DNA of 64,000 nt from a virus: positions 64,001-128,000 of IMG/VR virus record IMGVR_UViG_3300045919_000302; one strand, written 5' to 3'. The translations under genes were made by a program, and so were the position numbers. Under the pieces are notes generated by a model. That model was given only the letters and a program-made list of their open reading frames with translations, was not told where the DNA came from and did not search any database. Each line of letters opens with the position of its first letter. Positions within the stretch are counted from its first letter, which is position 1. Positions 1-64,000 of the stretch are shown here, piece by piece.

Positions 1-98
1 CTGAGAAGCAAGGTCCGGGAGTTGCGCCGAAGCAAAATCCGCCGCCGTATGGATGCCATTCACGATCTCGTTAAGAAACCTATCAATCGCCTGTTCTT

Positions 99-353
99 TC
101 ATGTGTCTTTCCTTTCGCTGTGCTGCCGCATTGGAGATGCGTCGAGTTTTCGGACGAGTGCTGGGCAAACATCGGCGTAGCTGTTGTAGCCTTCGCTATC
201 CTGGCTCCCGGTGCCTTCCATCTCAATTCGGAGAAAGCCGTCCTGTAAGCGGCGCTTGATGGCACCAATGAAATTCGATCGACCGTAGTAGTTAATTTCA
301 TCCTGGTCGGTGATGGTAAATGCGACACGCTCGCCAACCTTAAAGTTATCCAT
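99..353 (-). CDS. small hypothetical phage protein (SH3/KOW-like 'FKVGERV' start)
   Basis: 84-aa ORF; N-terminal F-x-V-G-[ED]-R-V-A shared with 4963..5160. Confidence 0.55.
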   Translation of the reverse strand: MDNFKVGERVAFTITDQDEINYYGRSNFIGAIKRRLQDGFLRIEMEGTGSQDSEGYNSYADVCPALVRKLDASPMRQHSERKDT

Positions 354-684
354 CTTTCCTCCGCGTCTCCCGACAGGCAGCGCCGCACCACGGGCATTTG
401 TCTTCGATCCAAGAAGGGACGCCGCGATAGGTGAAGACGTTGAGCCGCATAGTCGCGCAGCACGCTTTGGTTTCAGCCCATCTATCAGCGGCTCTTACAA
501 GCCAATGCACTTTCATTTGAATCATCTCCTACGAGGCATGCACGAAAGCGTTGATGAAAAGCAGCACGATGGCGACACACCAAAGCACTTGCGTCTTCCA
601 AAGGAACTTCTGCCCCAGTAGCAACGTTTCCAGTTTTTGATCCGTGGTCATTTCTATCCCCCTCGTTTAATGATGTTTGTCGTG

Positions 685-885
685 TCAGGTCAAAACCAGC
701 TCACTACGGAGCTGTTTATCGTTCTCGAAATAAATGCGTGCACCTTCGCTCAACCGCTTGTCGAGCATCTGATAAGTCCGAAGGGCTTGCTTCATGAGCG
801 CCGTCTTGTTCATGCCTTTGGCTTTAGCGAGCTGCTCCAAGACGGCCATCTCTTTTTCGGTGAGATTCAGCGTAAGCGGTTTCAT
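685..885 (-). CDS. ribbon-helix-helix (CopG/Arc-like) DNA-binding protein
   Basis: LTLNLTEKEMAVLEQLAKAKGMNKTALMKQAL matches the RHH beta-alpha-alpha pattern. Confidence 0.75.
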   Translation of the reverse strand: MKPLTLNLTEKEMAVLEQLAKAKGMNKTALMKQALRTYQMLDKRLSEGARIYFENDKQLRSELVLT

Positions 886-1247
886 TTAGTATCTGCCTTT
901 TCGGACTCGCGCAGGTTGACGCCATTCTTTCCCTCGATTCGGTCTTCCACGGCGCGCTGAAGATCGATAACGCCGCCGGGGAAGGTGTTCGCGAGTCTCA
1001 GCGCGCAGACCACCAAATCGGCGACATACTTGGCGTAGTCGGTACGAAGCGCCGCCGTGTCCGCCACGGCGCAGTCATGGTCCATGTCGTCGGCCAGAGC
1101 GTGCAGTTTTCCAGCCGCCTTAGAGACGTGGTGGAGCGTGTGCGCAAAGTCCTTATGGGTCATCGGAGACGCGCGGAAATCACCGCTGTAGCGGATTGTC
1201 CATGGAAGGTTTGTTTGCAACTCTCGAATCGTAAAGTCCTTAGCCAT
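882..1247 (-). CDS. MazG-like all-alpha NTP pyrophosphohydrolase-fold protein
   Basis: Helical pattern HTLHHVSKAAGKL...KYVADLVVCALRLAN...IDLQRAVEDRIEGKN resembles MazG; the acidic metal ligands look partly degenerate. Confidence 0.5.
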   Translation of the reverse strand: MAKDFTIRELQTNLPWTIRYSGDFRASPMTHKDFAHTLHHVSKAAGKLHALADDMDHDCAVADTAALRTDYAKYVADLVVCALRLANTFPGGVIDLQRAVEDRIEGKNGVNLRESEKADTK

Positions 1248-3299
1248 TATGTTTGTCCCCCTCGGACAATCTCTGACCGAGCGCGGAAGCTTCCGCTTTC
1301 AGCGCAGTCAAGTAGGTCTTGACCTCCAGGACCGCTTCCTGCTTCGCCTTCTCAAGCGTTTTCGCCTCAAGCGGTCTGTTTTCAAGACCAATCAGATAAA
1401 CGCTCACATGCCATTTTCCTGGATTGTCATACCGGCGATGGACAATAATTCTGATACGGCCAAAAGTTCCTTCGGACTCCTCGCCGCGATAGTGGTCACG
1501 CCACTCCGGTTTTTCATCCCTAGCCACGAGCCGTCTCCTCGTCGGATCTCGATTGAAACGGAAGATACACTTTCGGGTATCCGGATTTCCCTAGCTTCCC
1601 GGTTGTCTCCAGTTGGTTCGACGCGAACCCCTTTTTGAAGTGCGCTTCAAGCGCCCCGGATCCTCGACATAGATGACAATCTTTTGTCGGCTCACGGCCA
1701 GCGCACATCAGACAATTAATCACGTCACCGGACTTGAACCGCCTGTCGCCCTGTTGAATTGCTGCGGATGCGATATCCGCCCCGGCTTCGCCCATCGTGG
1801 TCTGAATGTAGTGCGCAAGACAGCGGACCAACTCTCTCAGACCGAATGGCTGGTCAGACGTCACGGTGATCGTGACTTTCTTTTTGTCCTTACTTGGAGC
1901 GCAATCGAGATCGAACTTTGCATTGGTCATAAGTTACTCTTCTCTCTATCTCTCAGGTAAGCGGCGGGCCGGCTTACCATGTCGCCGACCTGCATACGTT
2001 CAGGCGTCCCGGTTGATTCCGATCCGCCCGCCGCCCAAATGCCCAGGATCGCCGGAGCGTCGTGCCACCGCTTCTGTATGTCCCTCGGGTCATGACTCCT
2101 CCGGGTGGGTAGTGGCGTCCCAATCCTCAACTTGCAACTTGCAAGTTGTCGTTACGCATCAAGTCAACTTCCAAGCGCCGCCGCGAACATCCGCCGCCAC
2201 GCCTTCGTACCAGTAGCGCCGCTCGGCTTGGCAGGCCGGGTGCCGGCTGAGTCCCTCCATCCAGGCCGCAATCTTCTCGGCGGTGTCGTTCTGGTTGAAC
2301 TCTTTCACCCTGGCGTTGAGCCAATTGACGACCATCTGGCGATCCAGGTTACAGACCTCAGGCCACCTAAGGCCCCGCATCACCGCATAGGCTTCGAGTG
2401 GATCCAGGCCGCCGCGCTCGTTGAGGCGCTCCAGGGATTGGCCGTGATTCCTTTCCGCCGCTGCCTCGAAAGGAGCGATTAGATCCCAAGGGATCTGCCC
2501 GGGGCTATCAACCACTCCCTTGAGTGACATGATCTTAAACATTCTCATCTGTGGGCCCCCTGCCTACGAGCGCTGATAGATCCATCTGACGAAGGCTCTC
2601 GGCTGCGGATCTTGCCGCTGACTCCTGGTCTTCGTTCAGTCTGATCTGGAGCATCAACCCCTCAATCACACCGATCGCATATCCCAGCTGACTTGCATAT
2701 TTCGCCAAGAGGACATGGGCCCCCGGCTCTCTACCACCCACATTCTTTTGCATCTCTCTTGGGTAACTTGCCCGTTACGTTTTGTCAACGTAGTGAGGCT
2801 TGGGTTCGATCCAGATCGGATCCACCACGCGCTCTTGCAGGCCCTCGGGTCTTTTGACTGCAATGCGGACTTTGATCTTACCGGTCTTCGATGGGCCGAG
2901 ATAAATCGCGTCCCTCTTTCTTCGGTTGGAAGAGGAACCCTTTACGGATTCAAAGTAAATCACTTCTTGGTTTTCTTGATAGGCCATTTCACTCCCCCGC
3001 GCTTCAGCGCCTTTCCACACTTGATGCAGTCAACTCTCCAGATCTCACCGATGAAGCTCGCGTCCGTATAGAGAGTGATGAAGAAGTCACCGGCTGCCAT
3101 CGGTCGCCTCGAAGCGCTTCTTAATCCATTCGTAGATTGCCAGCATCTCGGTGCGGTTGATGGTGTTGCCCCAGCCAGCGCCGCCGGCATACCCGATCAT
3201 CTTGAAAACCCGCCGCTTCATCTCTCCCATTGAAAGAGGATGCTCTGATCGGCCGCAATGCTTGCACGGATCTTCAGCGCTCGTTTCCGGCTCGCCCAC
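1240..3299 (-). CDS. run of small coupled hypothetical phage genes (1240..1527, 1520..1930 with CxxC/CxxCxGxG zinc finger, 2159..2548, 2535..2753, ~2775..2987, 3087..3299)
   Basis: Overlapping stop/start junctions, upstream GGAG/GAGG motifs, consistent strand. Confidence 0.6.
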
Positions 3300-3302
3300 G
3301 GG

Positions 3303-3782
3303 CTACCCCAAAGCCCTGCTCGCGGTCCGAGCCATGGGGCCGCCCGTCGATCTCTTCCCGACCGGCTGCTTTTTGGCCTTGATCACTTCGAGCCGGGGGC
3401 CGTCAATCCAGACGCCGTTCTGCCACTCGCCGTCCTTGTTGAGCCCGAGCTGAAGCAGGAACCGAACGCACCCGTTAAAGTGGGTGGCCCTGCCGGCGAC
3501 CACACCCTTGGCCCCGGAGATCGGATCCCTGGCCTCGTCCCCGAGATCGACGCTGATCTCCTCGGGCTCGCTCAGGGCCGGCACGACCTTCCCCTTCTTG
3601 GTGATCTTAAGAGCGGGCTCATCGATATCGTAGGACTCAGGCACCTTTCCGTCCGACCCCACTGGGGGCTGGACACTGACGCGCCGGCAGCCGTGCAGGT
3701 ACTCGGAAATCGCAATCGCGACTCCCCGGAACCCGGTCACGACACATTGAACTTCATCCCCCAACTGAACTTGCTTTTCCAT
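3303..3782 (-). CDS. hypothetical protein with internal tandem duplication of an SH3-like domain
   Basis: LGDEVQCVVTGFRGVAIAISEYLHGCRRVSVQP versus LGDEARDPISGAKGVVAGRATHFNGCVRFLLQ. Confidence 0.75.
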   Translation of the reverse strand: MEKQVQLGDEVQCVVTGFRGVAIAISEYLHGCRRVSVQPPVGSDGKVPESYDIDEPALKITKKGKVVPALSEPEEISVDLGDEARDPISGAKGVVAGRATHFNGCVRFLLQLGLNKDGEWQNGVWIDGPRLEVIKAKKQPVGKRSTGGPMARTASRALG

Positions 3783-3894
3783 AATTCCCCCTGCTGGCCC
3801 GCCTGGGCTCAGTTGTTATAACGGAGGTTCCGGAATAAAAACGGAACCCCTGTAATAGGCCGCGATCTGTATGATCCGGCCGATATACATTTCG

Positions 3895-6647
3895 TCAGAC
3901 CTTTTGTCCACGGAGAGTATCGATCTCCGCCTGGAGATGGTCCGCCTTGCATCTGAGATCCTCGGAGATCGCAAGCTGCTCTGTGAGCGCCTTCTCCAGA
4001 TCGTCGCACTTCTTCTCCCAGTTCTGCCTGATCGTCCTGGCCAGAATATTCTCTGGGGCCTCGGGCAGCTCGATGTGGCCCGGGACTGGGTAACCCAAGT
4101 TGCCTACCAGCGACAGAACCTCAGGCTCGCGGGGCGTATATGAATATTCAGCCAGACCTTCTTCCAATATTGCTGACAAAATATTGCACTGACTTCTTGA
4201 GCTTCTCCAGCTCTTCGGGATAGGTCGCGTAGTACTCGTCTATCTCGGCCTTAGTCTTTTTGCCGCGACACTCGCCGCACTTCTTGGGCTCCCAGTCCCA
4301 GCTGCCGGCGCGAAAGACCTGATGATCCTTGCCGCACTCGGGGCACTTCTCGGCACCAGACCACGGGCCACCAATGGGCTGGCAACAATCGCAATGACGA
4401 TCACACCCCACTCGGCTCGCCCTTCCGCTTGAACGGGAGGACCTGCGCGGTTCGCTCGGCGGGCCTCGGGGCCAGGACGGGGCTCTCAGTCACGTAACCC
4501 TCTTCGTTCCGCCGCTGGAACTCCCTGGAGTAGTTCATCTCGTTGCAGTTGTTCGGGCAGCGCTTCAGGATCGGCGTGTACCTTCCGCCCGTGGCGATGT
4601 AGCACTCGATGAACCCACAGCCGTCCTCGCACCCGTCACACATCTTGAACACGGCCACCCCTCCGCGATTATGTAATTTTGCATAAAAAAATTACGTAAC
4701 TTTATGTAAAACTACATCAACAGCCCAAACTCCTCAAGCATCCCCTGAGCAAACGCCAGAGACTTCTTCAGGTGCTCGATCTCGCGCAGAGCGGCGTCCA
4801 GGCGGGCCTTCGGGACGACCTCAATGATCTCGTTGATCTCCGGCACTGGGCCGTCGCAGGTGGCGATCGTAATCCGGGTCTGATCGCCAACGCCTTGGTC
4901 CCAGCCTTTGATGCTCCATTCGCGGGAGTCGGTGACCCGTGGGGGCGTGAGCTTAGGCCCTGTCATGACTTCTTCCTCAGCCTGCGGCACTGGGTGCTTC
5001 CCACTAAGACGTTGCCTCGATTCTTATCCAAGGCGACACGCACGGCCGGTCCGTCGATCCCTCGGACCTCGCCGCGAAACCCATTGCAGAAGATCCCACT
5101 GGCGTCGTAACCATGCACCGCCACGCGGTCGCCTACAGCGAAGGGCTTAGGTCTCATCACGCGAACCTCCGGGTGGCCATGGCCAGGCGGTGCCGCTCGT
5201 CGTGCTTGCCAGCGTAATGCTCCCGGGCCCAGCGGATCTCGGACTGGAGATCGTCGATATGTTCGAGCAGGGCCTTGACCTCATAAGCGGCGTAGAGGTT
5301 CGCGTCCGTCAGCCCGCCTATCCCGGCAATCCTTTCTCGAACAACTTTGACTGTCTTCTGTCTCTCATTGATCATATCCGCTTCCTCACTTCATCCCCCT
5401 CAACACCCAGAGCATTCCCTCGAACGACCCGTAGGCCACGGCCGCGCAGAAGCTCAGGATCAGAAACTTAAGGGCCTTCTCTCTCATGGGGTCCTCTTGA
5501 AGTCTTCGATAATCTCTCGATCGATCTGACGCGCACGATCTCTCATCAATTTCGCCACAGACCTATCAAGACGCTCCTCAAACAAATCAATATTGATCGC
5601 CGTGCAATAGTAACAACTCTTATCATAGTGGCACTCCATGTCATGGAAGGTGACGTGCTGACGATCGCTAGACGCAGGCGATCCTTCCCAGAAGATGTGC
5701 TCGATTTCAAGGTCGCTCATCTGGAGGTAGCGCTCCAATCCCACCCGTGGAATTACCACGGAGTGGATCCCGTCCTTCCATCCCACAGGGACGGGTGTGA
5801 ATCTGATCAGCCAGTCTCGTTTGCGAAGCATTGTCTCATCCTCCATCCTTCTGCATAGACTTACTCAGTTCTCGCCACTGGCTGCTCCTCATGCTGAGCC
5901 CACACTTTATGCAGGTCTTGGTCTCATCCAGAAAGCTATCCATATGTAATCGGAAAAATCCGTCATGGGGGCACGCGACTACCGCCGGAGTCCCGACTGG
6001 GCCACAACAGCAGGGGTCCTTATCTGAACTCTCTTTCACAGACTCTTCCTCACCGAGACTGAAATCTCCGCTCCGCAGCTCTGGCAAACAACTTCGACCA
6101 CCGTCTTGGCCGGCGTAACGGTGGAGCCAAGAACAAGGCCATCGACCTCGACCGCTGGCTCCTCTCTCCATTCGACGGCAGTCAGCCACGGGCTCCCGCA
6201 AACGTAGCAGATCAAGGTGTGGATCAACTTAAGCTTGCTCACTTGGGTCCTTTCCTCCTGAGGGCTTCTTCCTTCGGCTTGAATCTTCCCTTCGCGTTCC
6301 CCTTCCATCGATACTGGGTGCAGAGGGTACAGCGAACGGTGCGCTTGCTATTCTTTTTTCTCTTCGCCATAGAACTCCACCGCCTGACAATAATTGGTTA
6401 CGGCCTGGATCCGAAGGCCGCCGCGTTCATCGATGCAATAGAGCATCGGTGCGGACGACACGGACAGGGCGATCTTCGCCTGGGCCAGAGAAAAAACGAT
6501 ACCCTTCCGGCTCGTTGGCATCCCACAGAAGTGTGACCAAACGATCGCAGGCTCGGTATAGGTGGCTTTAGCCTCCACTCCCTTGTCTCGAACTTTCACC
6601 TCAATCGTGATCTCAGGTTCCGATCGATGCAGACTCATTCGGCACAT
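3895..6647 (-). CDS. run of small hypothetical phage genes, several Cys-rich/zinc-ribbon (3895..4179, 4148..4411, 4401..4658, 4712..4990, 4963..5160, 5157..5375, 5484..5846, 6036..6242, 6348..6647)
   Basis: Tightly packed ORFs with coupled junctions; CxxC pairs in 4148..4411, 4401..4658 and 6036..6242. Confidence 0.6.
4669..4709. promoter_or_regulatory. AT-rich operator/promoter with four TTAYGYAA-like octamers
   Basis: TTATGTAA 4669, TTGCATAA 4679, TTACGTAA 4692, TTATGTAA 4702, upstream of 4401..4658. Confidence 0.6.
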
Positions 6648-7386
6648 CCTTCACTTCTCTCTTGGCAGCGGCCTCCATAACCTTCTGCTGCTGCTCGGGA
6701 CTCATTCGGCCGTACATCGTCGCTAAATTTTCTGCGAACCTTACGAGCCGGGCTCTCGACTGAGGGTCGGCCATGACTTCGTTCATCTGGGGCTTTGAAT
6801 AGAGCTGGCTCCAGTTCACGTCTTTGCTCTTGGCCATTTGCTCCATGGCTTCGCCCGCCTGAGCATTTGTCACGCCCATCATCTTCATGAGGTCGGCCAT
6901 CTGCCGGAGCAGCTCGCGGGCTTCGGAGAAGTTCTTCTCCCCGCCGGTCAGGAGAAATCCGATCCCCTCCTCGCGCTTCATCAAGATCTCGATACGCTTC
7001 TTCTGGAGATCGAAGAGGTATTTGCACTCGGCCACCAGATCAACCTGAGCCTCGACCTTCTTTTTGGTCTCGACATAATGGTTCGGGTTCATCCGGGCCA
7101 TCATCAAGCCCTTGGGGAGTGTGGCCTTGAAGTGCTCGACCATCTGCCGGACGCTCTCCAGCTTCAGATCTGTCAGCTCGTTCAGTGACTGGATGTGGCG
7201 GGCGACCTCAACCCCGGGCATTCCACCGATCAGCATGGCCCGGACCGTCTCAAAGCAGTTCAGCGCTCGGATCCGGGCAACAAAGCTCTTGCTGACCCAA
7301 GACGGAAAGCCAACGTAGGGCGAGCAAGGAAGGTCCGCCTTGGTCTCAATGCTGGCTGACACGCCTACCGTGACGCTGAATTCCAT
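6613..7386 (-). CDS. helical hypothetical protein, possible DNA-binding or terminase-small-subunit-like
   Basis: 257-aa ORF with good codon bias; HTH-like N-terminal half and coiled-coil; function unconfirmed. Confidence 0.6.
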   Translation of the reverse strand: MEFSVTVGVSASIETKADLPCSPYVGFPSWVSKSFVARIRALNCFETVRAMLIGGMPGVEVARHIQSLNELTDLKLESVRQMVEHFKATLPKGLMMARMNPNHYVETKKKVEAQVDLVAECKYLFDLQKKRIEILMKREEGIGFLLTGGEKNFSEARELLRQMADLMKMMGVTNAQAGEAMEQMAKSKDVNWSQLYSKPQMNEVMADPQSRARLVRFAENLATMYGRMSPEQQQKVMEAAAKREVKDVPNESASIGT

Positions 7387-7549
7387 TCTCTAAAACCCCA
7401 TAACAGCTCGTTACAACCTAGACCTACAAAATGATACACGCTTTGTAAAGCGTCACAAAATCCTTTGAGATTGAGTGATTAAATCGGGCGGCCTCGCTCA
7501 TGACAAATAGTGTTGACCAAGTAGTACCTGACTTGATAGGTATAGCTAC

Positions 7550-7680
7550 AGATGGATCGGGGAATCCCCTTTTGAACTCTCCGGTCCATCTACTCTGACC
7601 AAGGTCCTCGGGGCTTCCTCCTGGGCCCGGTCGAGACAACAAACACCGGTCCATCCGCTTACTCCAAGGCCAGCGGGTGG
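7550..7680 (+). ncRNA. candidate structured RNA leader (three hairpins)
   Basis: AGATGGATCGGGGA(7550)/TCTCCGGTCCATCT(7578) 14-bp stem with G-U pairs; CCATCCGCT(7651)/AGCGGGTGG(7672) stem; a GC-rich stem between them. Confidence 0.35.
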
Positions 7681-7715
7681 GATCAAAACCGTAAGGGCCT
7701 TTCAAGGAGTCCGAC

Positions 7716-8219
7716 ATGTCCTCGTCCATTAGCAATCTCTTGTCTCGTTGTAAGACCATCCCCACCCTGCAAGCTGCCCTAGTCGAACAGGCTAAAGACC
7801 CAAGCTGGTCTTTGGATCTGGAGGGGGAGCTTTGGATCCGGTGGGGCCGGGGGCGCATTGGCGCACGGCTCCTGGAAATCACCGTGCTCGTGGTGGGCAA
7901 TGCCACCTACGGGGAAACCTCGGCGTTCCAGGCGGTGCAGGATGCCGCACGTGGGGCCTCTCACAACTGGATGTTCCATCTCCTGAACCGGTTCTCGGAT
8001 CTCTGCTTGGAGAACGGCTGGCCTTTCTACGGTGCGTGTATCGTGGACCAGGCTGGCAACATCCCGGCGGGCTTCAGTAAGTGGTACGTGAAGAACGTGC
8101 CCGTATTGCAGCACAGACCCCTGAAGGATCTCCAGGCCGAATGCCTCACCAGTGCCCCGCCGACCGCTCACGAAATGGGACTCGCGATATCGAAGTACAT
8201 CTATAAAAATAAGCTGTAA
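7716..8219 (+). CDS. hypothetical protein, possible ATL/MGMT-like DNA-binding fold
   Basis: SD AAGGAG upstream; TYGE...C...G.P...IVDQAG..PAGF pattern. Confidence 0.55.
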   Translation: MSSSISNLLSRCKTIPTLQAALVEQAKDPSWSLDLEGELWIRWGRGRIGARLLEITVLVVGNATYGETSAFQAVQDAARGASHNWMFHLLNRFSDLCLENGWPFYGACIVDQAGNIPAGFSKWYVKNVPVLQHRPLKDLQAECLTSAPPTAHEMGLAISKYIYKNKL

Positions 8220-8458
8220 GCACAGGGGCTTGTTTGTTGAGATATAACGCTATCCCACTAGCGTGCCCTGTCTTGACAATTTGTTTGACAACTTGTCTTT
8301 TGAGGACGATATGTGCCTCACGTAGTGACCTGAGACCCCACCCATCCTCTCGACTCTCTCAACTTAGAGATACGCAATACTCTGAGCTGAGGGGGTGGGG
8401 AGGGGCCTCTAACGCAGTGCATAACTAAGGACAACACCTTTGGTTATTGGGGGAACGC

Positions 8459-8872
8459 ATGAGAGAGATCTTAGTCATCGACGACGACTCGTCCATCTTA
8501 GAGGTCCTTATGGTCGCGCTCCAGACGGAAGGCTTCACAGTTATCGGAGCCTCATCTGGACAAGAAGCGCTCGATCTTGTTGCTCGGGGGCTCAGTCCGG
8601 CCCTGGTCTTCTGCGATCTCATCATGTCCGAAATGAGTGGGGGCCAATTCCTCTCCGAGTTTTTCAAACTCCGAGGTCACAATGTCCCAGTCGTGCTGAT
8701 GTCAGCCGTATCGTTTAAGCCACAGATCCCGGGCGTCACTCATCTCATCCAAAAGCCGTTCGATCTTGAAACTGTCTGCCAGATCGCCGCCACCTACTGC
8801 CCCAAGATCCCGACCGCGCTTATGGGTCTCAGTAAAAAGACCACCCAAGCCTGGATCGAAGAGGTGTCATAA
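8459..8872 (+). CDS. single-domain response regulator (CheY-like receiver)
   Basis: ILVIDDD acidic pocket, VFCDLIM phosphoacceptor Asp, VVLMSA, QKPF. Confidence 0.92.
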   Translation: MREILVIDDDSSILEVLMVALQTEGFTVIGASSGQEALDLVARGLSPALVFCDLIMSEMSGGQFLSEFFKLRGHNVPVVLMSAVSFKPQIPGVTHLIQKPFDLETVCQIAATYCPKIPTALMGLSKKTTQAWIEEVS

Positions 8873-8918
8873 CTTACGGGCGACCAGATCCTGGCGGGCG
8901 TAAGTTACTGGACTACTT

Positions 8919-9163
8919 TCACTTGACGTGCGTATCGGTCATGTCTTCGATGGCACTTCTCACCGACAGGGCCCCAGGTTGTGGAACCTTGTCGATGAAC
9001 CCCCGCAATTCGATGTCATGGCAGATTTGAATGTCCCGCTCCCGCTGCCACGCGGCCCCGGCGAGGAATGCGCCCTTTATCGATGCCCACCCCCCCCCCC
9101 CTCCCATTCCGCGAAGTCGGTATTGTCCGCGTGCTCCTTCGCCGCTTTCTCAACTTCCTTCAT
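8919..9163 (-). pseudogene. small phage protein split by a G12 homopolymer frameshift
   Basis: MKEVEKAAKEHA... (ATG 9163, SD AGGAG) stops after the tract; the ...AFLAGAAWQRE half continues in another frame. Confidence 0.6.
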
Positions 9164-9537
9164 TTCCATCTCCTGTGTGAGTCCGTTGGGGCGACGCCGC
9201 CCGAACGACTTCGCGCGCGGCTTCCAGCAGGTAGGGCTCCCGGTCGCCGGGCTTCCAATCGAGTCCGTTGCACGCGCTGATGGCGTGACTCAGATTTTCA
9301 ATGGCCTTCTCAACTTCCGTCATTGTTACCTCCATTTAGTTCCGACCCATCAGCGGCCTCGACTTCTTCCATTGCGTCGCAATACCAGCAGAGTTTGGAG
9401 CCCGGATCAGGCTTGTAAGGACAATCACAGTCCTTGCATTCGCACTTAGGGCATATGGTCGCCGTTCCTGTCCACTGCGTCCCGCAATGGGTGCATTGGC
9501 GGTAACCCTTTCTGATTTTGGTTTTCTTCTTTTTCAT
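9150..9537 (-). CDS. two small hypothetical proteins (9150..9335; Cys-rich 9310..9537)
   Basis: Coupled ORFs; multiple CxxC in the second. Confidence 0.55.
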
Positions 9538-9916
9538 CTTCTTGTCCTACGAGTAGTTAAAGCGGCTGGCTCTCGCTTAATCGCCATTTACCTGGCCTGT
9601 GTTCCTTTCCGGGGCTCCGTACTCAGTATCCCTTCCAGGCACCGCTGTTTTGCGTGTCAGGTCTATTTGTTCCGCCAGTAAACCACCATCAAGACAGCGA
9701 CGATTACTGGCAGAAATATTCCGACTAGGGTCAGCACTTCATCTCCTTTCACGCACGTCTGAGTGCGTACCAATGTTTCCAAAACCAGCCGAGTTTCCCA
9801 TTCAACCGATTAAATTTCTTCCAGTCCACTTTCGGGTTGTGGACGCAATGAACGGTCCAGCAATCGCACGCTCTGAGCAGCATCATCGAGGCGGTTCCTT
9901 TTCGGACTTCCATCGC

Positions 9917-10290
9917 TCACCCATCAAAACACCCACACGGCATTTCCGGGACCGGCTCCTCTTCCACCTTGCGCGCATCAATCGGCACGCTCGCCCAGGA
10001 GAACCGGCGACCAAGCCCGGCGATGCTGATGTTGGGAATCGCTTTCGCTTCCATGGCAATGGCCCGGGCGTAAAGCTCTGGGTGTTCCTTCTGAAGCGCC
10101 GAGACTTCCCATTTCTTCGATGAGGGGCAATGAAAACATGAGGACTTACCGGGCTGGCGGAGCCCCGCGCGCCGGATCGCGGCCATGCAATCGTCCCTGT
10201 CGCAGTCCCACTCGATCAAGGGGTAGCGAACGAAATACTTATCGTCGTTGAAGTTCTTGGCCCGCTGAGGCTCGCCAGCGTCGCGTCTCC
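9917..10290 (-). pseudogene. C-terminal remnant of a PAPS-reductase/PP-loop family gene
   Basis: DAGEPQR..YPLIEW...DRDDC...KSSCFHCP parallels the C-terminus of 17760..18728; no SGGxDS N-terminal half. Confidence 0.7.
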
Positions 10291-11174
10291 TCTCCGGAAT
10301 CGCCGCGCTCTTCTGGAAAAAGACACAGCTTGCATTTCGGACACTGCTCCTGCCTGTTGCCAATGCGGGCCTGCTCGGCCATCCAGTCGTGGTGGGCGAG
10401 GTACCCCAGGATCATATTCTTGAGTGGATGCCCGCAAGGATTCGGGTCGAATCGCGGATTTACGCGGATTTTCCTGGACATATCAAAGTCCGAACACAGA
10501 TCTCATGGCGGGAGGTAAAAGTTCACGAAGCTCAGCTTTATCTTGCTCGTCCGGCTCTTCATCGAAATCGCCGTTTCGGATCCGGGCTGCAAGCTCAGGG
10601 AGTCCGGCCTCAGTCAAGAGTTCGTTCGCCGCGATCTTCCCGCAAGCATACTTATTATTTTTATAGTCGTGGAATTCGCCGGCCTTGGCCTCGGCGATAA
10701 TTTTCTCAAGCAAGGGGGTTCTTGGTTGAACCTTCTCCAGCTCCGCCACTAATTCCACCCGCGTGTCCAGTCGCTTCTTCTTCATGGATCTCCTCAAATT
10801 CTTTTTCGGCCGTCGGACCAACTCCAAACCAGCCACCCTACCTGGCAGAGAAAGCCGATCTTCACTCGTCCGGTCCTTTGTCGATCTCGCTCAGCTTGCA
10901 CTCCAGGAGCGTGTCGCTCTCTGGGATCTCCCACCAGGGCACCACTCGTACGCGCTTCTTCGTCACCTTGTGTTGCCAGATCTTGACCTTGTTAGGCATC
11001 GAGCTTCTCGTGGAGTTTCGTGATGATCCCCTTCTGTTTGACGCTCATGGATTCGTACTTGCTGTTCCGAAGGCTTTTAATAAAGTCCTCTTCCCAATCA
11101 GTCCACTCCCGCTCATCGATGCCTTTGAGTAACGCCTGGATCTGCTTGTTGCCTGTCTCGTTTGTCTCGATCAT
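10239..11174 (-). CDS. small hypothetical proteins (10239..10481, 10483..~10785, 10992..11174)
   Basis: Packed ORFs on the dominant strand. Confidence 0.55.
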
Positions 11175-11309
11175 CCGCTCTCCATTCTTCCCAGCAAGTA
11201 TCGCAAAATCTTCCCACCGTCTTGCCGTTGCTAGCTCTCATCGACCAATCTTTACTGGGGCATCTTTGGCAAGTCCGGTTCAAGATCTCTCGGGCTTCTT
11301 CCGGGAGGC

Positions 11310-12212
11310 TCATGCTGAGATCTTCCTGTTCGGTTTGTAGCGCCCATCCTGCACTGGCTTCGCTCGAACCTTAAAGGTGCCATCGGCCTCAAGATGTTCA
11401 CCGAGAACGGTGGTCACGCTCTTGCCATGCTTCTTCTCAATCCGGTTGATCTCGTCGCGGCTCATGTAGATCCGAACTTCGACCAACTGGAACTTCTCTA
11501 CTGCAACCAGGGCCTTCTCGACTGTCAGGCCGCTCCGAACCAGTGGGGCCATCATCCGCATGTGCGCTGCGCTCGACTCGTCCTTCTTGGCATACTCCAA
11601 AAGGGTCGTCGTCTGCTTTCGATTTAGGTGAAAATTCCGACGCAGATTAAGAACTTCGTGTGCTGTTGCCGCCGTAATTTTACCAGAAGGCTTCTTCCCG
11701 CCCTTGGCGTTGATGATGTCTTTACGGAACTGCTCCGGCACATCGCGATACACCTCAACCGCTGTTTCGACCCGTTGCTTGGAGATGTCGAGACGAGCTG
11801 CGATCTCTCCCTCGGAGAGGCCGCGATCCATCAGCGACAGGAACATCCGTCCGTCCTCGGCCACGCTCGTATTGCGACGCTTGATATTCTCCATCAGGTT
11901 GATGAAGTCACGATCAACATCGTTTTTTACGTCCATCACGTGGGCCGGAATGTCGAGCCAGCCCAGTTTGTTCGCGGCCTGGAGTCGGCGGTTCCCGAAG
12001 ACGGCCTCGTACTTAGAGACCTTCTTCTTGCCCTTCCCGGGAACAGTGACCTTCATCACCCCGATCGGATGAAAGAGGCCGTTCTTTTTCATCGAAGCCA
12101 TCAACTCCTGGAGGTCCTCCTTCTTATAGATGACCCGAGAGTTCTCGGTTTGCAAAATCTTCCCCAACTGAATATTTTCAACTTTCATGACCCGGGACGT
12201 TATATTGGTCAT
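11310..12212 (-). CDS. ParB/Spo0J-like protein with HTH
   Basis: LQELMASMKKNGLFHPIGV, FGNRRLQA, LMENIKRRN, then HTH LSEGEIAARLDISKQRV. Confidence 0.9.
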   Translation of the reverse strand: MTNITSRVMKVENIQLGKILQTENSRVIYKKEDLQELMASMKKNGLFHPIGVMKVTVPGKGKKKVSKYEAVFGNRRLQAANKLGWLDIPAHVMDVKNDVDRDFINLMENIKRRNTSVAEDGRMFLSLMDRGLSEGEIAARLDISKQRVETAVEVYRDVPEQFRKDIINAKGGKKPSGKITAATAHEVLNLRRNFHLNRKQTTTLLEYAKKDESSAAHMRMMAPLVRSGLTVEKALVAVEKFQLVEVRIYMSRDEINRIEKKHGKSVTTVLGEHLEADGTFKVRAKPVQDGRYKPNRKISA

Positions 12213-12221
12213 TACGAATTG

Positions 12222-12563
12222 TCAAGAAGGTGCCAGGCCGTATGTCCGTCGATCTCCGATGTAATCTTGGGGTTTCCATTCCATCATGTCGGCATGCTGT
12301 TCAATCAGGGACTTTAGGGCCTCATTGGATCCGAACTGATCCCCTCCCAGAACGCCCAGGATCGTCCCCAGGAGGAAGATCGCAGCGGCCTCGTCCGAGT
12401 AGGGGGTCTCGGTCTGGGTGCTCTGAAGCAAGATCTCCAGGGCTTTGACGGGCTCTTTCTGGGCTAGATTAAGGAGGGCCCCAAAGCTTAATAGGGTCTT
12501 CCGTTTCGTAAAATCCTCAACGACACATTGGCCCCCTTGCTGGGCCAAGATAGCTTGCTTCAT
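12222..12563 (-). CDS. hypothetical protein
   Basis: 113-aa ORF with SD GAGGA. Confidence 0.55.
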   Translation of the reverse strand: MKQAILAQQGGQCVVEDFTKRKTLLSFGALLNLAQKEPVKALEILLQSTQTETPYSDEAAAIFLLGTILGVLGGDQFGSNEALKSLIEQHADMMEWKPQDYIGDRRTYGLAPS

Positions 12564-12707
12564 GCGCTACTATTCCTCTCACACACTGTTGTTTTGTTTG
12601 GAATCCTTGACCTACCGATGACCAAACAAAAGGTCAAGCCGGACGACTATAAGTTTTTTGGACAGACAAAACATGAATGGTTTCAGCAAGAGTTCACGTG
12701 CCACGTC

Positions 12708-12736
12708 GTGACATTTTGTTCTGAATCTGTTACTAT
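12708..12736 (+). promoter_or_regulatory. sigma70-like promoter for the plus-strand island
   Basis: GTGACA-N17-TACTAT upstream of 12758. Confidence 0.5.
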
Positions 12737-12757
12737 GGGCGCTCGTTGAGGTAGAGC

Positions 12758-13450
12758 ATGATTGACATAAGGCCACGGAATCGCGAGTTCTATATGACCA
12801 GCGCCATGGGGAATCTCCTGCATTCCTGGCGACAAAAGATGCAGCCGGTCGATTTCGACAAGGCCGCCGCCGAGATCCTACGGCAAGTCGAAAATTACCA
12901 GGCCCAGATCGCGAAGCTCCCCGCCGGCCGCGAGCGGGCGAAGGTCGCGATCAAGGCTCTCCAAGAACTCATCGAGCGCGAGAAGAAACAACACCTGAAA
13001 GCCTTCGAGGCGAAGGTCCAGTGTAAGGCCGGATGCGCGGGCTGCTGCCATCAACAGGTCGAAGTCAGCGGCGACGAGGGGGCTCTTCTCGCAAGCCTCG
13101 TGGACAACGGCCTCAAGATCGACATGGAACGCTTGGAGCGCCAGGCGAATACAGACTTCACCGATCTCGAATGGTGGAGGCAGTCACAGAGAGACAAGGC
13201 ATGTCTCTTCCTTGATGAAAAGAATCAGTGCCGGATCTACAGTATGCGGCCGATGGCTTGTCGAAAGTACTTCGTATTCACACCGCCAGAACAGTGCGCT
13301 GAGGTCAGCCCGACTGGATCCATTACTGTCGGCGTCTATACAATCCCGGACGCTGAGATCTTCGCCACAGCAATCATGGACTACGTCCGGGGAGAAGCAC
13401 CGATGGCCAAGGCAATATGGAAAAACTTGAAGGCAAGAAAACATGAGTGA
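12758..13450 (+). CDS. YkgJ-family cysteine-cluster (CxxCxxCC) protein
   Basis: CKAGCAGCC...ACLFLDEKNQCRIYSMRPMACRKY. Confidence 0.88.
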   Translation: MIDIRPRNREFYMTSAMGNLLHSWRQKMQPVDFDKAAAEILRQVENYQAQIAKLPAGRERAKVAIKALQELIEREKKQHLKAFEAKVQCKAGCAGCCHQQVEVSGDEGALLASLVDNGLKIDMERLERQANTDFTDLEWWRQSQRDKACLFLDEKNQCRIYSMRPMACRKYFVFTPPEQCAEVSPTGSITVGVYTIPDAEIFATAIMDYVRGEAPMAKAIWKNLKARKHE

Positions 13451-13595
13451 GAGATATGGGGACTGCCCAAGCTGTCTCGGGCATGGATCTGTCAAGACTG
13501 AAACCGGGGTGATCGACGAGACAACTGGCGTCAGGGAGATTGTGCAGGAGGAGTGCTTCCGCTGCGGTGGAACCGGAATGAATGGAGAAGTGCAG

Positions 13596-14603
13596 TGAAG
13601 CCAGAAAGTCTATCCACATCGATCGGACCGGTCTTTCTCAATCAGGATACTGGCCAGTACGATACCTGTTTGGGGTCAATGCCATACGAAGTGCTGCTAG
13701 AGAAATTCGAGGCCAAGCCACGCCCTACGGTTTACGGTGAAGAAGCGATGAAGCTTTTCGGAGAAGAGGCAGTGCAAATGGAGAGCGCCCAACTGAGGGC
13801 CGCTCGATCCATCCTCGATGATCCAGAACTGCGACAAACGATCGCCAATGCCTGCGGAGTTCCGGAAAGATACATCAGGAATCCACCACCCGATAAACTC
13901 AACGAATTCTTAAAGAGTATTTTTAAATGCGACTCAGAATGAAATCAAAACCAGAAGCGACAGGATGCTCACTCGGATTCAACACTGCCGGACTGGGCGA
14001 GGTCATCATGGGGTTCGATGATGACCCGGACGGCACTCACAACGGGGCTGACTCAATGTACATCAAAGATCTCGAAGTGCTGATCGACGACAAATGGATC
14101 TGCATGTCCGAAGCGTTCCGGACGAAGCAGCTCATCCCAAACAACTACAATACGGATTTCAGAAGGCCGGAAAATGAAGAAGAGCGCAAGCTGGGCTACT
14201 GCCCATGAGGTGCTACTTTCGAGTCCTCTTTAGGCGTCAGGGGAATTATATCTATATTCTAGAACTCAAAGTATTCCCTCTGGTTTTCATCTGGACTGCG
14301 AATAAATTCCCGGAGGGGTGGGCCGAAGAGGAGATCCGCTGCTGGGACTGGGGTTCGGTCGAAGACCTACTCAAGGACGCCAAACCTGAAGACCCGAGTG
14401 ATGACGATCCGACTTACGAGATTTACGGACTCATGAAGCTAGAGTCCACCAAGTCATGGACCGACTGTGGTTATGAATACGACACCGAGTGCGATATCAT
14501 CGAGTCAGAAGCCCGTTGCCTATCTAAAGAAGACGTAGAGGCTTTCGACCCGCCGCCAGAAGACTTGGCTATCAACCCTGACCGGAGTAGTACTCCGTCT
14601 TGA
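13596..14603 (+). CDS. three hypothetical proteins (~13596..13942, ~13939..14208, 14205..14603)
   Basis: Coupled ATGA junctions on the plus strand. Confidence 0.55.
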
Positions 14604-14943
14604 CGCTCATGTCTTTCGTGTCGAGGAGAACCTCACCTGAGATTTCGGTGTCGTGGGTCTCCGGATCCATCGGCAGGAATTGAAGGCAAACCTTATCCCC
14701 TCGGTGGATCTGAGACCCCAGTCCGCCGTCGTCGAAGTCGGCGTAGTCTCCGCCCCAGGAGATCCCTCGGCCTTCGCTGGAGTCACCCAAGATATCTCTT
14801 TCTCGGGTGATATGGAACTCTGGCTTCTCGTAACCCTTCTTCACTGCGGCAGCGCAAGCCTTCTTGATGGCCTTTTGAATCTCTTTGGCTGGGACGATGT
14901 CCTCAGACTCGACCATGGGAATTCCGAACCGTGAAACTTTCAT
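14572..14943 (-). CDS. hypothetical protein, possible virion-internal protein
   Basis: ATG 14943 overlaps the upstream TGA; N-terminal FGIPMVE motif. Confidence 0.6.
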   Translation of the reverse strand: MKVSRFGIPMVESEDIVPAKEIQKAIKKACAAAVKKGYEKPEFHITRERDILGDSSEGRGISWGGDYADFDDGGLGSQIHRGDKVCLQFLPMDPETHDTEISGEVLLDTKDMSVKTEYYSGQG

Positions 14944-15557
14944 TTGGGAACCCCCACCAGTATTTTGAGCATCTTCTCGCCGCCGATCTCGCGATAGTAC
15001 CATCCGTCGTACCCAGGGTACTTACCCTCGGGATGCGGGCCGACCCACTCGATCTGGCCCACCACGCGCTCGACGAACTCTTTCGCGTGAACGTAGGGCA
15101 CATGGTAGTGCGTGATCATGATGTGGGCCATGGCCTTTGAAACCTCGGCGTAGTGACCGATGGTCTTAAGCTGGGAGGCTCGGAACTTGAGGGCCGCCTC
15201 TTTGCCTTCAGGGCTTCCGTCAGTGCCCGTGGCCACGCCTTTGAGGCCATGGGGCTCCTCCTTGTTCACATTCACCGCGTTCACGTGGTCATCAGAGGCC
15301 GACAAATCCACCGCGAAGATTTCCAGATTTTTACCCAGGAGATCGTCGGGCGTCTTGATCTTGAGGTGGCCACCGATCTTGGCGTAGCTCTTTTGGATCA
15401 GGTCAAACAACTCCTGGCGAACCGCTGGATCGTTCTCGATGTCGGCTCGCTTGAGTTTTACCCACTGTCCGATCGGATAATGATCTGAGAACTTCTCCAC
15501 GAGCGGGAGTCCGAAGCCGTCTACGCAAACGTCAAAAGCATTTCCAGTGATGCCCAT
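14940..15557 (-). CDS. hypothetical protein, possible virion-internal protein
   Basis: 205-aa ORF with strong codon bias; N-terminal FGLPLVE motif. Confidence 0.65.
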   Translation of the reverse strand: MGITGNAFDVCVDGFGLPLVEKFSDHYPIGQWVKLKRADIENDPAVRQELFDLIQKSYAKIGGHLKIKTPDDLLGKNLEIFAVDLSASDDHVNAVNVNKEEPHGLKGVATGTDGSPEGKEAALKFRASQLKTIGHYAEVSKAMAHIMITHYHVPYVHAKEFVERVVGQIEWVGPHPEGKYPGYDGWYYREIGGEKMLKILVGVPK

Positions 15558-15613
15558 ACTTCTTCTAATCTATCCCAGAAAGCTACGGATGCCAACGATG
15601 CGGCACCCGTAAG

Positions 15614-16334
15614 TTACGCATACTGGAAATAGAGCGATATGATCATTCTGGTCTCGGTATCTCCACGTACGCTTGCCTGAAGGATTATCGTACGCTGGGT
15701 CGCTGTCGGAGCGAGTCCTCTCTCTAGGCGCTTCAGCACTGGTCTGAGCGACTCGTATTCCCACTCATTACTACATCTGAACATGATCGTTCGGACGGCA
15801 TCGGCCAACCTATGGATAGGGATCAGCTCGCCCGCCTCTAGCTCGGGCTTTTGCTCTTGTGACTCCTCTACAGGAAAGGCGGTCTCCCAGGTCTTGCCGG
15901 CCTCCTTGAGTATCCGGTTAGCCAGCCTGATTGCGTTGAGCGCCTCGCCATCGCGGTCGCTCGTAGTCATCATCATGACCTTGATGAACTTAGAGTTCAC
16001 CGGGTCTCTTGCTCAGCGTTTCGATGATCGGGTCAAGCAGATCACGAACCGTCCTGAGGGCATGAAGCGCCGCTCTCTCGCGAGCTTCCACGTGCGCGGG
16101 ATGGTTGAGTGCGGCTGTTGGCTTTACATGATCGAGCTGTTCCGCAAGCTGTGCTCTCTGAAGCTTGAGCTGTACAATCTGCACCCGTAGTTCGTCGTTC
16201 TCCTTACGGAGTTGGTCTATGCTGTCGGGCTTCGCAATCTCCGTCGGCTCCGGCGTCCGGCAATGAACACACAGACGCGGATAGGGTTGATCGATCGCCC
16301 TCGAATAGACACAGCCATCAGCGCACTTAATCAA
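15614..16334 (-). CDS. two hypothetical proteins (15614..16000; 15990..16334 Cys + coiled coil)
   Basis: Coupled ORFs. Confidence 0.55.
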
Positions 16335-16819
16335 GTTTCACCACTCTCAACCGTCTTATCGACTTCTTCGTCCAGCATCTTGCCGTTCAGAGCATTCTCG
16401 AAGAAGCGCATCAACCGCCGACCTTCGAGCGAAGGAACAACGGCCGCACGGCCACCCAGCTTTGTAAGGTGAACTACCTGCTGTTCGACCAGCCCAAAGT
16501 CTTCCAGATCCTTTACGAGCCGCTTCGTGACGCCGATCCGCTCAAGCTCCTCCCGAAGGACCGGGATCTGACGCTTCTGCTCCAGCAACTGTTCCACCGC
16601 CCAGAAGATCTGGTTGAAGGCTTGGCGATGTTTTTCTTTGAATCCCCTATGGGGCAGAGGAAGGTCATCGTCATTCAGAGCCTCTAGAGGGTCAACGCGA
16701 ACCTCTTGACCGCCTCGCCAGCGATATTCAAAGCGCCCTTCGGGCGTCAGGCGATGGCCGAGGTATTCGTTCTCTTTGTGGCCAGGGGACGGCGGGGGAC
16801 GCTCGATAGGTTGTTCCAT
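16331..16819 (-). CDS. putative winged-helix DNA-binding protein
   Basis: LREELERIGVTKRLVKDLEDFGLVEQQVV..PSLEGRR is wHTH-like; palindromic operator upstream. Confidence 0.5.
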   Translation of the reverse strand: MEQPIERPPPSPGHKENEYLGHRLTPEGRFEYRWRGGQEVRVDPLEALNDDDLPLPHRGFKEKHRQAFNQIFWAVEQLLEQKRQIPVLREELERIGVTKRLVKDLEDFGLVEQQVVHLTKLGGRAAVVPSLEGRRLMRFFENALNGKMLDEEVDKTVESGET

Positions 16820-16853
16820 GTCAGGACCATAACAAATGGTCCTGGGCTGTCAA
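16820..16853 (-). promoter_or_regulatory. promoter overlapped by a perfect palindromic operator
   Basis: TTGACA-N16-TATGGT-N6-ATG; CAGGACCAT-N5-ATGGTCCTG at 16822-16844. Confidence 0.65.
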
Positions 16854-17758
16854 TGCTCGTCCGCTTTACGAAACGTCTTTGTGTAGCTTTCCTTCCATCG
16901 GAGCTTTAGATCTGTCCGGCCTTTGCCGGTCCAGTAGCCCTGGAAGTGGGCGGGAACCTCTGCACCCTCCGCGTTGAAGATCCGTTCTTTCTTGAAGTCG
17001 AAGCCCACGAGAGTCACTGGAACGCCGTGCTGACTCTCCATCATCTTGTCGTAACGGCGCTGTTCCTTGGGTTTTCGAGTCAGCGGTCTCTTGGGTGGGC
17101 GGTGCTGACGGAGGTCCGGATCTCCCGAATGAACGTAGAGGAAGCAGTTGAGAGCGAATTTAAGGGTCTCGACAGGGATGTGAAAATCCGGGTTCACTTC
17201 CTTGAGACGATCTACCGCGCCCTCGATCTCCTCGTCCTCGGAGTAGAAGTGGAGAACGTAGCGATCCCAGTTGTCCGCGTGGACTCCGTCGGGTCGCTTC
17301 ATGAACTGGAACTCCAGGCGCTTATATACTTGGCCGCGCGAGTCTTTGCCGGGATTGCCTACACACCCAATATAAACAGCGGTGTAGTTCGGGAAGTCAT
17401 CCTCGAACTCGATGCAGACGATCTTGTTGTCGGCCGGGATCACCCGAGCCGGGACGGTAATCTTGAGTTTAGAAAGCTCCTCAGAAAACTGACGGGCCAT
17501 CTTGTAAATCAGCGCCCCGTCCTGTTTGAAGATCTGGTAGAAGAGTAACGTCCTAACTGGAGCCAGCATCTGGTTCACGCGAGAGAGCATCTCGGGAAAC
17601 ACGTGCGGCTTGACGTGATTATAGACGCAATCGATGTGACGGAAGTCCGCTGCATGGTCGTGGGTCTTGTTCGTGATCTCGACCAGCTTGGAAACGTAGT
17701 CCATCCTCCGGACCATGTCCGGCATCCGATTGAAAAGCTCCCAGTGTGTCTTTCTCAT
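16850..17758 (-). CDS. conserved-type hypothetical phage protein
   Basis: 302-aa ORF; basic C-terminus with H-F-Q-x-Y-W-x-G-x-G-R motif. Confidence 0.7.
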   Translation of the reverse strand: MRKTHWELFNRMPDMVRRMDYVSKLVEITNKTHDHAADFRHIDCVYNHVKPHVFPEMLSRVNQMLAPVRTLLFYQIFKQDGALIYKMARQFSEELSKLKITVPARVIPADNKIVCIEFEDDFPNYTAVYIGCVGNPGKDSRGQVYKRLEFQFMKRPDGVHADNWDRYVLHFYSEDEEIEGAVDRLKEVNPDFHIPVETLKFALNCFLYVHSGDPDLRQHRPPKRPLTRKPKEQRRYDKMMESQHGVPVTLVGFDFKKERIFNAEGAEVPAHFQGYWTGKGRTDLKLRWKESYTKTFRKADEH

Positions 17759-17759
17759 C

Positions 17760-18728
17760 TCAGTATCCCCCAGATCCGCAGCCGTGGTTCATCTTGTGAT
17801 GTTCCAAGAGTGCGGTCAGCTTTGCTGCCGGCATGTCCTTGTACTTAGCTTGGACCGCCACGAGCCGATCGCGGATGGTCTTCTTGGTGTTGAACACGCC
17901 GTGGTTCTTCTCCGCGCCCTGGTGACGATCGAGCTTGGCCTGCTCCATCTGGCACCACTCCTCGAACTTCACCGGGTGATTAATGGAGAGCCAGAGCAGC
18001 TCCTCCGCGCTCATGTAGGGGCAGCGCATGCAATTGCTCGGGAACGGAACCGCGTGGCCGACCGACTTGATGTACTCCTGGCACGCGGCGCGATCAAGAC
18101 CCTCTTCGACCAGCGGGAACACCCGGTGAATCGTCTTCCAGAAGGAGTCTTCCTTGCTGGCCCGCTGCTTCTCTTCAAGACGCTTGGACTTCTCGGCACG
18201 ACTCTCCTCGCCGGCAGCGTACCCGATCAGCACATCGATGTGACCGTTCTCCTGGAAGAACCGTTTGAAGGCCGCCTTTCCGCATCCCTGAGTCTTCGGG
18301 TTGACCTTAAGGCCGTAGCCGTACTTAGTGTTGATCCAGGCGTCGAGGTACTTGTAGATCGGATCCACTTTGACCTTGAGTGTGCAGGTCTTGGTGCCGA
18401 GCTGGATCAGGGTCGGTGTGAACTCGCTGTCGGCCCCGCGCATCTGGGGCTCGATGATGTTCGGCCACGCCGGACTGTGGTAACCCATGTCCGAAGTCAG
18501 ATGGACAAACTCGATCTTGTGGATCAGGCAGAAGTGCTTGACCTCTTGGACATGCTCCCACGTGTGATCGTGCTCATCGCCGGTATCAGATTGAACCACC
18601 ACGAAATCCCCGGGCGCGTATTTCGCTCTCCAGGCCGGATCGTAGACGTACTTGTAGAGCATGGTGGTCGAGTCTTGGCCGCCACCGAAGCTGAGGACTG
18701 TCAGGTGAACTTTGCGTTTAACGCTCAT
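17760..18728 (-). CDS. PAPS reductase/PP-loop (adenine nucleotide alpha hydrolase) family protein
   Basis: LSFGGGQDS PP-loop, SDTGDEH, CTLKVKVDP, IGYAAGE..R, FPL, SNCMRCPY. Confidence 0.85.
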   Translation of the reverse strand: MSVKRKVHLTVLSFGGGQDSTTMLYKYVYDPAWRAKYAPGDFVVVQSDTGDEHDHTWEHVQEVKHFCLIHKIEFVHLTSDMGYHSPAWPNIIEPQMRGADSEFTPTLIQLGTKTCTLKVKVDPIYKYLDAWINTKYGYGLKVNPKTQGCGKAAFKRFFQENGHIDVLIGYAAGEESRAEKSKRLEEKQRASKEDSFWKTIHRVFPLVEEGLDRAACQEYIKSVGHAVPFPSNCMRCPYMSAEELLWLSINHPVKFEEWCQMEQAKLDRHQGAEKNHGVFNTKKTIRDRLVAVQAKYKDMPAAKLTALLEHHKMNHGCGSGGY

Positions 18729-18770
18729 ACAAACATTCTCTCACAACGTAAGCATATGTAAACTGTGTCA
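18729..18770 (-). promoter_or_regulatory. phage promoter, class A (GACACAGTTTAC)
   Basis: GACACAGTTTACA...TTACG...GAGAAT-N6-ATG; shares GTAAACTGTGTC with 43984 and 54698. Confidence 0.65.
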
Positions 18771-18779
18771 GCGCAGACA

Positions 18780-19037
18780 CTACGCCCTGACGAACCCCAG
18801 GTCTTTCAGCATCTTTTGACTGAGCACCTTCGGTAAATTTTGATAGCACTCCAGCGCCGGCAGGCGTGTTTCGAAGTCCCTCTCCATTCCGAGGTCGTCC
18901 GCACCCCAGACGCATACTCTCCATTTGCCGCCGGTAAGAAGGGGCATGAAGGAAACCCTGACGAGATCGCCAGAGAAGTTCGGATACCAGTCATCGGCGG
19001 CCTTGAGCCACTTCACCCGGCTCATTGCCCCGGTCAA
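18780..19037 (-). CDS. hypothetical phage protein
   Basis: DDWYPNF...WRVCVWGADDLGMERDF. Confidence 0.65.
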   Translation of the reverse strand: MTGAMSRVKWLKAADDWYPNFSGDLVRVSFMPLLTGGKWRVCVWGADDLGMERDFETRLPALECYQNLPKVLSQKMLKDLGFVRA

Positions 19038-19148
19038 AGGCGATCAGCACGCCCTCGACGCCTTCGTTCTTGAGGTAATGCGCCAAGGTCGTGGCCTCTT
19101 CCTGAGTTAGGCCATCCATCACTCCCACGTCGGGGATCTTCCTCTTGC

Positions 19149-20096
19149 TCACGCGACCGCCTTTTCTTTGCGGGCCTTGCGGTGAAGGTCGCGAGCCACC
19201 AGGGACTTGCGGAGCGCGGCGAGCTGGGCGACCTCCTTTTCAACGAGAGCCGGATCCGCCTTCACGCCAGTCACGGCCTGGAGCGAGACATCTTCGCCGA
19301 GCTTCTTGCTCTTCTTCGGGGCCTTGATCGTCTTGCCCAGGAACTTCTCCAGGGCGACGTACCGGGCGTACAACTGAGTCCGGCGCTTGGCGGCGATAGC
19401 GAGGTCGCCATTGTTACCGAACACACAGAAGGAGCAGGAGAGGCGGCTCATGCCGGCAGCGTATGCCCAATGCACTTCTTCGCCGGCCTGACCGATCATC
19501 TGGATCACGCTGTCGGTCGGGACGTCGAAGATCGGGAGCCAGTCGTACCACTCGCGACCCGCGATCGAGTTCTTCTCGTCGAGCAGGAAGGTAAGGGCTT
19601 CGCCGGTCTTCTCGAAGTGATCCTTGTCGAGACCCATCTCACGGTCGTCGCTCTCGCCGCCGCGAAGGCCCATGCAGTTGACGATCAGCTTGTGGCCAGT
19701 GCCCTTGATGAACTTCTGGATCGGGCCGCGCTTTCCGTCGCTGGTGCAGAACCGCTGGCCCTTGGACGGGAAGTTCATGTTCGCGACGAACATCGAGATG
19801 AGATCCTTGTCGTCGCCGTTCTTGAAGATCGAGTGGACCACGTTCAGCTCGTGGCCGCCGAGGTACTCCCGGATATGATCCTGGGTGCCGGGCCACTCGA
19901 CGTCGCCGAGATCCGCATGCACGTAGACGATCTGACCGGTCGGGACCAGGGAGCGGACCAGGATCGCCATGAGCTGGGAGTCCTTGCCGCCGCTGTGGTT
20001 CACGAAGAACATCGCCTTGCGCTCGATCAGCGACTTTATCCGGGCGAGGACTTCGGGCTTCAGCATCTTGATCAGTTTGTTGATGACGTTGTTCAT
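19149..20096 (-). CDS. PAPS reductase/PP-loop family protein (second intact copy)
   Basis: NHSGGKDS, HADLG..EW, RFCTSDGKRGP, GLRGGESDDR, LPIFD, RLSCSFC. Confidence 0.9.
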   Translation of the reverse strand: MNNVINKLIKMLKPEVLARIKSLIERKAMFFVNHSGGKDSQLMAILVRSLVPTGQIVYVHADLGDVEWPGTQDHIREYLGGHELNVVHSIFKNGDDKDLISMFVANMNFPSKGQRFCTSDGKRGPIQKFIKGTGHKLIVNCMGLRGGESDDREMGLDKDHFEKTGEALTFLLDEKNSIAGREWYDWLPIFDVPTDSVIQMIGQAGEEVHWAYAAGMSRLSCSFCVFGNNGDLAIAAKRRTQLYARYVALEKFLGKTIKAPKKSKKLGEDVSLQAVTGVKADPALVEKEVAQLAALRKSLVARDLHRKARKEKAVA

Positions 20097-20140
20097 ACTT
20101 AAATAGTACAAAACGTACTACAAAAAGTACAACACTATTT
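20097..20140 (-). promoter_or_regulatory. phage promoter, class B, with tandem 12-bp repeat
   Basis: TACAAAACGTAC/TACAAAAAGTAC at 20107-20130 flanked by AAATAGT/ACTATTT; TACTAT-N6-ATG. Confidence 0.65.
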
Positions 20141-20336
20141 GCTACATCGCGTCAGAATTATTTCTGTTTACAATCATCGAGATAGACTCATTCGCCCTGC
20201 GTCTGCCCGGACATACGGGAGCCATGGCGGATGCCGTAAGTCAGTCCATCCCGGAAGCCTGACTGGTACGAGTCCCGGATCTTCCGCATGACCACGATGT
20301 AACCGACCGCGAGCGGGACGACAAGCCAACCCAAAT

Positions 20337-20693
20337 TCATACATCGACCTCAACTGGTTCAACCGGGGGTAGATCTTCGACCCGCTCACCCGCTGCCTCA
20401 ACGATACTAACCAGCCTCGAAATCTCTTTCGCTACGTAGAGCCAGACCAGCTCGCCTTCGCGAAATTTCATCGTCGAAAACTCTCGGCGATCCTCTGCGT
20501 CCAGCAGATAAATCAGCCCAGACGATGCGAGAAAACAGTTTCTCTTATCCTTCGAGAACCAGACCGTTGCACCAAAAACATCGACCGCGAACGTCTTCTT
20601 GGCCATCTCCCAAAGTGTAACGTGAGAAGACGGAACCCCCAAGCTATGTGTGCAACGGAATGCCGAATCGGTCGAGAGATTCTTCGACGACAC
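20337..20693 (-). CDS. hypothetical protein
   Basis: 118-aa ORF; start uncertain. Confidence 0.45.
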   Translation of the reverse strand: MSSKNLSTDSAFRCTHSLGVPSSHVTLWEMAKKTFAVDVFGATVWFSKDKRNCFLASSGLIYLLDAEDRREFSTMKFREGELVWLYVAKEISRLVSIVEAAGERVEDLPPVEPVEVDV

Positions 20694-21186
20694 CGATAAT
20701 CATTTCGACAATCTTGTCGAGCGATCTCGTCTCAAGTTGAGCCAACTTCTCAAGCTGACTACGGATATCGCCGCCCAAATCCACGCTCATTTCGTCCGCG
20801 TCTTGAAGTGCAATCTCAGCCTTTGCAGACAATACGTGCAGAGCTGCTCTCACTTCACGAGCGACAGCGTCGAGAGAGGATCTCAATGCATCACGGACCT
20901 CGACTGGATTAGGAGCCCCTAGTTGGTCAAGCTTCTTGAGATACTCAGACCGCGACTGGGAGATGACCTCGTCGAAACCGGCGCATATCCCCCTGCACCG
21001 ACTCACTAATCGCCTCCCAGAGAGGGAGGCCGTGGCCTCCACGTGGACCTCGTCTACCTGGGCGAGGCGTTGCAATCCCTTCAGTAAAATCTTTGCGACC
21101 AAACTGAAGTCAATCTTTGCCGGCCTGCCGCCTTTGGCTCCGTTCGCTTTGCTCGTCTCTGACCGTTTGTCTTTTAGGTTTTTCAT
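20644..21186 (-). CDS. hypothetical protein with N-terminal 'NGxxGGRP' basic motif
   Basis: SETSKANGAKGGRP; promoter TTGACT-N17-TATATT-N6-ATG directly upstream. Confidence 0.65.
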   Translation of the reverse strand: MKNLKDKRSETSKANGAKGGRPAKIDFSLVAKILLKGLQRLAQVDEVHVEATASLSGRRLVSRCRGICAGFDEVISQSRSEYLKKLDQLGAPNPVEVRDALRSSLDAVAREVRAALHVLSAKAEIALQDADEMSVDLGGDIRSQLEKLAQLETRSLDKIVEMIIGVVEESLDRFGIPLHT

Positions 21187-21235
21187 TTTTTTAATATATC
21201 CTAAAACAACTGTAAAGTCAAAACCATATACCGGA

Positions 21236-22111
21236 CTATGCCTCACTCACCAACTCTTCGTAGAGGTCATCGCCCAGGAACTTGCGAAGCTCTGTGCCGT
21301 TCTCCCGCATCTGGTCGTACATCCGCCGGGTCTCGGTGCTGTCCGAATCGAGCCCCAAGTTATCGCAAAAGTCGTAGAAGCTTTCCTCGGCGAGCCGGGC
21401 GTCTGTGCCCAGACCTCCGAGCACCCCGATGGCCGTGGGATTGCGCGGCTTGCCGGACTTATCGACATGAGCCTTACCCATGCTGAAGAACGCGCTCAGG
21501 GTCTTGCCCTTCATCGCCAGCCTTACGGACCAGTTGTTGGCCCAAGAGCTGTCTTCCATGTTCGGGTTCGAGTGGACCGGCAGACACTCAATCGAGATCC
21601 CGTTGCGCTCAGCGAGATTTTTCACTTGAGGAGCAGTGCTTTCCAGGGCCGAAACGATCGATCGAAGCTCCGCTAGAACCTCTCCTGGGATCTCCTCCAT
21701 GAGCCACGCCTTGCCATATTTATAGGGCTGGCCTTCATGGATATACTCCTGGTCTGGGTTCAGGCCGGCATCGGCCAAAGCCTTAGATGCCAAAGTGTAA
21801 TAATCGGTGACACGTTTGGGCGTCTTGTCTGGATCGATACTCTTGAGGAAAGCCATCTGCCGAGGAGATCCAGCCCGCATGTCATTCAGGTGGTAGAGAT
21901 CCCAGATCTGGCAGAGCCGCACGATGTTCGGACTGTCCTTGAATCGGTCGCGGATCTCGTCCACAACCTGGCCACAGCTGATTGCGTCGGTGCCTGACTT
22001 GTTCCAGACGGTACCCGAGATGCTCAACCGCGCATGGGTGAGTCGAATCTCGACAGACACGTCAGAGGAAAGATAGATCGGCTTAGCGGACAGAGGGGAT
22101 GACTTATTCAT
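21236..22111 (-). CDS. two-domain hypothetical phage early protein
   Basis: SD AAGGAG before ATG 22111; SCGQ..WDLYHLNDMRAG..YKYGKAWL domain followed by an FYDFCDNLGLDSDS domain. Confidence 0.7.
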   Translation of the reverse strand: MNKSSPLSAKPIYLSSDVSVEIRLTHARLSISGTVWNKSGTDAISCGQVVDEIRDRFKDSPNIVRLCQIWDLYHLNDMRAGSPRQMAFLKSIDPDKTPKRVTDYYTLASKALADAGLNPDQEYIHEGQPYKYGKAWLMEEIPGEVLAELRSIVSALESTAPQVKNLAERNGISIECLPVHSNPNMEDSSWANNWSVRLAMKGKTLSAFFSMGKAHVDKSGKPRNPTAIGVLGGLGTDARLAEESFYDFCDNLGLDSDSTETRRMYDQMRENGTELRKFLGDDLYEELVSEA

Positions 22112-22322
22112 GAGCGCTCCTTGATCAATTTGACGGTAGGCTTCTTCTGCTTCAGCTTTGTCCAAACTGAACGAGGAAGCCTGTACTGTTGGGAGTCCAT
22201 GAAAGTCTCCCTTGACGCAGAGCATCTCACATAGCGTAATCAAAAGTCAACAATGACCAACGAACGATAAATATCTGTGTTTACAGCAGGATAATCAAGC
22301 TGACGTAAAGCTATTTGTAAAG

Positions 22323-22778
22323 TCAGGCCGCCTGATCAAAGGCGTGATCATATACGCCATCCCAGCAATTCGGATCCGTTGGGCGATTGGCATTCGGGAC
22401 GGAAATTCGCTTGCCGCTCGCGGGAGGCGCGATGGCGAAATGAACCCATCCCTTGGTGTACCGGAAGTCCTCGAAGTAGAGGCCGAGCTTCTGCATCAGC
22501 GGGAGATTCGCGAGCACCCAGGCGCGGAGTTTTCCGTCCGGATCCGAGATGTCGCAGGCCAGGCCCTTCATGTGATTCGAGTGAGTAGCAGCCCCAGGAG
22601 TTGAGGAATTGATCGCGGCCGGACGCCAGCCTGAGTCCACGATCATGGGAAGACCGTAGGCCGCCCTTACGAGGTTCATTTGGATCAGGAGACGATCCAG
22701 ATTGGTGCTGATCTCAGCCGTATATTCCTGGGGGTATTGCTTATCCCGACCCTTGAGTAGCTCGTCTTTTAAAATCAC
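22323..22778 (-). CDS. peptidase M15 family endolysin (Zn peptidoglycan peptidase)
   Basis: SGWRP...SNHMKGLACDI...WVH; GTG 22778 with SD AAGGAGG. Confidence 0.88.
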   Translation of the reverse strand: MILKDELLKGRDKQYPQEYTAEISTNLDRLLIQMNLVRAAYGLPMIVDSGWRPAAINSSTPGAATHSNHMKGLACDISDPDGKLRAWVLANLPLMQKLGLYFEDFRYTKGWVHFAIAPPASGKRISVPNANRPTDPNCWDGVYDHAFDQAA

Positions 22779-22888
22779 CGTGGCCTCCTTGCATTTGCAC
22801 CCAATTGAACTACGATCTAGGTATCGGCGTAAACGGATTTGCTTCGATAGCGGAGGCCGGTCACGGAAGATCTGGCCCCGCTCACTCG

Positions 22889-23758
22889 CTAGAACTTTCG
22901 CTCTCTTTCCATTCTCCTTAGGCATTCGAACCCGGTCTCTCCTGGGAGCATCTCATAGCCACAGCCGGTTGCGCCGCCTTTCCAGGATCCAGTTTCTTCT
23001 CCCACCTCTTGGTCGAATTCCACAGAGATCGAACGCTCAACCTTTTTCGGTCCAAATCGAAAGGGAAGCTTATGGAATATTTTCCACCGCCACTCACGCT
23101 CCTCGATGTGGAACTTCACCTTCCTGTACTGGATCTCTCCGCTCTTCAGCGTATACGTGTAGTTCCCAAGAAAGATGGCCCGGTGGTCCGGAAAGTCTTC
23201 GTCTTTGAAGTCGAAGTACCCTACCTTGGGATTTTTCTTTCTCTCCTTACGAATGGCCTGGCACCGCTGCTCATAGGTGGACATGTTCCATTTGCCGTCA
23301 GCGGTCAGTACGACGTGCCTGACGCTCGCGCCCCAGTCCCACGGGAAATGGAAGTGCTTGCTGTAGCCGTACTTCTTTTTGTCGCTTCCACTTGCGGCGC
23401 AGGTGTGGCCCCAGTGCCAAACGAAGGTGTCCTTGTATGAGTAAAACCCCCAATCTCTGCCATGCGAGTCCTCAAACCATCTCGGGTTCTGGACCTCTCC
23501 GCGCTTGAACCATCCAATGGCCCACCTCTTCGGAAGGAGTCTGTGAAAGGTCAGGTAGAGAGAGCAGCCAAGAATGGCGACAGCCAACTGGACCGCACGA
23601 TCGTCCTGGCCACCCAGAGTGACCATGCACCTGACGAGCGGGTCCGCCCTCTTCCGGCTGATGTGATACTCCCATCGCCAACTGTTCGCCCAGCCGCGCC
23701 AGTGGCTGATGCTACTCTTGCGACTGTTTGGATGATCCAGCAGGTTCTGTGATCTCAT
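22889..23758 (-). CDS. Trp-rich hypothetical phage protein
   Basis: 289-aa ORF coupled to the upstream gene; EVGEETGSWKGG motif. Confidence 0.7.
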   Translation of the reverse strand: MRSQNLLDHPNSRKSSISHWRGWANSWRWEYHISRKRADPLVRCMVTLGGQDDRAVQLAVAILGCSLYLTFHRLLPKRWAIGWFKRGEVQNPRWFEDSHGRDWGFYSYKDTFVWHWGHTCAASGSDKKKYGYSKHFHFPWDWGASVRHVVLTADGKWNMSTYEQRCQAIRKERKKNPKVGYFDFKDEDFPDHRAIFLGNYTYTLKSGEIQYRKVKFHIEEREWRWKIFHKLPFRFGPKKVERSISVEFDQEVGEETGSWKGGATGCGYEMLPGETGFECLRRMERERKF

Positions 23759-24513
23759 TTGGTCATCTCCGCCAGAGTTTTGATCAGAGCGGGCTCCAGG
23801 TACTCGTTGATGTTTCTGTTCTGCTCTGAAGCGAGCCTCGACAGAGTTTTGATCGCTTCGAACACGTTGTCGTTCGCGTTGAGCAGGACGGTTTCACTCT
23901 TGCCGTTCATGAAGATCACGCAGCCGTGGGTCACCATCTCGGCATGGTTTTTCATGATGCGCTGAACGCTTTTGGCAAACTTATCGAAGCTGCCACCAGC
24001 TCTCTCCTCGGCTTTCTCGATCTGGCTTTCCACGTCGTGACCGAGACCCTTCATCTCCTTCTTGACGCTCTTGGTGAGCTTCTTCCATAGACTCTTGTCC
24101 GTCACGGCGAAGATGTCCTGGAGCTTTTCGGTTCCGAACTTCTGCGAAAGACGCTCATAGTCCTTCATGAACTTCTCTGGGTTCTGAGATCCCCGGAGAA
24201 CGTTCAGGCGGAAGGCCACGAGCCCAAAGAGATCCTGATCGGACCACTTCTCGTCGGTGTGAACGACGGCCGGCACGTAGGTCATCCCCGCGATCTTGGC
24301 GGCCTTATACCGGTGCTCACCCCCAAGGATGATGTACTTCCCGTCCTGGGTGGGAACCACGTTGATCGGATCCAAGAAGCCGACATCCCGGATCTCCTCC
24401 ACCAGGCGCTGAAGCGTGGTCTCGGACATTTCGTTGATGTTGTGCGGATTCAGCACCAGGGCATCGACGTGGATGTCCACCGTCTTGAGAGAGCTTTCCT
24501 TGGTCATCTCCAT
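23755..24513 (-). CDS. ParB/sulfiredoxin N-terminal-domain protein
   Basis: NPHNINEM, IRDVGFLDPI, ILGGEHRYKAA, LNVLRG. Confidence 0.9.
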   Translation of the reverse strand: MEMTKESSLKTVDIHVDALVLNPHNINEMSETTLQRLVEEIRDVGFLDPINVVPTQDGKYIILGGEHRYKAAKIAGMTYVPAVVHTDEKWSDQDLFGLVAFRLNVLRGSQNPEKFMKDYERLSQKFGTEKLQDIFAVTDKSLWKKLTKSVKKEMKGLGHDVESQIEKAEERAGGSFDKFAKSVQRIMKNHAEMVTHGCVIFMNGKSETVLLNANDNVFEAIKTLSRLASEQNRNINEYLEPALIKTLAEMTK

Positions 24514-25316
24514 CAGAGCACCTGATTGCCGTCGGCATCGTGGGCCGTGAGCTTCAGACTGAACACGCTCGCGTACCGACGGAGAGCCTGAAGGGCGAAG
24601 TCGATCCCCTCTGCCTCGAAGTCATTGGACCCGAGGAACTCCGCGCAGGCCAGGGCAATACACTCGGCGTTGCTCTGGATCTGGGGATTGACCGATTTGA
24701 TCTTGTCGATCGTCTGGCAGACCACCATGTAGGACTCGTGCTGAAACTGGTAGGTGATCGACTTGAGTTGATGTTCGACCGGCGTGCCTTTCACCGCGTC
24801 CTCGTTCGCCAGGGCCTGGTCCGGCTCGTTCGGCACCATCGAGGTCAGGTAACCCTTCACTTCTTTCTTGAGATCATCGGCCGTCAGGAGCTTGGCCTTC
24901 TCGACCCAGGTATCCACGTTCTCTTCGGTGACGACGCGGGTAAGGTCCTTGAGTTTGTCCCAGCCCACTTCCTTCACCTTACCGAGAAGCTGCTCGTTCT
25001 TCCCGAAGTGGAGCCAGATGTCGGCCAGGTACTTGGCCTTCGTATATTTGATGCCGAGTTCCCGGTTCGCGTACTCCTTGAAGGTCGCGTAACCCCAACT
25101 CTCGTACCGATTCTGAACCCGTGCTGCGTGAAGGAGCATAGCCAACTCAAGGTAGTTCTCCTTGATATTGTTACAGAGAGACAGGATCCGACGACGATGA
25201 TCATCGCTGGAGATGTCCAGCTGCTTCTCCTTTTCCATTAGCACCACGGGCTGGGTGTCGGGAATAAAGTCTTCAACCAGTTCAACATCAACCACTTCAT
25301 TTTTTCTTTTCGTCAT
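24513..25316 (-). CDS. DUF3102-like helical DNA-binding protein
   Basis: LAMLLH...YESWGYATFKEYANRELGIKYTKAKYL. Confidence 0.6.
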   Translation of the reverse strand: MTKRKNEVVDVELVEDFIPDTQPVVLMEKEKQLDISSDDHRRRILSLCNNIKENYLELAMLLHAARVQNRYESWGYATFKEYANRELGIKYTKAKYLADIWLHFGKNEQLLGKVKEVGWDKLKDLTRVVTEENVDTWVEKAKLLTADDLKKEVKGYLTSMVPNEPDQALANEDAVKGTPVEHQLKSITYQFQHESYMVVCQTIDKIKSVNPQIQSNAECIALACAEFLGSNDFEAEGIDFALQALRRYASVFSLKLTAHDADGNQVL

Positions 25317-26149
25317 ACCTTCCCCTTTTGGAAACACAGATTTCTTACCGGACAAGCCTTTGCTCGTGAGCAAGAGGCGGAATCGCAAACCTCTCTTGGC
25401 GGAACAATTTTGGTCCTCATTCCCTCGCGGGCCAGAGCCAGGGCTTCGAGCGCCTTTTCTATAACCGCAGGATCGTATTTCACCTCGAACATCGCAAGCA
25501 GAGACTCATCCTTATCCATGTAAAGAATGATTCCCTCCTTAAGCCCGGTGAGCCACATGTAGAGCTGGGTTTGAAGGACGTGGGCTGGCTGCGGCCGACG
25601 CTTCATGTCCGCCACGAGCTTGAACTGCATGGCGTTGCAGGTCTTCAGCTCAAGGACTTTCTTTTTCTTCCCAATCCGGAGAATGCCGTCCACGTGGGCA
25701 GTCACCCCGTGAAGTAGATCAGCGGGCTCGATCTCAATGTAAAAGAAGTCGGTTCCCTGGCACTGTCCAGTCGGGCACTCCAGCCCGCAAGTCTTTGGCC
25801 TGAGAGAATCCTTGTGAACTCGGTGACATCTCCGGCAGAGCCAGTGGCCCTCAAGCCAGCCCCACTGACCGAACCATTCGTTCTGAGCCAGGGTATGAAA
25901 GGCTTTGCCGATGTCGAAGATCCTGCGGAGTCGGGGCTCGATCTTCTCGACCTTACTGATCTGATGGATATGCCTGAGTACCTCCTCCCGTGGGCAAAGC
26001 TTGACGAGCCTTGAGACCCGGTAGGTCTGATCCGCCGTCGGGGGTGGTATGACCTCCTCCGAAGCAAGCTTCAGGTTCATCTCCTGGATGAGATCAAAAA
26101 ATGGTTCGGGCTCTTCGAACGCCGCCCGTAGTGCATCTGCAAGAGCCAT
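25313..26149 (-). CDS. Cas4-like PD-(D/E)XK exonuclease with Fe-S cysteines
   Basis: LCPRE, HVDGIL, VLELKT, QTQLYM, C-terminal Cys cluster; additional internal CxxC ribbon. Confidence 0.85.
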   Translation of the reverse strand: MALADALRAAFEEPEPFFDLIQEMNLKLASEEVIPPPTADQTYRVSRLVKLCPREEVLRHIHQISKVEKIEPRLRRIFDIGKAFHTLAQNEWFGQWGWLEGHWLCRRCHRVHKDSLRPKTCGLECPTGQCQGTDFFYIEIEPADLLHGVTAHVDGILRIGKKKKVLELKTCNAMQFKLVADMKRRPQPAHVLQTQLYMWLTGLKEGIILYMDKDESLLAMFEVKYDPAVIEKALEALALAREGMRTKIVPPREVCDSASCSRAKACPVRNLCFQKGKV

Positions 26150-26151
26150 AG

Positions 26152-27143
26152 TTATAGCAGCCGCAAGCGCTGCATCTCCTTACGCCATTTGTCTTTGTTT
26201 TCCATGAACAGCCCGGCCACCGTCACGTAGTAGTTGATCCGTTTGATGAGCCTGTCGGTTGGTGGCGCGGAATTGCCGCCAAGCTCCGTCCAAATTTTGA
26301 TGAAGGCTTGCTTCACCTTCTTGGTCTTCAGTTCCTTGGCCGTCTCGACGATCTCCTCGTCCATCTTCTGGCAGTACTTCTTCATCTCGTCCAGACCTGG
26401 AACCGTAAGGCCGACGGCCTGGATCCTGCCGAACTCTCGATACGTCTTCAAGATCGCATCAATATGTGCCGGATCCGCGTGAATAAGGTCCAACAACTGG
26501 TCAATCCGGAGTGTAAGCTTTTCGTCATGTTTCCACTCCAGGCTGCCAGTCACGGCAATATCCAAACCATCCGGCCTCTTTATAATGAAGTATTTGTCCA
26601 TCAACTGAATTCGGATATCGTCACAGTCCCAATAGGTGAACCTCACCTCTGAGCACCGCTTCGAAAGAGCCCGATCACGCTGCCGCAACTTCTGGGCGGC
26701 ATTGCGAATCAGCTGAGGAACATCTACCTCAACGGTCACAGCGTTCCCTTCATCTTGAGGAGTTCGACAACCTCAATCTTCATCTTCGATTCGCAATAGC
26801 CCCGGGCAAATTCGTAAGACTCGTCAATCTCCTTCTGAACCTCGGGAGTGACCTTCTTGCCGACGGGGAGGTGAATGCTGACGCCAACCTTCCCCATGTT
26901 GTAGTTCCCGAGCGATATCGTCGCCCCCATGTCCATCGAGATGTGGATCAAACCCTCATCCTCGATGGCCACTCTGGCGACCTCAGTCTGCTCGGACTTT
27001 AAGACCTTCTGGGTCGGGACCTTCTCGCCATCTATGTACTCGGTCTTGTCAATGGTCACTTCGGTGGTTGCCTTAGCTCCGGCCGACTTGATCTCCTTGG
27101 GCTTGTTCGCGAGCAAGACTGTCAGATCGGTACTCTTCGTCAT
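26152..27143 (-). CDS. two hypothetical proteins (26152..26739; 26736..27143)
   Basis: Coupled ORFs in the recombination module. Confidence 0.7.
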
Positions 27144-27838
27144 TGGGCCTCCACGAGCTTGGGCTTCGCCTTGCCGGGGGTAACGCGAAGATGGGTGCCC
27201 TTCTCCAGACGGGCTCCGGGGACCGCCTTCGGATCTACCTTCAGGGCGGTCTCGATTGCCGACTTGCTGTGCTCAAGGGAGAACAACTTCTCAGCAACGC
27301 CACGCTCTTCCTTCGTCAGCTCCAGGCGATAGAAGACGTTCGCGCCCTTCTCAGCCTCGGTCAGATCCTTCCGGAACTCGACGACGCGACCGAGCTTCGC
27401 ACCAATCCAGAACTGGATCATCTCTTCGTCGTAGGCGAAGGACTCGGTGAAGCTGACCTTCATGAAGCCGGTCGGGACCAGAGCTGCGTCGTCGATGATC
27501 GTGCTCGCCCTGGAGTTGTTTTGAACGCGGATGTCCCAGGAGTCTCCGTGGAGCTTCCCGCCGGCAGCCACTGCGGCCTCCTTCATGAGATCCTCGGTGC
27601 GCTCATACATCTCCTGAAGGTAAGCGGCCTGGGCCTTGGCGGCGACGATGCCGGCTTCTAGTCCCGCCCGGAACCGGGCCGCCTGGTCCACCTTACCGCG
27701 CAGGAGGAGGTCCGCGACCTCGCCCAGCTCCTGGACTTCATCGGGGAGGGTGCTGCCGTCTTCGGCCGATTTCTTTTCGAGGTCCGCTTTGTACTGGACC
27801 AGATCCTTCAACGTGATTCCTTTTTTCAACTCAAGCAT
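27140..27838 (-). CDS. Siphovirus Gp157-like protein
   Basis: N-terminal coiled coil; IIDDAALVP..F; KSAIETALK...VPGARLEKGTHLRV. Confidence 0.78.
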   Translation of the reverse strand: MLELKKGITLKDLVQYKADLEKKSAEDGSTLPDEVQELGEVADLLLRGKVDQAARFRAGLEAGIVAAKAQAAYLQEMYERTEDLMKEAAVAAGGKLHGDSWDIRVQNNSRASTIIDDAALVPTGFMKVSFTESFAYDEEMIQFWIGAKLGRVVEFRKDLTEAEKGANVFYRLELTKEERGVAEKLFSLEHSKSAIETALKVDPKAVPGARLEKGTHLRVTPGKAKPKLVEAQ

Positions 27839-27884
27839 CTTCTTCCCTTTCGTTCGGGGGCCAAGAACCTGGCACCCGTAAGTT

Positions 27885-30287
27885 TCACCACCTGAACCCA
27901 GGAGGGCTCACAGTCTTCCAGTTTTTGGCCCCGTATTTTTTCTTACGCGACCGGGCATACACCATCGCCATGCGACACCCGCTGTCCACGAGATCCACGA
28001 CCAGCGGTGGCTTTTTGTCCGGCCTGACGCGCAGGATCCGGCCTACCGCCTGGTAGAGCGTCCCTTGGATCGGCGAGGCCATAACCATGGTGTCCAAGCG
28101 ATCGTTGTTGAATCCGACCGCCAAGAGCTGGGTCGTGGCTACGAGCACCTGGGCCTTCTCGGCGATTGCCCGTTCCTTCTTACCGATTTTCCCGTGCATC
28201 ATCCCCACCACAATCCCATGGGGCTTGAGCTGCTTTGTCAGCTCCTTGAACAAGATCTCGACATGCATCACCCGCTCAGACATCACGAGGACATGCCGGC
28301 CACTCAACGCGGCCTTCACCGCGTTGTTGATGATCACCACATTCCGGACCGGGTTGTTCGTCACCGACTTCAAGAACGGGTTCTTCTGACGATCCAAATC
28401 TCCTTCGCCGGCCCAAATATACTTCGTATCCACGAAGTAGACGGTGGGCTCTAGGACCTTGATGTCACCCATGGCTTTCACGATCGTGCCGATCCCATAC
28501 TTGAAGACGTTTTCAGCTCTGTCCTTGCGCTCCAGCGTGCCGGAGAGGCCGAGAAAGTATTTCGGCCGGAACTTGAAGAGCACCTTCTGGAACTCAGTCG
28601 CGCCGACGTAGTGGACCTCGTCGCAAGCGATCAGGCCGAACTCATCGTAAATGCTCTCAGGATAGTCATCCTTCATCGAGAGTGAGTGGAGCATACCGAT
28701 GCAAATGTCGTTACCCTTCACATCGACCGTCGATCCCTGAATAATTCCCAGCGACCAGTTGGGGAAGAAGCGTTTGATCTCCTTGATCCATTGCTCCATC
28801 AGCACCGTCGTGTGGACGACGATCAGGGTCTTCATCCCCATCCTGCGGGCGGTCTCAAGCGCGAGGACGGTTTTACCGCTGTTGTGGGTGACCGTAAAAT
28901 CGCCCATTACATACAGATGATCCCCATCAAGAGAGAAGCCGTAAAAATCGTCCTCAGGAAGACGCTCAACATCAAAAGCCGTCCTGAGCACGCTCTTCTT
29001 CTGGACTCTCTTTCTCGCCCTTTTCCTGGCGAGCCTCACTGGAACGTCAGCTAATTCACCGGAGATGCACACCCGATAGTAGGTGCCTCCGTTCCCATGT
29101 TGATCTCTCTTCTGGCAAGCCTTCATGTAAGCAGCAAAGCCAAGCGATCTGGCCAAGAAAACCACGCCGGATGCAAGCCTTCTGTCTTTCGAGATGTAAT
29201 CGAATGTGCCGTTTGACAAGCTGCCACCAGTGTCGACGATGCCAGCAAGAAGCCCCAGCCTGTCCTCTCGTGAGGAAGTCAGGTAAACACTGGGAATATG
29301 CTTGAATCTGGTGACATTCAAGCGCCGCAGCTTCGACAAGAAAGCGTTGCTCCCTTTCTTACACCCGACAGCCTTCACTGTGACGGCTCGATTGTTCGGC
29401 AACTCCATCTCAACGGAACTCATACCAATCGAATAGATGTACCGATTCCAATCGAAGATCAGCTCCCTATCCATGGAAGTCAACTCTGCCCGAGCAGCGG
29501 TGCCATCGCCAAGCCAGAGGCCCAGAATGTATGGCGGGATCGGCAGCTCTTTCTTCTGAAACTCAACCGGGACACGGTAAAGTTTGTGAACGCTTTTGAA
29601 CGACTTCGAGCGCGACAAGTAGTCAGCGACTGAGATGTTCACGATCGGGTTGTCGCCCAGGTAGTCCTTTCTTGGAGATTTCGATCCGCGAGGGTAACTC
29701 CTCTTCTTCGTCCTCATGAGAGACAGAATGTGACTCTCGTTAACGACGAACGGATCCCCCTTGGTCGGGGCAATCCTGACCATGCGCTGCCTTCCGCGTT
29801 TGAGTTCGAGAACCGTCCTCGGCTTACTATCTGGACCCATGAGCTGGTCACCGACACGCACATCTTCAACACGCCTCACGGAGCCGTCGAACATCAGGAT
29901 TTCGGTTCCTTTGGCGTGACAGCCCATAGTTGCCTCGATGATCGCACCTCCGAACTCGTTCTCCTTCATGGCTGCGATGGCTCTGGAGATCACATCCTCT
30001 TGGCCTTCGCGTGGAGCGATGGGATCCGCCGGCCTCGGCTGATTGGACCCGACGCTGTACTGGAGGACTGCTTTGGCGTCCGGAAATCTCTTCCTAACTA
30101 TCTTGTTGTAGTATCCTCGCGGGACGCAGAGGTGCTGCTCATCTTCAGCCCAGAGCCGAATCGGATCCGGCATCGGATTGAAAGAGGACGTCGAGACGGG
30201 CACGACCGTCAGCTTCTCTTTAATCATCTCACGGGCGGCGTGCGGCAAATCACTTTTTGAGACACTGACAAGACCACGGTATTTCAT
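27885..30287 (-). CDS. superfamily 2 (UvsW/ResIII-like) DExH helicase containing an intein
   Basis: Q motif REGQ; Walker A ATMG|SGKT split by the intein; DEVH; SGT; QAVGRILR. Confidence 0.92.
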   Translation of the reverse strand: MKYRGLVSVSKSDLPHAAREMIKEKLTVVPVSTSSFNPMPDPIRLWAEDEQHLCVPRGYYNKIVRKRFPDAKAVLQYSVGSNQPRPADPIAPREGQEDVISRAIAAMKENEFGGAIIEATMGCHAKGTEILMFDGSVRRVEDVRVGDQLMGPDSKPRTVLELKRGRQRMVRIAPTKGDPFVVNESHILSLMRTKKRSYPRGSKSPRKDYLGDNPIVNISVADYLSRSKSFKSVHKLYRVPVEFQKKELPIPPYILGLWLGDGTAARAELTSMDRELIFDWNRYIYSIGMSSVEMELPNNRAVTVKAVGCKKGSNAFLSKLRRLNVTRFKHIPSVYLTSSREDRLGLLAGIVDTGGSLSNGTFDYISKDRRLASGVVFLARSLGFAAYMKACQKRDQHGNGGTYYRVCISGELADVPVRLARKRARKRVQKKSVLRTAFDVERLPEDDFYGFSLDGDHLYVMGDFTVTHNSGKTVLALETARRMGMKTLIVVHTTVLMEQWIKEIKRFFPNWSLGIIQGSTVDVKGNDICIGMLHSLSMKDDYPESIYDEFGLIACDEVHYVGATEFQKVLFKFRPKYFLGLSGTLERKDRAENVFKYGIGTIVKAMGDIKVLEPTVYFVDTKYIWAGEGDLDRQKNPFLKSVTNNPVRNVVIINNAVKAALSGRHVLVMSERVMHVEILFKELTKQLKPHGIVVGMMHGKIGKKERAIAEKAQVLVATTQLLAVGFNNDRLDTMVMASPIQGTLYQAVGRILRVRPDKKPPLVVDLVDSGCRMAMVYARSRKKKYGAKNWKTVSPPGFRW
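28881..29921 (-). mobile_element. intein (347 aa) with in-frame LAGLIDADG homing endonuclease
   Basis: Starts CHAKGTEILMFDG, block B VNESHIL, ends VTHN before Ser; motifs ILGLWLGDG and LLAGIVDTGG. Confidence 0.95.
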
Positions 30288-30362
30288 TTCTGCCTCTCAA
30301 GACAATAGAGAGCCCGACCCCCAGAGAGTGTGTGTGGTGGGGATATCTAGGAGCCGGGCGCT

Positions 30363-30788
30363 CTAACTTGTTACGCCAGTTTGGCCATGCTCATCTTCGC
30401 GGTGACATTTGAAACACAGCCACGTAACTTCCAGAGGCTTCGAGTAATCGTGGTGGTGAGCTTGAACCTTTTTCTCACCACACTTGCACGGCAACCGAAT
30501 CAACCTGCCACCCCTGACTGCGTTATTCACTGCGGCTCTGGCTTTGTGCCTGTCTTCATGCAAGGACCTATGCTTACGCTGATATTCGAGCTTTCTTTGC
30601 TTCCTGTCTGGATCTCGCTCACGCTTGATTTCGTAAGCTTTATATTGATCTTTTCGTTCAGCGTAGTTCCCGCTTGCGTCAGCTTTTGCGCAGGTCTTGC
30701 ACTTATTTAAGTGGCCATCCGCCATCCCTGAGTGACGATAAAAATCACTCAAGGATTTAGACGTCTGACACTTAAAACAAGTCTTCAT
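30363..30788 (-). CDS. free-standing HNH-type endonuclease
   Basis: CFKC..CKTC finger; C-terminal AHHHDYSKPLEVTWLCFKCH. Confidence 0.85.
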   Translation of the reverse strand: MKTCFKCQTSKSLSDFYRHSGMADGHLNKCKTCAKADASGNYAERKDQYKAYEIKRERDPDRKQRKLEYQRKHRSLHEDRHKARAAVNNAVRGGRLIRLPCKCGEKKVQAHHHDYSKPLEVTWLCFKCHREDEHGQTGVTS

Positions 30789-30799
30789 GGCTCAGCGCA

Positions 30800-31468
30800 T
30801 CAAAAGGGGATGTCCGAGTCTTCTGTTTCGGTGGAAGCGCCGGCATCAGCCGGGGTCTTCGTCAGATCCGTCCGCTTCTGCGTATCCACCGGGGCTCCCG
30901 CGAAGCGCAGGCGGGCCTGAATTATCGAGGCCGGCTGAGGGGCTAGGATCTTCTCCCAGTCGAGCGGCTTGGCAATGTCTGCCGCAAGTTTGGTGAGATC
31001 CACCTTTTCCTTGAGAGTGATGTCGTTACCACAGCGAGGTGACTTCTCTCCGTCGCGGAAGACTTCAACCTTCCATCCGGTGAGATCGCCACCCTTCTCG
31101 GCGCGGCGGCGAGCAAGGAGATCGATCGAGTTGCCGGTGGCAACGAAGCCTTTCTTACTGTACTTGTATTCTTTTCCGTCGCTCCCCTTGTAGGGGGTGA
31201 GATCGAGGAAGCTGCTCCAGATCGTGTCCGTGCCGCGAACACCAGTTCCGCAGCCGAAGCAGTTTTCGTCCTTCGAGCAAATGAAGGTGAGCCACTTACT
31301 CCCCATGGGGACGGTGTGCTCGGTGACTTGGATCTGTTCATCCGCGAGAAAGACGCCAATGCGCTTCTCCCCGTCTTTCAAGCCGAACTTATACATCCAC
31401 AGCTCACGGCCCCCAGTGCTCTGGGCTACTCCGTGGTTCGCGTCTCCGGGCTTCTTGTACCAAGACAT
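30800..31468 (-). CDS. single-stranded DNA-binding protein
   Basis: His/Cys zinc ligands (EH..C..C..C), acidic tail EDSDIPF; SD AAGGAG before ATG 31468. Confidence 0.78.
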   Translation of the reverse strand: MSWYKKPGDANHGVAQSTGGRELWMYKFGLKDGEKRIGVFLADEQIQVTEHTVPMGSKWLTFICSKDENCFGCGTGVRGTDTIWSSFLDLTPYKGSDGKEYKYSKKGFVATGNSIDLLARRRAEKGGDLTGWKVEVFRDGEKSPRCGNDITLKEKVDLTKLAADIAKPLDWEKILAPQPASIIQARLRFAGAPVDTQKRTDLTKTPADAGASTETEDSDIPF

Positions 31469-31578
31469 GGATTGCTCCTTGTGGTCACGTTTGTGACTAT
31501 TTTTGGTCATCTTCGATGACACTGTTTTTCGTATGAGCCATCGTAATCACGACTCAGTACGAATTGTAAATCGATATT

Positions 31579-31827
31579 TTATTTTTTCTCGTACAACGAT
31601 CTCGCCTCGTCGGAAGAACCGGTAGGATCTTTAGTGACGCTGGTCACGATGCGTCGAAGAATCTCGGGAGTGACCGCCGCAAGAACCAGTCCTGCGTCCG
31701 GACGCTTGATGATCTGTTGGTCCTTCTCCAGCTTTACGAGATCCGGGTCTCGGGCGATCACATAGGTGGCAATGCCGTACCCGAGGATGATGCCGAAAAA
31801 TAAAACCACCACCATTGCGAGGATCAT
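31579..31827 (-). CDS. small membrane protein
   Basis: N-terminal hydrophobic helix. Confidence 0.65.
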   Translation of the reverse strand: MILAMVVVLFFGIILGYGIATYVIARDPDLVKLEKDQQIIKRPDAGLVLAAVTPEILRRIVTSVTKDPTGSSDEARSLYEKK

Positions 31828-33551
31828 TTTGAATCTCCCTTGGAAGCGATAACGGTTGAAACCGACTCAACGACATCTCCGACCGAGATTCCGCTCAAGC
31901 AGTGATTCGTCCCGTACTCGCAGGACACGAACGTTACGGGGGGCCTTTGGTTGTGCAAACAGAATCGGCACTCTGTCTTGGGCACGAGCGCCAATGTTTT
32001 AGCCTCTCGGCTAATAACGCGGTAAGCCGGATCGGCCACTGTGAACAGACCGACGATCGGGACCTCTGTCGTCTGGGCGACGTGAAGGATGCCGCTGTCC
32101 ATGCCGACAAAGACCACAGCTCTCTTGCACAGCTCCCGGATCTCGTGGATCGTCAACTCGTCCACGAGCGAGAGCCCTGGGAGAACGAAGTCCCCGCTCC
32201 TGCCGACGGTGACTACCTTCAGGCCCTGATTATTCAACTCATTGGCAACGGCCACCCAATTCCGCTCGGGCCACTTTCGATTGTCCCAGGTCCTTCCGGC
32301 CGCGTGAATCACGGCTACGCGGTCAATCCAAAGATCGACCGATCCAAGTTTATGCTTCAGAGTCTTAAGATCGGCATCGCCTGAGAACAGCTCCGGATCC
32401 AGACTCTCTCCAGCGACCGCCGCCTCCTGCGCGTAAGCCTCCCAGATTGGCACATTTGGCCGCTTCTCGTAAGCGAGGTCCAAATCGACAAACCTGTCAC
32501 GCTTGATACCAGCGGCAGACTTCACCGCAATCACCTGAGGATCATGCCGGAACACTTCGCCGCATTGAGTCTCTACGATCACCTTTCCCTTGGCCAATTG
32601 CTTCAGCTTCCGGATCACCCCGGTGGCCAAGATCACATCACCCAGGGCGCCTGTTCTCCGTACGACGATCGTCTCGGGAGGAGTCGGAGACCTGAACGGG
32701 TGTTCGTGCGGGTTCTTTTGGAAGATCCACCGATCGGCGGTGTTGAAAATCTTTGGCATGTTCAATGAAGAAATTCCGTTAGAGAGCCCGATAAAGTCAT
32801 ACCCCTTGAGGTCCTCTTGAAACTTCTTGAGACCCTCCATCTCCTTCATGTACCAGGCGCGATACTTGGATATCTTATCGGCTTCCGTTCTTCCGCGAGT
32901 AGCGCCCTCTGCGTGAATCGCTTTGATGGCAGGAGAATAAAAAACACGCCAACCGCTACTCCAGGCCCGAAGACAATACTCGGTGTCTTCGCATGCAACG
33001 AAGTAGCTCTCGTCCAGATTCCCGATCTGGTCGATCATCTCTTTACGGATGGCAAAGAGAGCGCCAGTTACGCCAAGAATGTACTCTGGTTTAAGAACCT
33101 TTGGATCGTAATCCGCGTGCCAGCCTCTATGAGAAAACATCCTTGCGGCTTCGTGAAAAAAAATCCCGCCGTGCTGAATCTTCCCATCCGGGTAGAAGAG
33201 GAGGCCACCGACGATCCCAATCTTTGGATCCTTTTGAAAGGCTTCAACGATCTGCTTGTCAACCCGCTCCGTGAATTCGATGTCGTTGTTGACCAGGACA
33301 ACAACGTCCCCGGTGGCTTTTGCGATCCCCTCATTCACCGCCTTGGCAAAGCCCCCGTTGGTCTCCCTCTGAATCAGAGTGACGCCCCATTCGCTGGCCA
33401 GGACCTTCATCTCCTCACGAATCTCAGTGCTGCTCCCGTCGTCCACGACGATGATCTCATGATTGCCACCATGGTGCCGAGAGAAGGATGCCAGGCACGC
33501 ATTCGTGAGATCGGGCCTATTGATAGACGGGATGACGAAAGACAGTTTCAT
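31824..33551 (-). CDS. GT2-GT9 (heptosyltransferase-like) fusion glycosyltransferase
   Basis: VVDDGS, GGFAKAVNEG, NND, CEDTEYCLR (GT2); RTGALGDVI, RKWP, GMDSGILHVA (GT9). Confidence 0.92.
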   Translation of the reverse strand: MKLSFVIPSINRPDLTNACLASFSRHHGGNHEIIVVDDGSSTEIREEMKVLASEWGVTLIQRETNGGFAKAVNEGIAKATGDVVVLVNNDIEFTERVDKQIVEAFQKDPKIGIVGGLLFYPDGKIQHGGIFFHEAARMFSHRGWHADYDPKVLKPEYILGVTGALFAIRKEMIDQIGNLDESYFVACEDTEYCLRAWSSGWRVFYSPAIKAIHAEGATRGRTEADKISKYRAWYMKEMEGLKKFQEDLKGYDFIGLSNGISSLNMPKIFNTADRWIFQKNPHEHPFRSPTPPETIVVRRTGALGDVILATGVIRKLKQLAKGKVIVETQCGEVFRHDPQVIAVKSAAGIKRDRFVDLDLAYEKRPNVPIWEAYAQEAAVAGESLDPELFSGDADLKTLKHKLGSVDLWIDRVAVIHAAGRTWDNRKWPERNWVAVANELNNQGLKVVTVGRSGDFVLPGLSLVDELTIHEIRELCKRAVVFVGMDSGILHVAQTTEVPIVGLFTVADPAYRVISREAKTLALVPKTECRFCLHNQRPPVTFVSCEYGTNHCLSGISVGDVVESVSTVIASKGDSK

Positions 33552-34738
33552 TTTCTCTCCAGTGTTGTCTGATAAAAGCGCTCCCAAAGTGGTGCGTTTT
33601 CCTTGATGTCAAACTTCCTTACGAACGTCGTATTGGCCTTGACCCGCTCCGAGAGATCAGTCCGGCAGGCTTCACGCAAGGCTTCAAACCAGCTTCTCTC
33701 GTCATTGGGCGTAGCCATCCCACATCCGATCGAGTCTCCGTACGTCACTCCAGCTGAGGCGATCGGGAACGACCCGATGGCCATCGCCTCTGTCACCTTG
33801 AGGTTCGATTTTCCTCTGTTGAAGGGGATATCTACCACGGGCGCGAGGCTGATCTCAGGTTTGATCGCCTTGTAGGTCTGGTAGTAATTCATGCACGGCA
33901 CCGCGCTAAAAAGAAACAATCGATCCTGCGGGATGATCTCAAGCAGAGCGCGATGGGCGTACCCCATCAAGCCGAAGACCACATCCTCACTCCGGGAGAT
34001 CCGGCGGACCGCACCCACGATCAGCTCCAGATCCTTCTCATGCGACGGTCCTCCGGACCAGAAGATCATCTTCCTTCCCTGGCGCTTCTCGTCAAGATGC
34101 GGCGGCGTGATCTTTTGATTGTTCGAAAAGATGATGGGCTCGACCGGCGGCATCGCGCTGATCAGATCCAGATCAAGGCAGTTCGGGATGACCTCCACGT
34201 TCGGGAGATAATTCGAGTAGAGCTGCTTGAGGTAGGGCGTGGTCACGTCTACAGCGTCCGAGATCCGAAAGCTTTCTTCGATGATCTCCCGCCTGGACAC
34301 ATGGAACTGATGACCAGGGTTCCATTCTGGGATATTCAGATAATCGTCGTCGGCTGTTTGAACCACCACCTTGCCGGCGGACTTCGCGAGCCGCATCAGC
34401 CTCAGGTGGCTCATACCCACCGGCCGCTGGAACACGACGACGTCACTCTGGTTAATTTTGTCCAGGATGGATTTTTTCCACACCTGGATGTCGGCAGCCG
34501 ACACCAAGAGCCTCTTGCAGGAGGCGCAATGGGACTCTTCCTGGTCCCACTGCACGTCGTAAGGCCCGCAGTAGAGCCCAGCGCTCATGCACGGGTCGCA
34601 AAATACCTGCCGCTCGAACTCCTCGTCTTCGCACTGGTGTCCCCGCTCCGAAAGCTGGGACATGGGTGTAAGGACTCGAACCATCCAGCAGGCGTCACGA
34701 CGTCTGGTCGCGTAAAAAATTTTCACTTTCGCCTCCAA
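33548..34738 (-). CDS. GT-B fold (GT4-like) glycosyltransferase
   Basis: VVFQR, DDDY, TTPYL, IPNCLD, WSGGPSHEKDL, FNRGKSNLKVTE; CxxC..CxxC insert. Confidence 0.88.
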   Translation of the reverse strand: MEAKVKIFYATRRRDACWMVRVLTPMSQLSERGHQCEDEEFERQVFCDPCMSAGLYCGPYDVQWDQEESHCASCKRLLVSAADIQVWKKSILDKINQSDVVVFQRPVGMSHLRLMRLAKSAGKVVVQTADDDYLNIPEWNPGHQFHVSRREIIEESFRISDAVDVTTPYLKQLYSNYLPNVEVIPNCLDLDLISAMPPVEPIIFSNNQKITPPHLDEKRQGRKMIFWSGGPSHEKDLELIVGAVRRISRSEDVVFGLMGYAHRALLEIIPQDRLFLFSAVPCMNYYQTYKAIKPEISLAPVVDIPFNRGKSNLKVTEAMAIGSFPIASAGVTYGDSIGCGMATPNDERSWFEALREACRTDLSERVKANTTFVRKFDIKENAPLWERFYQTTLERK

Positions 34739-35379
34739 TTCAGTGGTCTCGTTGCAGTGTCTTGTTCTGTCCAGCCATACCGGAGACGGGTATGAATGGT
34801 TGCAGGCTTAAGGCCGGTCCGCCTTGCCCACTGAGCGATGGTCATCCGCTCTCCGTTTGCGCTAACAAAACGATTCTTTCTTAGATTGTTTTGCTGCTCA
34901 GTCCGAGTGGCCCATCTGCAATTGCTTTTAGAGTAATTACCATTATTATCGATTCGATCCAGCGTTAGCCCATCGGGTCGCTCACCCATGTCGTTGAGGA
35001 AGCCCTCAAACTTATGCCACCGCTCGCAGACTCCGATCCCTCTGCCTCCATAGTTGTGGTAGGCTCGGTTTTTTTCGCTATAGCAACGCGACATCATGCC
35101 TTCCCAAATGCCGTACATTCTGGTCTTGGACATCCCATGGGTCACGTTGGATGCGGAGACATTTCGACCAAGTTGAGCCGAATTTTCCCTACGGAAACAG
35201 CCGCAGGAAGTCGTATGACCAGATCTCAGATTGCCGGCCCGGACAATCTTCTCGGCTCCACAATCACAGCGACAGACCCATAGCCTCGTCCAGCCGCGCG
35301 ACTCAAGGAAGCTCACAGCTAAAAGTCGACCAAACCTGTCCCCTTCCTTGATGTTACCGACTCCACGCACGGATTCCAA
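34723..35379 (-). CDS. free-standing HNH homing endonuclease
   Basis: GDRFGRL..CRCDCG..SCGC; YGGRGI.VC.RW; TLDRIDNNGNY...NCRWAT..EQ.NN. Confidence 0.92.
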   Translation of the reverse strand: MESVRGVGNIKEGDRFGRLLAVSFLESRGWTRLWVCRCDCGAEKIVRAGNLRSGHTTSCGCFRRENSAQLGRNVSASNVTHGMSKTRMYGIWEGMMSRCYSEKNRAYHNYGGRGIGVCERWHKFEGFLNDMGERPDGLTLDRIDNNGNYSKSNCRWATRTEQQNNLRKNRFVSANGERMTIAQWARRTGLKPATIHTRLRYGWTEQDTATRPLNWRRK

Positions 35380-36439
35380 CCTCCACCCCTCCTTTACCTA
35401 TTACGAATTCGCCCACACTCGACAATGCGGCGTCAACATCTGCTGTCGTCCAAGAATCTGGATCTCTTCCTTCGAAACCATCAGCGAATAGAAACCTGTA
35501 GTCCGACTCCACCCATCGCGGCGACATCACGGACTTTGGTATGAACTCCGGATTGAACTTCACGCCTGCTATGCCGACTCTTTTGCTTAGGGTGATGAAA
35601 ATCCTCTGCCCCTGCTCCTGGGCGAAACGAAGCCCAGGCTTGTCACCGTCTACAAAAAACAACACCTCATCGGCCCAATTTTTCAGTTTTTCGAAATGCT
35701 GCATGGATAGGCTGGTTCCCATCGTCCCGAGCACGTTTTTTAATCCCCGCCGCTCCAGCGCTAAAACATCAAAAAAGCCCTCAACCAGGATCACTCTCCT
35801 GCAAGAGTGATCCAAGAATCGCTCTCCGTAAAACACCGAGTCGCGCGAGAGCCCGGGATAATGTTTGTATTTATTCTTAACAAGACCAGTCAGGTCCCGG
35901 CCGGACACGCCGATGAGCTGGCCTTTAATACTGCGAACCGGGAAGATCATCCGCTTCTCCAGCGGGTCATACCCGATCTCCCACCTGATGACCTGCTCCT
36001 GGGTCAGGCCGCGCTCGAAGGCGTACTTCGGGATCTCTTCAAGAAACTTCTTGAGCGTGTCCTCGTCAATCACCATAGCCTTCTCGGCGATCTTCCGACC
36101 GAACTTACGAGAATAGGCCCCGTAGGGTTTCTCGATTTTCTTCCAGGTCGTTCCGCCTTGATCCCCTTCGATCTGGGAAACGTAGTCATAGGCTCGATAA
36201 TCCCCCGAGTGGTCGCCGTACGTCCTGGCGAGCTTGCGGACCGTGCCTTCATTTCGGCAACTCCAACACCTGTAGAGCGACGGCTGGCCGGCCCTGGCGG
36301 TCAGCGAAGGGCTCCGGTCGCGTCCCTTGGTGTGCGTCCATGGGGCCAATGGGCAGTGGGTGGACTTGTTCGTGCCGCTCCCGCTCCGGAGCTTCGACCC
36401 CATCAGATCGAAGACGAAGTCCAGCTCCTGGTCAGTCAT
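35354..36439 (-). CDS. DNA primase (zinc finger + TOPRIM)
   Basis: CP..H..D..PS..CWSC; LVEGFFDVL; FVDGDKPG; DPD. Confidence 0.9.
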   Translation of the reverse strand: MTDQELDFVFDLMGSKLRSGSGTNKSTHCPLAPWTHTKGRDRSPSLTARAGQPSLYRCWSCRNEGTVRKLARTYGDHSGDYRAYDYVSQIEGDQGGTTWKKIEKPYGAYSRKFGRKIAEKAMVIDEDTLKKFLEEIPKYAFERGLTQEQVIRWEIGYDPLEKRMIFPVRSIKGQLIGVSGRDLTGLVKNKYKHYPGLSRDSVFYGERFLDHSCRRVILVEGFFDVLALERRGLKNVLGTMGTSLSMQHFEKLKNWADEVLFFVDGDKPGLRFAQEQGQRIFITLSKRVGIAGVKFNPEFIPKSVMSPRWVESDYRFLFADGFEGRDPDSWTTADVDAALSSVGEFVIGKGGVEVGIRAWSR

Positions 36440-37701
36440 CCCCAGTCCTCATCCTCGTCACGCTGACTGACGCGGCGGGGTCCGCTCGGGGCGATGCCCA
36501 CTTCCGAGAAGTCCATCCGCGTGAAGTCCCAGCGAACCTTGAGCGCGTTCTTTGAATTCTCGCCTTCGCGAACCTTGAGAGGATAGATGCTCATCTGACC
36601 CGACTCGACGTCCTCATCGAGCTGGACCAGACCGAAGACGTTCGTGGCGTTCCATCCGAGCACGTCGGACATGGCCAGATCCTCCAGGCCCATGTCGCCC
36701 TTCTTCTTTTTGGTGGAGTCGCGGTTCAGCTGGGTCGTCCCGATGATGCTCTTACTATAAACCATCGAATAGGTCTTGAGGTCGTCAGCGACCAAGGCCA
36801 TGTTTTCCATGCGGTCGCGAGTCTTCTGGCGGGCTTTCACACGGTAGCAGGCATCCACGATCACGAGCTTGGCCTTGGTGCGTTCGATCGCCCGCTCAAT
36901 ATCGATCGTGGAAAAGCCCTTCTCTGCGTCCATGATCTCGATGTCCACGGCCGGGTTGTACTGGTCCAACTCCTGGAGAAACCGTTGTTCCTCCATCGTG
37001 CTCAGCTTGCCCTTGCGGAAACCCCCGTAGTTGGCCTGAAACTCCATTGCGAAGAATCGCCCGGCCAGATCTTCCTTCGACATTTCTCCGGAGATGAACA
37101 GGACAGACTCACCTTCCTGTCTTGCTTTCTTGGCCATCGCCACAGCACAAAAGGTCTTCCCGATCCCGGTGCGGGCGGAGACGAAGCTCACATCCTTGGG
37201 CCACCAGCCCATCGTCCAGGCGTCCATCTGAGGCCATGGGGTCCGGATCCCCATCTTGCCGGCCTTGGCGTCAAGGTAGCGTTGCTTGACGATCTCCTTG
37301 ACTGCTCGAACTTCGACGACTGAGCCGCCGCCCTGAGATCTCTCCTGGGCTTTTACGAACTCCCGCAGCTCCGCGTAGGCCGCGAGCGAGTCGTCCTTGT
37401 TCATCGCGCTCTGAACTTTTACGAAGGTCTCGTTCAGCTCGTTGTAGAGCGTGCGCTTCTTAATCTCCGTGATCCAGAACCCGATGCCCTCCTGGGGCTC
37501 GGGGATGCTAACCTCAAATTTTGCCTCAACCAACTCGCGGGAGGGAATGGTCCGATGTTCGCTGAAGTACTCCTCCAGGAACTTCCAGATCGCGATCTCG
37601 CCTTCACTGGAAAAGTCGGCGACGGTAACGCCCTTCTCCGCCGCGAGCAGGAAGGCTTTCTCTTTGATGACTGAACCGACAAGCCCGAGATCGAGGTTCA
37701 C
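36436..37701 (-). CDS. dnaB: DnaB-like replicative helicase
   Basis: ARTGIGKT, FISGEMS, VIVD, QLNR, KVREG. Confidence 0.92.
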   Translation of the reverse strand: MNLDLGLVGSVIKEKAFLLAAEKGVTVADFSSEGEIAIWKFLEEYFSEHRTIPSRELVEAKFEVSIPEPQEGIGFWITEIKKRTLYNELNETFVKVQSAMNKDDSLAAYAELREFVKAQERSQGGGSVVEVRAVKEIVKQRYLDAKAGKMGIRTPWPQMDAWTMGWWPKDVSFVSARTGIGKTFCAVAMAKKARQEGESVLFISGEMSKEDLAGRFFAMEFQANYGGFRKGKLSTMEEQRFLQELDQYNPAVDIEIMDAEKGFSTIDIERAIERTKAKLVIVDACYRVKARQKTRDRMENMALVADDLKTYSMVYSKSIIGTTQLNRDSTKKKKGDMGLEDLAMSDVLGWNATNVFGLVQLDEDVESGQMSIYPLKVREGENSKNALKVRWDFTRMDFSEVGIAPSGPRRVSQRDEDEDWG

Positions 37702-38243
37702 TTTTTCATCTCCACAATCTCTAGGGACTGAGTAATGGCGCTAATCAATCTGGGTGACTTGACTCCGATGGATCGATCCATTTCGTCCAAGCTCTCGAAG
37801 TCCGAGATGACGACCGTTCTCGTATTCGCGTGGTGCCGGGCAATGATCAACCTCTCAGTGGCGCTCAAGAGGATGTAGGGCGGGACCTTGTAGTTATACC
37901 CCGAGAGGACCAGGAACTCCTTGGTCGCCAGGGCGTCGAGATCGTAATCCTTGGGGCTCTCGTCCAGATCGAACGAGGATATGAAGTAAACCGTCCGCCG
38001 ACGCCGAAAGATGCTTCGGAGCATCTTGGCCGCAAGTCTTTCGGCCCAGTCCACGTTGCCGATGAACAGGAGGCCCTTCTCTGGAAGCTGGGTTCGGCTC
38101 AGGTCGAACGATTCGACATAGGCTCTGGCCTTCTCCTTGATCGGATCCGGAACTCCTTCCAGATCGCTCTCCCAGAAGCGCCGTGGAAGATTGGCATGAC
38201 CGAAGTCAAACTCGGTCATGGACTTCTTCTCCTCGGTCACCAT
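37698..38243 (-). CDS. degenerate DnaC/IstB-like helicase loader
   Basis: ANLPRRF, KGLLFIG, VYFI, TVVISD layout and position before dnaB; Walker A/B not retained. Confidence 0.6.
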   Translation of the reverse strand: MVTEEKKSMTEFDFGHANLPRRFWESDLEGVPDPIKEKARAYVESFDLSRTQLPEKGLLFIGNVDWAERLAAKMLRSIFRRRRTVYFISSFDLDESPKDYDLDALATKEFLVLSGYNYKVPPYILLSATERLIIARHHANTRTVVISDFESLDEMDRSIGVKSPRLISAITQSLEIVEMKK

Positions 38244-38626
38244 GTGCTCCTCTTGATGCCTTCGAGCTTCTCGGATTTCACTTCTTTGACTTCAAGACCC
38301 GTCTTAAACCAGGGATACCACTTCGCATATCGCCACTCGGCGATCATCTGGTGAAAGTTCGGAATCTCTTTCAGAACACGATCGTCGCGCTCACGGCCTC
38401 GTAACTCGGTCCAATTTTTTGCGGCCCAACTTACGAACTCTCGGGCCTCACCTTCGCCCATGCGCTCAATCATGAGCTTCACGTGCGCCGGCCACCGCCA
38501 CGAATCGAAAATCTCGATCGGCTCGATGCCGACCTCCGCGAGCTGGGTTTTAAACCAGTCGAAAAGGTCCTCGGCCTTTCGCTCCCACTTCTTGCCCAGT
38601 TTCCCGGGCCTCCCCATGTTGTCCAT
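38237..38626 (-). CDS. stand-alone paralog of the replication initiator C-terminal domain
   Basis: LKEIPNFHQMIAEWRYAKW versus LYEIPTFNQMIVPWRYKCW in 38708..39727. Confidence 0.75.
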   Translation of the reverse strand: MDNMGRPGKLGKKWERKAEDLFDWFKTQLAEVGIEPIEIFDSWRWPAHVKLMIERMGEGEAREFVSWAAKNWTELRGRERDDRVLKEIPNFHQMIAEWRYAKWYPWFKTGLEVKEVKSEKLEGIKRSTW

Positions 38627-38707
38627 TTGCCTTAGTCGTAGCTCGTGACAAAACGTTCAGCAAGAAATTTTCTTTTCCTACGCCCGCCAGGATCCGGGCC
38701 CCCGTAA

Positions 38708-39727
38708 CTAACCCCAAGAGGAAGTTTTAATCCCGGCCATGACGCTGACCTTCGGCCGACGTGAATCGCCCACTCGCGCACGCTTCGGACGTTTGACTCC
38801 GAGCATCCGGGCGCTCCAGCACTTGTAGCGCCACGGTACGATCATCTGGTTGAACGTCGGGATCTCGTAAAGCTTGCGACCGTCAGATCCGGTAGTCTGG
38901 GCCAGGGTCTCCCAGTGGGCCACGCTGTACTCGATCACCCGCTTGGCCATGTCCACACTCTTGAAGTTTCTCAGCATGGCCACGATCTGTGGAAGCTCCC
39001 AGGATCTGAGAGCCTGCTTGTGGTGAAGTCCTCGCGCCTGCATCGCGCTCGTAAAACTTCCCCAGACCTCCTCCGCTGCCGCTTGGCGCTTCTCGGACCA
39101 CCGGAACTCGTCCATGGGTCTCTGGAGCTTCTGCCAGCGCAGCTCAGGCGATTCCTCACCTTCAACGACGGCCCGCGTCAGCGGGGTATTTTCCACAGAG
39201 GGGTCCGCAAAGCTTTCTTTGAGCGGAACCAAAACCAACTCTTGGGTATCAGTCTCTCCACGGGGAGTTCCCCCAGGTACCAGACTTTTTCTCTCCGCGT
39301 CAGCGGAGTGTAATATAATATTACTCTCAATCTCTTTTTGTCCTAGAATTTGACACCCACCCGCGTCAAGAAGCTCGCGAAGTGTTTCGTCCGGAGTTGA
39401 GAGTTTTGGCTGATAGCTCATGAGTTTCTTGGTGAACTTATAGACATTCGATGTGCCGCAACGGGCCGCCCAGTCCACATAGCCCTTCTCACGAAGCTGC
39501 CTTAGCGCCGTACAAACAGTTTGCCGCGTAGCACGAATCTCCCTGGCGATGGTCTTCTGGGAGGGAAAGCAACCAGTCCACCCGGGTAAGTTTCGGAAGT
39601 AGCCATAGAGGGAGCAGAGCACGGCACGTTCCAAGCGGCTCAGATCCGGGCACCGATCGAAGGCAAGAGGTACGACACGCTGAGCACCAGCCAGGCCGGC
39701 GACCACATCAAAATCATTTACAAGCAC
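38708..39727 (-). CDS. phage replication initiator (N-terminal winged HTH)
   Basis: CFPSQKTIAREIRATRQTVCTALRQLREKGYV...SNVY; first gene of the loader-helicase-primase module. Confidence 0.82.
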   Translation of the reverse strand: MLVNDFDVVAGLAGAQRVVPLAFDRCPDLSRLERAVLCSLYGYFRNLPGWTGCFPSQKTIAREIRATRQTVCTALRQLREKGYVDWAARCGTSNVYKFTKKLMSYQPKLSTPDETLRELLDAGGCQILGQKEIESNIILHSADAERKSLVPGGTPRGETDTQELVLVPLKESFADPSVENTPLTRAVVEGEESPELRWQKLQRPMDEFRWSEKRQAAAEEVWGSFTSAMQARGLHHKQALRSWELPQIVAMLRNFKSVDMAKRVIEYSVAHWETLAQTTGSDGRKLYEIPTFNQMIVPWRYKCWSARMLGVKRPKRARVGDSRRPKVSVMAGIKTSSWG

Positions 39728-39752
39728 AGATCCCCCACAATTTTGTAGTGAC

Positions 39753-39817
39753 CCGTGTAGCAGAAATGTTACTACAGAACTTGCTACGGCTCTGTAGTTG
39801 TTTTTTCTGCTACACGG
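39753..39817. repeat. nested inverted repeats upstream of the initiator
   Basis: CCGTGTAGCAGAAA (39753)/TTTCTGCTACACGG (39804) and inner ACTACAGA (39771)/TCTGTAGT (39791). Confidence 0.85.
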
Positions 39818-39849
39818 AAAAGGGGTACCTTCGCGGGTGCCCCTTTTTG
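39818..39849. terminator. intrinsic terminator, potentially bidirectional
   Basis: AAAAGGGGTACC-TTCGCG-GGTGCCCCTTTTT. Confidence 0.8.
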
Positions 39850-39948
39850 TTTTACATGGGGCTCAGCATGCAGCGAGAGACTGCGCCTTCGCAAGCGCAA
39901 AAAATTTGATTGAGTCGAGAAGAAAAAATTCTCCGACCTTCTCAGGTC

Positions 39949-40239
39949 TTAACGCTTTTGCTCACAGAGTGGGCACGCGCCCATCTTCACGTTGAGCGCA
40001 GCCAGAATGTATGCGCTCATGTTTTGCAGCTTGGAAAGCTTGCTTGCGACCTTGGGATCAATTCGTACTGCGACGTTCTCCTTGGTCTCTTCGGACTTCT
40101 TCGGCCACGCCTTCTTGCAGACTGGACAGTTGTATTCCAGTGCCTCGACGCTCTCCTGGATGGTGGCCCCCTTTTTTTCGCTCTTATCCAAGAGACCTGA
40201 GATTAATCGAGTGACTCGTGCGCTGATGACTTCTTTCAT
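39949..40239 (-). CDS. tandem RHH-like regulator with two CxxC motifs
   Basis: VISARV... CPVC ... VAVRIDPKVASKL..MSAYILAAL...CPLC. Confidence 0.65.
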   Translation of the reverse strand: MKEVISARVTRLISGLLDKSEKKGATIQESVEALEYNCPVCKKAWPKKSEETKENVAVRIDPKVASKLSKLQNMSAYILAALNVKMGACPLCEQKR

Positions 40240-40814
40240 TTTCCACCTCTGATGATTTCGATGATTTGCGATTCGTGAACCGGTGCGAAGTCCCAGACAT
40301 CCACTCCGACGTTAATCCACTTATCTTTTGTCTTCCACTTCTCGTGGACGTGGCCGTGCAGAATCCAGCCTTCATCCTGAGGTCTAAACTCCTTGTATCT
40401 GACGTCGTAACCCTCAACTTCCACGAACGGCGGCATGTGATGCAAGAGGATAGGAACTCCGTCGATCTCGATCCGGGCTTCGAGCTGCACGGTCTTGAAC
40501 ACGGACAGATACAACTCCATCGCTTGGGCCATCTTGTTGGGCTTCGTTCGACAAGGATGGACCCAGTCGTGGTTGCCGGCGACCAGATGGATCTCGCCAT
40601 TCAGTCGCGGTCCAACCTCTGTGACCCAGTTCTTCCCGAGCGAGAAGTCGCCCAAGTACCAGACGAAGTCGCCTGGCTTCACCCGAGTGTTCCAGCGGTC
40701 AACCAGAATCGCATTCATCTCCTCTTTATCCAGAAATGGGCGATTGCAATACTTGATGACATTTTCGTGACCGAAAAGCTAATGATGGTCAGACGTGTAA
40801 AATCTGTTAACCAT
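40236..40814 (-). pseudogene. calcineurin-like metallophosphoesterase with in-frame TAG at codon 12
   Basis: MVNRFYTSDHH*LFGHENVIKYCNRPF...LGDFS...GNHD...HGHVH...NVGVD; ATG 40814 coupled to the upstream stop. Confidence 0.8.
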
Positions 40815-43800
40815 CGAGCACCTCGCCTTCTACATGTCCGACATGCTTTTTGAGTTGGTCGTTGGTTTTCTCGGTTCCCCAGTCCTTCTGGAGATCATCA
40901 AGGCCGATGCCCTTCTCCATCCACGCCTGCTCTTCGGCGGTGAGCTTCTTGCCTTCAAGCACCTTACGGGCCAACTCAGCCTTCTTTTTAAGGATCCCGA
41001 TGACTTTGGAGTCCCAACGATTGCCAGCAGCCTTGATCCAGTAGACGTTCACCATGTTCTTCTGACCGATACGGTGTGCTCGTGCAGTGGCCTGGGCTTC
41101 ATCGGCAGTATTCCACGGCAGGTCGTTGAAGATCACCTTGTCCGCCCGGGTCAGGGTTGCTCCGACCGCGAGGGATTGACGGGTGGTGCAGAACACCCGC
41201 TTGTCGGTTCCTTCGCGCTGGAACTCGGCCTTGGCCGCTTCGCGGACTTCGTCAGAAAGCTGGCCGTGATGGAGCAGGGAAAGGTCGCCCATGGCTTCGT
41301 GGATCTGTTTGGCAACTTCGACCGAGTCCGAGAATACGAGCATGCTTGAGTCGGAGGATTCGAGCATCTCCTTGATGAACTCGATCGTCGCTCCGGCCTT
41401 GTCGATGGCGATGTCGCTCTTCATCCGGGCGATGTCTTCGAAGTCGATCTTGCCGTCTTCCGGGATGTCGCGGCAGCCTTCGACTTCGAGTTCGATGATC
41501 GAAGTGAGCTTCTCCGGGAGATCCTTCAGGACTTGGGCCTTGGAGGCGGTCTTGTAGAACTCCTGGATCTTGTGCCAGGTGCCGCCGATGGTCGCCATCT
41601 TGAGCGCGGTCTTGGACTCGAAGAAGCCGGGGCGGATCAGCTCCACCTGGGTGAAGAGTTCGTCCTTCTTGTTCTTGATCGCGGTGCCCGAGAGGAGGAT
41701 CTTGTGGGCGAAGAGTGAGGAGACCGAGTGGACGGATTTGGTGATCTTGGCCTTCGGGTTCTTGATCGAGTGACTATTGTGAACCAGTGCTCCGTTTACA
41801 GAGAACGAAGGGTGGCCAGACACTTTGAGATCGTAGTAAAAACCCTGCTCGTTTCCTGGGTAACCTCCAGATTCGTGAACCGTAACACCGTCCACCCTAA
41901 TTCCTTTAACTTCAGATCTTTTTTCTTGTCCTGCTCTCTCCGAGACAAGTGCGACAAGCCGTCCACTTCTACGCACAGCCGGTCCGAGACCAGCGCAAGA
42001 TCCACTTTGTAGTTCGTTGGATATCCCGGAAATCTCCCACCCAAAGACACCGCGTGATTCCATTTCCACGAACGACCGAGGCGTGACAACAACAATCTCT
42101 CCGGTTTCGTCGGCCCGTGGCCGTTCCCGCCCCGAACTGTTGGCTTCCATCCTATTCGTTTCAGAGTCGCCGAGACTTTGGATCGCGTGGCTGCTGAATG
42201 CATGGGATTCTTCAGTCTCATGCGAATAGCCGAATCCGGCCTCGCCTTCCCGGTTAGCGAGTTGCTTATTTTTAAAGCTGTCTTCTTCGTGTAAACCTTT
42301 GCTCGAATAGCAGGTTGCCTCATTCTCCATTTCGCAGAGCAGGAGGTTCCGCAAAAACGCTGCTTTCTGTACTGGTTTGGCAGGAAACTCTTCGCGCAAT
42401 AACTGCACGGCTTCTTCTTGGCTGACAAGGGTGTCTCCTTCTTTTAGGTTTTCAGCAAACACCCACCCACGACTTGTAAGGAAAGGATGATGCGATGAAC
42501 ATGTGACCGTTTGTCCACCGTATCTTAATTCAGTGCGGCTGTCCAATATCTGCGTCCTCTTGGTTCCGAGAACAGTAGATGTACCGGCAGCCGAATAGAC
42601 CTCATCACCGACTTTTATTTGATCAATCCGCACCGGCCCACTTGGGGTATCAATAAGGGTCTCAGGTCCAAAGCACTCGTCGATCACCATCACGTCGAAA
42701 CCGGCGGCCTGGATCGCGGGGAGGAACTTCTCGAAGCTCGCGAAGTTGACGCTGGCGATTTGAACCTGGGAGAGATCCGGCATCCCGTTCTTCTTGAGCG
42801 ACTTCGGGGTCAGCTCAATGCAGCGGGTGAAGTAGCCCGGGAAGAACTTCTTGGCTTCCTGGATCCAGGTCCGGCGAACCACCTTGGGGCAGACCACCAG
42901 GATCCGCTTGTTGTTCATCGCGGCGTAGCAGAGGGAGATGAGGGTCTTACCGAGGCCCATCTCAGCGCCGATCAGGGCGTTGCCGTTGGCGACATTCAGG
43001 AAGCGGACGAAGTCGTTCTGGAAGGGGAACGGGACGATCTCGGGATTGATCATCGCCATCAGCTCCGGGATCGGGGCTTCGGCGGCGGCCTTCTTCATGT
43101 CGCGCTCGACCTGGGCTTCTTCGATACCCTGGAAGAAAAACTTCCAGCTCGGGAGCAACTCGCGGGCCTTGGTGATCGCTTCGAGGGCGAGATCGAGGTT
43201 GTTGGTCAGACGGGCCCAGTCGGAGACCCGGCACTCGACGATCCCGGAGAGCTGGCTCGTTTTGTTTGAGAAGAGGCCATTCAGAACGGTGGAGAACGAG
43301 AACCGGAACTCGAACATGTCGCCCACCTTGCGGCAGATGAAGGCGTTGTTGATCCGCTTCTGGTCGAGGAGGGAGAGAGCCTTCTCCAGAGTGAGTTCGG
43401 CCTCCGGGGTCTTCTCAAACACCGGCACCGGGTTCACGGTGAAGCCCAGGGCCTCTAACTCGGCCTTGTAGCCGGCGAAGTCGAATGAGTCGATGTTCCT
43501 GCCCGGAACGTAGTTACGATCGAGGCCCCGGTCCCACCAAAGGCCGAACTTCTGGTTGACCCGGATGTACCGACGGCGCACCAGGGTGGGGATCGAGCCT
43601 TCGTGAGACATGAGAAGGGCCGCACCCCAGCGGGCGTCAAGCACCTGGAGGACTGGGGTGATCGTCGGGAGCTTGATCTCAACCTTGACTTCAACCCGGA
43701 AGCTCTGGGGGTAGTTCTGCTCGACCGCTTCGCGGCCTTCTTCGCCGAACTGGCCGAGCTGGGTCTTGAGGTACTTCTTGAGGACGTGGGCCATCTCGGT

Positions 43801-43941
43801 GGCATCGCCCCGGACACCCGGCCAGCTGATCCAGTCAGGTTGATTGAAGCCGACCTCGTTCCGCTCCTTGACTTCGTCGATTCCAAACAGGAAGTCGCCC
43901 ATGTGGCAGAGAAGCTGAGCTTGAATCAAGAATTTTTCCAT
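40807..43941 (-). CDS. SNF2/HARP-like helicase containing an intein
   Basis: AEMGLGKT, VVCP, IDE|SH split by the intein, LSGT, GATLT, QATARAHRIGQ. Confidence 0.93.
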   Translation of the reverse strand: MEKFLIQAQLLCHMGDFLFGIDEVKERNEVGFNQPDWISWPGVRGDATEMAHVLKKYLKTQLGQFGEEGREAVEQNYPQSFRVEVKVEIKLPTITPVLQVLDARWGAALLMSHEGSIPTLVRRRYIRVNQKFGLWWDRGLDRNYVPGRNIDSFDFAGYKAELEALGFTVNPVPVFEKTPEAELTLEKALSLLDQKRINNAFICRKVGDMFEFRFSFSTVLNGLFSNKTSQLSGIVECRVSDWARLTNNLDLALEAITKARELLPSWKFFFQGIEEAQVERDMKKAAAEAPIPELMAMINPEIVPFPFQNDFVRFLNVANGNALIGAEMGLGKTLISLCYAAMNNKRILVVCPKVVRRTWIQEAKKFFPGYFTRCIELTPKSLKKNGMPDLSQVQIASVNFASFEKFLPAIQAAGFDVMVIDECFGPETLIDTPSGPVRIDQIKVGDEVYSAAGTSTVLGTKRTQILDSRTELRYGGQTVTCSSHHPFLTSRGWVFAENLKEGDTLVSQEEAVQLLREEFPAKPVQKAAFLRNLLLCEMENEATCYSSKGLHEEDSFKNKQLANREGEAGFGYSHETEESHAFSSHAIQSLGDSETNRMEANSSGRERPRADETGEIVVVTPRSFVEMESRGVFGWEISGISNELQSGSCAGLGPAVRRSGRLVALVSERAGQEKRSEVKGIRVDGVTVHESGGYPGNEQGFYYDLKVSGHPSFSVNGALVHNSHSIKNPKAKITKSVHSVSSLFAHKILLSGTAIKNKKDELFTQVELIRPGFFESKTALKMATIGGTWHKIQEFYKTASKAQVLKDLPEKLTSIIELEVEGCRDIPEDGKIDFEDIARMKSDIAIDKAGATIEFIKEMLESSDSSMLVFSDSVEVAKQIHEAMGDLSLLHHGQLSDEVREAAKAEFQREGTDKRVFCTTRQSLAVGATLTRADKVIFNDLPWNTADEAQATARAHRIGQKNMVNVYWIKAAGNRWDSKVIGILKKKAELARKVLEGKKLTAEEQAWMEKGIGLDDLQKDWGTEKTNDQLKKHVGHVEGEVLDG
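41776..42675 (-). mobile_element. intein (300 aa) at helicase motif II, with alternate-frame endonuclease
   Basis: Starts CFGPETLIDT, block B CSSHHPFLT, block F YYDLKV, ends LVHN before Ser. Confidence 0.95.
41796..42428 (-). CDS. Vsr/DUF559-type endonuclease overprinted in the +1 frame of the intein
   Basis: CSYC..FCGTSC finger, NUMOD3-like basic repeats, PTKPE, VDLA..LCVEVDGLSH, DKKKD..L..LGWTVLRF; SD AAGGAG-N6-TTG. Confidence 0.9.
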   Translation of the reverse strand: MSAKKKPCSYCAKSFLPNQYRKQRFCGTSCSAKWRMRQPAIRAKVYTKKTALKISNSLTGKARPDSAIRMRLKNPMHSAATRSKVSATLKRIGWKPTVRGGNGHGPTKPERLLLSRLGRSWKWNHAVSLGGRFPGYPTNYKVDLALVSDRLCVEVDGLSHLSRREQDKKKDLKLKELGWTVLRFTNLEVTQETSRVFTTISKCLATLRSL

Positions 43942-43959
43942 TTCGAACCTCTTGAATAC

Positions 43960-43996
43960 AGCTTATCTGTTTTGTAATCAATCGTAAACTGTGTCA
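43960..43996 (-). promoter_or_regulatory. phage promoter, class A
   Basis: TTTACG-N17-TAAGCT; 22/23 identity with 54687-54709. Confidence 0.75.
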
Positions 43997-44257
43997 CCCT
44001 TGACCCTTGCTATTGATTTTCTTCAGATCCTTGACCAGGCGTTTCATCTCACGAATTGTTTCCTTGGCATGCAGAAGGAGGTTTTCAAGCTGCTTGGCTG
44101 AGTAGGTGCGACCCCTCCAGGTGCCCTTGGCCCCGACGACCTTCTTCCGCCAGCGGTAATAAGTTGCCCTGGAGATCCCGACACGCCGAAGGGCCGCTCG
44201 CTCTGGTATCCCTCGACTGACCAAGTTGCCCACCATCAGGACTTCCGTTTTCCTCAC
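43994..44257 (-). CDS. HTH DNA-binding protein with coiled coil
   Basis: AALRRVGISRATYYRWRKK. Confidence 0.75.
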   Translation of the reverse strand: MRKTEVLMVGNLVSRGIPERAALRRVGISRATYYRWRKKVVGAKGTWRGRTYSAKQLENLLLHAKETIREMKRLVKDLKKINSKGQG

Positions 44258-46201
44258 GGGATCTTCACCTTGACGCCGATAGACTTCAGGGCTTTGATGC
44301 GGTCAAGGACATGCTTTTTTGTACATTGGATAGACTCGTTGACGCTCTCCTTGGCCTCCCTGACGACCGCACCCTTTGTCGAGAGTCCGAAGGTGTTTCC
44401 GGATGCAACCGGACCCTCAAAGACGGCGCGGTAATAGACCCGCTTCACTTTTTTTGAGAACTTAATCTCCTCAACGGTGTCGCGATAAACCGCTATCTTG
44501 TGCCCCCGATGGGATACAAAGATAAGGCATCGCTTCTCTCTAATTCCGATAACGTGATCATCCGAAATTACGTCTTTCATTTTTCTCATGGTCATTCCTT
44601 TCTATATTTCTTCAGCTCTGCGCTCAGTTCGCAAAGCTTCTCGTAGGTTCTGGAGATCTCAAGCACAAGCTCGTCTGGAACCTCGATACCGTCTTCTTCA
44701 AGAACGTCCTCTCCAAACCACTCCTTCGCCTCCTCCGGAAGGCGTGCCAGTGTCAGCAGGGGGTCGTGAGTGTAGATAAGAACCCTCATTTCCTCTCTCC
44801 CTTTTCGATCCCAACATCTTTGATCCCGAAAATGTTGGCTGCACAATCGCAACCAAGCCACATAGAGATCAGCTTCCCACTCTTCTTGTCCTTGGCTTCG
44901 ATCGGAACGAACCGGCCAGAAGGAATGTGCTTGCCGCAAGCCTGGCACCCAGAGACGAACCGGCTCTGGTTGTGGACGATCCCTTTGGACCACGCGACGA
45001 TATAGTAGGTCTCCATGAGGCGCTTGCCGTCCGCACCGAAGGCCGGAACGAGCTTGTCGTTGATCTCCTGGGTCAGAACCAACCCGGTCCAGGGGTCTTT
45101 TCGCTCCGGGACCACCGGCACTTTCTTCTTCGTCCACTTGAAGGCTGGGCGCTGGCGGGGCTCGATCTTCGCCATCTTGATACTCGGGAGATCCAGGTCC
45201 AGGTTGCACTCAGTCAGGGTCTTTGTGACCTTCGGGCTGAGCCCGATCGGAGTAATCCTGGGGAGCGGGCGGGCGTCGTTCAGAAGCTCAACGGCCGCGT
45301 CCTTCTCCGCGCAGAGAGCGAGCCAGGCTTTGATCTGCTCGTCAGTCGGCTTGTACTCGATGGACTGGCCCTTTCTCCCGATCACACGCTCGCGCATCAC
45401 GGGGATGACCTTGTCGAGGTTGGAGGCTTTCCCGTAGCGGGCGCTGCCGTAGCTCAAAGCCATGGTCAGGGCGTTCATGTCATCGCGGTGCTTGTCCTTG
45501 GCGGTAAAATGGGCCTCCTTCAGTCGAAGGTACCCGGCCAGGCCCTGGTAGAAGCCGGAGCTTGCCTTAACGGATCCTCGGGGCGTCCAAGCGCCCTGAG
45601 CCAGGGACTCGTTGAGGATGGCCACGCTCGCGTTGAACTTCGCGAGCCTTGCGCCGCTCATCGCGGACTGAACGATCGACACTAATTTTGGATTCAAGTT
45701 CTTCACAAGGTCTCCTCAGTCGATTTTTTTAGCGCTATAGTATCCGTAGGCGTCTTTCGCGAGCTTGAAGTTGCCCATCTCAGTGCGGACGATCATGTCA
45801 TCGTCAACCAGGGCCACGGCTTTCGGTGCTTCGTAGTGGTCGGTAAGACATGAGCCATGTTTACTGACACAGGCCGAATGCCCACGACCATCCAGGTCGT
45901 CGCCAGACGGGGAGAAGAGCAGCGAGAGATCTTCGTAGCAGTCGAGCGAGCCTGACCGCGCCCGGATCGTTTGGCGGACTTTGATCTGGAAGCAGCAGAA
46001 CGGGTTCGTATTCCCATACTGGACCTTCTCGCCATTCAAGGGCGTAGAGCTGAGACGAACCGTCTCTTGAACGAAGGAGACGACATCCGCCTCCCGCCCA
46101 GACCCCACAACATGTCCCTTCTCGTCGTAGACGGCATGGGTGATGTTTTTCGAGTTCTTCTCGGCCAAGGGTTTGATGGTCAGTTTCATAAAGGTCTCCA
46201 T
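44254..46201 (-). CDS. four hypothetical early proteins (44254..44595, 44592..44789, 44786..45706, 45716..46201)
   Basis: Coupled ORFs; 44786..45706 ends in a CQACG...GCDCA zinc finger. Confidence 0.65.
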
Positions 46202-46242
46202 GACTCAAAGCGTAACAACCCTGTAAGCGTTTGTCAACAGTC
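46202..46242 (-). promoter_or_regulatory. sigma70-like promoter, apparently leaderless
   Basis: TTGACA-N17-TACGCT-N7-ATG. Confidence 0.7.
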
Positions 46243-46276
46243 AGGGCAAAAAAATGGGCCACCCCTGTGTCAGAAC

Positions 46277-47026
46277 TTACCGTTCGCAGGTTAGGCAGTA
46301 GCGACTGCCTCTATAAATCCTAGTATTTTTTGGACTATACCTATGCCCGCGAGAGCAGTGGGTTTTCGCCTTATTGGAGAACAGTTTGGGCGAAAGAGCC
46401 CTGGATAAGGGCCAGCCTTTCGCTAGACGAGCCTCTATGGTCGCAGGCTTTAGCCCCAGCTTCCTGGCCCACTGAGAAACCGTGAGACGCTCACCATTGA
46501 ATTCAATAAACACACTGGAGCGGCGATTATTTGCCTGCTCGATTGCGTCTGCCCATCGACAATTTCCAGGCTCATAGTTCCCGTTGTTTTCAATTCGCTC
46601 AATCGAATTTTTCCCAGCTGGCGGTTGGCCCATGTCCTCAAGAAACCGATCAAACTCCTGCCATCGCGAGCAGACAGCGATGCCTCTCGCTCCATGGCTT
46701 TGGTACCTATTGCTACCGGGGTTGAAGCAGCGCTGTAACATTGCCCTCCATGAGCGATAGGCCGGCGAGCGAGAAAGCATCTTCCTGGATCTATAAAGAC
46801 AGCCGCAAGCAACGCGCTTGCCTCTCCTGGCATTCATCAGATTCGGGCGACCTTTAACCGTTTCAGATCCGCAGTCACAGCGGCACCGCCAATAGGAGTT
46901 TGAATTTCTCGTTTCGACAAACTCAATGACTACGAGCTTGTCGAAACGAGAGCCAACAAGAGACCTATCTAAAGAGGGCGGTGAGCGCTCCGAGGAATGG
47001 TTTGTTTGATCCGACAGCTTGCTCAT
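46277..47026 (-). CDS. free-standing HNH homing endonuclease (start uncertain)
   Basis: [41 protein letters not shown]-terminal THCSRGH..CLTC. Confidence 0.88.
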
Positions 47027-47867
47027 TGAAGTACCAATAAAAGAACCCACCAAAATAACGGGGGTTATTTACCTGAAGTGTAACATATTGACGAGCGTAA
47101 TCTGAGAGCTGCTGGGTTGTGCCGCTCTTCAGGCCAATTTCTCCAAAGCCAACCTTTGCATTGGGAAAGATTGAAGCCAGGCGATCAAAGGTCTGCTGCC
47201 ATTCCGGCAGTGCCGGCTCTCGGCCGTTGCAATCTTGCGAATAGTAAGAAATCGTGGCCAGATCCGTACCCTGCTTGACTCGGTCTGCGACATAGGTCTG
47301 GATCCAGTCGAACATTGGGCCATGCGCGTCTTCGCATGTGTTGTTGTAATAAACAGTGGTCATGACAGGGATTCCACGAGCCTTGACCGCATCGTAGCCA
47401 GCGGAGATCTTTGCGGCAACGTCGCTTGACGCACCAAGCCAATCGCCATTGATCTCGTTCCCAGACTCTAGCGCAATGACCTTCCCTTTGAAGGCATCGG
47501 CGTAGGCAGCCATCCGTGCTGCATACTGGGACGCCGAGAGCTTCTTGACCCCTTCCGAGTCCACCGGTTGACCAACAACGTCGGCCACGGCGGAAATTTG
47601 AACTACCGCATCCATGTAATCCGAAGGATTCATTCCCGGATCGAAGACAACTCGGACCATCGGCCGAACCGAAAAAGATCTCAATGCCGCAACAACGCCG
47701 GCCAGATTCGTCGTATTGTCAACCGTGACGCCGTACCGTAATCCCGCCACCGGATTCGGCAGGGGACTGACGGAGACCTGAGGCTCGGGGGTCGGAAGTG
47801 GATCCGGTTTGTTCTGCGGACAGCCGGAAAAAACCAAGAGCGTGGCAATAAGTAGAAGTGTTTTCAT
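46965..47867 (-). CDS. lipoprotein with putative clan-A glycoside-hydrolase TIM barrel
   Basis: Lipobox LVFSGC, Pro-rich linker, GNEIN and GFGEIG glutamate motifs. Confidence 0.65.
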
Positions 47868-47882
47868 GTCCCCGACTCTATG

Positions 47883-48233
47883 TCACTCGATCACGATCTT
47901 CCACTTGTTCTTGCGGAGGGTCTCGTAAAGGGCCTCCTCAAGCTTCAAGACCATGCTCTCCGGAAGTTTAATCTTGTACTCATGCGCCATGGCATGGAGC
48001 ACCTCGTGAATCACTGTGCTCTCGGTGTTCTCGATGCCCTCGTCGAGCGAAACCTCGATCCTGGGGATGTCGTAGTAAGTGCAGCCGTACTCATCGGGCA
48101 TTGTGGTCAGATAGGTGATGGGATAACTTTGCTCTTTCACCAGAACAGCGCTCGGGAGCTTCTTGAAGACCATAGCGTTTGCGTCCTCTCTCTGGAAAAG
48201 AATCAGGACAATGAGCCAAAGCATCTTCACCAA
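47883..48233 (-). CDS. HExxH zincin-like protein
   Basis: TVIHEVLHA. Confidence 0.7.
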   Translation of the reverse strand: MVKMLWLIVLILFQREDANAMVFKKLPSAVLVKEQSYPITYLTTMPDEYGCTYYDIPRIEVSLDEGIENTESTVIHEVLHAMAHEYKIKLPESMVLKLEEALYETLRKNKWKIVIE

Positions 48234-49501
48234 ATGAGCTTGATCGCCTGTTCCGGTGTAGATGCTTCCATCTCAAATCCGTCGCAGAAGATGGGCATCT
48301 GATGAGTGATCTCCCCGGCCTGGTTTACGATGAACAGGGCCTGCTTTGGGCGCTCGAACATGAAGTTCGAAATGAAGGCGTACTCGTCATACCCCTTCAT
48401 TGATCCGTTGATGATCAGCGACTCCGTCATAATGAGCTGGTGAAAGTGACCAACCATCATCAGATCGAATGGCCGTCGGACCGAGGCGTTTCGCTTCTGC
48501 TTTCGACTCATCCCGAGCATGAGCGGGCTGAAGATCCCGGAGATTCCATTCCCACCCCTGAACTGGTCGCCATGGGTCAAGAGGATAGTCTTCGAGTAGA
48601 TTTGGAACTGGGCGTCGGCCCCGTCAGGAATCATGAACGCGACATTCTGATTGTCTCGGTAATGCCTGGCCAGAAACTGGTAGAGAACCCACTCGTAGTT
48701 GTCGTAGACCTTATTTTTGGCCCGAGGCTTCTTGTGATGCCGACCGTGATTTCCGACGACCGCCGGAATGAAGACCTTTTTGAATCTCGACAGAAGACGA
48801 TCAATCACACCGATGAAGTGCCCGATCCAGAAGACAATCGACCGATTGATCGAGTCTTCATTCGTCTCGGCAAGTTCCTCGTGGATGTTTCCTGAAAAGA
48901 TGTCGCCGCCCAGAGCTAGAACAATCCCAGGGTATCTCGGATTCTTCACGTGCTCAGTGAGGAGTGTAATCGCGGTATTGACCGTGTGGTGCAATCTCTC
49001 AACAGCGATCTGACGATTGTACTTATTCAGGTTCTGGATCTGCTCAGCGCATACCACCTCGTCCAAGTGCAGGTCCGAGAGAAAAAGGACTGGAACGCCG
49101 CTGGTCTCTGCATCCAAAATTTTAGGCTTGAGCCATTCCACCTTTCGATTCAGGTGCGCCTGACTGACGCCGTGAACCGTGTCACGGAGGGTCTTTGACG
49201 ATACAGCTTCATCCTCGATGTCAGAGATGTGTTTATTGAGTCGTTTGATCTCATCCTTGTGTTCACTCAACCTCACGCGGAGATCGGCGAGGCTCTTGAC
49301 CTCGGGGTCGTCGTACTTAAGAGCGCCAGAGGCGGAGAGCGATGCCGCCCATCCGCCAAATACTTTCCTTAGCTCCCACTCTTTGAATTTTCCAGAGGTG
49401 AGGTACTCATGCTTTTCGGGGACTCTTTTCAACTTGTCTGCGAGATCTTTGATGTCCTTCTTGATCAGGTCGGCCTTCGACATCTGCTTAGACATGAACA
49501 A
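48227..49501 (-). CDS. calcineurin-like metallophosphoesterase (DNA pol small-subunit/Mre11-like)
   Basis: LSDLH, GGD, GNHGR, THGD, GHFH; N-terminal FGGWAASL helical domain. Confidence 0.88.
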   Translation of the reverse strand: MFMSKQMSKADLIKKDIKDLADKLKRVPEKHEYLTSGKFKEWELRKVFGGWAASLSASGALKYDDPEVKSLADLRVRLSEHKDEIKRLNKHISDIEDEAVSSKTLRDTVHGVSQAHLNRKVEWLKPKILDAETSGVPVLFLSDLHLDEVVCAEQIQNLNKYNRQIAVERLHHTVNTAITLLTEHVKNPRYPGIVLALGGDIFSGNIHEELAETNEDSINRSIVFWIGHFIGVIDRLLSRFKKVFIPAVVGNHGRHHKKPRAKNKVYDNYEWVLYQFLARHYRDNQNVAFMIPDGADAQFQIYSKTILLTHGDQFRGGNGISGIFSPLMLGMSRKQKRNASVRRPFDLMMVGHFHQLIMTESLIINGSMKGYDEYAFISNFMFERPKQALFIVNQAGEITHQMPIFCDGFEMEASTPEQAIKLIW

Positions 49502-49581
49502 ACCGTCGCACCCCTGTTATCAACCAAACACAACAGGTGCCCCTTTGATTCAATTGTTCGCGTGTAAGAAAGAACTGTCGA

Positions 49582-49616
49582 GAAAAAAATGCCCCGGAGG
49601 ACTATCCCCCAGGGCA
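49582..49616 (-). terminator. intrinsic terminator
   Basis: Minus-strand UGCCCUGGGGGA-UAG-UCCUCCGGGGCA followed by U7. Confidence 0.75.
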
Positions 49617-49693
49617 CCCTACCTGTTGCAGATCCAAGCCGTTTGCGAGAGCTTGAACATAAATAGTTTATATATAAAAACTAAAACTGCAAG

Positions 49694-50269
49694 TCACTCT
49701 GGCTTGAAAGCCTCGGCCTGTATCTCTCCAGGAGAAAACACTGGCTGAATGCTGAGTCTGCGGACATTGATAAAACCACATTTTGTAAAGAGTCTGGTGA
49801 GCATGTCCATATCGAGTGCAAAATAGTGAAAATTTCCCGGGTAATTTTGACCGGCAAACAATTTAATATTCGCCCACTCTGAGTGCCCACAGTCTCCAAA
49901 TATCCGGAACATATTAATCTCGTCGGTTGGGTGTTCGTCTGTTCTCCGGCCCGACAGGTAGGTTTTGCAGATGAATTCGAGATCCGGGGTACGGAGAAAG
50001 ACCCGGCCACCCGGCTTAAGGACTCGCAACCAGTCGCGCACCACGCTATCGACCTTGAGCCAGGAAACGTGCTCAACGGAGTGATTTGAGAGGATCTCGG
50101 AGGCGCACCCATCTGGAAACGGCAAGGGCTCATCCCCCATCCGGCAAACAGCCGTGAGGCCGGGCATCCCGGGATCTACGTCCACATGGAGATATCCTGG
50201 CTGAGGATTGCCCCCACTTCCTACTTCGATCTTCACTGGTTTTGAAAAATCAACCTGGCGCAGCAGCAT
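49694..50269 (-). CDS. class I SAM-dependent methyltransferase (type 11-like)
   Basis: IEVGSGG, LPFPD, HSVEH, RVLKPGG..TPD. Confidence 0.88.
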   Translation of the reverse strand: MLLRQVDFSKPVKIEVGSGGNPQPGYLHVDVDPGMPGLTAVCRMGDEPLPFPDGCASEILSNHSVEHVSWLKVDSVVRDWLRVLKPGGRVFLRTPDLEFICKTYLSGRRTDEHPTDEINMFRIFGDCGHSEWANIKLFAGQNYPGNFHYFALDMDMLTRLFTKCGFINVRRLSIQPVFSPGEIQAEAFKPE

Positions 50270-50687
50270 TATTTAACTCCATGATCTCTATCTCAATGGT
50301 GATCCGATCAATGAGACCGGTGTTCTCTCGAATCTCGAAGCTACCTTTTTTGATTTGCTTGTCGTTCTGTATGATCCCGACCTTGAACTTGTCCTTAGGC
50401 CCGGGAGCCTGGAGGACGTCTGTGATTCCTGTAATTGCGTTATCGAAATCGACTTTGGCCTCACCCTTGAACTCGAACAGGTAATCCACCCTGAGCGGCC
50501 CCTCCAATGGCTTACGGATGCCCAGCTTGTTTTTCTGGATATTCAGCAGAATCGCACAGGTCTGTTCGTAGTCCGTAAGATTGTCGGACTTTCCCAGGAA
50601 CGGTCTGCCGGTCTTTTTGTTGGTGTAGATGGGCCGGGAGTTTTTCTTCGATCGGGCCAGGACCGGGATTGAGAAAACGAATTTCAT
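50250..50687 (-). CDS. rusA: RusA-like Holliday junction resolvase
   Basis: SKKNS, DFDNAITGITDVLQ, IIQNDKQI. Confidence 0.85.
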   Translation of the reverse strand: MKFVFSIPVLARSKKNSRPIYTNKKTGRPFLGKSDNLTDYEQTCAILLNIQKNKLGIRKPLEGPLRVDYLFEFKGEAKVDFDNAITGITDVLQAPGPKDKFKVGIIQNDKQIKKGSFEIRENTGLIDRITIEIEIMELNNAAAPG

Positions 50688-50861
50688 GCTACCCTTTCTC
50701 TATGAAGTCCCTCGAAGAACGAATTCGGGATCGGATCTGCCAGGGATGCCACGCGGCGACTTACGAGCCACACCCTGAGCAGCCCCTGGACTATCTCAAA
50801 TGCCCCACCTGCGGACACTGTCGGTTGAATAACCGAAACACAAGAGCTACCATCTGTCCAG

Positions 50862-51059
50862 GTGGACAGAAAGCAACTCATCGAGAACCTGGCGAAAGTG
50901 ATCTATCTCGCGGCCGGCGAAAGCTATGACCCGTATGGAAACGTCACGAGAGCGATGAAGGACTGGTCTTTCCTGGATGAGGAAGACCGAGAGAAGTACC
51001 GCAAGTACGCCAAGGAGGTCGTGACGTACCTCGACTACGTGGGTGGGCTTAGAGTTTAG
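50862..51059 (+). CDS. small hypothetical protein
   Basis: 65 aa, W..L.E.DREKYR..A pattern. Confidence 0.55.
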   Translation: MDRKQLIENLAKVIYLAAGESYDPYGNVTRAMKDWSFLDEEDREKYRKYAKEVVTYLDYVGGLRV

Positions 51060-51891
51060 CCAGCAGGACCTGGGCCCCACTCTGGATCGCGGCCTGGACC
51101 TTCTTGTCGTCGGCGAAGAACCCGTCAATCCGGTCCGCCATGGCGCACAGCCCGATCATGACCTCGTAGAAGAACTTGGCCGCCTCATCGCTGAATGGCA
51201 TCTCCTTGAGGTTCTCTTTGGTTCTTTCGTAGAGCCTGATCCGGTCATCGCCCTCACCGTGGTACGTGGCGTCGCCATGGAGAAGTTCCGTGCCGGTGAA
51301 ACTGTTGAGCTTGGCGTGCCAGGAGGTATCGGATCCATGATGGTTCTCCAGGCCGGAAGTGTAAGACCACGCGGTAACGCTTCCGCTCTTCCTGATGAAG
51401 GTAACCTTAAGAACAGCCCTGGCGACGAAGCCCACGCTGTAGTGGGTGGACTGCTTCATGAGGCCGTTCAGCTTACCGTGCCACTCCCCGCTATTCTCTC
51501 CCCTCAATGAATTAGTTTTCTTGGCGTAGACCCCGCTCGGGAGAAGCGTCCCATCCTTTTCTTTCCAATAGGCCACGTCGATGTTCGTGCCGTAGAGGAT
51601 CACGACCTCTTTCTTGACCTCGCAGGCCACGTAGTCAGTGGCGACGGCTTCGGAGAACTTACTCAGCTGATCGAGTCGCTTTGAGACGATCCTAGCTCTT
51701 CCCCGGTAGCGGTCGATCCCAATGTTGTCCCATTTTGAGTCAGCCTTCTTGAGACTCCGGACGGTGTCTTCGAGTTCCTCGGGGATATTCGCGCTGAATG
51801 TGCCCGAGGAGTCCACGTTGACGTCCACCTTGTGGAAGACCTTGGATCCAGGGGACTCGGCACTGAAGTAAATGCTGAACACTTTCGGCAC
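51049..51891 (-). CDS. hypothetical protein
   Basis: 280-aa ORF with typical codon bias. Confidence 0.7.
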   Translation of the reverse strand: MPKVFSIYFSAESPGSKVFHKVDVNVDSSGTFSANIPEELEDTVRSLKKADSKWDNIGIDRYRGRARIVSKRLDQLSKFSEAVATDYVACEVKKEVVILYGTNIDVAYWKEKDGTLLPSGVYAKKTNSLRGENSGEWHGKLNGLMKQSTHYSVGFVARAVLKVTFIRKSGSVTAWSYTSGLENHHGSDTSWHAKLNSFTGTELLHGDATYHGEGDDRIRLYERTKENLKEMPFSDEAAKFFYEVMIGLCAMADRIDGFFADDKKVQAAIQSGAQVLLAKL

Positions 51892-51903
51892 AGATATCCC
51901 TCG

Positions 51904-53438
51904 TTACTTACGGCTGCCAGGTTTCTGGCCCCCGTAGCCCTTGGACCGCCTCTTCCGTGGCTTGGGTGCGGCATTTTTCCGCTCCTGATCAATGCCGTTC
52001 TGCCACGCCTGAACGACGACATCTCTGACCGCGCTCCTGAGGCCACCCCGAAGCAGCCCCAGGTGGATGTGCATCTCGGCGCTTTCGGCGAGTTCGTTAA
52101 TATCCATTTCATTCCACATCTTTGACATACAGATTCGTCTCCTTTCACGTTAACAAGGGGCGTTGTGCCTTGGCGATGGTAGTTCGTGCGGTTACTAGGG
52201 CGTGGTTGTTTTCTCCACCAAGGCTATTGATGCGTTGGTACTCCTCAACGTAAGCAACCAATCCTTTCAACGCTGCCAGCATCTCCGGCGCGGCGGCGAT
52301 CAACCGGGCGTTGGACGAAGCCGCTCCAGTGAACCGATGAACCGTGGCCACCTTGAAATTGCCGTTTATATCGGAGTCCGGGCAATCAACCCGGATGCTG
52401 TACTCGTTCGGCTTTCCCTTTCCGCCGCCGAGCATAGACGCCTTCCACGGGCCAGGGGTAAACGATTTCAGGGACCGATCATCTTGACTCATTTATTGAT
52501 CTCCTTTTCGGACTCGCCTTGTGCTGCCTGAATTCCATCTTTCGCCCATATGCGAATCCAAGCCAAAAGCTCTTTAGAGTCTCTCTTTTTCCGACCATCT
52601 GCCTCAGCGACGATACGCTCAAGAATGTCGAGCATTTTTGGCGATGCCGCGACTAATTGAGCATCTGCGAGCTTCTTTGGGTACTTTTCATCGCTCAATA
52701 TTTCGCGTTTATATTTTCCGGCGATGGTCGATCCGCACGCTTCATCCCCTTCAACGAAGCAATCGCCGTTAAGCTCACGAACCACCCACGGGGCATTAGT
52801 ATGTTTTCTATTCACGAGTCGTCTCCCCCTCGGACAATGCGACCTTCTCAAGCTCTTCCGCCAAATCGGTAATGAAGGGAGCCGAGCACTCCAACCTGTG
52901 TCCGCCCAGGCGCTCCTTCACTGAACAGGCGCACCCGCTATTGAGATGGTCGATACACTCCTTGAGGATGCCGACCAGGCTTTCGAGTTTTTCAACGCGC
53001 TTCTCAAGCGTTTCTGGTTTTCTTTTCTTAGCCACGAGTCGTCGCCTCTCCAGTCAATGCTTTTCCCATGGCTTTTTTGATCTGAGAGCATCGCTTAGAG
53101 GCTTCCTCTGCCCGCTCTCTGAAGTCCGCAAGCATGTCCTCAAGAGCCCTCTTTGCGGTTGTCCCATGACCACGGCAGTCGCTGTTGTAGGCCGCCGTAT
53201 AGTCATCTCTTGTTGAACTCGGGAGGTAAACCTGGATCTGACCCAAGACCGCACTTCCGTGCCAGCCGAAGTTCTCCCACACGCGGGGTTCGAACCCATT
53301 GCCCAGCTGTTTACAGAGCTTCTCCGCCCGGGTCTTCGCCCGCTGGTAGTCCTTCCACTTGCACCCCCACCCGCAGGCCGGGGCACAGTAAATATTGCCA
53401 GACCGCTCCGGTTTCCATGACAGTTTTTCGTCTTTCAT
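51904..53438 (-). CDS. small early hypothetical genes (51904..52128, 52145..52492, 52489..52815, 52808..53035, 53028..53438)
   Basis: Coupled ORFs; 52145..52492 and 52489..52815 are related 'TPGPW...NARLIAAAP' proteins. Confidence 0.65.
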
Positions 53439-53815
53439 CCAGCCCCCAGGCTCTTTCTGGTTTCTTTATCTTCTCGGACGGCAGCTCTCTGTAGGCTTTC
53501 CGCCTCTTTCTCCGCGTCAACGGCAGCCTGAAGATCTTGGTCAAAGATGTCTTCGTCACCGGTCAAGAGGTAACGCCACTCAGCTCGGAGTCTGAGATTT
53601 GCCCTCTCCATTGCGAGCCGGTAGAGCAGGATGAGTTGTTCCGGAGTCAAAAACTGGGAACCACTTTCTACCCGGCTGACGCCGGCCTGGTGAAGATCCA
53701 AAATCTTCCCCCATTCGGTTTGGCTGACCCCCAGGTCTTTTCTCAGACGTTTAACCAAAGGACCGATATCGTCTTGCACGGAATACTTTTTACTCTTCTT
53801 TTTCTTCGCCATCAA
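53435..53815 (-). CDS. XRE-family HTH regulator
   Basis: VKRLRKDLGVSQTEWGKILDLHQAGVSRVESG...YLLTG. Confidence 0.85.
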   Translation of the reverse strand: MMAKKKKSKKYSVQDDIGPLVKRLRKDLGVSQTEWGKILDLHQAGVSRVESGSQFLTPEQLILLYRLAMERANLRLRAEWRYLLTGDEDIFDQDLQAAVDAEKEAESLQRAAVREDKETRKSLGAG

Positions 53816-54028
53816 GCCTCCCAGGGTTGAACATTATCCGGTGGCTGCACCGGTTCAATTTCTAGTCGATCTAAAACTCGCCTCCAGCGAAAACGCCCGC
53901 TCTCGCACGCATCCTCCAGGGCTCGCTCCATAGACAGCCGGATCTCCTCCGGCACATGGACCGATGCCTCACACAAGAGGCCCAAGACTCTCAGGTAACG
54001 CATTTTTAGATCTGTTTCTGGGTCTGGT

Positions 54029-54667
54029 TTACTCTGCGGTGCGCTCATAAGAGATCTCCTGTTCTTCTTCGACGAAGTCGTGCTTCACCGTCTTTTGCTC
54101 TGAGGCATGGACTTTTGCCAACTCGCGAAAGGCTTTCATTTCACTGGTCGGGTTCAGGGCTGGCATGTACTTCGGCAAGCTCTGGTTGAACCGCTCGACG
54201 GTCTCGCTCCACTCGCTAGGCTCGCCTTCATGAACCCAGCGAGTAGCCGCGATTACCTGTCCAGTGGTCGCATCGGTCAGGGAAATCGTCTGACTGCACC
54301 GAAGGTAAACGCTGAAAACCCCGGCCTGGCGGTCGCATCGCTCATGGGCGGTGATAACCCCTCCCACGCCGTAAAGTTTTTTGAAAAGGGCATATTTCTC
54401 CGTGTCGTCAAACCGATCCGTCTTACCCCGGTGGAGCCTGTCCTGCTCCTTGAGAGCGGCCCGGTAGCCGGCCGAACGGTCCACAACGAACCACTTCCCG
54501 CTCTCGACCAGCAGGGCCTGGATTGCGTTGTAATCGTCACCCTGGATCGAGTCTGGGTCCAGCATCACGCGCATCACGGGGGCGCTGTCGCGGGTCAACG
54601 CGAGCTTGCCGCTGGAACATCCGGTCAGGAGAAAGAGGACCGCCAGAATTAAAGATTCAGTTTTCAT
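54029..54667 (-). CDS. lipoprotein, CsgG/HfaB-like
   Basis: Lipobox LLTGC; LVESGKWFVVDRS...LKEQ; LTDATTGQVI. Confidence 0.65.
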   Translation of the reverse strand: MKTESLILAVLFLLTGCSSGKLALTRDSAPVMRVMLDPDSIQGDDYNAIQALLVESGKWFVVDRSAGYRAALKEQDRLHRGKTDRFDDTEKYALFKKLYGVGGVITAHERCDRQAGVFSVYLRCSQTISLTDATTGQVIAATRWVHEGEPSEWSETVERFNQSLPKYMPALNPTSEMKAFRELAKVHASEQKTVKHDFVEEEQEISYERTAE

Positions 54668-54709
54668 AGAATCAGCTTCTCATACCTGTAATCAAACGTA
54701 AACTGTGTC
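54668..54709 (-). promoter_or_regulatory. phage promoter, class A, apparently leaderless
   Basis: GACACAGTTTACG-N17-GAAGCT-N6-ATG. Confidence 0.7.
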
Positions 54710-54946
54710 CCAGTAGACCTGCCAGAATCTTGTTGATTTCATTGGCATCACTTCTGTTTTCTAGAAATGTGCTTGATCGCCCGTGTCAAGCGGTCGTGGA
54801 CCTTCTTCGCTCGACCGAGCGGAACCCTCACCCAGTTCCCGGACTTGGTACCCTGGAACCAGATCTTGCCCTCGGACACTTCAACTCGCGGGAAAACAGG
54901 ACGGGACATCTCTCTAGGCTTTCTCATTTTTGTCTCCTTGTTTTAT

Positions 54947-55141
54947 TCACAGTTCTTCTCCTCTTTCGACATGAATCCCCATGTCGTCAAGACAGTGGGT
55001 AAGCATCTGCCTGATCAATTCTTGTTTGGTGAGTCCCGACTTCTTAACCGCTTCATCCAGGGCATGGGCGATGGATTCAGACAGGTTGAGCGAAACCACT
55101 TCCCTCCGTTTGGGCTTGGGTTTCGTCGGGACAAAAGTCAC
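54947..55141 (-). CDS. ribbon-helix-helix protein
   Basis: VVSLNLSESIAHALDEAVKKSGLTKQELIRQML; GTGA overlap at start. Confidence 0.75.
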   Translation of the reverse strand: MTFVPTKPKPKRREVVSLNLSESIAHALDEAVKKSGLTKQELIRQMLTHCLDDMGIHVERGEEL

Positions 55142-56226
55142 CGATTCCCGCCCCGGTAAAACAGGGAGTGAAGAACTTCGACCAGTTCGAAGGCGAAAAC
55201 TCTTTCCACTCTGCACTTTTCAAGCTCCTTTCTGACGGGCTTTCCGGTCCTGAGTTCGATCACCCCTGGATCCTCTGGGGTCGCGAAGGTCACGATCACT
55301 GTGTAGAGATCCGAGGCTTCCAGGACGATCTCAAGCTCGGTGATCTTCGAGCTGAACGCAGTCGGTTCCGAACGGTACCGGATTCCGCCATAGGCCCCGT
55401 GGGGTTCGAAGGCTACCGCCGACTCCATGTCCACTCCAGACTCCAGGAAGAAGGCGTTGTCCCCGTCGAAGATCTGCTCGGTGATCCGCTGGGCGTAGCG
55501 CTCGAAGTCCTTCACTTGCGCACCTTCTTGAGAGGTGTGGCGCTGCCGATAACGCGAAGCATACCGTTGAGGCGCTTCAGCTCGTTCCGATAGCTCTGGT
55601 CTGTCGCGCCGAAGCTATGAATGTTTTCGATGCGGTTCTCTACCTGTTGGCGAATGTTATTGAGCATGCGCCTGCTCGTCACGAGTTTGACCTTCATCCG
55701 AAAAGCTTCTTTCTCTGACCACGAGTAAGATAGCGCTTGTTCTCTCTCGTGAAATGGAAGGCACGGAATGTTGCTGCGCCTGCCTTTCTGCAAAACTCTA
55801 TCTTCATGGCGGAAAGCTCTTCGAACGCCTGATCCCTCGTTGCGAGTTGCCTCCGTCCACGTGTTGGCATTTCTTGAATCTGACTCATTATTTCTGACAG
55901 CTCGCGAGACATTCTCTCCATGTCAATTCCTTGGGCCTTCATGCACTCAAAGAAGTACCCTCTGGCTCGAATTCCCCTCTCCAACCATTTCTCTCGCTTA
56001 CTCATGACCGCCTCTTCCAGAGAGTAAACTTGGCATGAACGGTCCCGCACTCGTCGATCTTGGGATCTTCGCCGGCAAAGACACCCAGGATCTGACTGCT
56101 CCTGCACCGACAGAACTTGAGCGCTTGCGCCACCGTGTGCCCTCTGCCCCAGACGTTTGGGCCGATGACCAGAAACATCTTCGCTCCTGGCGGGAGCTTC
56201 AGTTTCAACAGCTCGGATTTCCTCAT
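55138..56226 (-). CDS. small hypothetical proteins (55138..55515, 55512..~55697, 55694..56005, 56002..56226)
   Basis: Coupled ORFs. Confidence 0.55.
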
Positions 56227-56783
56227 TGGTACACCACATGGATCGGAGCGAGCGCCGTGAAGTCGTAGGGCTGCGTCGTGGAAACTAGGACGCCAAGAGA
56301 AGTGGCGCTTGTCCCAAGGGGCCCGGAACCGAAGTTAGATAGGACCGACCCGCTACAATAGCTCTGACTGATGACGCCCCCGCCAGCCAGGGCAGAAGCA
56401 ACCATGAAGTACCCGTTGCCATCGAAAACGATGCTTTTACCGGCCTCCCCGACCCAGTTAAATGAATAGCCAGTCCCAGTGCAATTCATGCCAGAATAAT
56501 ACACATAGGAGACGACATAGGTCCCAGTCTTCAGATTGACCTTTGCGTAGACGTCTGCGGACGGGATGTAAACATCCGCTCTCCCTTGATCTTCAAATCC
56601 AACCACGTAAGCCGCGATCGATCCGTCGGCCGCCGTGATAACCGCCGTTTTAAACGTGGCCTGTGGAGCCTGGACCGGAGCCGTTGCCTGCGGGGCCGTG
56701 GTCTCGACCGAGACACTGTCTGGAGCCGGCTGGCCGTTGCATCCTGAGAAAACGAGACAAAGAACGAGTAAAAGCTTCTTCAT
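56223..56783 (-). CDS. lipoprotein of unknown function
   Basis: Lipobox LVFSGC; Ala/Pro/Thr linker; beta-rich domain; SD AAGGAG. Confidence 0.75.
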   Translation of the reverse strand: MKKLLLVLCLVFSGCNGQPAPDSVSVETTAPQATAPVQAPQATFKTAVITAADGSIAAYVVGFEDQGRADVYIPSADVYAKVNLKTGTYVVSYVYYSGMNCTGTGYSFNWVGEAGKSIVFDGNGYFMVASALAGGGVISQSYCSGSVLSNFGSGPLGTSATSLGVLVSTTQPYDFTALAPIHVVYQ

Positions 56784-56792
56784 ATGTACTCC

Positions 56793-57591
56793 TTATTTTT
56801 TCTTAAGCGTTCTGGCCTTAGCGGGAACTCTCAACTCGACTCCGCAGCAATCGCACTTCAATATCTCGGGCAGCGGATCCGAGAGTGGAAACATGTGTGA
56901 CCCAGACGCGGCCGAAATATGCTCTCCGCACTCGGGGCAGGTGAATTCGATAACGGCGATATGCATGACAGCGGCCTTCATTTGGGCTCCGTATCGATGA
57001 TTTCCTGGATCTCTTCAAGGGTGAGCTTGTCCCAGATCAACTCCAGTCGGTTCGAGTAGCTATCCGGTTCCGGGCCTTCCCGATGGTTCGGGTTGGCAGC
57101 GAGAGCGGCATTGTGGGCTTTGCTCGTGAGCACCCAGAGCCGCCGACAAAGGGCAGCGCTGACCTCCCAGCACTCGGCAATCACGTCGGCGCGGACGTAG
57201 AGTAGACCCTGCGGGCAGCGACCGGTCTTCATGCGGCCTCCTGAACCCAAGGACCATAGCGTCTGTAGACGTCCATCATGTTGCGGCACTGGACTTTGGT
57301 GAATTTCGAAACCTTGCGAGCGCGGTGGGTCTTGTAGTACTCGGCGATCGGCATGCGGTAGCCGAACCAGTGGTCGAGCACGATCCCGCCGTACTCCAGC
57401 CAGGAGTGGTGCTCGGGGCCGTTCTCGGTGGTGATCCAGCCCTGGCAGACGAGCCAGGCCGGGTTACGAAGCTGGAAGTGAACCGGATCGCGGTAGCGTG
57501 GGTTCGCGACGAATCCGCCCGGGACGAAGCGCTTAGCCTTCGGGAAGAGGGCTCGGAACTGCTTGACGGTCATGATTCGTTTTGTAGCCAT
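56793..57591 (-). CDS. three small hypothetical proteins (56793..56981 zinc ribbon, 56978..57232, 57229..57591)
   Basis: Coupled ATGA junctions; CPECG..CDCCG; HHSWLE..GIVLD motif in 57229..57591. Confidence 0.6.
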
Positions 57592-57630
57592 ACCTAAACA
57601 CTACAGTATCTACTACAAAACGTACAGAGA
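57592..57630 (-). promoter_or_regulatory. phage promoter, class B
   Basis: TACTACAAAACGTACA (57611) is 15/16 identical to 20116-20131; TAGTGT-N6-ATG. Confidence 0.65.
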
Positions 57631-57666
57631 AATAACGCTGCGGGCAATGCTAATAATTACGATGTA

Positions 57667-58425
57667 TTACAGCTTATCTTCCAGGCCCGGAACGGCAGAA
57701 AGTCGGCTCATAATGCCCAAATCAGCAGCCCAAGTCTTCACAAAAGCCCAGTCCACAGGCTTCTCCGCCAGCTCGGAAATGTGCGAAATGTCCTTCGGGC
57801 GTCCCGAGGCAAGCTTGGTCAGGATGAAACCCTCGATCGAGGGTAGCAAGATCTTGCGCCCCAGAATCTGGGTTGGCTTCGCAAATTCGAAAAGAGCCTC
57901 GGCGAACTCACGATCCAGGTATTCGATCACATCCAGCTCGCGGCCGTTGAGCCCGTACTTGTGCAGAAGCCTCTTGGGCTTCGAGTAGTCGATCACCTGC
58001 TTGAATTCAAAGCCCGCTGCCCGAAGTTTTTTGTCGATCTTGACGATGTCCTGGGTGTGAACGAAGACATCGAAGTCCTCGGTCGCTGAAGCCTGGCCCT
58101 GAAGGATTGACTTCGCAAATCCACCCCCGAGCAAGAATCCACCACCCATCACCTCGATGCACCTCTTCACGAAGTCAAGAAGAGACATCCTCGCAGGAGC
58201 GCCGGTCATCTCGGCCAGGACCGATTCGATCTCCGAAATCTCGCTGACGACATCGCGCTTGAGCAGGGCTCTAACGTCCCGCTCAAGAAGATCCACTCGC
58301 TCGTGGATTGTTGTTTTGCCGCGCCTGGGGCGACCGCCGATCTGGCCGTTGCGCCGCGCCGCTGCGGCCTTGGCTTCCGATTTAACTTTTCCAAGACGAA
58401 CAGCTGCGGAGTTTTTGCGGTACAT
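57667..58425 (-). CDS. nucleotidyltransferase (AbiEii/DUF6036-like) with N-terminal basic motif
   Basis: LGGGFA..ATEDFDVFV..LDVI..LTKLASGRPKDISHI; N-terminal ARRNGQIGGRP. Confidence 0.75.
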   Translation of the reverse strand: MYRKNSAAVRLGKVKSEAKAAAARRNGQIGGRPRRGKTTIHERVDLLERDVRALLKRDVVSEISEIESVLAEMTGAPARMSLLDFVKRCIEVMGGGFLLGGGFAKSILQGQASATEDFDVFVHTQDIVKIDKKLRAAGFEFKQVIDYSKPKRLLHKYGLNGRELDVIEYLDREFAEALFEFAKPTQILGRKILLPSIEGFILTKLASGRPKDISHISELAEKPVDWAFVKTWAADLGIMSRLSAVPGLEDKL

Positions 58426-58453
58426 GGAGGCACTATAACCCAACGGTGGCCGT

Positions 58454-58834
58454 TCAGGAAGCCCCGAGCTTACTTCCTTGAAACGACGGGAGAAGGTGAT
58501 GATGGGGGCCCTTTTCTTCGGCATCAAAGGCGTCATTGTACTGCTTCACGAGCGAATGAAAAGAAACCCCGAACTTCTTCTGGAAATAAATATTACCCAA
58601 AAGATGGACTCCCCCATTGCCTACATGATGATTGTGGCAAAGAGGAATGCAGGTACGATCGGATCCTCCGGCACCACGAGATTTTACATGGTGTGCATGG
58701 ACTGGCCACGGAGTTCCGCATCCTGAGATGGCGCAATCCCAGGCATGAATCCAAAAAACGAAATACCCGTCGATCTCTCGGGTTGGCTTTCTCGCGCTTT
58801 TTTTTGGCTTTGGAAATTTAAAGTCTTCAGTCAT
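58454..58834 (-). CDS. HNH-like protein (DUF968/NinG-like)
   Basis: CAISGC..HAHHVKSRGAGGSD..IPLCHNHH. Confidence 0.8.
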   Translation of the reverse strand: MTEDFKFPKPKKSARKPTREIDGYFVFWIHAWDCAISGCGTPWPVHAHHVKSRGAGGSDRTCIPLCHNHHVGNGGVHLLGNIYFQKKFGVSFHSLVKQYNDAFDAEEKGPHHHLLPSFQGSKLGAS

Positions 58835-58840
58835 GTGACC

Positions 58841-59730
58841 TCAGTTGACCATGTGCTTGGGAGCAACTATCCAGTCGAACAGCGAATGATCATTTGGATC
58901 AAACGACATCACTGCACACGAAACGCCGTTCTTGTAATCCTCTTCGTCATCATGAGTCAGAGGATAAACGGAGTAGAAGTCATCCATCTCAAGGATAGAT
59001 TCGCAAATCTCACGAATCATCACAATGTTCTCTTGCTCTTGGCTCCCCAGGGGCAAGAGCAGAACGAAATCCCAGCAAGTGCGAAAGCAAGAGGAAGGGG
59101 AAACAACGATCTTGTAGCCAACGGCCCCTTCCACGCTTTTTCTCTTTTCTATTGAGTCACCGCTAAGAATTCCCACAGTGACAGTGTAACGACAGGATCA
59201 GGCAGCGTCCACGCCGTTTTCGAAAGCCCAGTTCAAGATTCTACGAATTGTTTGGGACCGATTCTTGAATCCTTTCTTGGTTTTGAGCGTGTCGATTTTT
59301 GAAAGCAGCTCGTTTTCGATCCGCGTGTAGATGAAATCGTCTTTCGTAGATTCACCCTTCAGCGGTGTTTTTTCCTTGTCCATCAGACCTCCAGGTTTTT
59401 CCTGCTTTGAGCAGGGTTTAGGTTACCGGCCACGAGACCGGAGTTTTGCATCCTCATGTGCGTGAGAAATTTTTGGTATTCGAGAACCACCTTGGACTCC
59501 GCATCCGTTTCGATGCGTTGGGGAGAATAGTCATCCGGGACCACGTAGCTCTCGGAGCTTCCGGAGAAGTACGGATCCGGGTGGAACTGGTATGAGATCT
59601 GCTGCTGCCCGTTCGGAATCTCAAAAACACGAACGACGTGTCTGAGTTTCATCCTGACACTTCCCTCTTCGAGGCACTCCCCCAAGATGAACATGTTGGT
59701 GCCTTTGGCCATTCCGATGAAAAGTCTCAT
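58841..59730 (-). CDS. hypothetical (58841..59176), RHH protein (59198..59383), hypothetical (59383..59730)
   Basis: 59198..59383 has IYTRIENELLSKID..GFKNRSQTIRRIL RHH pattern. Confidence 0.65.
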
Positions 59731-60596
59731 GCCTGCTCCTTGTAATGGTTGATGGTTTTTTTAAGGTCAGAGAAGAATTCGTTCTTGTCGTAAGACGGAA
59801 GGAGCCAGCGCTCTGTATCCTCAGTGCGATCAAGAGCGGAGCTGCGTGATGGCTCCGGCCGAGTGACAACAAGCCCGGGGTTGGCACCCACCATTCCATA
59901 AACCGCGTGCGCCAGGAGTCCATCTTGAATGGGGTCCGTTCCGGTCAGGTGGACGAGCGTGCCAGGAGGGACGAACGGAGCCACGCAAAGGACATTAAGG
60001 AAGTCGCAGACGTGATCGATGTAGACCCACTGTCTGCTTGCGACTCCGCGCAGATTGACGCCCACACCGCGCTTTGCGCATTCGATCAAACGTGGCAGGT
60101 AGCCGTTAGTCTGCCCAGGGCCGAAAATGTTGACACTTCTCACGGTAATGACTGGAAGATCGAGCGACGTCACATAAACCGAAGCGAGGAGTTCCTGGGC
60201 AGCTTTGGTCGCGCCGAAAAGTGTCGCTGGACTGTGGGAGCGGGATTCGCTTCGGTCAATTCCATCTGACCTGACCTCGGCCGAAGACAGAATGATGATC
60301 CGCTGAACACTCTTGATACCGCGCAAGGTATCAAACAACTCAGTCGTACCGAGTACGTTGTCCTGGCAAATATCCCTTGGGAATGGGGAGTAGCTGCCCG
60401 CGAGATGGACTACAGCCTCAACCCCGTCAGCGTGGCTGTTCAGACTGCTGGCCAGATCTTCGAACTCGCCAAGACGGTAGCAAATATCCGCGCCGGGAGT
60501 GCAATCGAGCGTGATGACCTCAACATGTCGCTCTCGGAGAAAGCGAACGAGATTTTTTCCAACAAACCCTTCAGATCCAGTGATCAAAACTTTCAT
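59727..60596 (-). CDS. NAD-dependent epimerase/dehydratase (extended SDR), catalytic Tyr replaced
   Basis: ITGSEGFVG, VHLAG, NVLGT, SSAEV, FGATK, NIFGPGQ, RQWVYIDH. Confidence 0.85.
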   Translation of the reverse strand: MKVLITGSEGFVGKNLVRFLRERHVEVITLDCTPGADICYRLGEFEDLASSLNSHADGVEAVVHLAGSYSPFPRDICQDNVLGTTELFDTLRGIKSVQRIIILSSAEVRSDGIDRSESRSHSPATLFGATKAAQELLASVYVTSLDLPVITVRSVNIFGPGQTNGYLPRLIECAKRGVGVNLRGVASRQWVYIDHVCDFLNVLCVAPFVPPGTLVHLTGTDPIQDGLLAHAVYGMVGANPGLVVTRPEPSRSSALDRTEDTERWLLPSYDKNEFFSDLKKTINHYKEQA

Positions 60597-60659
60597 GCAA
60601 CCCCTTACGATTTGTGAGGTGATTACATCACAAAAAGTAAATCAGTCGCAAGTCTTGTC

Positions 60660-60701
60660 TTACGAAAAGTCTCGTAAATCGTCTCGTAAGTCTCTTTACG
60701 A
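60660..60701. promoter_or_regulatory. operator array of four TTACGA hexamers at 12-bp period
   Basis: TTACGA 60660, TCGTAA 60672, TCGTAA 60684, TTACGA 60696. Confidence 0.65.
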
Positions 60702-60706
60702 AACGT

Positions 60707-61081
60707 TTAGATGCCGAAGACGTAACACTTAGTCGAAGACCCCGTGGTCAGCGAGAACACCTTTACGCCGCGCTTGTTGGCCCTGCGGAAGACGACTTTG
60801 TCGCCAGGAAGGACAATGCCAGACGTCCTGCGTGCGGGTTGCGGTGGGCTTGTGGCGTTCAGGTAGAACTCGGGGAACTGGAAGGCCAGGGGGTTACTCC
60901 CGGTGTTCTGGATCACCAGCTCCGAGAGACCGACACCGAAGCTAAGGATGTTGTCCTCAGGGCTGTCAGTAGTGGTTAGCTCAGCCGAGCAGAAACTGTA
61001 AGTGCCGAACGAGGTCTGGGTCTGGGCCCCACCCTGTCCGTCGAATACATAAGGCCCAGAGGCCACGAGATTGGTTGCCAT
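60707..61081 (-). CDS. beta-rich hypothetical protein, possibly virion-associated
   Basis: SD AAGGAG; LVIQNTGSNPL; next to the tail gene. Confidence 0.6.
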   Translation of the reverse strand: MATNLVASGPYVFDGQGGAQTQTSFGTYSFCSAELTTTDSPEDNILSFGVGLSELVIQNTGSNPLAFQFPEFYLNATSPPQPARRTSGIVLPGDKVVFRRANKRGVKVFSLTTGSSTKCYVFGI

Positions 61082-61121
61082 GCTTTCTCCTTACGGGGGC
61101 CAGAAACCTGGCGGCCGTAGC

Positions 61122-61304
61122 TTATCCGTTCAAGACCTTCTTCTGGGCAGACTCCGAAACCTGCTTGGAGGAGTGGATGGCCTTGCGGAGTGCGTCAGAA
61201 GTCACGTCATTGACCGACTTCCCTTCACGCTTGGCGATCTCGTACAGCTCCTCGTAGGTCTGCTGATCCACTCCCATAACGTACAACTGATCTTTCTTTT
61301 CCAT
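61122..61304 (-). CDS. ribbon-helix-helix protein
   Basis: LYVMGVDQQTYEELYEIAKREGKSVNDVTSDAL. Confidence 0.7.
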   Translation of the reverse strand: MEKKDQLYVMGVDQQTYEELYEIAKREGKSVNDVTSDALRKAIHSSKQVSESAQKKVLNG

Positions 61305-62057
61305 TTACTGTTTTCTCCCTTGAACAAATTTTTTACCGGTCGAGTTCAGATATCCGGATCCCCAGTAACCATCGAGATCCGAACGATTTGCATATCCCCA
61401 GCTTTTCCCGACCTGGATGATCTCGGCAAATGCGAGACTCACAACGGCGATCCTGGGCCGGCCATTCCGAAAGAACGCCTCGTAGTGAACGTTGCACTCA
61501 GTCATTACTACCGGGATGATATCGAGGTGAAATCCACCCGTAAAGGACGTCAGGCCACTGTTCTCAAGCCAAAGAAGGAGCTTTGGCGGGGCCTGAACGC
61601 GACCCGCCTGATAGAGAGGGTAGGTCTTCGCCCTGAGCCAGGCTATGGCTGCGGCGACATCCATGCCCTTCTGCCCGTTCGGGCTAATGGCTGAGGCCGC
61701 TCCGATCACCGGATTTTTTGCAATACTACTGACTGAATCAGCCGCTTTCTGAAAACTGTCCAATCCGGATTGCCCGCCAGAGAGCGTATTGCCGTTGAAG
61801 TCCGACGTGAAGATCGCTTCAAACGAAATTGTCCGACCGCTTCCGTGAACCCATTGATACAGAGGGTGACTGGACCCGATGACGTTCTTCTCTTGGTAGG
61901 CTGTGGATCGGCTGTCCTGGATCGAGTCAGGATAATGCTGAAAGGCCCGAAACGCATTCGGCTTCTGTTTATCGTTCTGATCCAGCTCAGCGAGGTACGC
62001 CCCAGCATGAAGTCGGTCAGAAGTGCTAATGGATGCGATCGAGCTTGCGATACTCAT
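61305..62057 (-). CDS. contractile-tail tube-initiator/baseplate-type protein
   Basis: FQHYPDSI....G.SHPLYQW..G..RTISFE.IF; PPKLLL; VMTECNVHY..F...G.PRIAVVSLAFAE. Confidence 0.75.
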   Translation of the reverse strand: MSIASSIASISTSDRLHAGAYLAELDQNDKQKPNAFRAFQHYPDSIQDSRSTAYQEKNVIGSSHPLYQWVHGSGRTISFEAIFTSDFNGNTLSGGQSGLDSFQKAADSVSSIAKNPVIGAASAISPNGQKGMDVAAAIAWLRAKTYPLYQAGRVQAPPKLLLWLENSGLTSFTGGFHLDIIPVVMTECNVHYEAFFRNGRPRIAVVSLAFAEIIQVGKSWGYANRSDLDGYWGSGYLNSTGKKFVQGRKQ

Positions 62058-62380
62058 CGAGGTTTCTTTCCTACATCCGGATTATCTTTCCGGATGTCCT
62101 CAATTTTACCATGGGCTTGATTCCACTGGTCAGAAACATTTTGATTATCCTGCTTGCCGCTCTGCTGATCCTGGTTGGTCTTCTCCTCAGAGGCTTGCTT
62201 AGCGAGCTGATCGGCCCTGCTTCTTACCCACCAATAAAATGCGGCTGCGGCCACAACGAATGCGGCCATAAGGATATAACCAGGAACCCCTAAAGCCGTT
62301 AAAGATGAAAGTGAGGTCAGGATCGTACTGAGCTGAGCCAGTGTCTTGTCCGGATCAATCATCATTGAAGAACCCTCCAT
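62054..62380 (-). CDS. membrane protein with polar/coiled C-terminus (spanin- or holin-like)
   Basis: TM helix followed by a Gln/Asn-rich tail. Confidence 0.55.
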   Translation of the reverse strand: MEGSSMMIDPDKTLAQLSTILTSLSSLTALGVPGYILMAAFVVAAAAFYWWVRSRADQLAKQASEEKTNQDQQSGKQDNQNVSDQWNQAHGKIEDIRKDNPDVGKKPR

Positions 62381-63306
62381 TCCTTCGTGTCCCAGATGCT
62401 GATGACGGACCGGCCCTTCACCGTAAGCATCCGGACCACGTGGTGAGCGGTGGGATCAAACTTAAATTTCCCGTGGTCGTTCATTTTCAGCTTTTGATCG
62501 AGCGCAATCACGGAGACGGAAGGGTCTCCAGTTACCAGGACATCTCCGTTCTGGATCTGAACCATCGGGGCGGACAGAGGGATGAATTTTGGATCGTAAT
62601 TCGACACCAAGATGTTCACAAGGAGGTCCTGGTAATCGGGGCTGATCACCACACCCTCCAGTACGCAATGCCCCTGCTGCTTGACGAGCTGGTTCAGTTC
62701 TACGGTCAACTTACCATCAGAGAGGGGTAGCGACTTATCGAACGAAGTCCCGCACCCAGAGAAGACGGCGCGGACAGGGCCGGACCCGCCGACGTCGAGC
62801 GTGACGGGACTGGAGAAGTCTCCAGAGACCTTCTTCTCAAGGCCAACCCAGGACTCCCCGTGTTTGAGTACGCGAATGGCGAGGTACGCCCGGAAGGAGA
62901 ACACCTGGATCGCCTGGCTGCCCTGATGAGGGTATTCGGGACTAACTGTCGCGGTGATCAGGCAGTTGTGTGACGCCGGTCCAGAGATGGGGATCACAAC
63001 AGCCTCGCTGCCGGAGTAGCGCTGGGGGCTTACAGTGATGCCACAATCACGCGATTCCATCGAGATAGTTCCAGCGTAAAAGGTCTGGATCTCAGCGCCG
63101 AGTTTGGACAGATCTTGCCCCTCCTCGATCGAAATCATCGCAAGGCCATTAAAGATTTTCCCGCCTACATGGATCTCGGCAGAATCGTAACCCGCATCGA
63201 TAGCAGGCATCGAAGGATCCGGACGAAGATGCCCACATCCAGAGACCAGCGTACTGATAAAAAGAAGGGACAGGACACGGAGGCCCTGTCCCCAGAGAGT
63301 TTTCAT
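62362..63306 (-). CDS. beta-rich lipoprotein
   Basis: Lipobox LVSGC; paired Cys; lies among membrane genes. Confidence 0.7.
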   Translation of the reverse strand: MKTLWGQGLRVLSLLFISTLVSGCGHLRPDPSMPAIDAGYDSAEIHVGGKIFNGLAMISIEEGQDLSKLGAEIQTFYAGTISMESRDCGITVSPQRYSGSEAVVIPISGPASHNCLITATVSPEYPHQGSQAIQVFSFRAYLAIRVLKHGESWVGLEKKVSGDFSSPVTLDVGGSGPVRAVFSGCGTSFDKSLPLSDGKLTVELNQLVKQQGHCVLEGVVISPDYQDLLVNILVSNYDPKFIPLSAPMVQIQNGDVLVTGDPSVSVIALDQKLKMNDHGKFKFDPTAHHVVRMLTVKGRSVISIWDTKEWRVLQ

Positions 63307-63317
63307 TCCCTCGCTCC

Positions 63318-63611
63318 TCAAGGCTTTTGCGGAACCTTGATCAAGCTGAGCCGATCGAGAATCGGCAGGACATACTTATTCAGTACGCCTTCAGCCTCGT
63401 CGTCATAAGCCTGAAGCTTGGCCGCGAGAGCGACCATTCCGAGCGCTTGCACAACCTTGATTACGGAGTGCCAAACGCCGATCAACGCGGTGACCACAGC
63501 CGACACGATGAGTGCGATGGCTGCGATCTTGGCGAGGACAGGGCCGGCGACCGGGATGGTAGCAACCATCGCGAGAAGAGAATTCAAAAGATCCAACGGA
63601 TTCAAGTTCAT
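63318..63611 (-). CDS. holin-like membrane protein
   Basis: Two hydrophobic segments, SD GAGG. Confidence 0.5.
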   Translation of the reverse strand: MNLNPLDLLNSLLAMVATIPVAGPVLAKIAAIALIVSAVVTALIGVWHSVIKVVQALGMVALAAKLQAYDDEAEGVLNKYVLPILDRLSLIKVPQKP

Positions 63612-63695
63612 AATAACCTCATGGTTTAAGTACAGAGATTACAAAAGTAACACGTGCGCCTCAAACGTCAAACACGCTGCACGATTTGTAATGGG

Positions 63696-63968
63696 CTAAT
63701 GCTTGTGAATGCCTAGGCTGCCTTCGATGCGAGACAGTCTCTCGTCGATTGACACAAGAGTCTTGTCTGAATCCTGAGAGGAAGAATCTCTTTTCTCGAT
63801 TCTAGTTTCCGCAGCTTGGAGGCGGGTCTCTATTTTGGCGGACCAGATCCCAACGGCCATAGCCAGAATGAGTCCGGAACCGCTCGCGGAGAGAAGAATA
63901 AATGCCCACCGAATTGGGATGGTAGCGTGATTGAGCTGAACTGACGGATGACGCTTCTCCATGCTCAT
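63696..63968 (-). CDS. single-TM coiled-coil protein (holin/antiholin-like)
   Basis: TM segment then IETRL...IDERLSRIEG. Confidence 0.55.
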   Translation of the reverse strand: MSMEKRHPSVQLNHATIPIRWAFILLSASGSGLILAMAVGIWSAKIETRLQAAETRIEKRDSSSQDSDKTLVSIDERLSRIEGSLGIHKH

Positions 63969-64000
63969 TCCTACGGGAAGAGGTCGTCAATGACATTGAG

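Follow-up and report, generated by a model that had tools for sequence, protein, structure and literature searches.

The window, by which we mean the whole 64,000-nucleotide stretch of viral DNA analysed, carries on its minus strand (as holds for every feature described below) a SNF2-family helicase precursor gene at 40807..43941, an ORF of 1044 amino acids plus stop that is the host of an intein. The precursor gives Pfam matches to SNF2-rel_dom, Helicase_C and ResIII and is assigned to PHROG 62, DNA helicase (E 7e-67). Comparison with intein-free orthologues defines an N-extein of amino acids 1-422 (42676..43941), which extends up to helicase motif II in ...VMVIDE. The class-1 intein that follows comprises 300 residues (amino acids 423-722; 41776..42675), from Cys1, the N-terminal nucleophile placed straight after VIDE, to His299-Asn300 and then the +1 Ser. 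Its insertion point lies within VIDE|SHSIKN. An earlier note on this DNA had described a 900-bp intein (42675..41776) splitting the DE|SH of the helicase, and both the coordinates and the splicing blocks are confirmed by ORF, Pfam and alignment evidence.

The intein exceeds the Pfam cut-offs for Hint_2 and PT-HINT, and alignment with 58 relatives shows C1, H63 and N300 to be invariant and H299 nearly so. H63 is the block B histidine, which at the locus stands in S-S-H-H, with Ser at position -3 for the usual Thr. The C-terminus reads ...LVHN|S; all related loci have S or C at +1, and the motif PSF/Y..NG.LVHN|[SC] is kept in every one of them. AlphaFold models two confidently folded splicing domains, an N-terminal one of intein residues 1-85 with blocks A and B (42421..42675; pLDDT 91-98) and a C-terminal one of residues 256-300 with blocks F and G, ...YYDLKVSGHPSFSVNGALVHN (41776..41910; pLDDT mostly >90). 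By Foldseek they resemble the gp41-1, MchDnaB and RecA inteins (E 2.7e-7 to 1e-4), the gp41-1 intein being the top structural match. Between them lies a 'passenger' linker in the helicase frame (residues ~130-250; 41926..42288), which is predicted to be disordered (pLDDT 39-52); the helicase-frame middle of the intein has no Pfam match, in agreement with the earlier description of an in-frame centre like no known domain. The helicase frame runs unbroken through the element at the locus and in about 110 relatives, and the stop and restart of a fractured gene are absent. Judged from these sequence features, the intein is a contiguous one of class 1, expected to excise itself in cis from the precursor and leave a restored helicase of 744 residues.

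The endonuclease in the +1 frame

Read in the +1 frame, the same strand contains an endonuclease gene at 41796..42428, recognized from its ORF and its DUF559 match, with a TTG start, a product of 210 amino acids predicted to begin M-S-A-K-K-K-P, and a TAA stop at 41796-41798. The Pfam assignment to DUF559 (E 4e-14; 52.8 bits at a cut-off of 20.6) applies to the +1 frame only and recurs in 62/62 endonuclease relatives. The AlphaFold model of the product is of high confidence (pLDDT 92.9) and places a Vsr/DUF559-fold nuclease domain, delimited with VIA-align, at residues 105-209 (41802..42116). Since the Foldseek matches of the nuclease were weak (E 3e-3 to 1e-2), we re-scored the structural matches with VIA-align, which gave Z 14.1 for the DUF559 protein 3HRL (rmsd 1.3 A over 88 residues), Z 12.6 for the homing endonuclease I-Bth0305I (3R3P; rmsd 2.0 A over 91 residues, 29% identity) and Z 9.8 for Vsr (1CW0). 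A profile search of the PDB found 3HRL at E 9e-12 and 3R3P marginally, at E 0.45. The catalytic motif E154-x-D156-G-x-x-H160...D167 (41928..41969) has the EDxHD signature; D143, D156, H160 and D167 are invariant among the 62 relatives and E154 is nearly so (at least 90%).

Toward the N-terminus, a CxxC...CxxxC zinc-finger module is formed by C8, C11, C26 and C30 (42339..42407), of which the first two are invariant and the last two nearly so in the 62 sequences; the module has weak zf-FCS and eL24-type matches. The region between zinc finger and nuclease is modelled as confidently helical, and weak PHROG matches (E 5e-4) relate the endonuclease to DNA-binding parts of HNH endonucleases. With E limits of 1 for the locus and 0.01 for the 62 members, Pfam gave no NUMOD match, which leaves the two NUMOD3-like repeats of the earlier note unsupported. 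What that note had otherwise read from the letters, namely the cysteine finger and a Vsr/DUF559-type ORF of 210 residues at 42428..41796, has stood up, and the profile and structure searches of both frames that it had called for assigned a family and a fold to the +1 frame only. The +1 product is thus predicted, from sequence profiles and structural models together, to be a DUF559/Vsr-like endonuclease of the EDxHD type.

The gene also appears to be equipped with a start signal of its own. A Shine-Dalgarno element AAGGAG (42435..42440), built from the intein codons K-E-G, precedes the TTG by a 6-nt spacer. Three other SNF2 inteins at the same site (L086-L088) show GGAGG, AAGGAG and TGGAG, each 6 nt before a TTG in the same frame, so that the arrangement is found in 4/4 SNF2-site members; L001-L004 have GAGG-N6-9-ATG at the endonuclease start. 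Several members of the family have no obvious Shine-Dalgarno element, and a TTG start located within a translated ORF may be inefficient. A dedicated endonuclease promoter was not found: the lone sigma-70-like match (42295..42268) sits downstream of the start, and the count of such matches equals the shuffle expectation.

Distribution and selection across the family

The family has hundreds of members in phages and many bacterial phyla, at an endonuclease identity of about 35-50%. A homologous endonuclease lies +1 inside the annotated helicase CDS of four isolated Vibrio and Pseudomonas phages, and the same layout is found in 79/80 IMG/VR loci (the number examined for layout from a total of 241 relatives there), in 31 of the 34 full-length loci among 130 GTDB relatives and in three orthologous SNF2 genes. 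No version with the endonuclease in frame was seen among the phage, IMG/VR, GTDB and orthologue loci examined. Neither a megablast search of phage records with the gene nor a single-sequence endonuclease scan of IMG/VR yielded a near-identical relative; relatives were recovered only by tblastn or with an alignment as query, and the nearest element at the same site has 56% endonuclease identity.

About 110 loci, belonging to different helicase families, have the insertion at DE| of helicase motif II, and of the 64 distinct flanks in the family 88% show D-E at the junction. The presumed homing site at our locus consists of an N-side half GTGATGGTGATCGACGAG encoding V-M-V-I-D-E (42676..42693) and a C-side half AGTCACTCGATCAAGAAC encoding S-H-S-I-K-N (41758..41775), flanks with which the joined, intein-less sequence proposed earlier agrees. 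Intein-free orthologues read through this point uninterrupted as AGFD..IIDESH.IK. Of the close orthologues, seven run through IDE|SH without a break and four have the element, a patchy presence. Similarities of endonuclease, splicing domains and exteins are correlated (Mantel r 0.55-0.69), a pattern in keeping with descent that has been mostly vertical, or with homing confined to helicase subfamilies, and one that gives no hint of an element hopping freely. Relatives of the endonuclease also occur free-standing, outside inteins (L019, with 51% best-segment identity, L108 and L119).

How the two frames are maintained is revealed by their stop codons and substitutions. The helicase frame of the locus has 0 stops compared to 8.7 in synonymous shuffles of the endonuclease gene (P<0.002), and the same is true of 70/70 distinct family members (0 stops, 10.2 expected from synonymous shuffles). 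Stops in the third frame are at the shuffle expectation, and the equivalent frame of the three free-standing relatives contains 13-21 of them. A fourth relative of the endonuclease outside inteins, L120 from Polaromonas, has just two stops in the frame equivalent to that of the host; no intein halves were detected for it, and it may represent a decayed element. Substitutions in the intein linker follow the periodicity of the endonuclease frame (0.28/0.26/0.45), whereas in the non-overlapped N-terminal splicing domain, which lies outside the overlap save for its last three codons, they peak at codon position 3 of the helicase frame. Identity is about 0.6 in the endonuclease frame compared to about 0.4 in the helicase frame. 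Periodicity and higher identity across the family together indicate continuing purifying selection on the nuclease.

A true dual-constraint zone is confined to 41799..41910, where the C-terminal strand and helices of the endonuclease run over intein blocks F and G. In the 22 pairs measured there, mismatches are infrequent at each of the three codon positions (0.13/0.22/0.22), and conservation extends to both frames. Save for one near-identical pair (L073/L077), the pairs available had at most 72% protein identity. Joint selection on both proteins is thus shown for the last ~110 nt; elsewhere, through most of the overlap, all that is kept in the helicase frame is the absence of stops. The earlier proposal of 633 bp under simultaneous selection in two frames consequently holds for the terminal stretch and not for the remainder; its companion expectation, that homologous inteins would keep the endonuclease frame conserved and free of stops, agrees with what we found. 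Apart from stop avoidance, no selection for hydrophilicity or disorder was detected in the helicase-frame linker (hydrophobic fraction 0.253 compared to 0.257 in shuffles), and the excesses of Gln, Ser, Glu, Trp and Phe in the linker look like by-products of stop avoidance.

A probable composite mobile element and the competing explanations

Based on the collective evidence, we consider it highly probable that the locus is a composite mobile element, made up of a contiguous intein and a separate +1 homing endonuclease gene at motif II of a SNF2 helicase. A disordered linker of ~170 residues would join the two splicing domains, and the intein would remove itself to leave the helicase restored. 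The endonuclease would combine an N-terminal zinc finger and a helical DNA-binding region with the C-terminal EDxHD nuclease of Vsr/DUF559 fold, and its translation most probably begins internally on the helicase mRNA, at AAGGAG-N6-TTG. Helicase alleles lacking the intein would be the expected substrate of the enzyme, cut near ...ATCGACGAG|AGTCAC..., upon which recombinational repair would copy intein and endonuclease into the cut allele. Translation start, splicing, cleavage and homing are in this scheme the steps that we infer.

A more far-reaching version, which we offer tentatively and with some doubt, takes the element to be ancient, stable and obligately dual-coding, and such elements to be the norm for helicase motif-II inteins in phages and many bacterial phyla. 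The overlap itself would then be functional: the intein's codons for G-D/E-G-D could provide the ribosome-binding site, translation of the helicase could throttle initiation at the endonuclease, and the two genes could be locked together, neither of them deletable alone, where the C-terminal end of the endonuclease runs over blocks F and G.

Among the alternatives to the composite mobile element, the one to survive best, if still improbable, is that the nuclease is expressed and has a main role other than homing, such as competition between phages by marker exclusion, the breakdown of host DNA or defence, the intein being no more than a safe harbour. DUF559/Vsr-fold nucleases are widespread as chromosomal and free-standing genes, and both the free-standing relatives noted above and the similarities that follow the extein, suggestive of much vertical inheritance, speak for such a role. 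The single insertion point shared by the loci argues instead for homing that is specific for a target site, as does presence or absence exactly at IDE|SH among orthologues; moreover, I-Bth0305I, the closest structural homologue to have been characterised, is a proven homing endonuclease (PMC3239194).

Slightly less probable again is that the endonuclease of this phage is a silent relic, untranslated or inactive, whose ORF is intact merely by recent descent. Homing endonucleases often decay once fixed, and a weak TTG start inside a translated ORF together with the lack of a detected upstream promoter would accord with silence. Against this, the ORF is full-length, none of the invariant catalytic or zinc-finger residues has been lost, the near-consensus Shine-Dalgarno is intact, and the endonuclease-frame periodicity and identity excess of the family point to purifying selection that continues on the nuclease. 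A programmed +1 ribosomal frameshift from the helicase frame, to produce a fusion of N-extein, N-intein and nuclease, could draw on the common strand and mRNA of the two ORFs and on the +1 relation of the nuclease. We regard it as very improbable, given that the +1 frame opens just 5 codons before the TTG at the locus, hence leaving 15 nt for any shift, that divergent members keep a spaced Shine-Dalgarno and start right before the first CxxC, and that free-standing relatives start at the equivalent position. Finally, a nuclease truly in frame and displaced by two compensating indels, a generic possibility for a metagenomic viral contig that the earlier note had raised and for which no support was found, is rejected as next to impossible: the +1 layout recurs in >110 independent assemblies, including the isolated phages CP-T1 and MR14 and Vibrio phages, and is never in frame, the endonuclease gene starts and stops with codons of its own and terminates before the intein does, and the part of it that codes for the C-terminus runs across blocks F and G in a different frame.

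Relation to known inteins and free-standing endonucleases

Textbook inteins have their endonuclease in frame. Overprinting is the rule in the present family, whereas recent papers treat overlapping-ORF inteins as rarities, and the +1 layout persists through deep divergence. Out-of-frame and antisense intein endonucleases as such are already known. They go back to the 'Non-canonical inteins' of Gorbalenya 1998, as cited by later papers for out-of-frame intein endonucleases, and non-canonical inteins with an endonuclease in an overlapping ORF have been described from actinobacteriophages, in a 2025 preprint that terms these architectures rare and reports antisense LAGLIDADG, antisense Vsr-like and same-strand frame-3 endonuclease VII-like cases (bioRxiv 10.1101/2025.01.02.630785). 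A cyanobacterial dnaX intein has a LAGLIDADG endonuclease in the +2 frame, with a Shine-Dalgarno motif and frame-specific selection (bioRxiv 10.64898/2026.09.14.751524). The mention in the earlier note of alternate-frame intein endonucleases in phage surveys agrees with this literature, which includes the Gogarten-lab papers of 2025-26, and since such endonucleases have been published the locus is less novel than first held. With the published examples it shares the contiguous intein, the unstructured in-frame middle and the folded endonuclease in another frame, as well as the proposed origin from a mini-intein invaded by a free-standing endonuclease gene; it differs from them in the same-strand +1 arrangement, the EDxHD/DUF559 nuclease and the location in helicase motif II. 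We found no published description in the literature of a same-strand +1 EDxHD family in helicase inteins.

There exist further analogies to fractured genes, in which a free-standing Vsr-like or GIY-YIG endonuclease gene lies between the halves of a split intein (Dassa et al. 2009, PMC2677866). Common to both are the EDxHD Vsr-like superfamily, hosts in phage DNA metabolism and an endonuclease gene with its own signals inside the intein, and the 3' end of the endonuclease gene extends, here as there, into the sequence that codes for the C-terminal intein, by 6-69 bp in fractured genes (PMC2677866). The gp41-1 split intein of that study is the closest structure to our splicing domain by Foldseek. 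The distinction is that the host frame of fractured genes is stopped before the endonuclease and restarted after it, with splicing in trans, whereas the frame here is open and the intein contiguous. Phage methylases offer a parallel in the ShiLan-type out-of-frame insertions of HNH endonucleases (Arsenault et al. 2025, PMC11855218), in which an endonuclease gene is likewise hidden in another frame and the host ORF is left open by the insertion; these use an HNH nuclease and are without intein splicing domains, in contrast to the canonical splicing blocks present here.

As regards the enzyme itself, phage-borne I-Bth0305I (PMC3239194; 3R3P) has in common with the +1 product a Vsr-fold C-terminus and the E/D/H/D residues, and in both an N-terminal region, putatively DNA-binding in the +1 product, precedes the nuclease domain. 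That region contains NUMOD/HTH motifs in I-Bth0305I, as opposed to the CxxC...CxxxC zinc finger of the present family, and I-Bth0305I resides in a recA group I intron with no protein-coding overlap (PMC3239194), not in an intein with an overlapped frame. By profile search the family is nearer to the DUF559 protein 3HRL than to I-Bth0305I.

Free-standing endonucleases, contiguous overprinted inteins and the split inteins of fractured genes can be seen as a natural series. The overprinted inteins provide a clean model of long dual-coding evolution, with selection at the protein level on one frame and mostly a 'no stop' rule on the other. The pairing of a small splicing domain with a putatively sequence-specific nuclease aimed at a universal helicase motif may be of interest for protein engineering and genome editing. 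The nuclease is annotated in 0/4 GenBank phage records examined, exposing a systematic gap in annotation.

The SNF2 helicase intein and its overprinted nuclease gene

The window (bases 64001-128000) belongs to a 149,291-bp complete virus record with direct terminal repeats, and its SNF2-family helicase (40807..43941, minus strand; 1044 aa; Pfam SNF2-rel_dom, Helicase_C and ResIII; PHROG 62, E 7e-67) is split within motif II, VMVIDE / SHSIKN, by an intein of exactly 300 codons (42675..41776, minus strand). The intein starts with Cys and ends with His-Asn, followed by the extein Ser; Hint_2 and PT-HINT exceed their Pfam gathering cut-offs on it, and Intein_splicing stays below its own. In 58 relatives C1, H63 and N300 never vary, and the intein therefore looks competent for splicing. 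Its AlphaFold model has pLDDT >90 at residues 1-90 and most of 255-300, and 39-52 at residues 130-250; the top structural matches are splicing domains of mini and split inteins, with gp41-1 (6QAZ) first (E 2.7e-7, 31% identity).

One base downstream of the helicase frame, an ORF of 210 aa (42428..41796, minus strand) runs from TTG to TAA (41796-41798) and covers intein codons 83-293, or ~70% of the intein. It stops 20 nt short of the intein end, and the codons for its C-terminus therefore overlap splicing blocks F and G. The proposal of the earlier note that this +1 frame encodes a DUF559/Vsr-type nuclease is borne out: Pfam DUF559 matches the +1 product (E 4e-14; 52.8 bits vs a cut-off of 20.6), whereas the helicase-frame middle of the intein has zero Pfam matches. 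In an AlphaFold model built from an alignment of 62 sequences (mean pLDDT 92.9), the +1 product folds into a zinc-finger hairpin, five helices and a nuclease domain of alpha/beta type. Model residues 105-209 superpose on 3HRL, a DUF559 protein (Z 14.1, rmsd 1.3 A, 88 residues), on 3R3P, the catalytic domain of I-Bth0305I (Z 12.6, 2.0 A, 91 residues, 29% identity), and on Vsr 1CW0 (Z 9.8). The same three structures lead the Foldseek list, with weak E-values. Residues invariant across the 62 sequences include C8, C11, D143, D156, G157, H160, D167, K170, W179, R183, F184 and N186, and E154, C26 and C30 are nearly so; on this conservation of the catalytic residues, the EDxHD set is judged to be intact.

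Recurrence of the layout and published precedents

Searching GenBank phages by tblastn with the +1 product returned 40 records at 31-36% identity. In all four records opened (Vibrio phage 159E43-1b, Pseudomonas phage MR14, Vibrio phage CP-T1 and Vibrio phage 1.194.O), the match lies within the annotated helicase CDS, in its +1 frame, and the helicase frame holds a C...HN intein at DE|CHH. IMG/VR, scanned with an alignment as query, yielded 241 relatives, and 80 of them were fetched for frame analysis. In 79 of these 80 loci, no stop interrupts the frame lying one base upstream of the endonuclease frame anywhere along the endonuclease gene, and this frame belongs to ORFs of 453-1439 aa; the third frame is closed in 80/80, its open stretch at the endonuclease midpoint being just 4-93 aa. 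Intein ends in the long ORFs read '...DE|CF..T' and '...NG.LVHN|[SC]'. The same layout is found in 31/34 full-length relatives from GTDB; the MAGs and genomes concerned carry the labels of many phyla. The earlier note named two compensating frameshift errors, which would place nuclease and splicing blocks in one frame, as a possible refutation; homologous loci share the +1 layout, and in no phage, IMG/VR or GTDB locus examined do the two share a frame.

In the four phage records (L001-L004) the intein and overprinted endonuclease are unannotated, the region being labelled 'DNA helicase', 'putative helicase' or 'coil containing protein'. Many chromosomal DUF559 proteins in GTDB (L123-L169, mostly Alphaproteobacteria) match the C-terminal nuclease domain only (query residues ~100-210) and have no zinc-finger/helical N-terminal half; they are ordinary DUF559 genes outside the intein-borne family.

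Vsr-like endonuclease genes sit free between split-intein halves (Dassa et al. 2009, PMC2677866), and the EDxHD family was named with the characterisation of I-Bth0305I (Taylor et al. 2011, PMC3239194). Later papers cite Gorbalenya 1998 for an antisense LAGLIDADG ORF overlapping an intein. Actinophage inteins carry Vsr-like ORFs in antisense and endonuclease VII-like ORFs on the same strand in frame 3 (bioRxiv 10.1101/2025.01.02.630785), in a report that describes overlapping-ORF inteins as rare and Vsr-like endonucleases as otherwise known with split inteins only. A cyanobacterial dnaX intein has a +2 LAGLIDADG ORF (bioRxiv 10.64898/2026.09.14.751524), and an out-of-frame hidden HNH occurs without an intein (PMC11855218). 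The published overlapping ORFs are thus antisense, frame-3 or +2, whereas that of the window is a same-strand +1 EDxHD endonuclease at helicase motif II, a layout for which our full-text literature search found no description in contiguous inteins. Given the 2025-26 papers and this negative search, we place the locus as a new variant, by the literature searched, within the already known overlapping-ORF inteins.

Selection on the two frames

In synonymous-codon shuffles that preserved the endonuclease protein and codon usage, the helicase frame acquired a mean of 10.2 stops, with a probability of ~3e-4 of remaining open; the natural sequences have 0 stops in 70/70 distinct cases, and the third frame has about as many stops as the shuffles predict (19.2 observed vs 17.9 expected). 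Natural controls agree: in three free-standing relatives outside any intein (L019, L108, L119), 13-21 stops interrupt the equivalent frame. Artefact or chance as the source of the layout is ruled out by this stop avoidance together with the recurrence in phages, IMG/VR and GTDB.

Codon periodicity was evaluated in 22 sequence pairs; in 21 of them the endonucleases are 55-72% identical, and in the remaining pair the proteins are the same. Linker mismatches at endonuclease codon positions 1/2/3 (0.277/0.258/0.449) follow the endonuclease frame, with helicase-frame position 3 the least variable, and the same nucleotides give an amino-acid identity of ~0.6 in the endonuclease frame vs ~0.4 in the helicase frame. 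In the non-overlapped N-terminal splicing domain (0.312/0.252/0.447), variation is highest at helicase-frame position 3. Across the last 45 intein codons (0.133/0.216/0.221) every position is constrained and both translations are conserved. No compositional selection on the helicase-frame linker beyond stop avoidance was found (hydrophobic fraction 0.253 vs 0.257 in shuffles); Gln, Ser, Glu, Trp and Phe are in excess of the shuffles. The codon-position mismatches and shuffle composition therefore qualify the earlier claim of 633 bp simultaneously selected in two frames: it holds for ~110 nt (41799..41910), to which dual constraint at the protein level is limited, and fails for ~500 nt, where one frame is selected as protein and the other only for remaining open. 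With the extent of selection so refined, the original observation of an intein with a +1-frame endonuclease is confirmed and its interpretation supported; our confidence in the architecture and the selection on it is high.

Expression, mobility and relatives

The endonuclease TTG is preceded by AAGGAG (42440..42435, minus strand) at a 6-nt spacer. GGAGG, AAGGAG and TGGAG, each 6 nt 5' of the +1-frame TTG, occur respectively in the three other same-site SNF2 loci (L086-L088), formed by the intein codons for (K/E/L)-G-D or L-E-D and for L-(V/A), where the N-terminal splicing domain ends; a GGAG-type Shine-Dalgarno motif, 6-nt spacing and TTG are thus common to all four same-site members. In the four isolated phages the start is ATG, with GAGG, formed by D-E-V codons, 6-9 nt 5' of it; in some family members a Shine-Dalgarno sequence is not obvious. 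Expression as a frameshift fusion from the helicase frame is argued against by the window's +1 frame, which opens just 5 codons ahead of the TTG. Since no promoter-like site was found upstream of the gene in the window, predicted translation from the helicase mRNA is consistent with the evidence. Internal initiation, like homing, is proposed with moderate confidence.

Among the closest N-extein homologues (43-61% identity), AGFD..IIDESH.IK is uninterrupted in seven (P0004, P0005, P0006, P0010, P0017, P0026, P0027), and this intein lies exactly at IDE|SH in four (window, P0012, P0008, P0018). The sequences at hand include no near-identical pair of which one member has the element and the other lacks it. 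The three same-site relatives are closer to the window in endonuclease (identity 0.56, 0.40, 0.43) than in whole intein (0.44, 0.31, 0.37). Of 64 distinct family junctions, 88% have D-E next to the insertion. Loci that are similar in one of endonuclease, splicing domain and extein tend to be similar in the other two (Mantel r 0.55-0.69, P 0.001); the three therefore travel together, largely inside helicase subfamilies. Unrelated inteins with HNH_3 or LAGLIDADG (Hom_end) domains occupy a second site 5' of motif II (...HN|CGKT or ...HN|T) in the orthologous helicases P0007, P0021, P0022, P0024 and P0034, making these phage SNF2 helicases a hotspot for several intein types.

The free-standing relatives L019 (3351-4154, plus strand; 267 aa, 51% best-segment identity), L108 and L119 have unrelated genes on their flanks; interrupted as they are in the frame that intein-borne copies keep open, they are useful outgroups to root the origin of the overprinted state. 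A further relative on a Polaromonas glacialis scaffold (L120:3375-4049) has just 2 stops in the host-equivalent frame, with no intein halves detected nearby, and is possibly a copy of the element in decay.

Directly past the helicase stop, at 40719..40809 (minus strand), the frame of a metallophosphoesterase gene reads MVNRFYTSDHH*LFGHENVIKYCNRPF..., with an in-frame TAG within its first metal-binding motif; the ORF as called begins again at ATG 40718. The gene could be a pseudogene, it could be split, or the TAG could be subject to readthrough/recoding.

Follow-up and report, generated by a model that had tools for sequence, protein, structure and literature searches.

Non-canonical inteins, in which the endonuclease is encoded in another frame or on the other strand, have been described by Gosselin, Arsenault and Gogarten (bioRxiv 10.1101/2025.01.02.630785), and a cyanobacterial dnaX intein with an out-of-frame endonuclease has also been reported (bioRxiv 10.64898/2026.09.14.751524). 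In both papers, the inferred origin is a mini-intein that captured a free-standing homing endonuclease gene. The former, on actinophages, is without an analysis of ribosome-binding sites (RBSs), and the latter merely mentions "putative Shine-Dalgarno motifs." How such hidden genes are translated has been raised explicitly in the study of the ShiLan HNH insertion in a mycobacteriophage methylase (PMC11855218). In fractured genes, a free-standing Vsr-like or GIY-YIG endonuclease is found between the halves of a split intein (Dassa et al. 2009, PMC2677866). PMC6801210 gives the region past the N4 motif as the insertion site of intein endonuclease domains generally. Out-of-frame intein homing endonucleases were recognized just in 2025-26, and their mode of translation is an open point in the literature. 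Such nucleases are thus already known, and the embedded RBS is the new detail of the locus analyzed here.

The window is a 64,000-nt stretch of viral DNA (positions 64,001 to 128,000 of IMG/VR record IMGVR_UViG_3300045919_000302), and all features discussed below lie on its minus strand. It carries an SNF2-type helicase ORF of 1044 aa (40807..43941; SNF2-rel_dom, 1.3e-13; Helicase_C, 3.5e-13) containing an intein of 300 aa (41776..42675) that runs from C423 to N722 and is followed by Ser723. The intein has Hint-family Pfam matches at residues 423-518, with PT-HINT (8.8e-07) and Hint_2 (1.3e-06) both over their cut-offs and an Intein_splicing profile match under its own. Its first residue, a Cys directly after the DE of the extein, is the nucleophile expected of class 1 and occupies the first intein column in 151 of 154 relatives. 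In the alignment with these relatives, the DE/C junction, a CT.NHPFFT block and a W..A..L..GD block are common; CSSHHPFLT of the window aligns with the second of these and has the T/S-x-x-H of block B. The C-terminus reads VHN/SH, with His-Asn followed by Ser, and excision would join the exteins (42676-43941 and 40807-41775) and restore DESH of helicase motif II. By these sequence criteria, we infer a splicing class 1 intein of the Hint fold. Its N-terminal splicing lobe is closed by an N4-type motif, L499-K-E-G-D-T-L-V506 (42424..42447), identified in the family alignment. The first-pass annotation held that LxxGDx[LIV] ends the N-terminal domain of most inteins; this fits the present family, in which 87 of the 154 loci have G and 115 have D/E at the N4 columns, and is not evident in the second intein of the window.

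The nuclease ORF (210 aa, 41796..42428, TAA stop at 41796-41798) lies in the +1 frame of the intein, and its 3′ end overlaps the C-terminal splicing blocks (41796..41847). The N-terminal part contains a zinc ribbon with Cys 8, 11, 26 and 30 (CxxC...CxxxC, 42339-42407), and a DUF559 domain follows (41817-42014; PF04480, 4.2e-14, 52.8 bits with a cut-off of 20.6). The sequence matches PDB 3hrl (9.2e-12) and, weakly, I-Bth0305I (E 0.45). The structure model built from the TTG start has a pLDDT of 92.8, with an average of 90 over the first 10 residues. Foldseek with this model, at E-values of merely about 3e-3, returned 3r3p (I-Bth0305I; probability 1.00, TM 0.76 on target, 25% identity), 3hrl (TM 0.73) and also Vsr (1cw0/1vsr). 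Among 68 nuclease sequences, the active-site residues D143, H160 and D167 do not vary, and conservation at E154 and D156 is 90% or higher. The ORF of the window is intact and has every invariant zinc-ribbon and catalytic residue. Across relatives, the same DNA shows 50% identity when read in the +1 frame vs 28% in the intein frame. The fold and these residues suggest a zinc ribbon joined to a DUF559/Vsr-like (EDxHD) domain of a homing-endonuclease family, and the protein is presumably active in homing. Four GenBank phage records were inspected, among them Vibrio phage CP-T1, and none annotates the nuclease; some such genes, at least, thus escape annotation pipelines.

The minus strand at 42447-42424 reads CTA AAA GAA GGA GAC ACC CTT GTC, the intein codons for L499, K500, E501, G502, D503, T504, L505 and V506. 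The codons AAA GAA GGA GAC contain the Shine-Dalgarno (SD) sequence AAGGAG (42435..42440; predicted duplex energy with the anti-SD, -8.8 kcal/mol), a spacer of 6 nt (ACACCC, 42434-42429) follows, and CTT GTC contains the predicted TTG start of the nuclease (42426..42428). AAGGAG-N6-TTG at 42440-42426 is thus present in the N4 codons and opens the +1 nuclease ORF, as the first-pass annotation stated, and its remark that E-G-D codons readily create GGAG is also right, as GGA GAY does make it. The arrangement has the complementarity to the 16S 3′ end (at least 4-6 nt) and the distance to an ATG, GTG or TTG (5-9 nt) of an SD. AGGAG with a 5- to 7-nt spacer is the usual RBS of the window phage (70 ORFs, of which 10 have TTG). 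Five codons ahead of the TTG, the +1 frame is closed by a TAA (42444..42446) within the Leu-Lys codons CTA AAA, and the TTG is the sole ATG, GTG or TTG between this stop and the first zinc-ribbon Cys (Cys8). A start at the internal ATG of nuclease codon 36 was rejected, as the protein would then lack the four invariant zinc-ribbon Cys. Also rejected were an RNA structure that hides the RBS, the 131-nt fold being no better than shuffles (z -0.05), and an internal promoter, since the sole sigma-70-like match is downstream of the TTG. About 20 nt are under three overlapping constraints here, namely, the intein protein sequence, the RBS and the start codon.

In the window alone, synonymous reshuffling of the intein codons yields an SD and start at this place 17% of the time, which is not beyond chance; the significance comes from the excess seen in relatives. 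A search of IMG/VR with the single nuclease sequence gave no matches, and the relatives were then found by an alignment query. The nuclease is encoded +1 to an intein frame that stays open across it, at the same helicase DE/C site, in 188 of 199 full-length relatives, and its stop is mostly 3-25 codons ahead of the intein end. One relative, L154, looks split. An SD and start within 12 codons of the Cys are present in 73 of 154 unique loci vs 28.8 expected from synonymous reshuffling (z 10.3, a score that overstates independence because the loci are related by descent), and after clustering at 60% identity (102 clusters) in 54.7 vs 20.5. The excess is specific to the nuclease frame, with 73 loci compared with 19 for the intein frame and 2-4 for the third frame. 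In 44 of the 154, an SD of -5 kcal/mol or better is missing ahead of any start; therefore, either initiation in the family is not always SD led or the hosts, and perhaps with them the anti-SD sequences, differ. The free-standing relatives start 2-4 codons (L106, L120, L159, L160, L194 and L200) or 10-11 codons (L150 and L187) ahead of the Cys, and L120, L150, L194 and L200 have strong SDs, which places the native N-terminus of the nuclease close to the Cys.

The N4 Gly is encoded by GGA in 39 of 69 loci overall and in 22 of 29 where it is used as SD, compared with 30 of 120 for the N2 Gly-Asp of the same inteins, taken as an internal control, and 23% for all other Gly codons. The second internal control was the small linker class (6 informative loci), in which the start is elsewhere and GGA stands at N4 in 1 of 6. 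GGA was also found at this position in 18 of 35 relatives without an SD and start within 12 codons of the Cys. A +1 NTG follows 4-16 nt past the first base of the D codon. The check proposed in the first-pass annotation, conservation of the GGA choice together with a +1 NTG, gave a positive result when run against these internal controls. Among window-type lineages, with a protein identity of just 45-50%, GGA is kept in 7 of 7 and CTT in 6 of 8 (background, 0.22; p 0.002), and GGAG-N6-TTG is also present in L005, L006, L014, L088 and L095. The start is ATG in 32 of 42 N4-embedded loci, where an intein Tyr, His or Asp stands before a G-starting codon (TAT/CAT/GAT-G), and TTG is confined to Leu or Val followed by Val or Ala (xTT Gxx). 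The nuclease of the window has a TTG because the Leu-Val of its intein forces xTT Gxx; the idea that a weak TTG serves to limit a toxic nuclease finds no support. The conservation of SD and start exceeds the demands of the overlapping protein sequence. These comparisons indicate that selection keeps both elements through synonymous codon choice in many distant relatives.

Other clades of the nuclease family have the SD and start in a linker (25 loci) or, within the splicing domain, 44-55 codons upstream. One clade (L007, L015-L028 and others) has no start close to the Cys and seemed at first to be counterevidence, but conserved SD and ATG pairs are present in it 44 or 55 codons upstream. These pairs may be built by the same codon trick, a tentative assignment because chance hits are possible over long open stretches. 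The N4 codons are therefore one solution and not the cause of the location, and the proposal that inteins are predisposed to capture nuclease genes exactly at this point is not supported. There is some possibility, which we put forward with reservation, that Hint turn motifs rich in Gly-Asp, Glu-Val and Tyr/His/Leu-Val are intrinsically prone to form an SD and a +1-frame start. Codons of one kind, with GGA-GAN or GAG-GTN giving the SD and TAT/CAT/CTT-G the start, would then have been used in this intein family at no fewer than four places: N4, a linker, and 44 and 55 codons upstream. If this is true, the position of the hidden gene's RBS shifts along the intein in the course of evolution, and a GGA/GAG bias at silent sites of splicing motifs is a possible general signature for unannotated overprinted homing genes.

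We consider a dual reading of the helicase mRNA probable. Translation from the helicase ATG would continue through the intein frame and yield a splicing precursor, and 30S subunits bound separately at the internal AAGGAG (42440-42435) would begin translation at the TTG (42428) in the +1 frame, releasing a free 210-aa zinc-ribbon/Vsr-like homing endonuclease. This enzyme would cut intein-less helicase alleles and so spread the intein. The SD and start have no DNA of their own and are supplied by synonymous choice in the N4 codons, with Gly as GGA giving GGAG and Leu as CTT before Val giving TTG. Independent, SD-led initiation of the nuclease is well supported by the sequence comparisons, and AAGGAG and TTG very likely mark its real start. 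As the site is itself part of a translated ORF, initiation would face competition from elongating ribosomes, and TTG is a weak start codon. The locus and its approximately 150 distinct relatives offer a testable answer to the translation question for one large family, namely, an ordinary SD and start held by synonymous choice in a splicing motif.

Three other explanations were weighed against this dual reading. AAGGAG-N6-TTG might be a by-product of the Lys-Glu-Gly-Asp...Leu-Val codons, with the nuclease being an unexpressed relic or being initiated independently of an SD or from a separate transcript. Against this explanation stand the intact ORF with all its invariant residues, the silent-site codon choice conserved in distant lineages, the frame-specific excess and the lack of any promoter-like site upstream of the TTG. 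The single-locus chance of 0.17, the 44 relatives without a detectable SD and the frequent GGA where no SD and start are near the Cys fit this explanation, as does the hidden HNH gene without an RBS for which leaderless initiation has been proposed (PMC11855218), and on balance we regard it as unlikely.

A programmed +1 frameshift from the intein frame would instead produce a fusion of N-extein, N-intein and nuclease. In prfB, an SD-like element upstream of CUU stimulates a +1 shift in the arrangement SD-N3-CUU-U. The GGAG, 5 nt and CTT G of the window loosely recall this arrangement and are kept in six window-type lineages, but the spacing is 5 nt and not 3, the codon after CTT is GTC, a sense codon that is not rare, UUG re-pairs poorly with the CUU-reading tRNA, and the alternative-frame TAA leaves just 5 codons for a shift. 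In most relatives, the ATG derives from TAT/CAT/GAT-G, which is not slippery; in L003 and L014, alternative-frame stops stand immediately before the start, and a fusion product would therefore have no space. The relatives conserve an initiation codon in the +1 frame and no slippery site. Given this anatomy and lack of conservation, a prfB-type site was rejected, and we consider frameshifting highly improbable. Equally improbable is that the SD-like sequence serves the intein frame by a ribosome pause, an effect of such sequences that has been proposed and contested, which would aid co-translational folding past the N-terminal Hint lobe and leave the TTG incidental: the motif is exactly at the end of that lobe, but the pairing of SD and start codon is specific to the +1 frame (73 vs 2-4 in the third), the small linker class shows no GGA enrichment at N4 (1 of 6), and the surrounding RNA is not unusually structured (z -0.05).

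Compared with known systems, the nuclease shares the fold of its catalytic domain with I-Bth0305I (EDxHD/Vsr-like, PDB 3R3P, PMC3239194). However, that enzyme is encoded in a recA group I intron and not inside an intein, and its N-terminal DNA-binding part differs from the CxxC...CxxxC zinc ribbon of the window nuclease. Fractured genes (PMC2677866) likewise associate a Vsr-like homing nuclease with inteins of phage helicase and replication genes, and their nucleases overlap the downstream intein part by 6-69 bp at the 3′ end, as the window nuclease also overlaps. Those inteins are split, whereas the intein of the window is contiguous and dual coding over about 630 nt. The ShiLan insertion (PMC11855218) also hides an out-of-frame endonuclease in a host gene that stays open; however, it is not an intein, and no RBS could be detected, with a leaderless GTG being proposed, in contrast to the canonical, codon-conserved SD and start of the window. 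The non-canonical inteins also have a separate endonuclease ORF between the splicing blocks and an intein frame that remains open across it as an unstructured linker. The reported cases involve an endonuclease VII-like protein in frame 3 and antisense VSR-like and LAGLIDADG proteins in actinophages, and a +2 LAGLIDADG protein in dnaX. The family of the window has instead a same-strand, +1-frame zinc-ribbon/DUF559 nuclease within inteins at motif II of SF2/SNF2 helicases, in phages and prophages.

On the minus strand of the window, a 1,044-aa helicase ORF of the SNF2 type (40807-43941; SNF2-rel_dom, 1.3e-13; Helicase_C, 3.5e-13) is split after the DE of motif II by a class-1 intein of 300 aa (C423-N722, followed by Ser; 42675-41776, minus). 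Direct reading of intein codons L499-V506 (42447-42424, minus), which form N4, the motif closing the N-terminal splicing lobe, gives CTA AAA GAA GGA GAC ACC CTT GTC. The first-pass annotation had described an embedded AAGGAG-N6-TTG here, and this observation is exact by coordinates: the Shine-Dalgarno sequence (SD) AAGGAG lies at 42440-42435 (minus) and, after a 6-nt spacer, the TTG at 42428-42426 (minus) opens a 210-aa ORF in the +1 frame ending at 41796. In the best-supported reading of these sequences, which we consider quite probable, the helicase mRNA would carry the SD and ribosomes would initiate independently at the TTG, yielding a free homing nuclease. Its last ~17 codons (41796-41847, minus) overlap the C-terminal splicing blocks of the intein, where one DNA stretch serves two conserved protein segments; most relatives have their nuclease stop 3-25 codons short of the intein end.

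The TTG is the sole ATG, GTG or TTG between an alternative-frame TAA five codons 5' of it and Cys8, the first zinc-ribbon Cys, which is invariant in the nuclease family. Free-standing relatives start 2-4 codons (L106, L120, L159, L160, L194, and L200) or 10-11 codons (L150 and L187) ahead of this Cys, with strong SDs in L120, L150, L194, and L200, suggesting that the native N-terminus is close to where the TTG places it. The SD:anti-SD duplex energy at the window site is −8.8 kcal/mol, and the usual ribosome-binding site (RBS) of this 149-kb, 55% GC phage genome is AGGAG followed by a start at 5-7 nt, an arrangement found at the head of 70 ORFs that are 50 aa or longer, with TTG as the start codon in ten. 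RNA structure around the site was not unusual (z −0.05), and no promoter-like site was found upstream of the nuclease start. Alternatively, the nuclease could be made by a prfB-like +1 frameshift. This is unlikely because the codon after CTT is neither a stop nor a hungry codon, the SD lies at a spacing of 5 nt and not 3, there are just five codons from the alternative-frame TAA to the TTG, the ATG of most relatives arises from non-slippery TAT-G, CAT-G or GAT-G, and alternative-frame stops stand directly 5' of the start in the relatives L003 and L014.

The +1 product begins with a CxxC...CxxxC zinc ribbon and ends in a DUF559 domain (PF04480, 4.2e-14), with a conserved middle part (NPM...GGNG...PT) between them; the family profile matched the DUF559 structure 3hrl at 9e-12. 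Based on 68 relatives, the AlphaFold model of this product had a mean pLDDT of 92.8 and was confident from residue 1. Its top structural matches were 3hrl, the catalytic domain of the homing endonuclease I-Bth0305I (TM 0.76 on target, probability 1.00), and Vsr. Among nine window-clade lineages, the same DNA showed 50% identity in the +1 frame versus 28% in the intein frame, with BLOSUM scores of 338 and 55, which indicates that protein-level selection in the intein centre acts on the nuclease frame. The intein frame across this region is an acidic, Ser/Gly-rich linker that apparently need only remain open. Three relatives (L027, L088, and L145) have an internal stop in the nuclease frame with the intein frame still open, which could reflect decay of the nuclease gene or a shorter variant of it.

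A tblastn search of phage records placed the nuclease beneath CDSs labelled 'helicase' in three Vibrio phages (CP-T1, 159E43, and 1.194.O) and in Pseudomonas phage MR14; it had no annotation of its own and in every case was +1 to the annotated CDS. The helicase CDS is the sole annotation here in GenBank loci L001-L004 (OZ196825.1, MT104474.1, NC_019457.1, and MG592563.1; Vibrio phages 159E43-1b, CP-T1, and 1.194.O and Pseudomonas phage MR14), where the intein and the +1 nuclease gene are both unmarked. When IMG/VR, metagenomes, and GTDB genomes were scanned, 245 loci were recovered. In 188 of the 199 full-length relatives, a long open frame encloses the nuclease, which is +1 to it, and in none is the nuclease in the other alternative frame; the enclosing frame is not open in the remaining 11, most of which look free-standing. 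The insertion site was DE|C of the helicase in all 154 unique intein sequences, which share the blocks CF..GT, GD.V, CT.NHPFFT, and W..A..L..GD. One relative (L154:681-1445), whose intein frame stops 4 codons past the first Cys of the nuclease and whose N-terminal Hint part (…RRGWVKAGELLSTDE…) extends right to the nuclease ATG, resembles a 'fractured gene' form of the helicase/DUF559 family, with a split intein. A second helicase in the window (27885-30287, minus) has, in Walker A, an in-frame intein of the LAGLIDADG type; the N-terminal lobe of this intein has no clear L-x-x-G-D-x-[LIV] at its end, so the motif is not universal.

The window alone is not beyond chance, since 17% of synonymous reshuffles of the intein codons give an SD plus start. 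Across the family, the combination clearly exceeds chance: under an arbitrary energy threshold (−5 kcal/mol or better, start at most 12 codons from the first Cys), and with an anti-SD that may differ from those of the hosts of most relatives, 73 of 154 unique, phylogenetically related loci had it against 28.8 expected (z 10.3). The figures were 54.7 against 20.5 for 102 clusters at 60% identity and 14.6 against 5.1 for 31 clusters at 50% identity; by frame, the counts were 73 (nuclease), 19 (intein), and 2-4 (third). The proposal that codon choice at N4 is conserved in alternate-frame inteins was borne out: GGA encodes the N4 Gly in 39 of all 69 loci with G-D/E, compared with 30/120 at the Gly-Asp of N2, another motif of these inteins, and 23% of other Gly codons, and where N4 is the RBS it does so in 22/29, versus 1/6 in the small control class with the RBS in the linker. 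Lineages sharing the motif type of the window (G-[DE]-x-L-[VA]) retain GGA in 7/7 and CTT in 6/8 (background 0.22, p 0.002). GGAG-N6-TTG is present in the window locus, L005, L006, L014, L088, and L095, the nucleases of which are just 45-50% identical, a distance at which silent sites should be saturated.

Other relatives form the RBS differently. Codons for G-D-x-[LIV]-Y-G/E/D give GGAG-N9-ATG; in the Vibrio/Pseudomonas clade (D-E-V-L...Y-D), GAY GAG GTT gives GAGGT with ATG 5-8 nt on; and 25 loci have their own AGGAG plus ATG in the linker after N4. One clade (L007, L015, L017, L028, L166, and L167) has GAGG-N6-ATG (GTG in L017) from R-E-V-x-Y-A codons ~44 codons before the first Cys, and another (L020, L021, L024, L035, and L169) has GGAG-N6-ATG from G-x-D-[HY]-V codons ~55 codons before it. 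In both, the open +1 frame extends 40-80 codons upstream, and the SD/start pairs are conserved inside the N-terminal splicing domain. These clades appear to start the nuclease at the upstream pairs, among which there could be chance hits, and their nuclease may have an N-terminal extension overprinting the splicing blocks. At the −5 kcal/mol threshold, no SD was detected in 44 of the 154 unique loci. Such loci (e.g., L008, L037, L039, L040, L059, L064, and L073) have an ATG 2-3 codons before the first Cys; either their hosts seldom use SDs or another mode of initiation operates.

It had also been suggested that SD-prone codons may predispose inteins to capture endonuclease genes exactly at N4. 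One paper (PMC6801210) reports the insertion site of intein endonuclease domains in general as lying after N4, and the RBS lies elsewhere in relatives; SD-forming codons therefore do not explain the position of the gene, and it is more likely that the RBS was fitted after capture into whichever codons were at hand. Nor is a selected role of TTG as a weak start indicated, though such a role may exist: the TTG is dictated by Leu-Val of the intein (xTT Gxx), and of the 42 N4-embedded loci, 32 start with ATG, which occurs wherever intein residues permit.

Inteins with out-of-frame or antisense endonucleases have been described in actinophages in 2025 (10.1101/2025.01.02.630785) and in cyanobacterial dnaX in 2026 (10.64898/2026.09.14.751524), the latter paper mentioning putative SD motifs in one sentence, and split inteins with Vsr-like nucleases were described in 2009 (PMC2677866). 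The dual-coding layout is thus known in kind. The new details are the variant at helicase motif II, in which a Vsr-like nuclease is encoded in the +1 frame of the same strand, and evidence that selection at silent sites has embedded the nuclease RBS in splicing-motif codons. Whereas no RBS was found for the hidden HNH gene of ShiLan, for which leaderless initiation was proposed (PMC11855218), the nuclease of the window has an SD plus a TTG.
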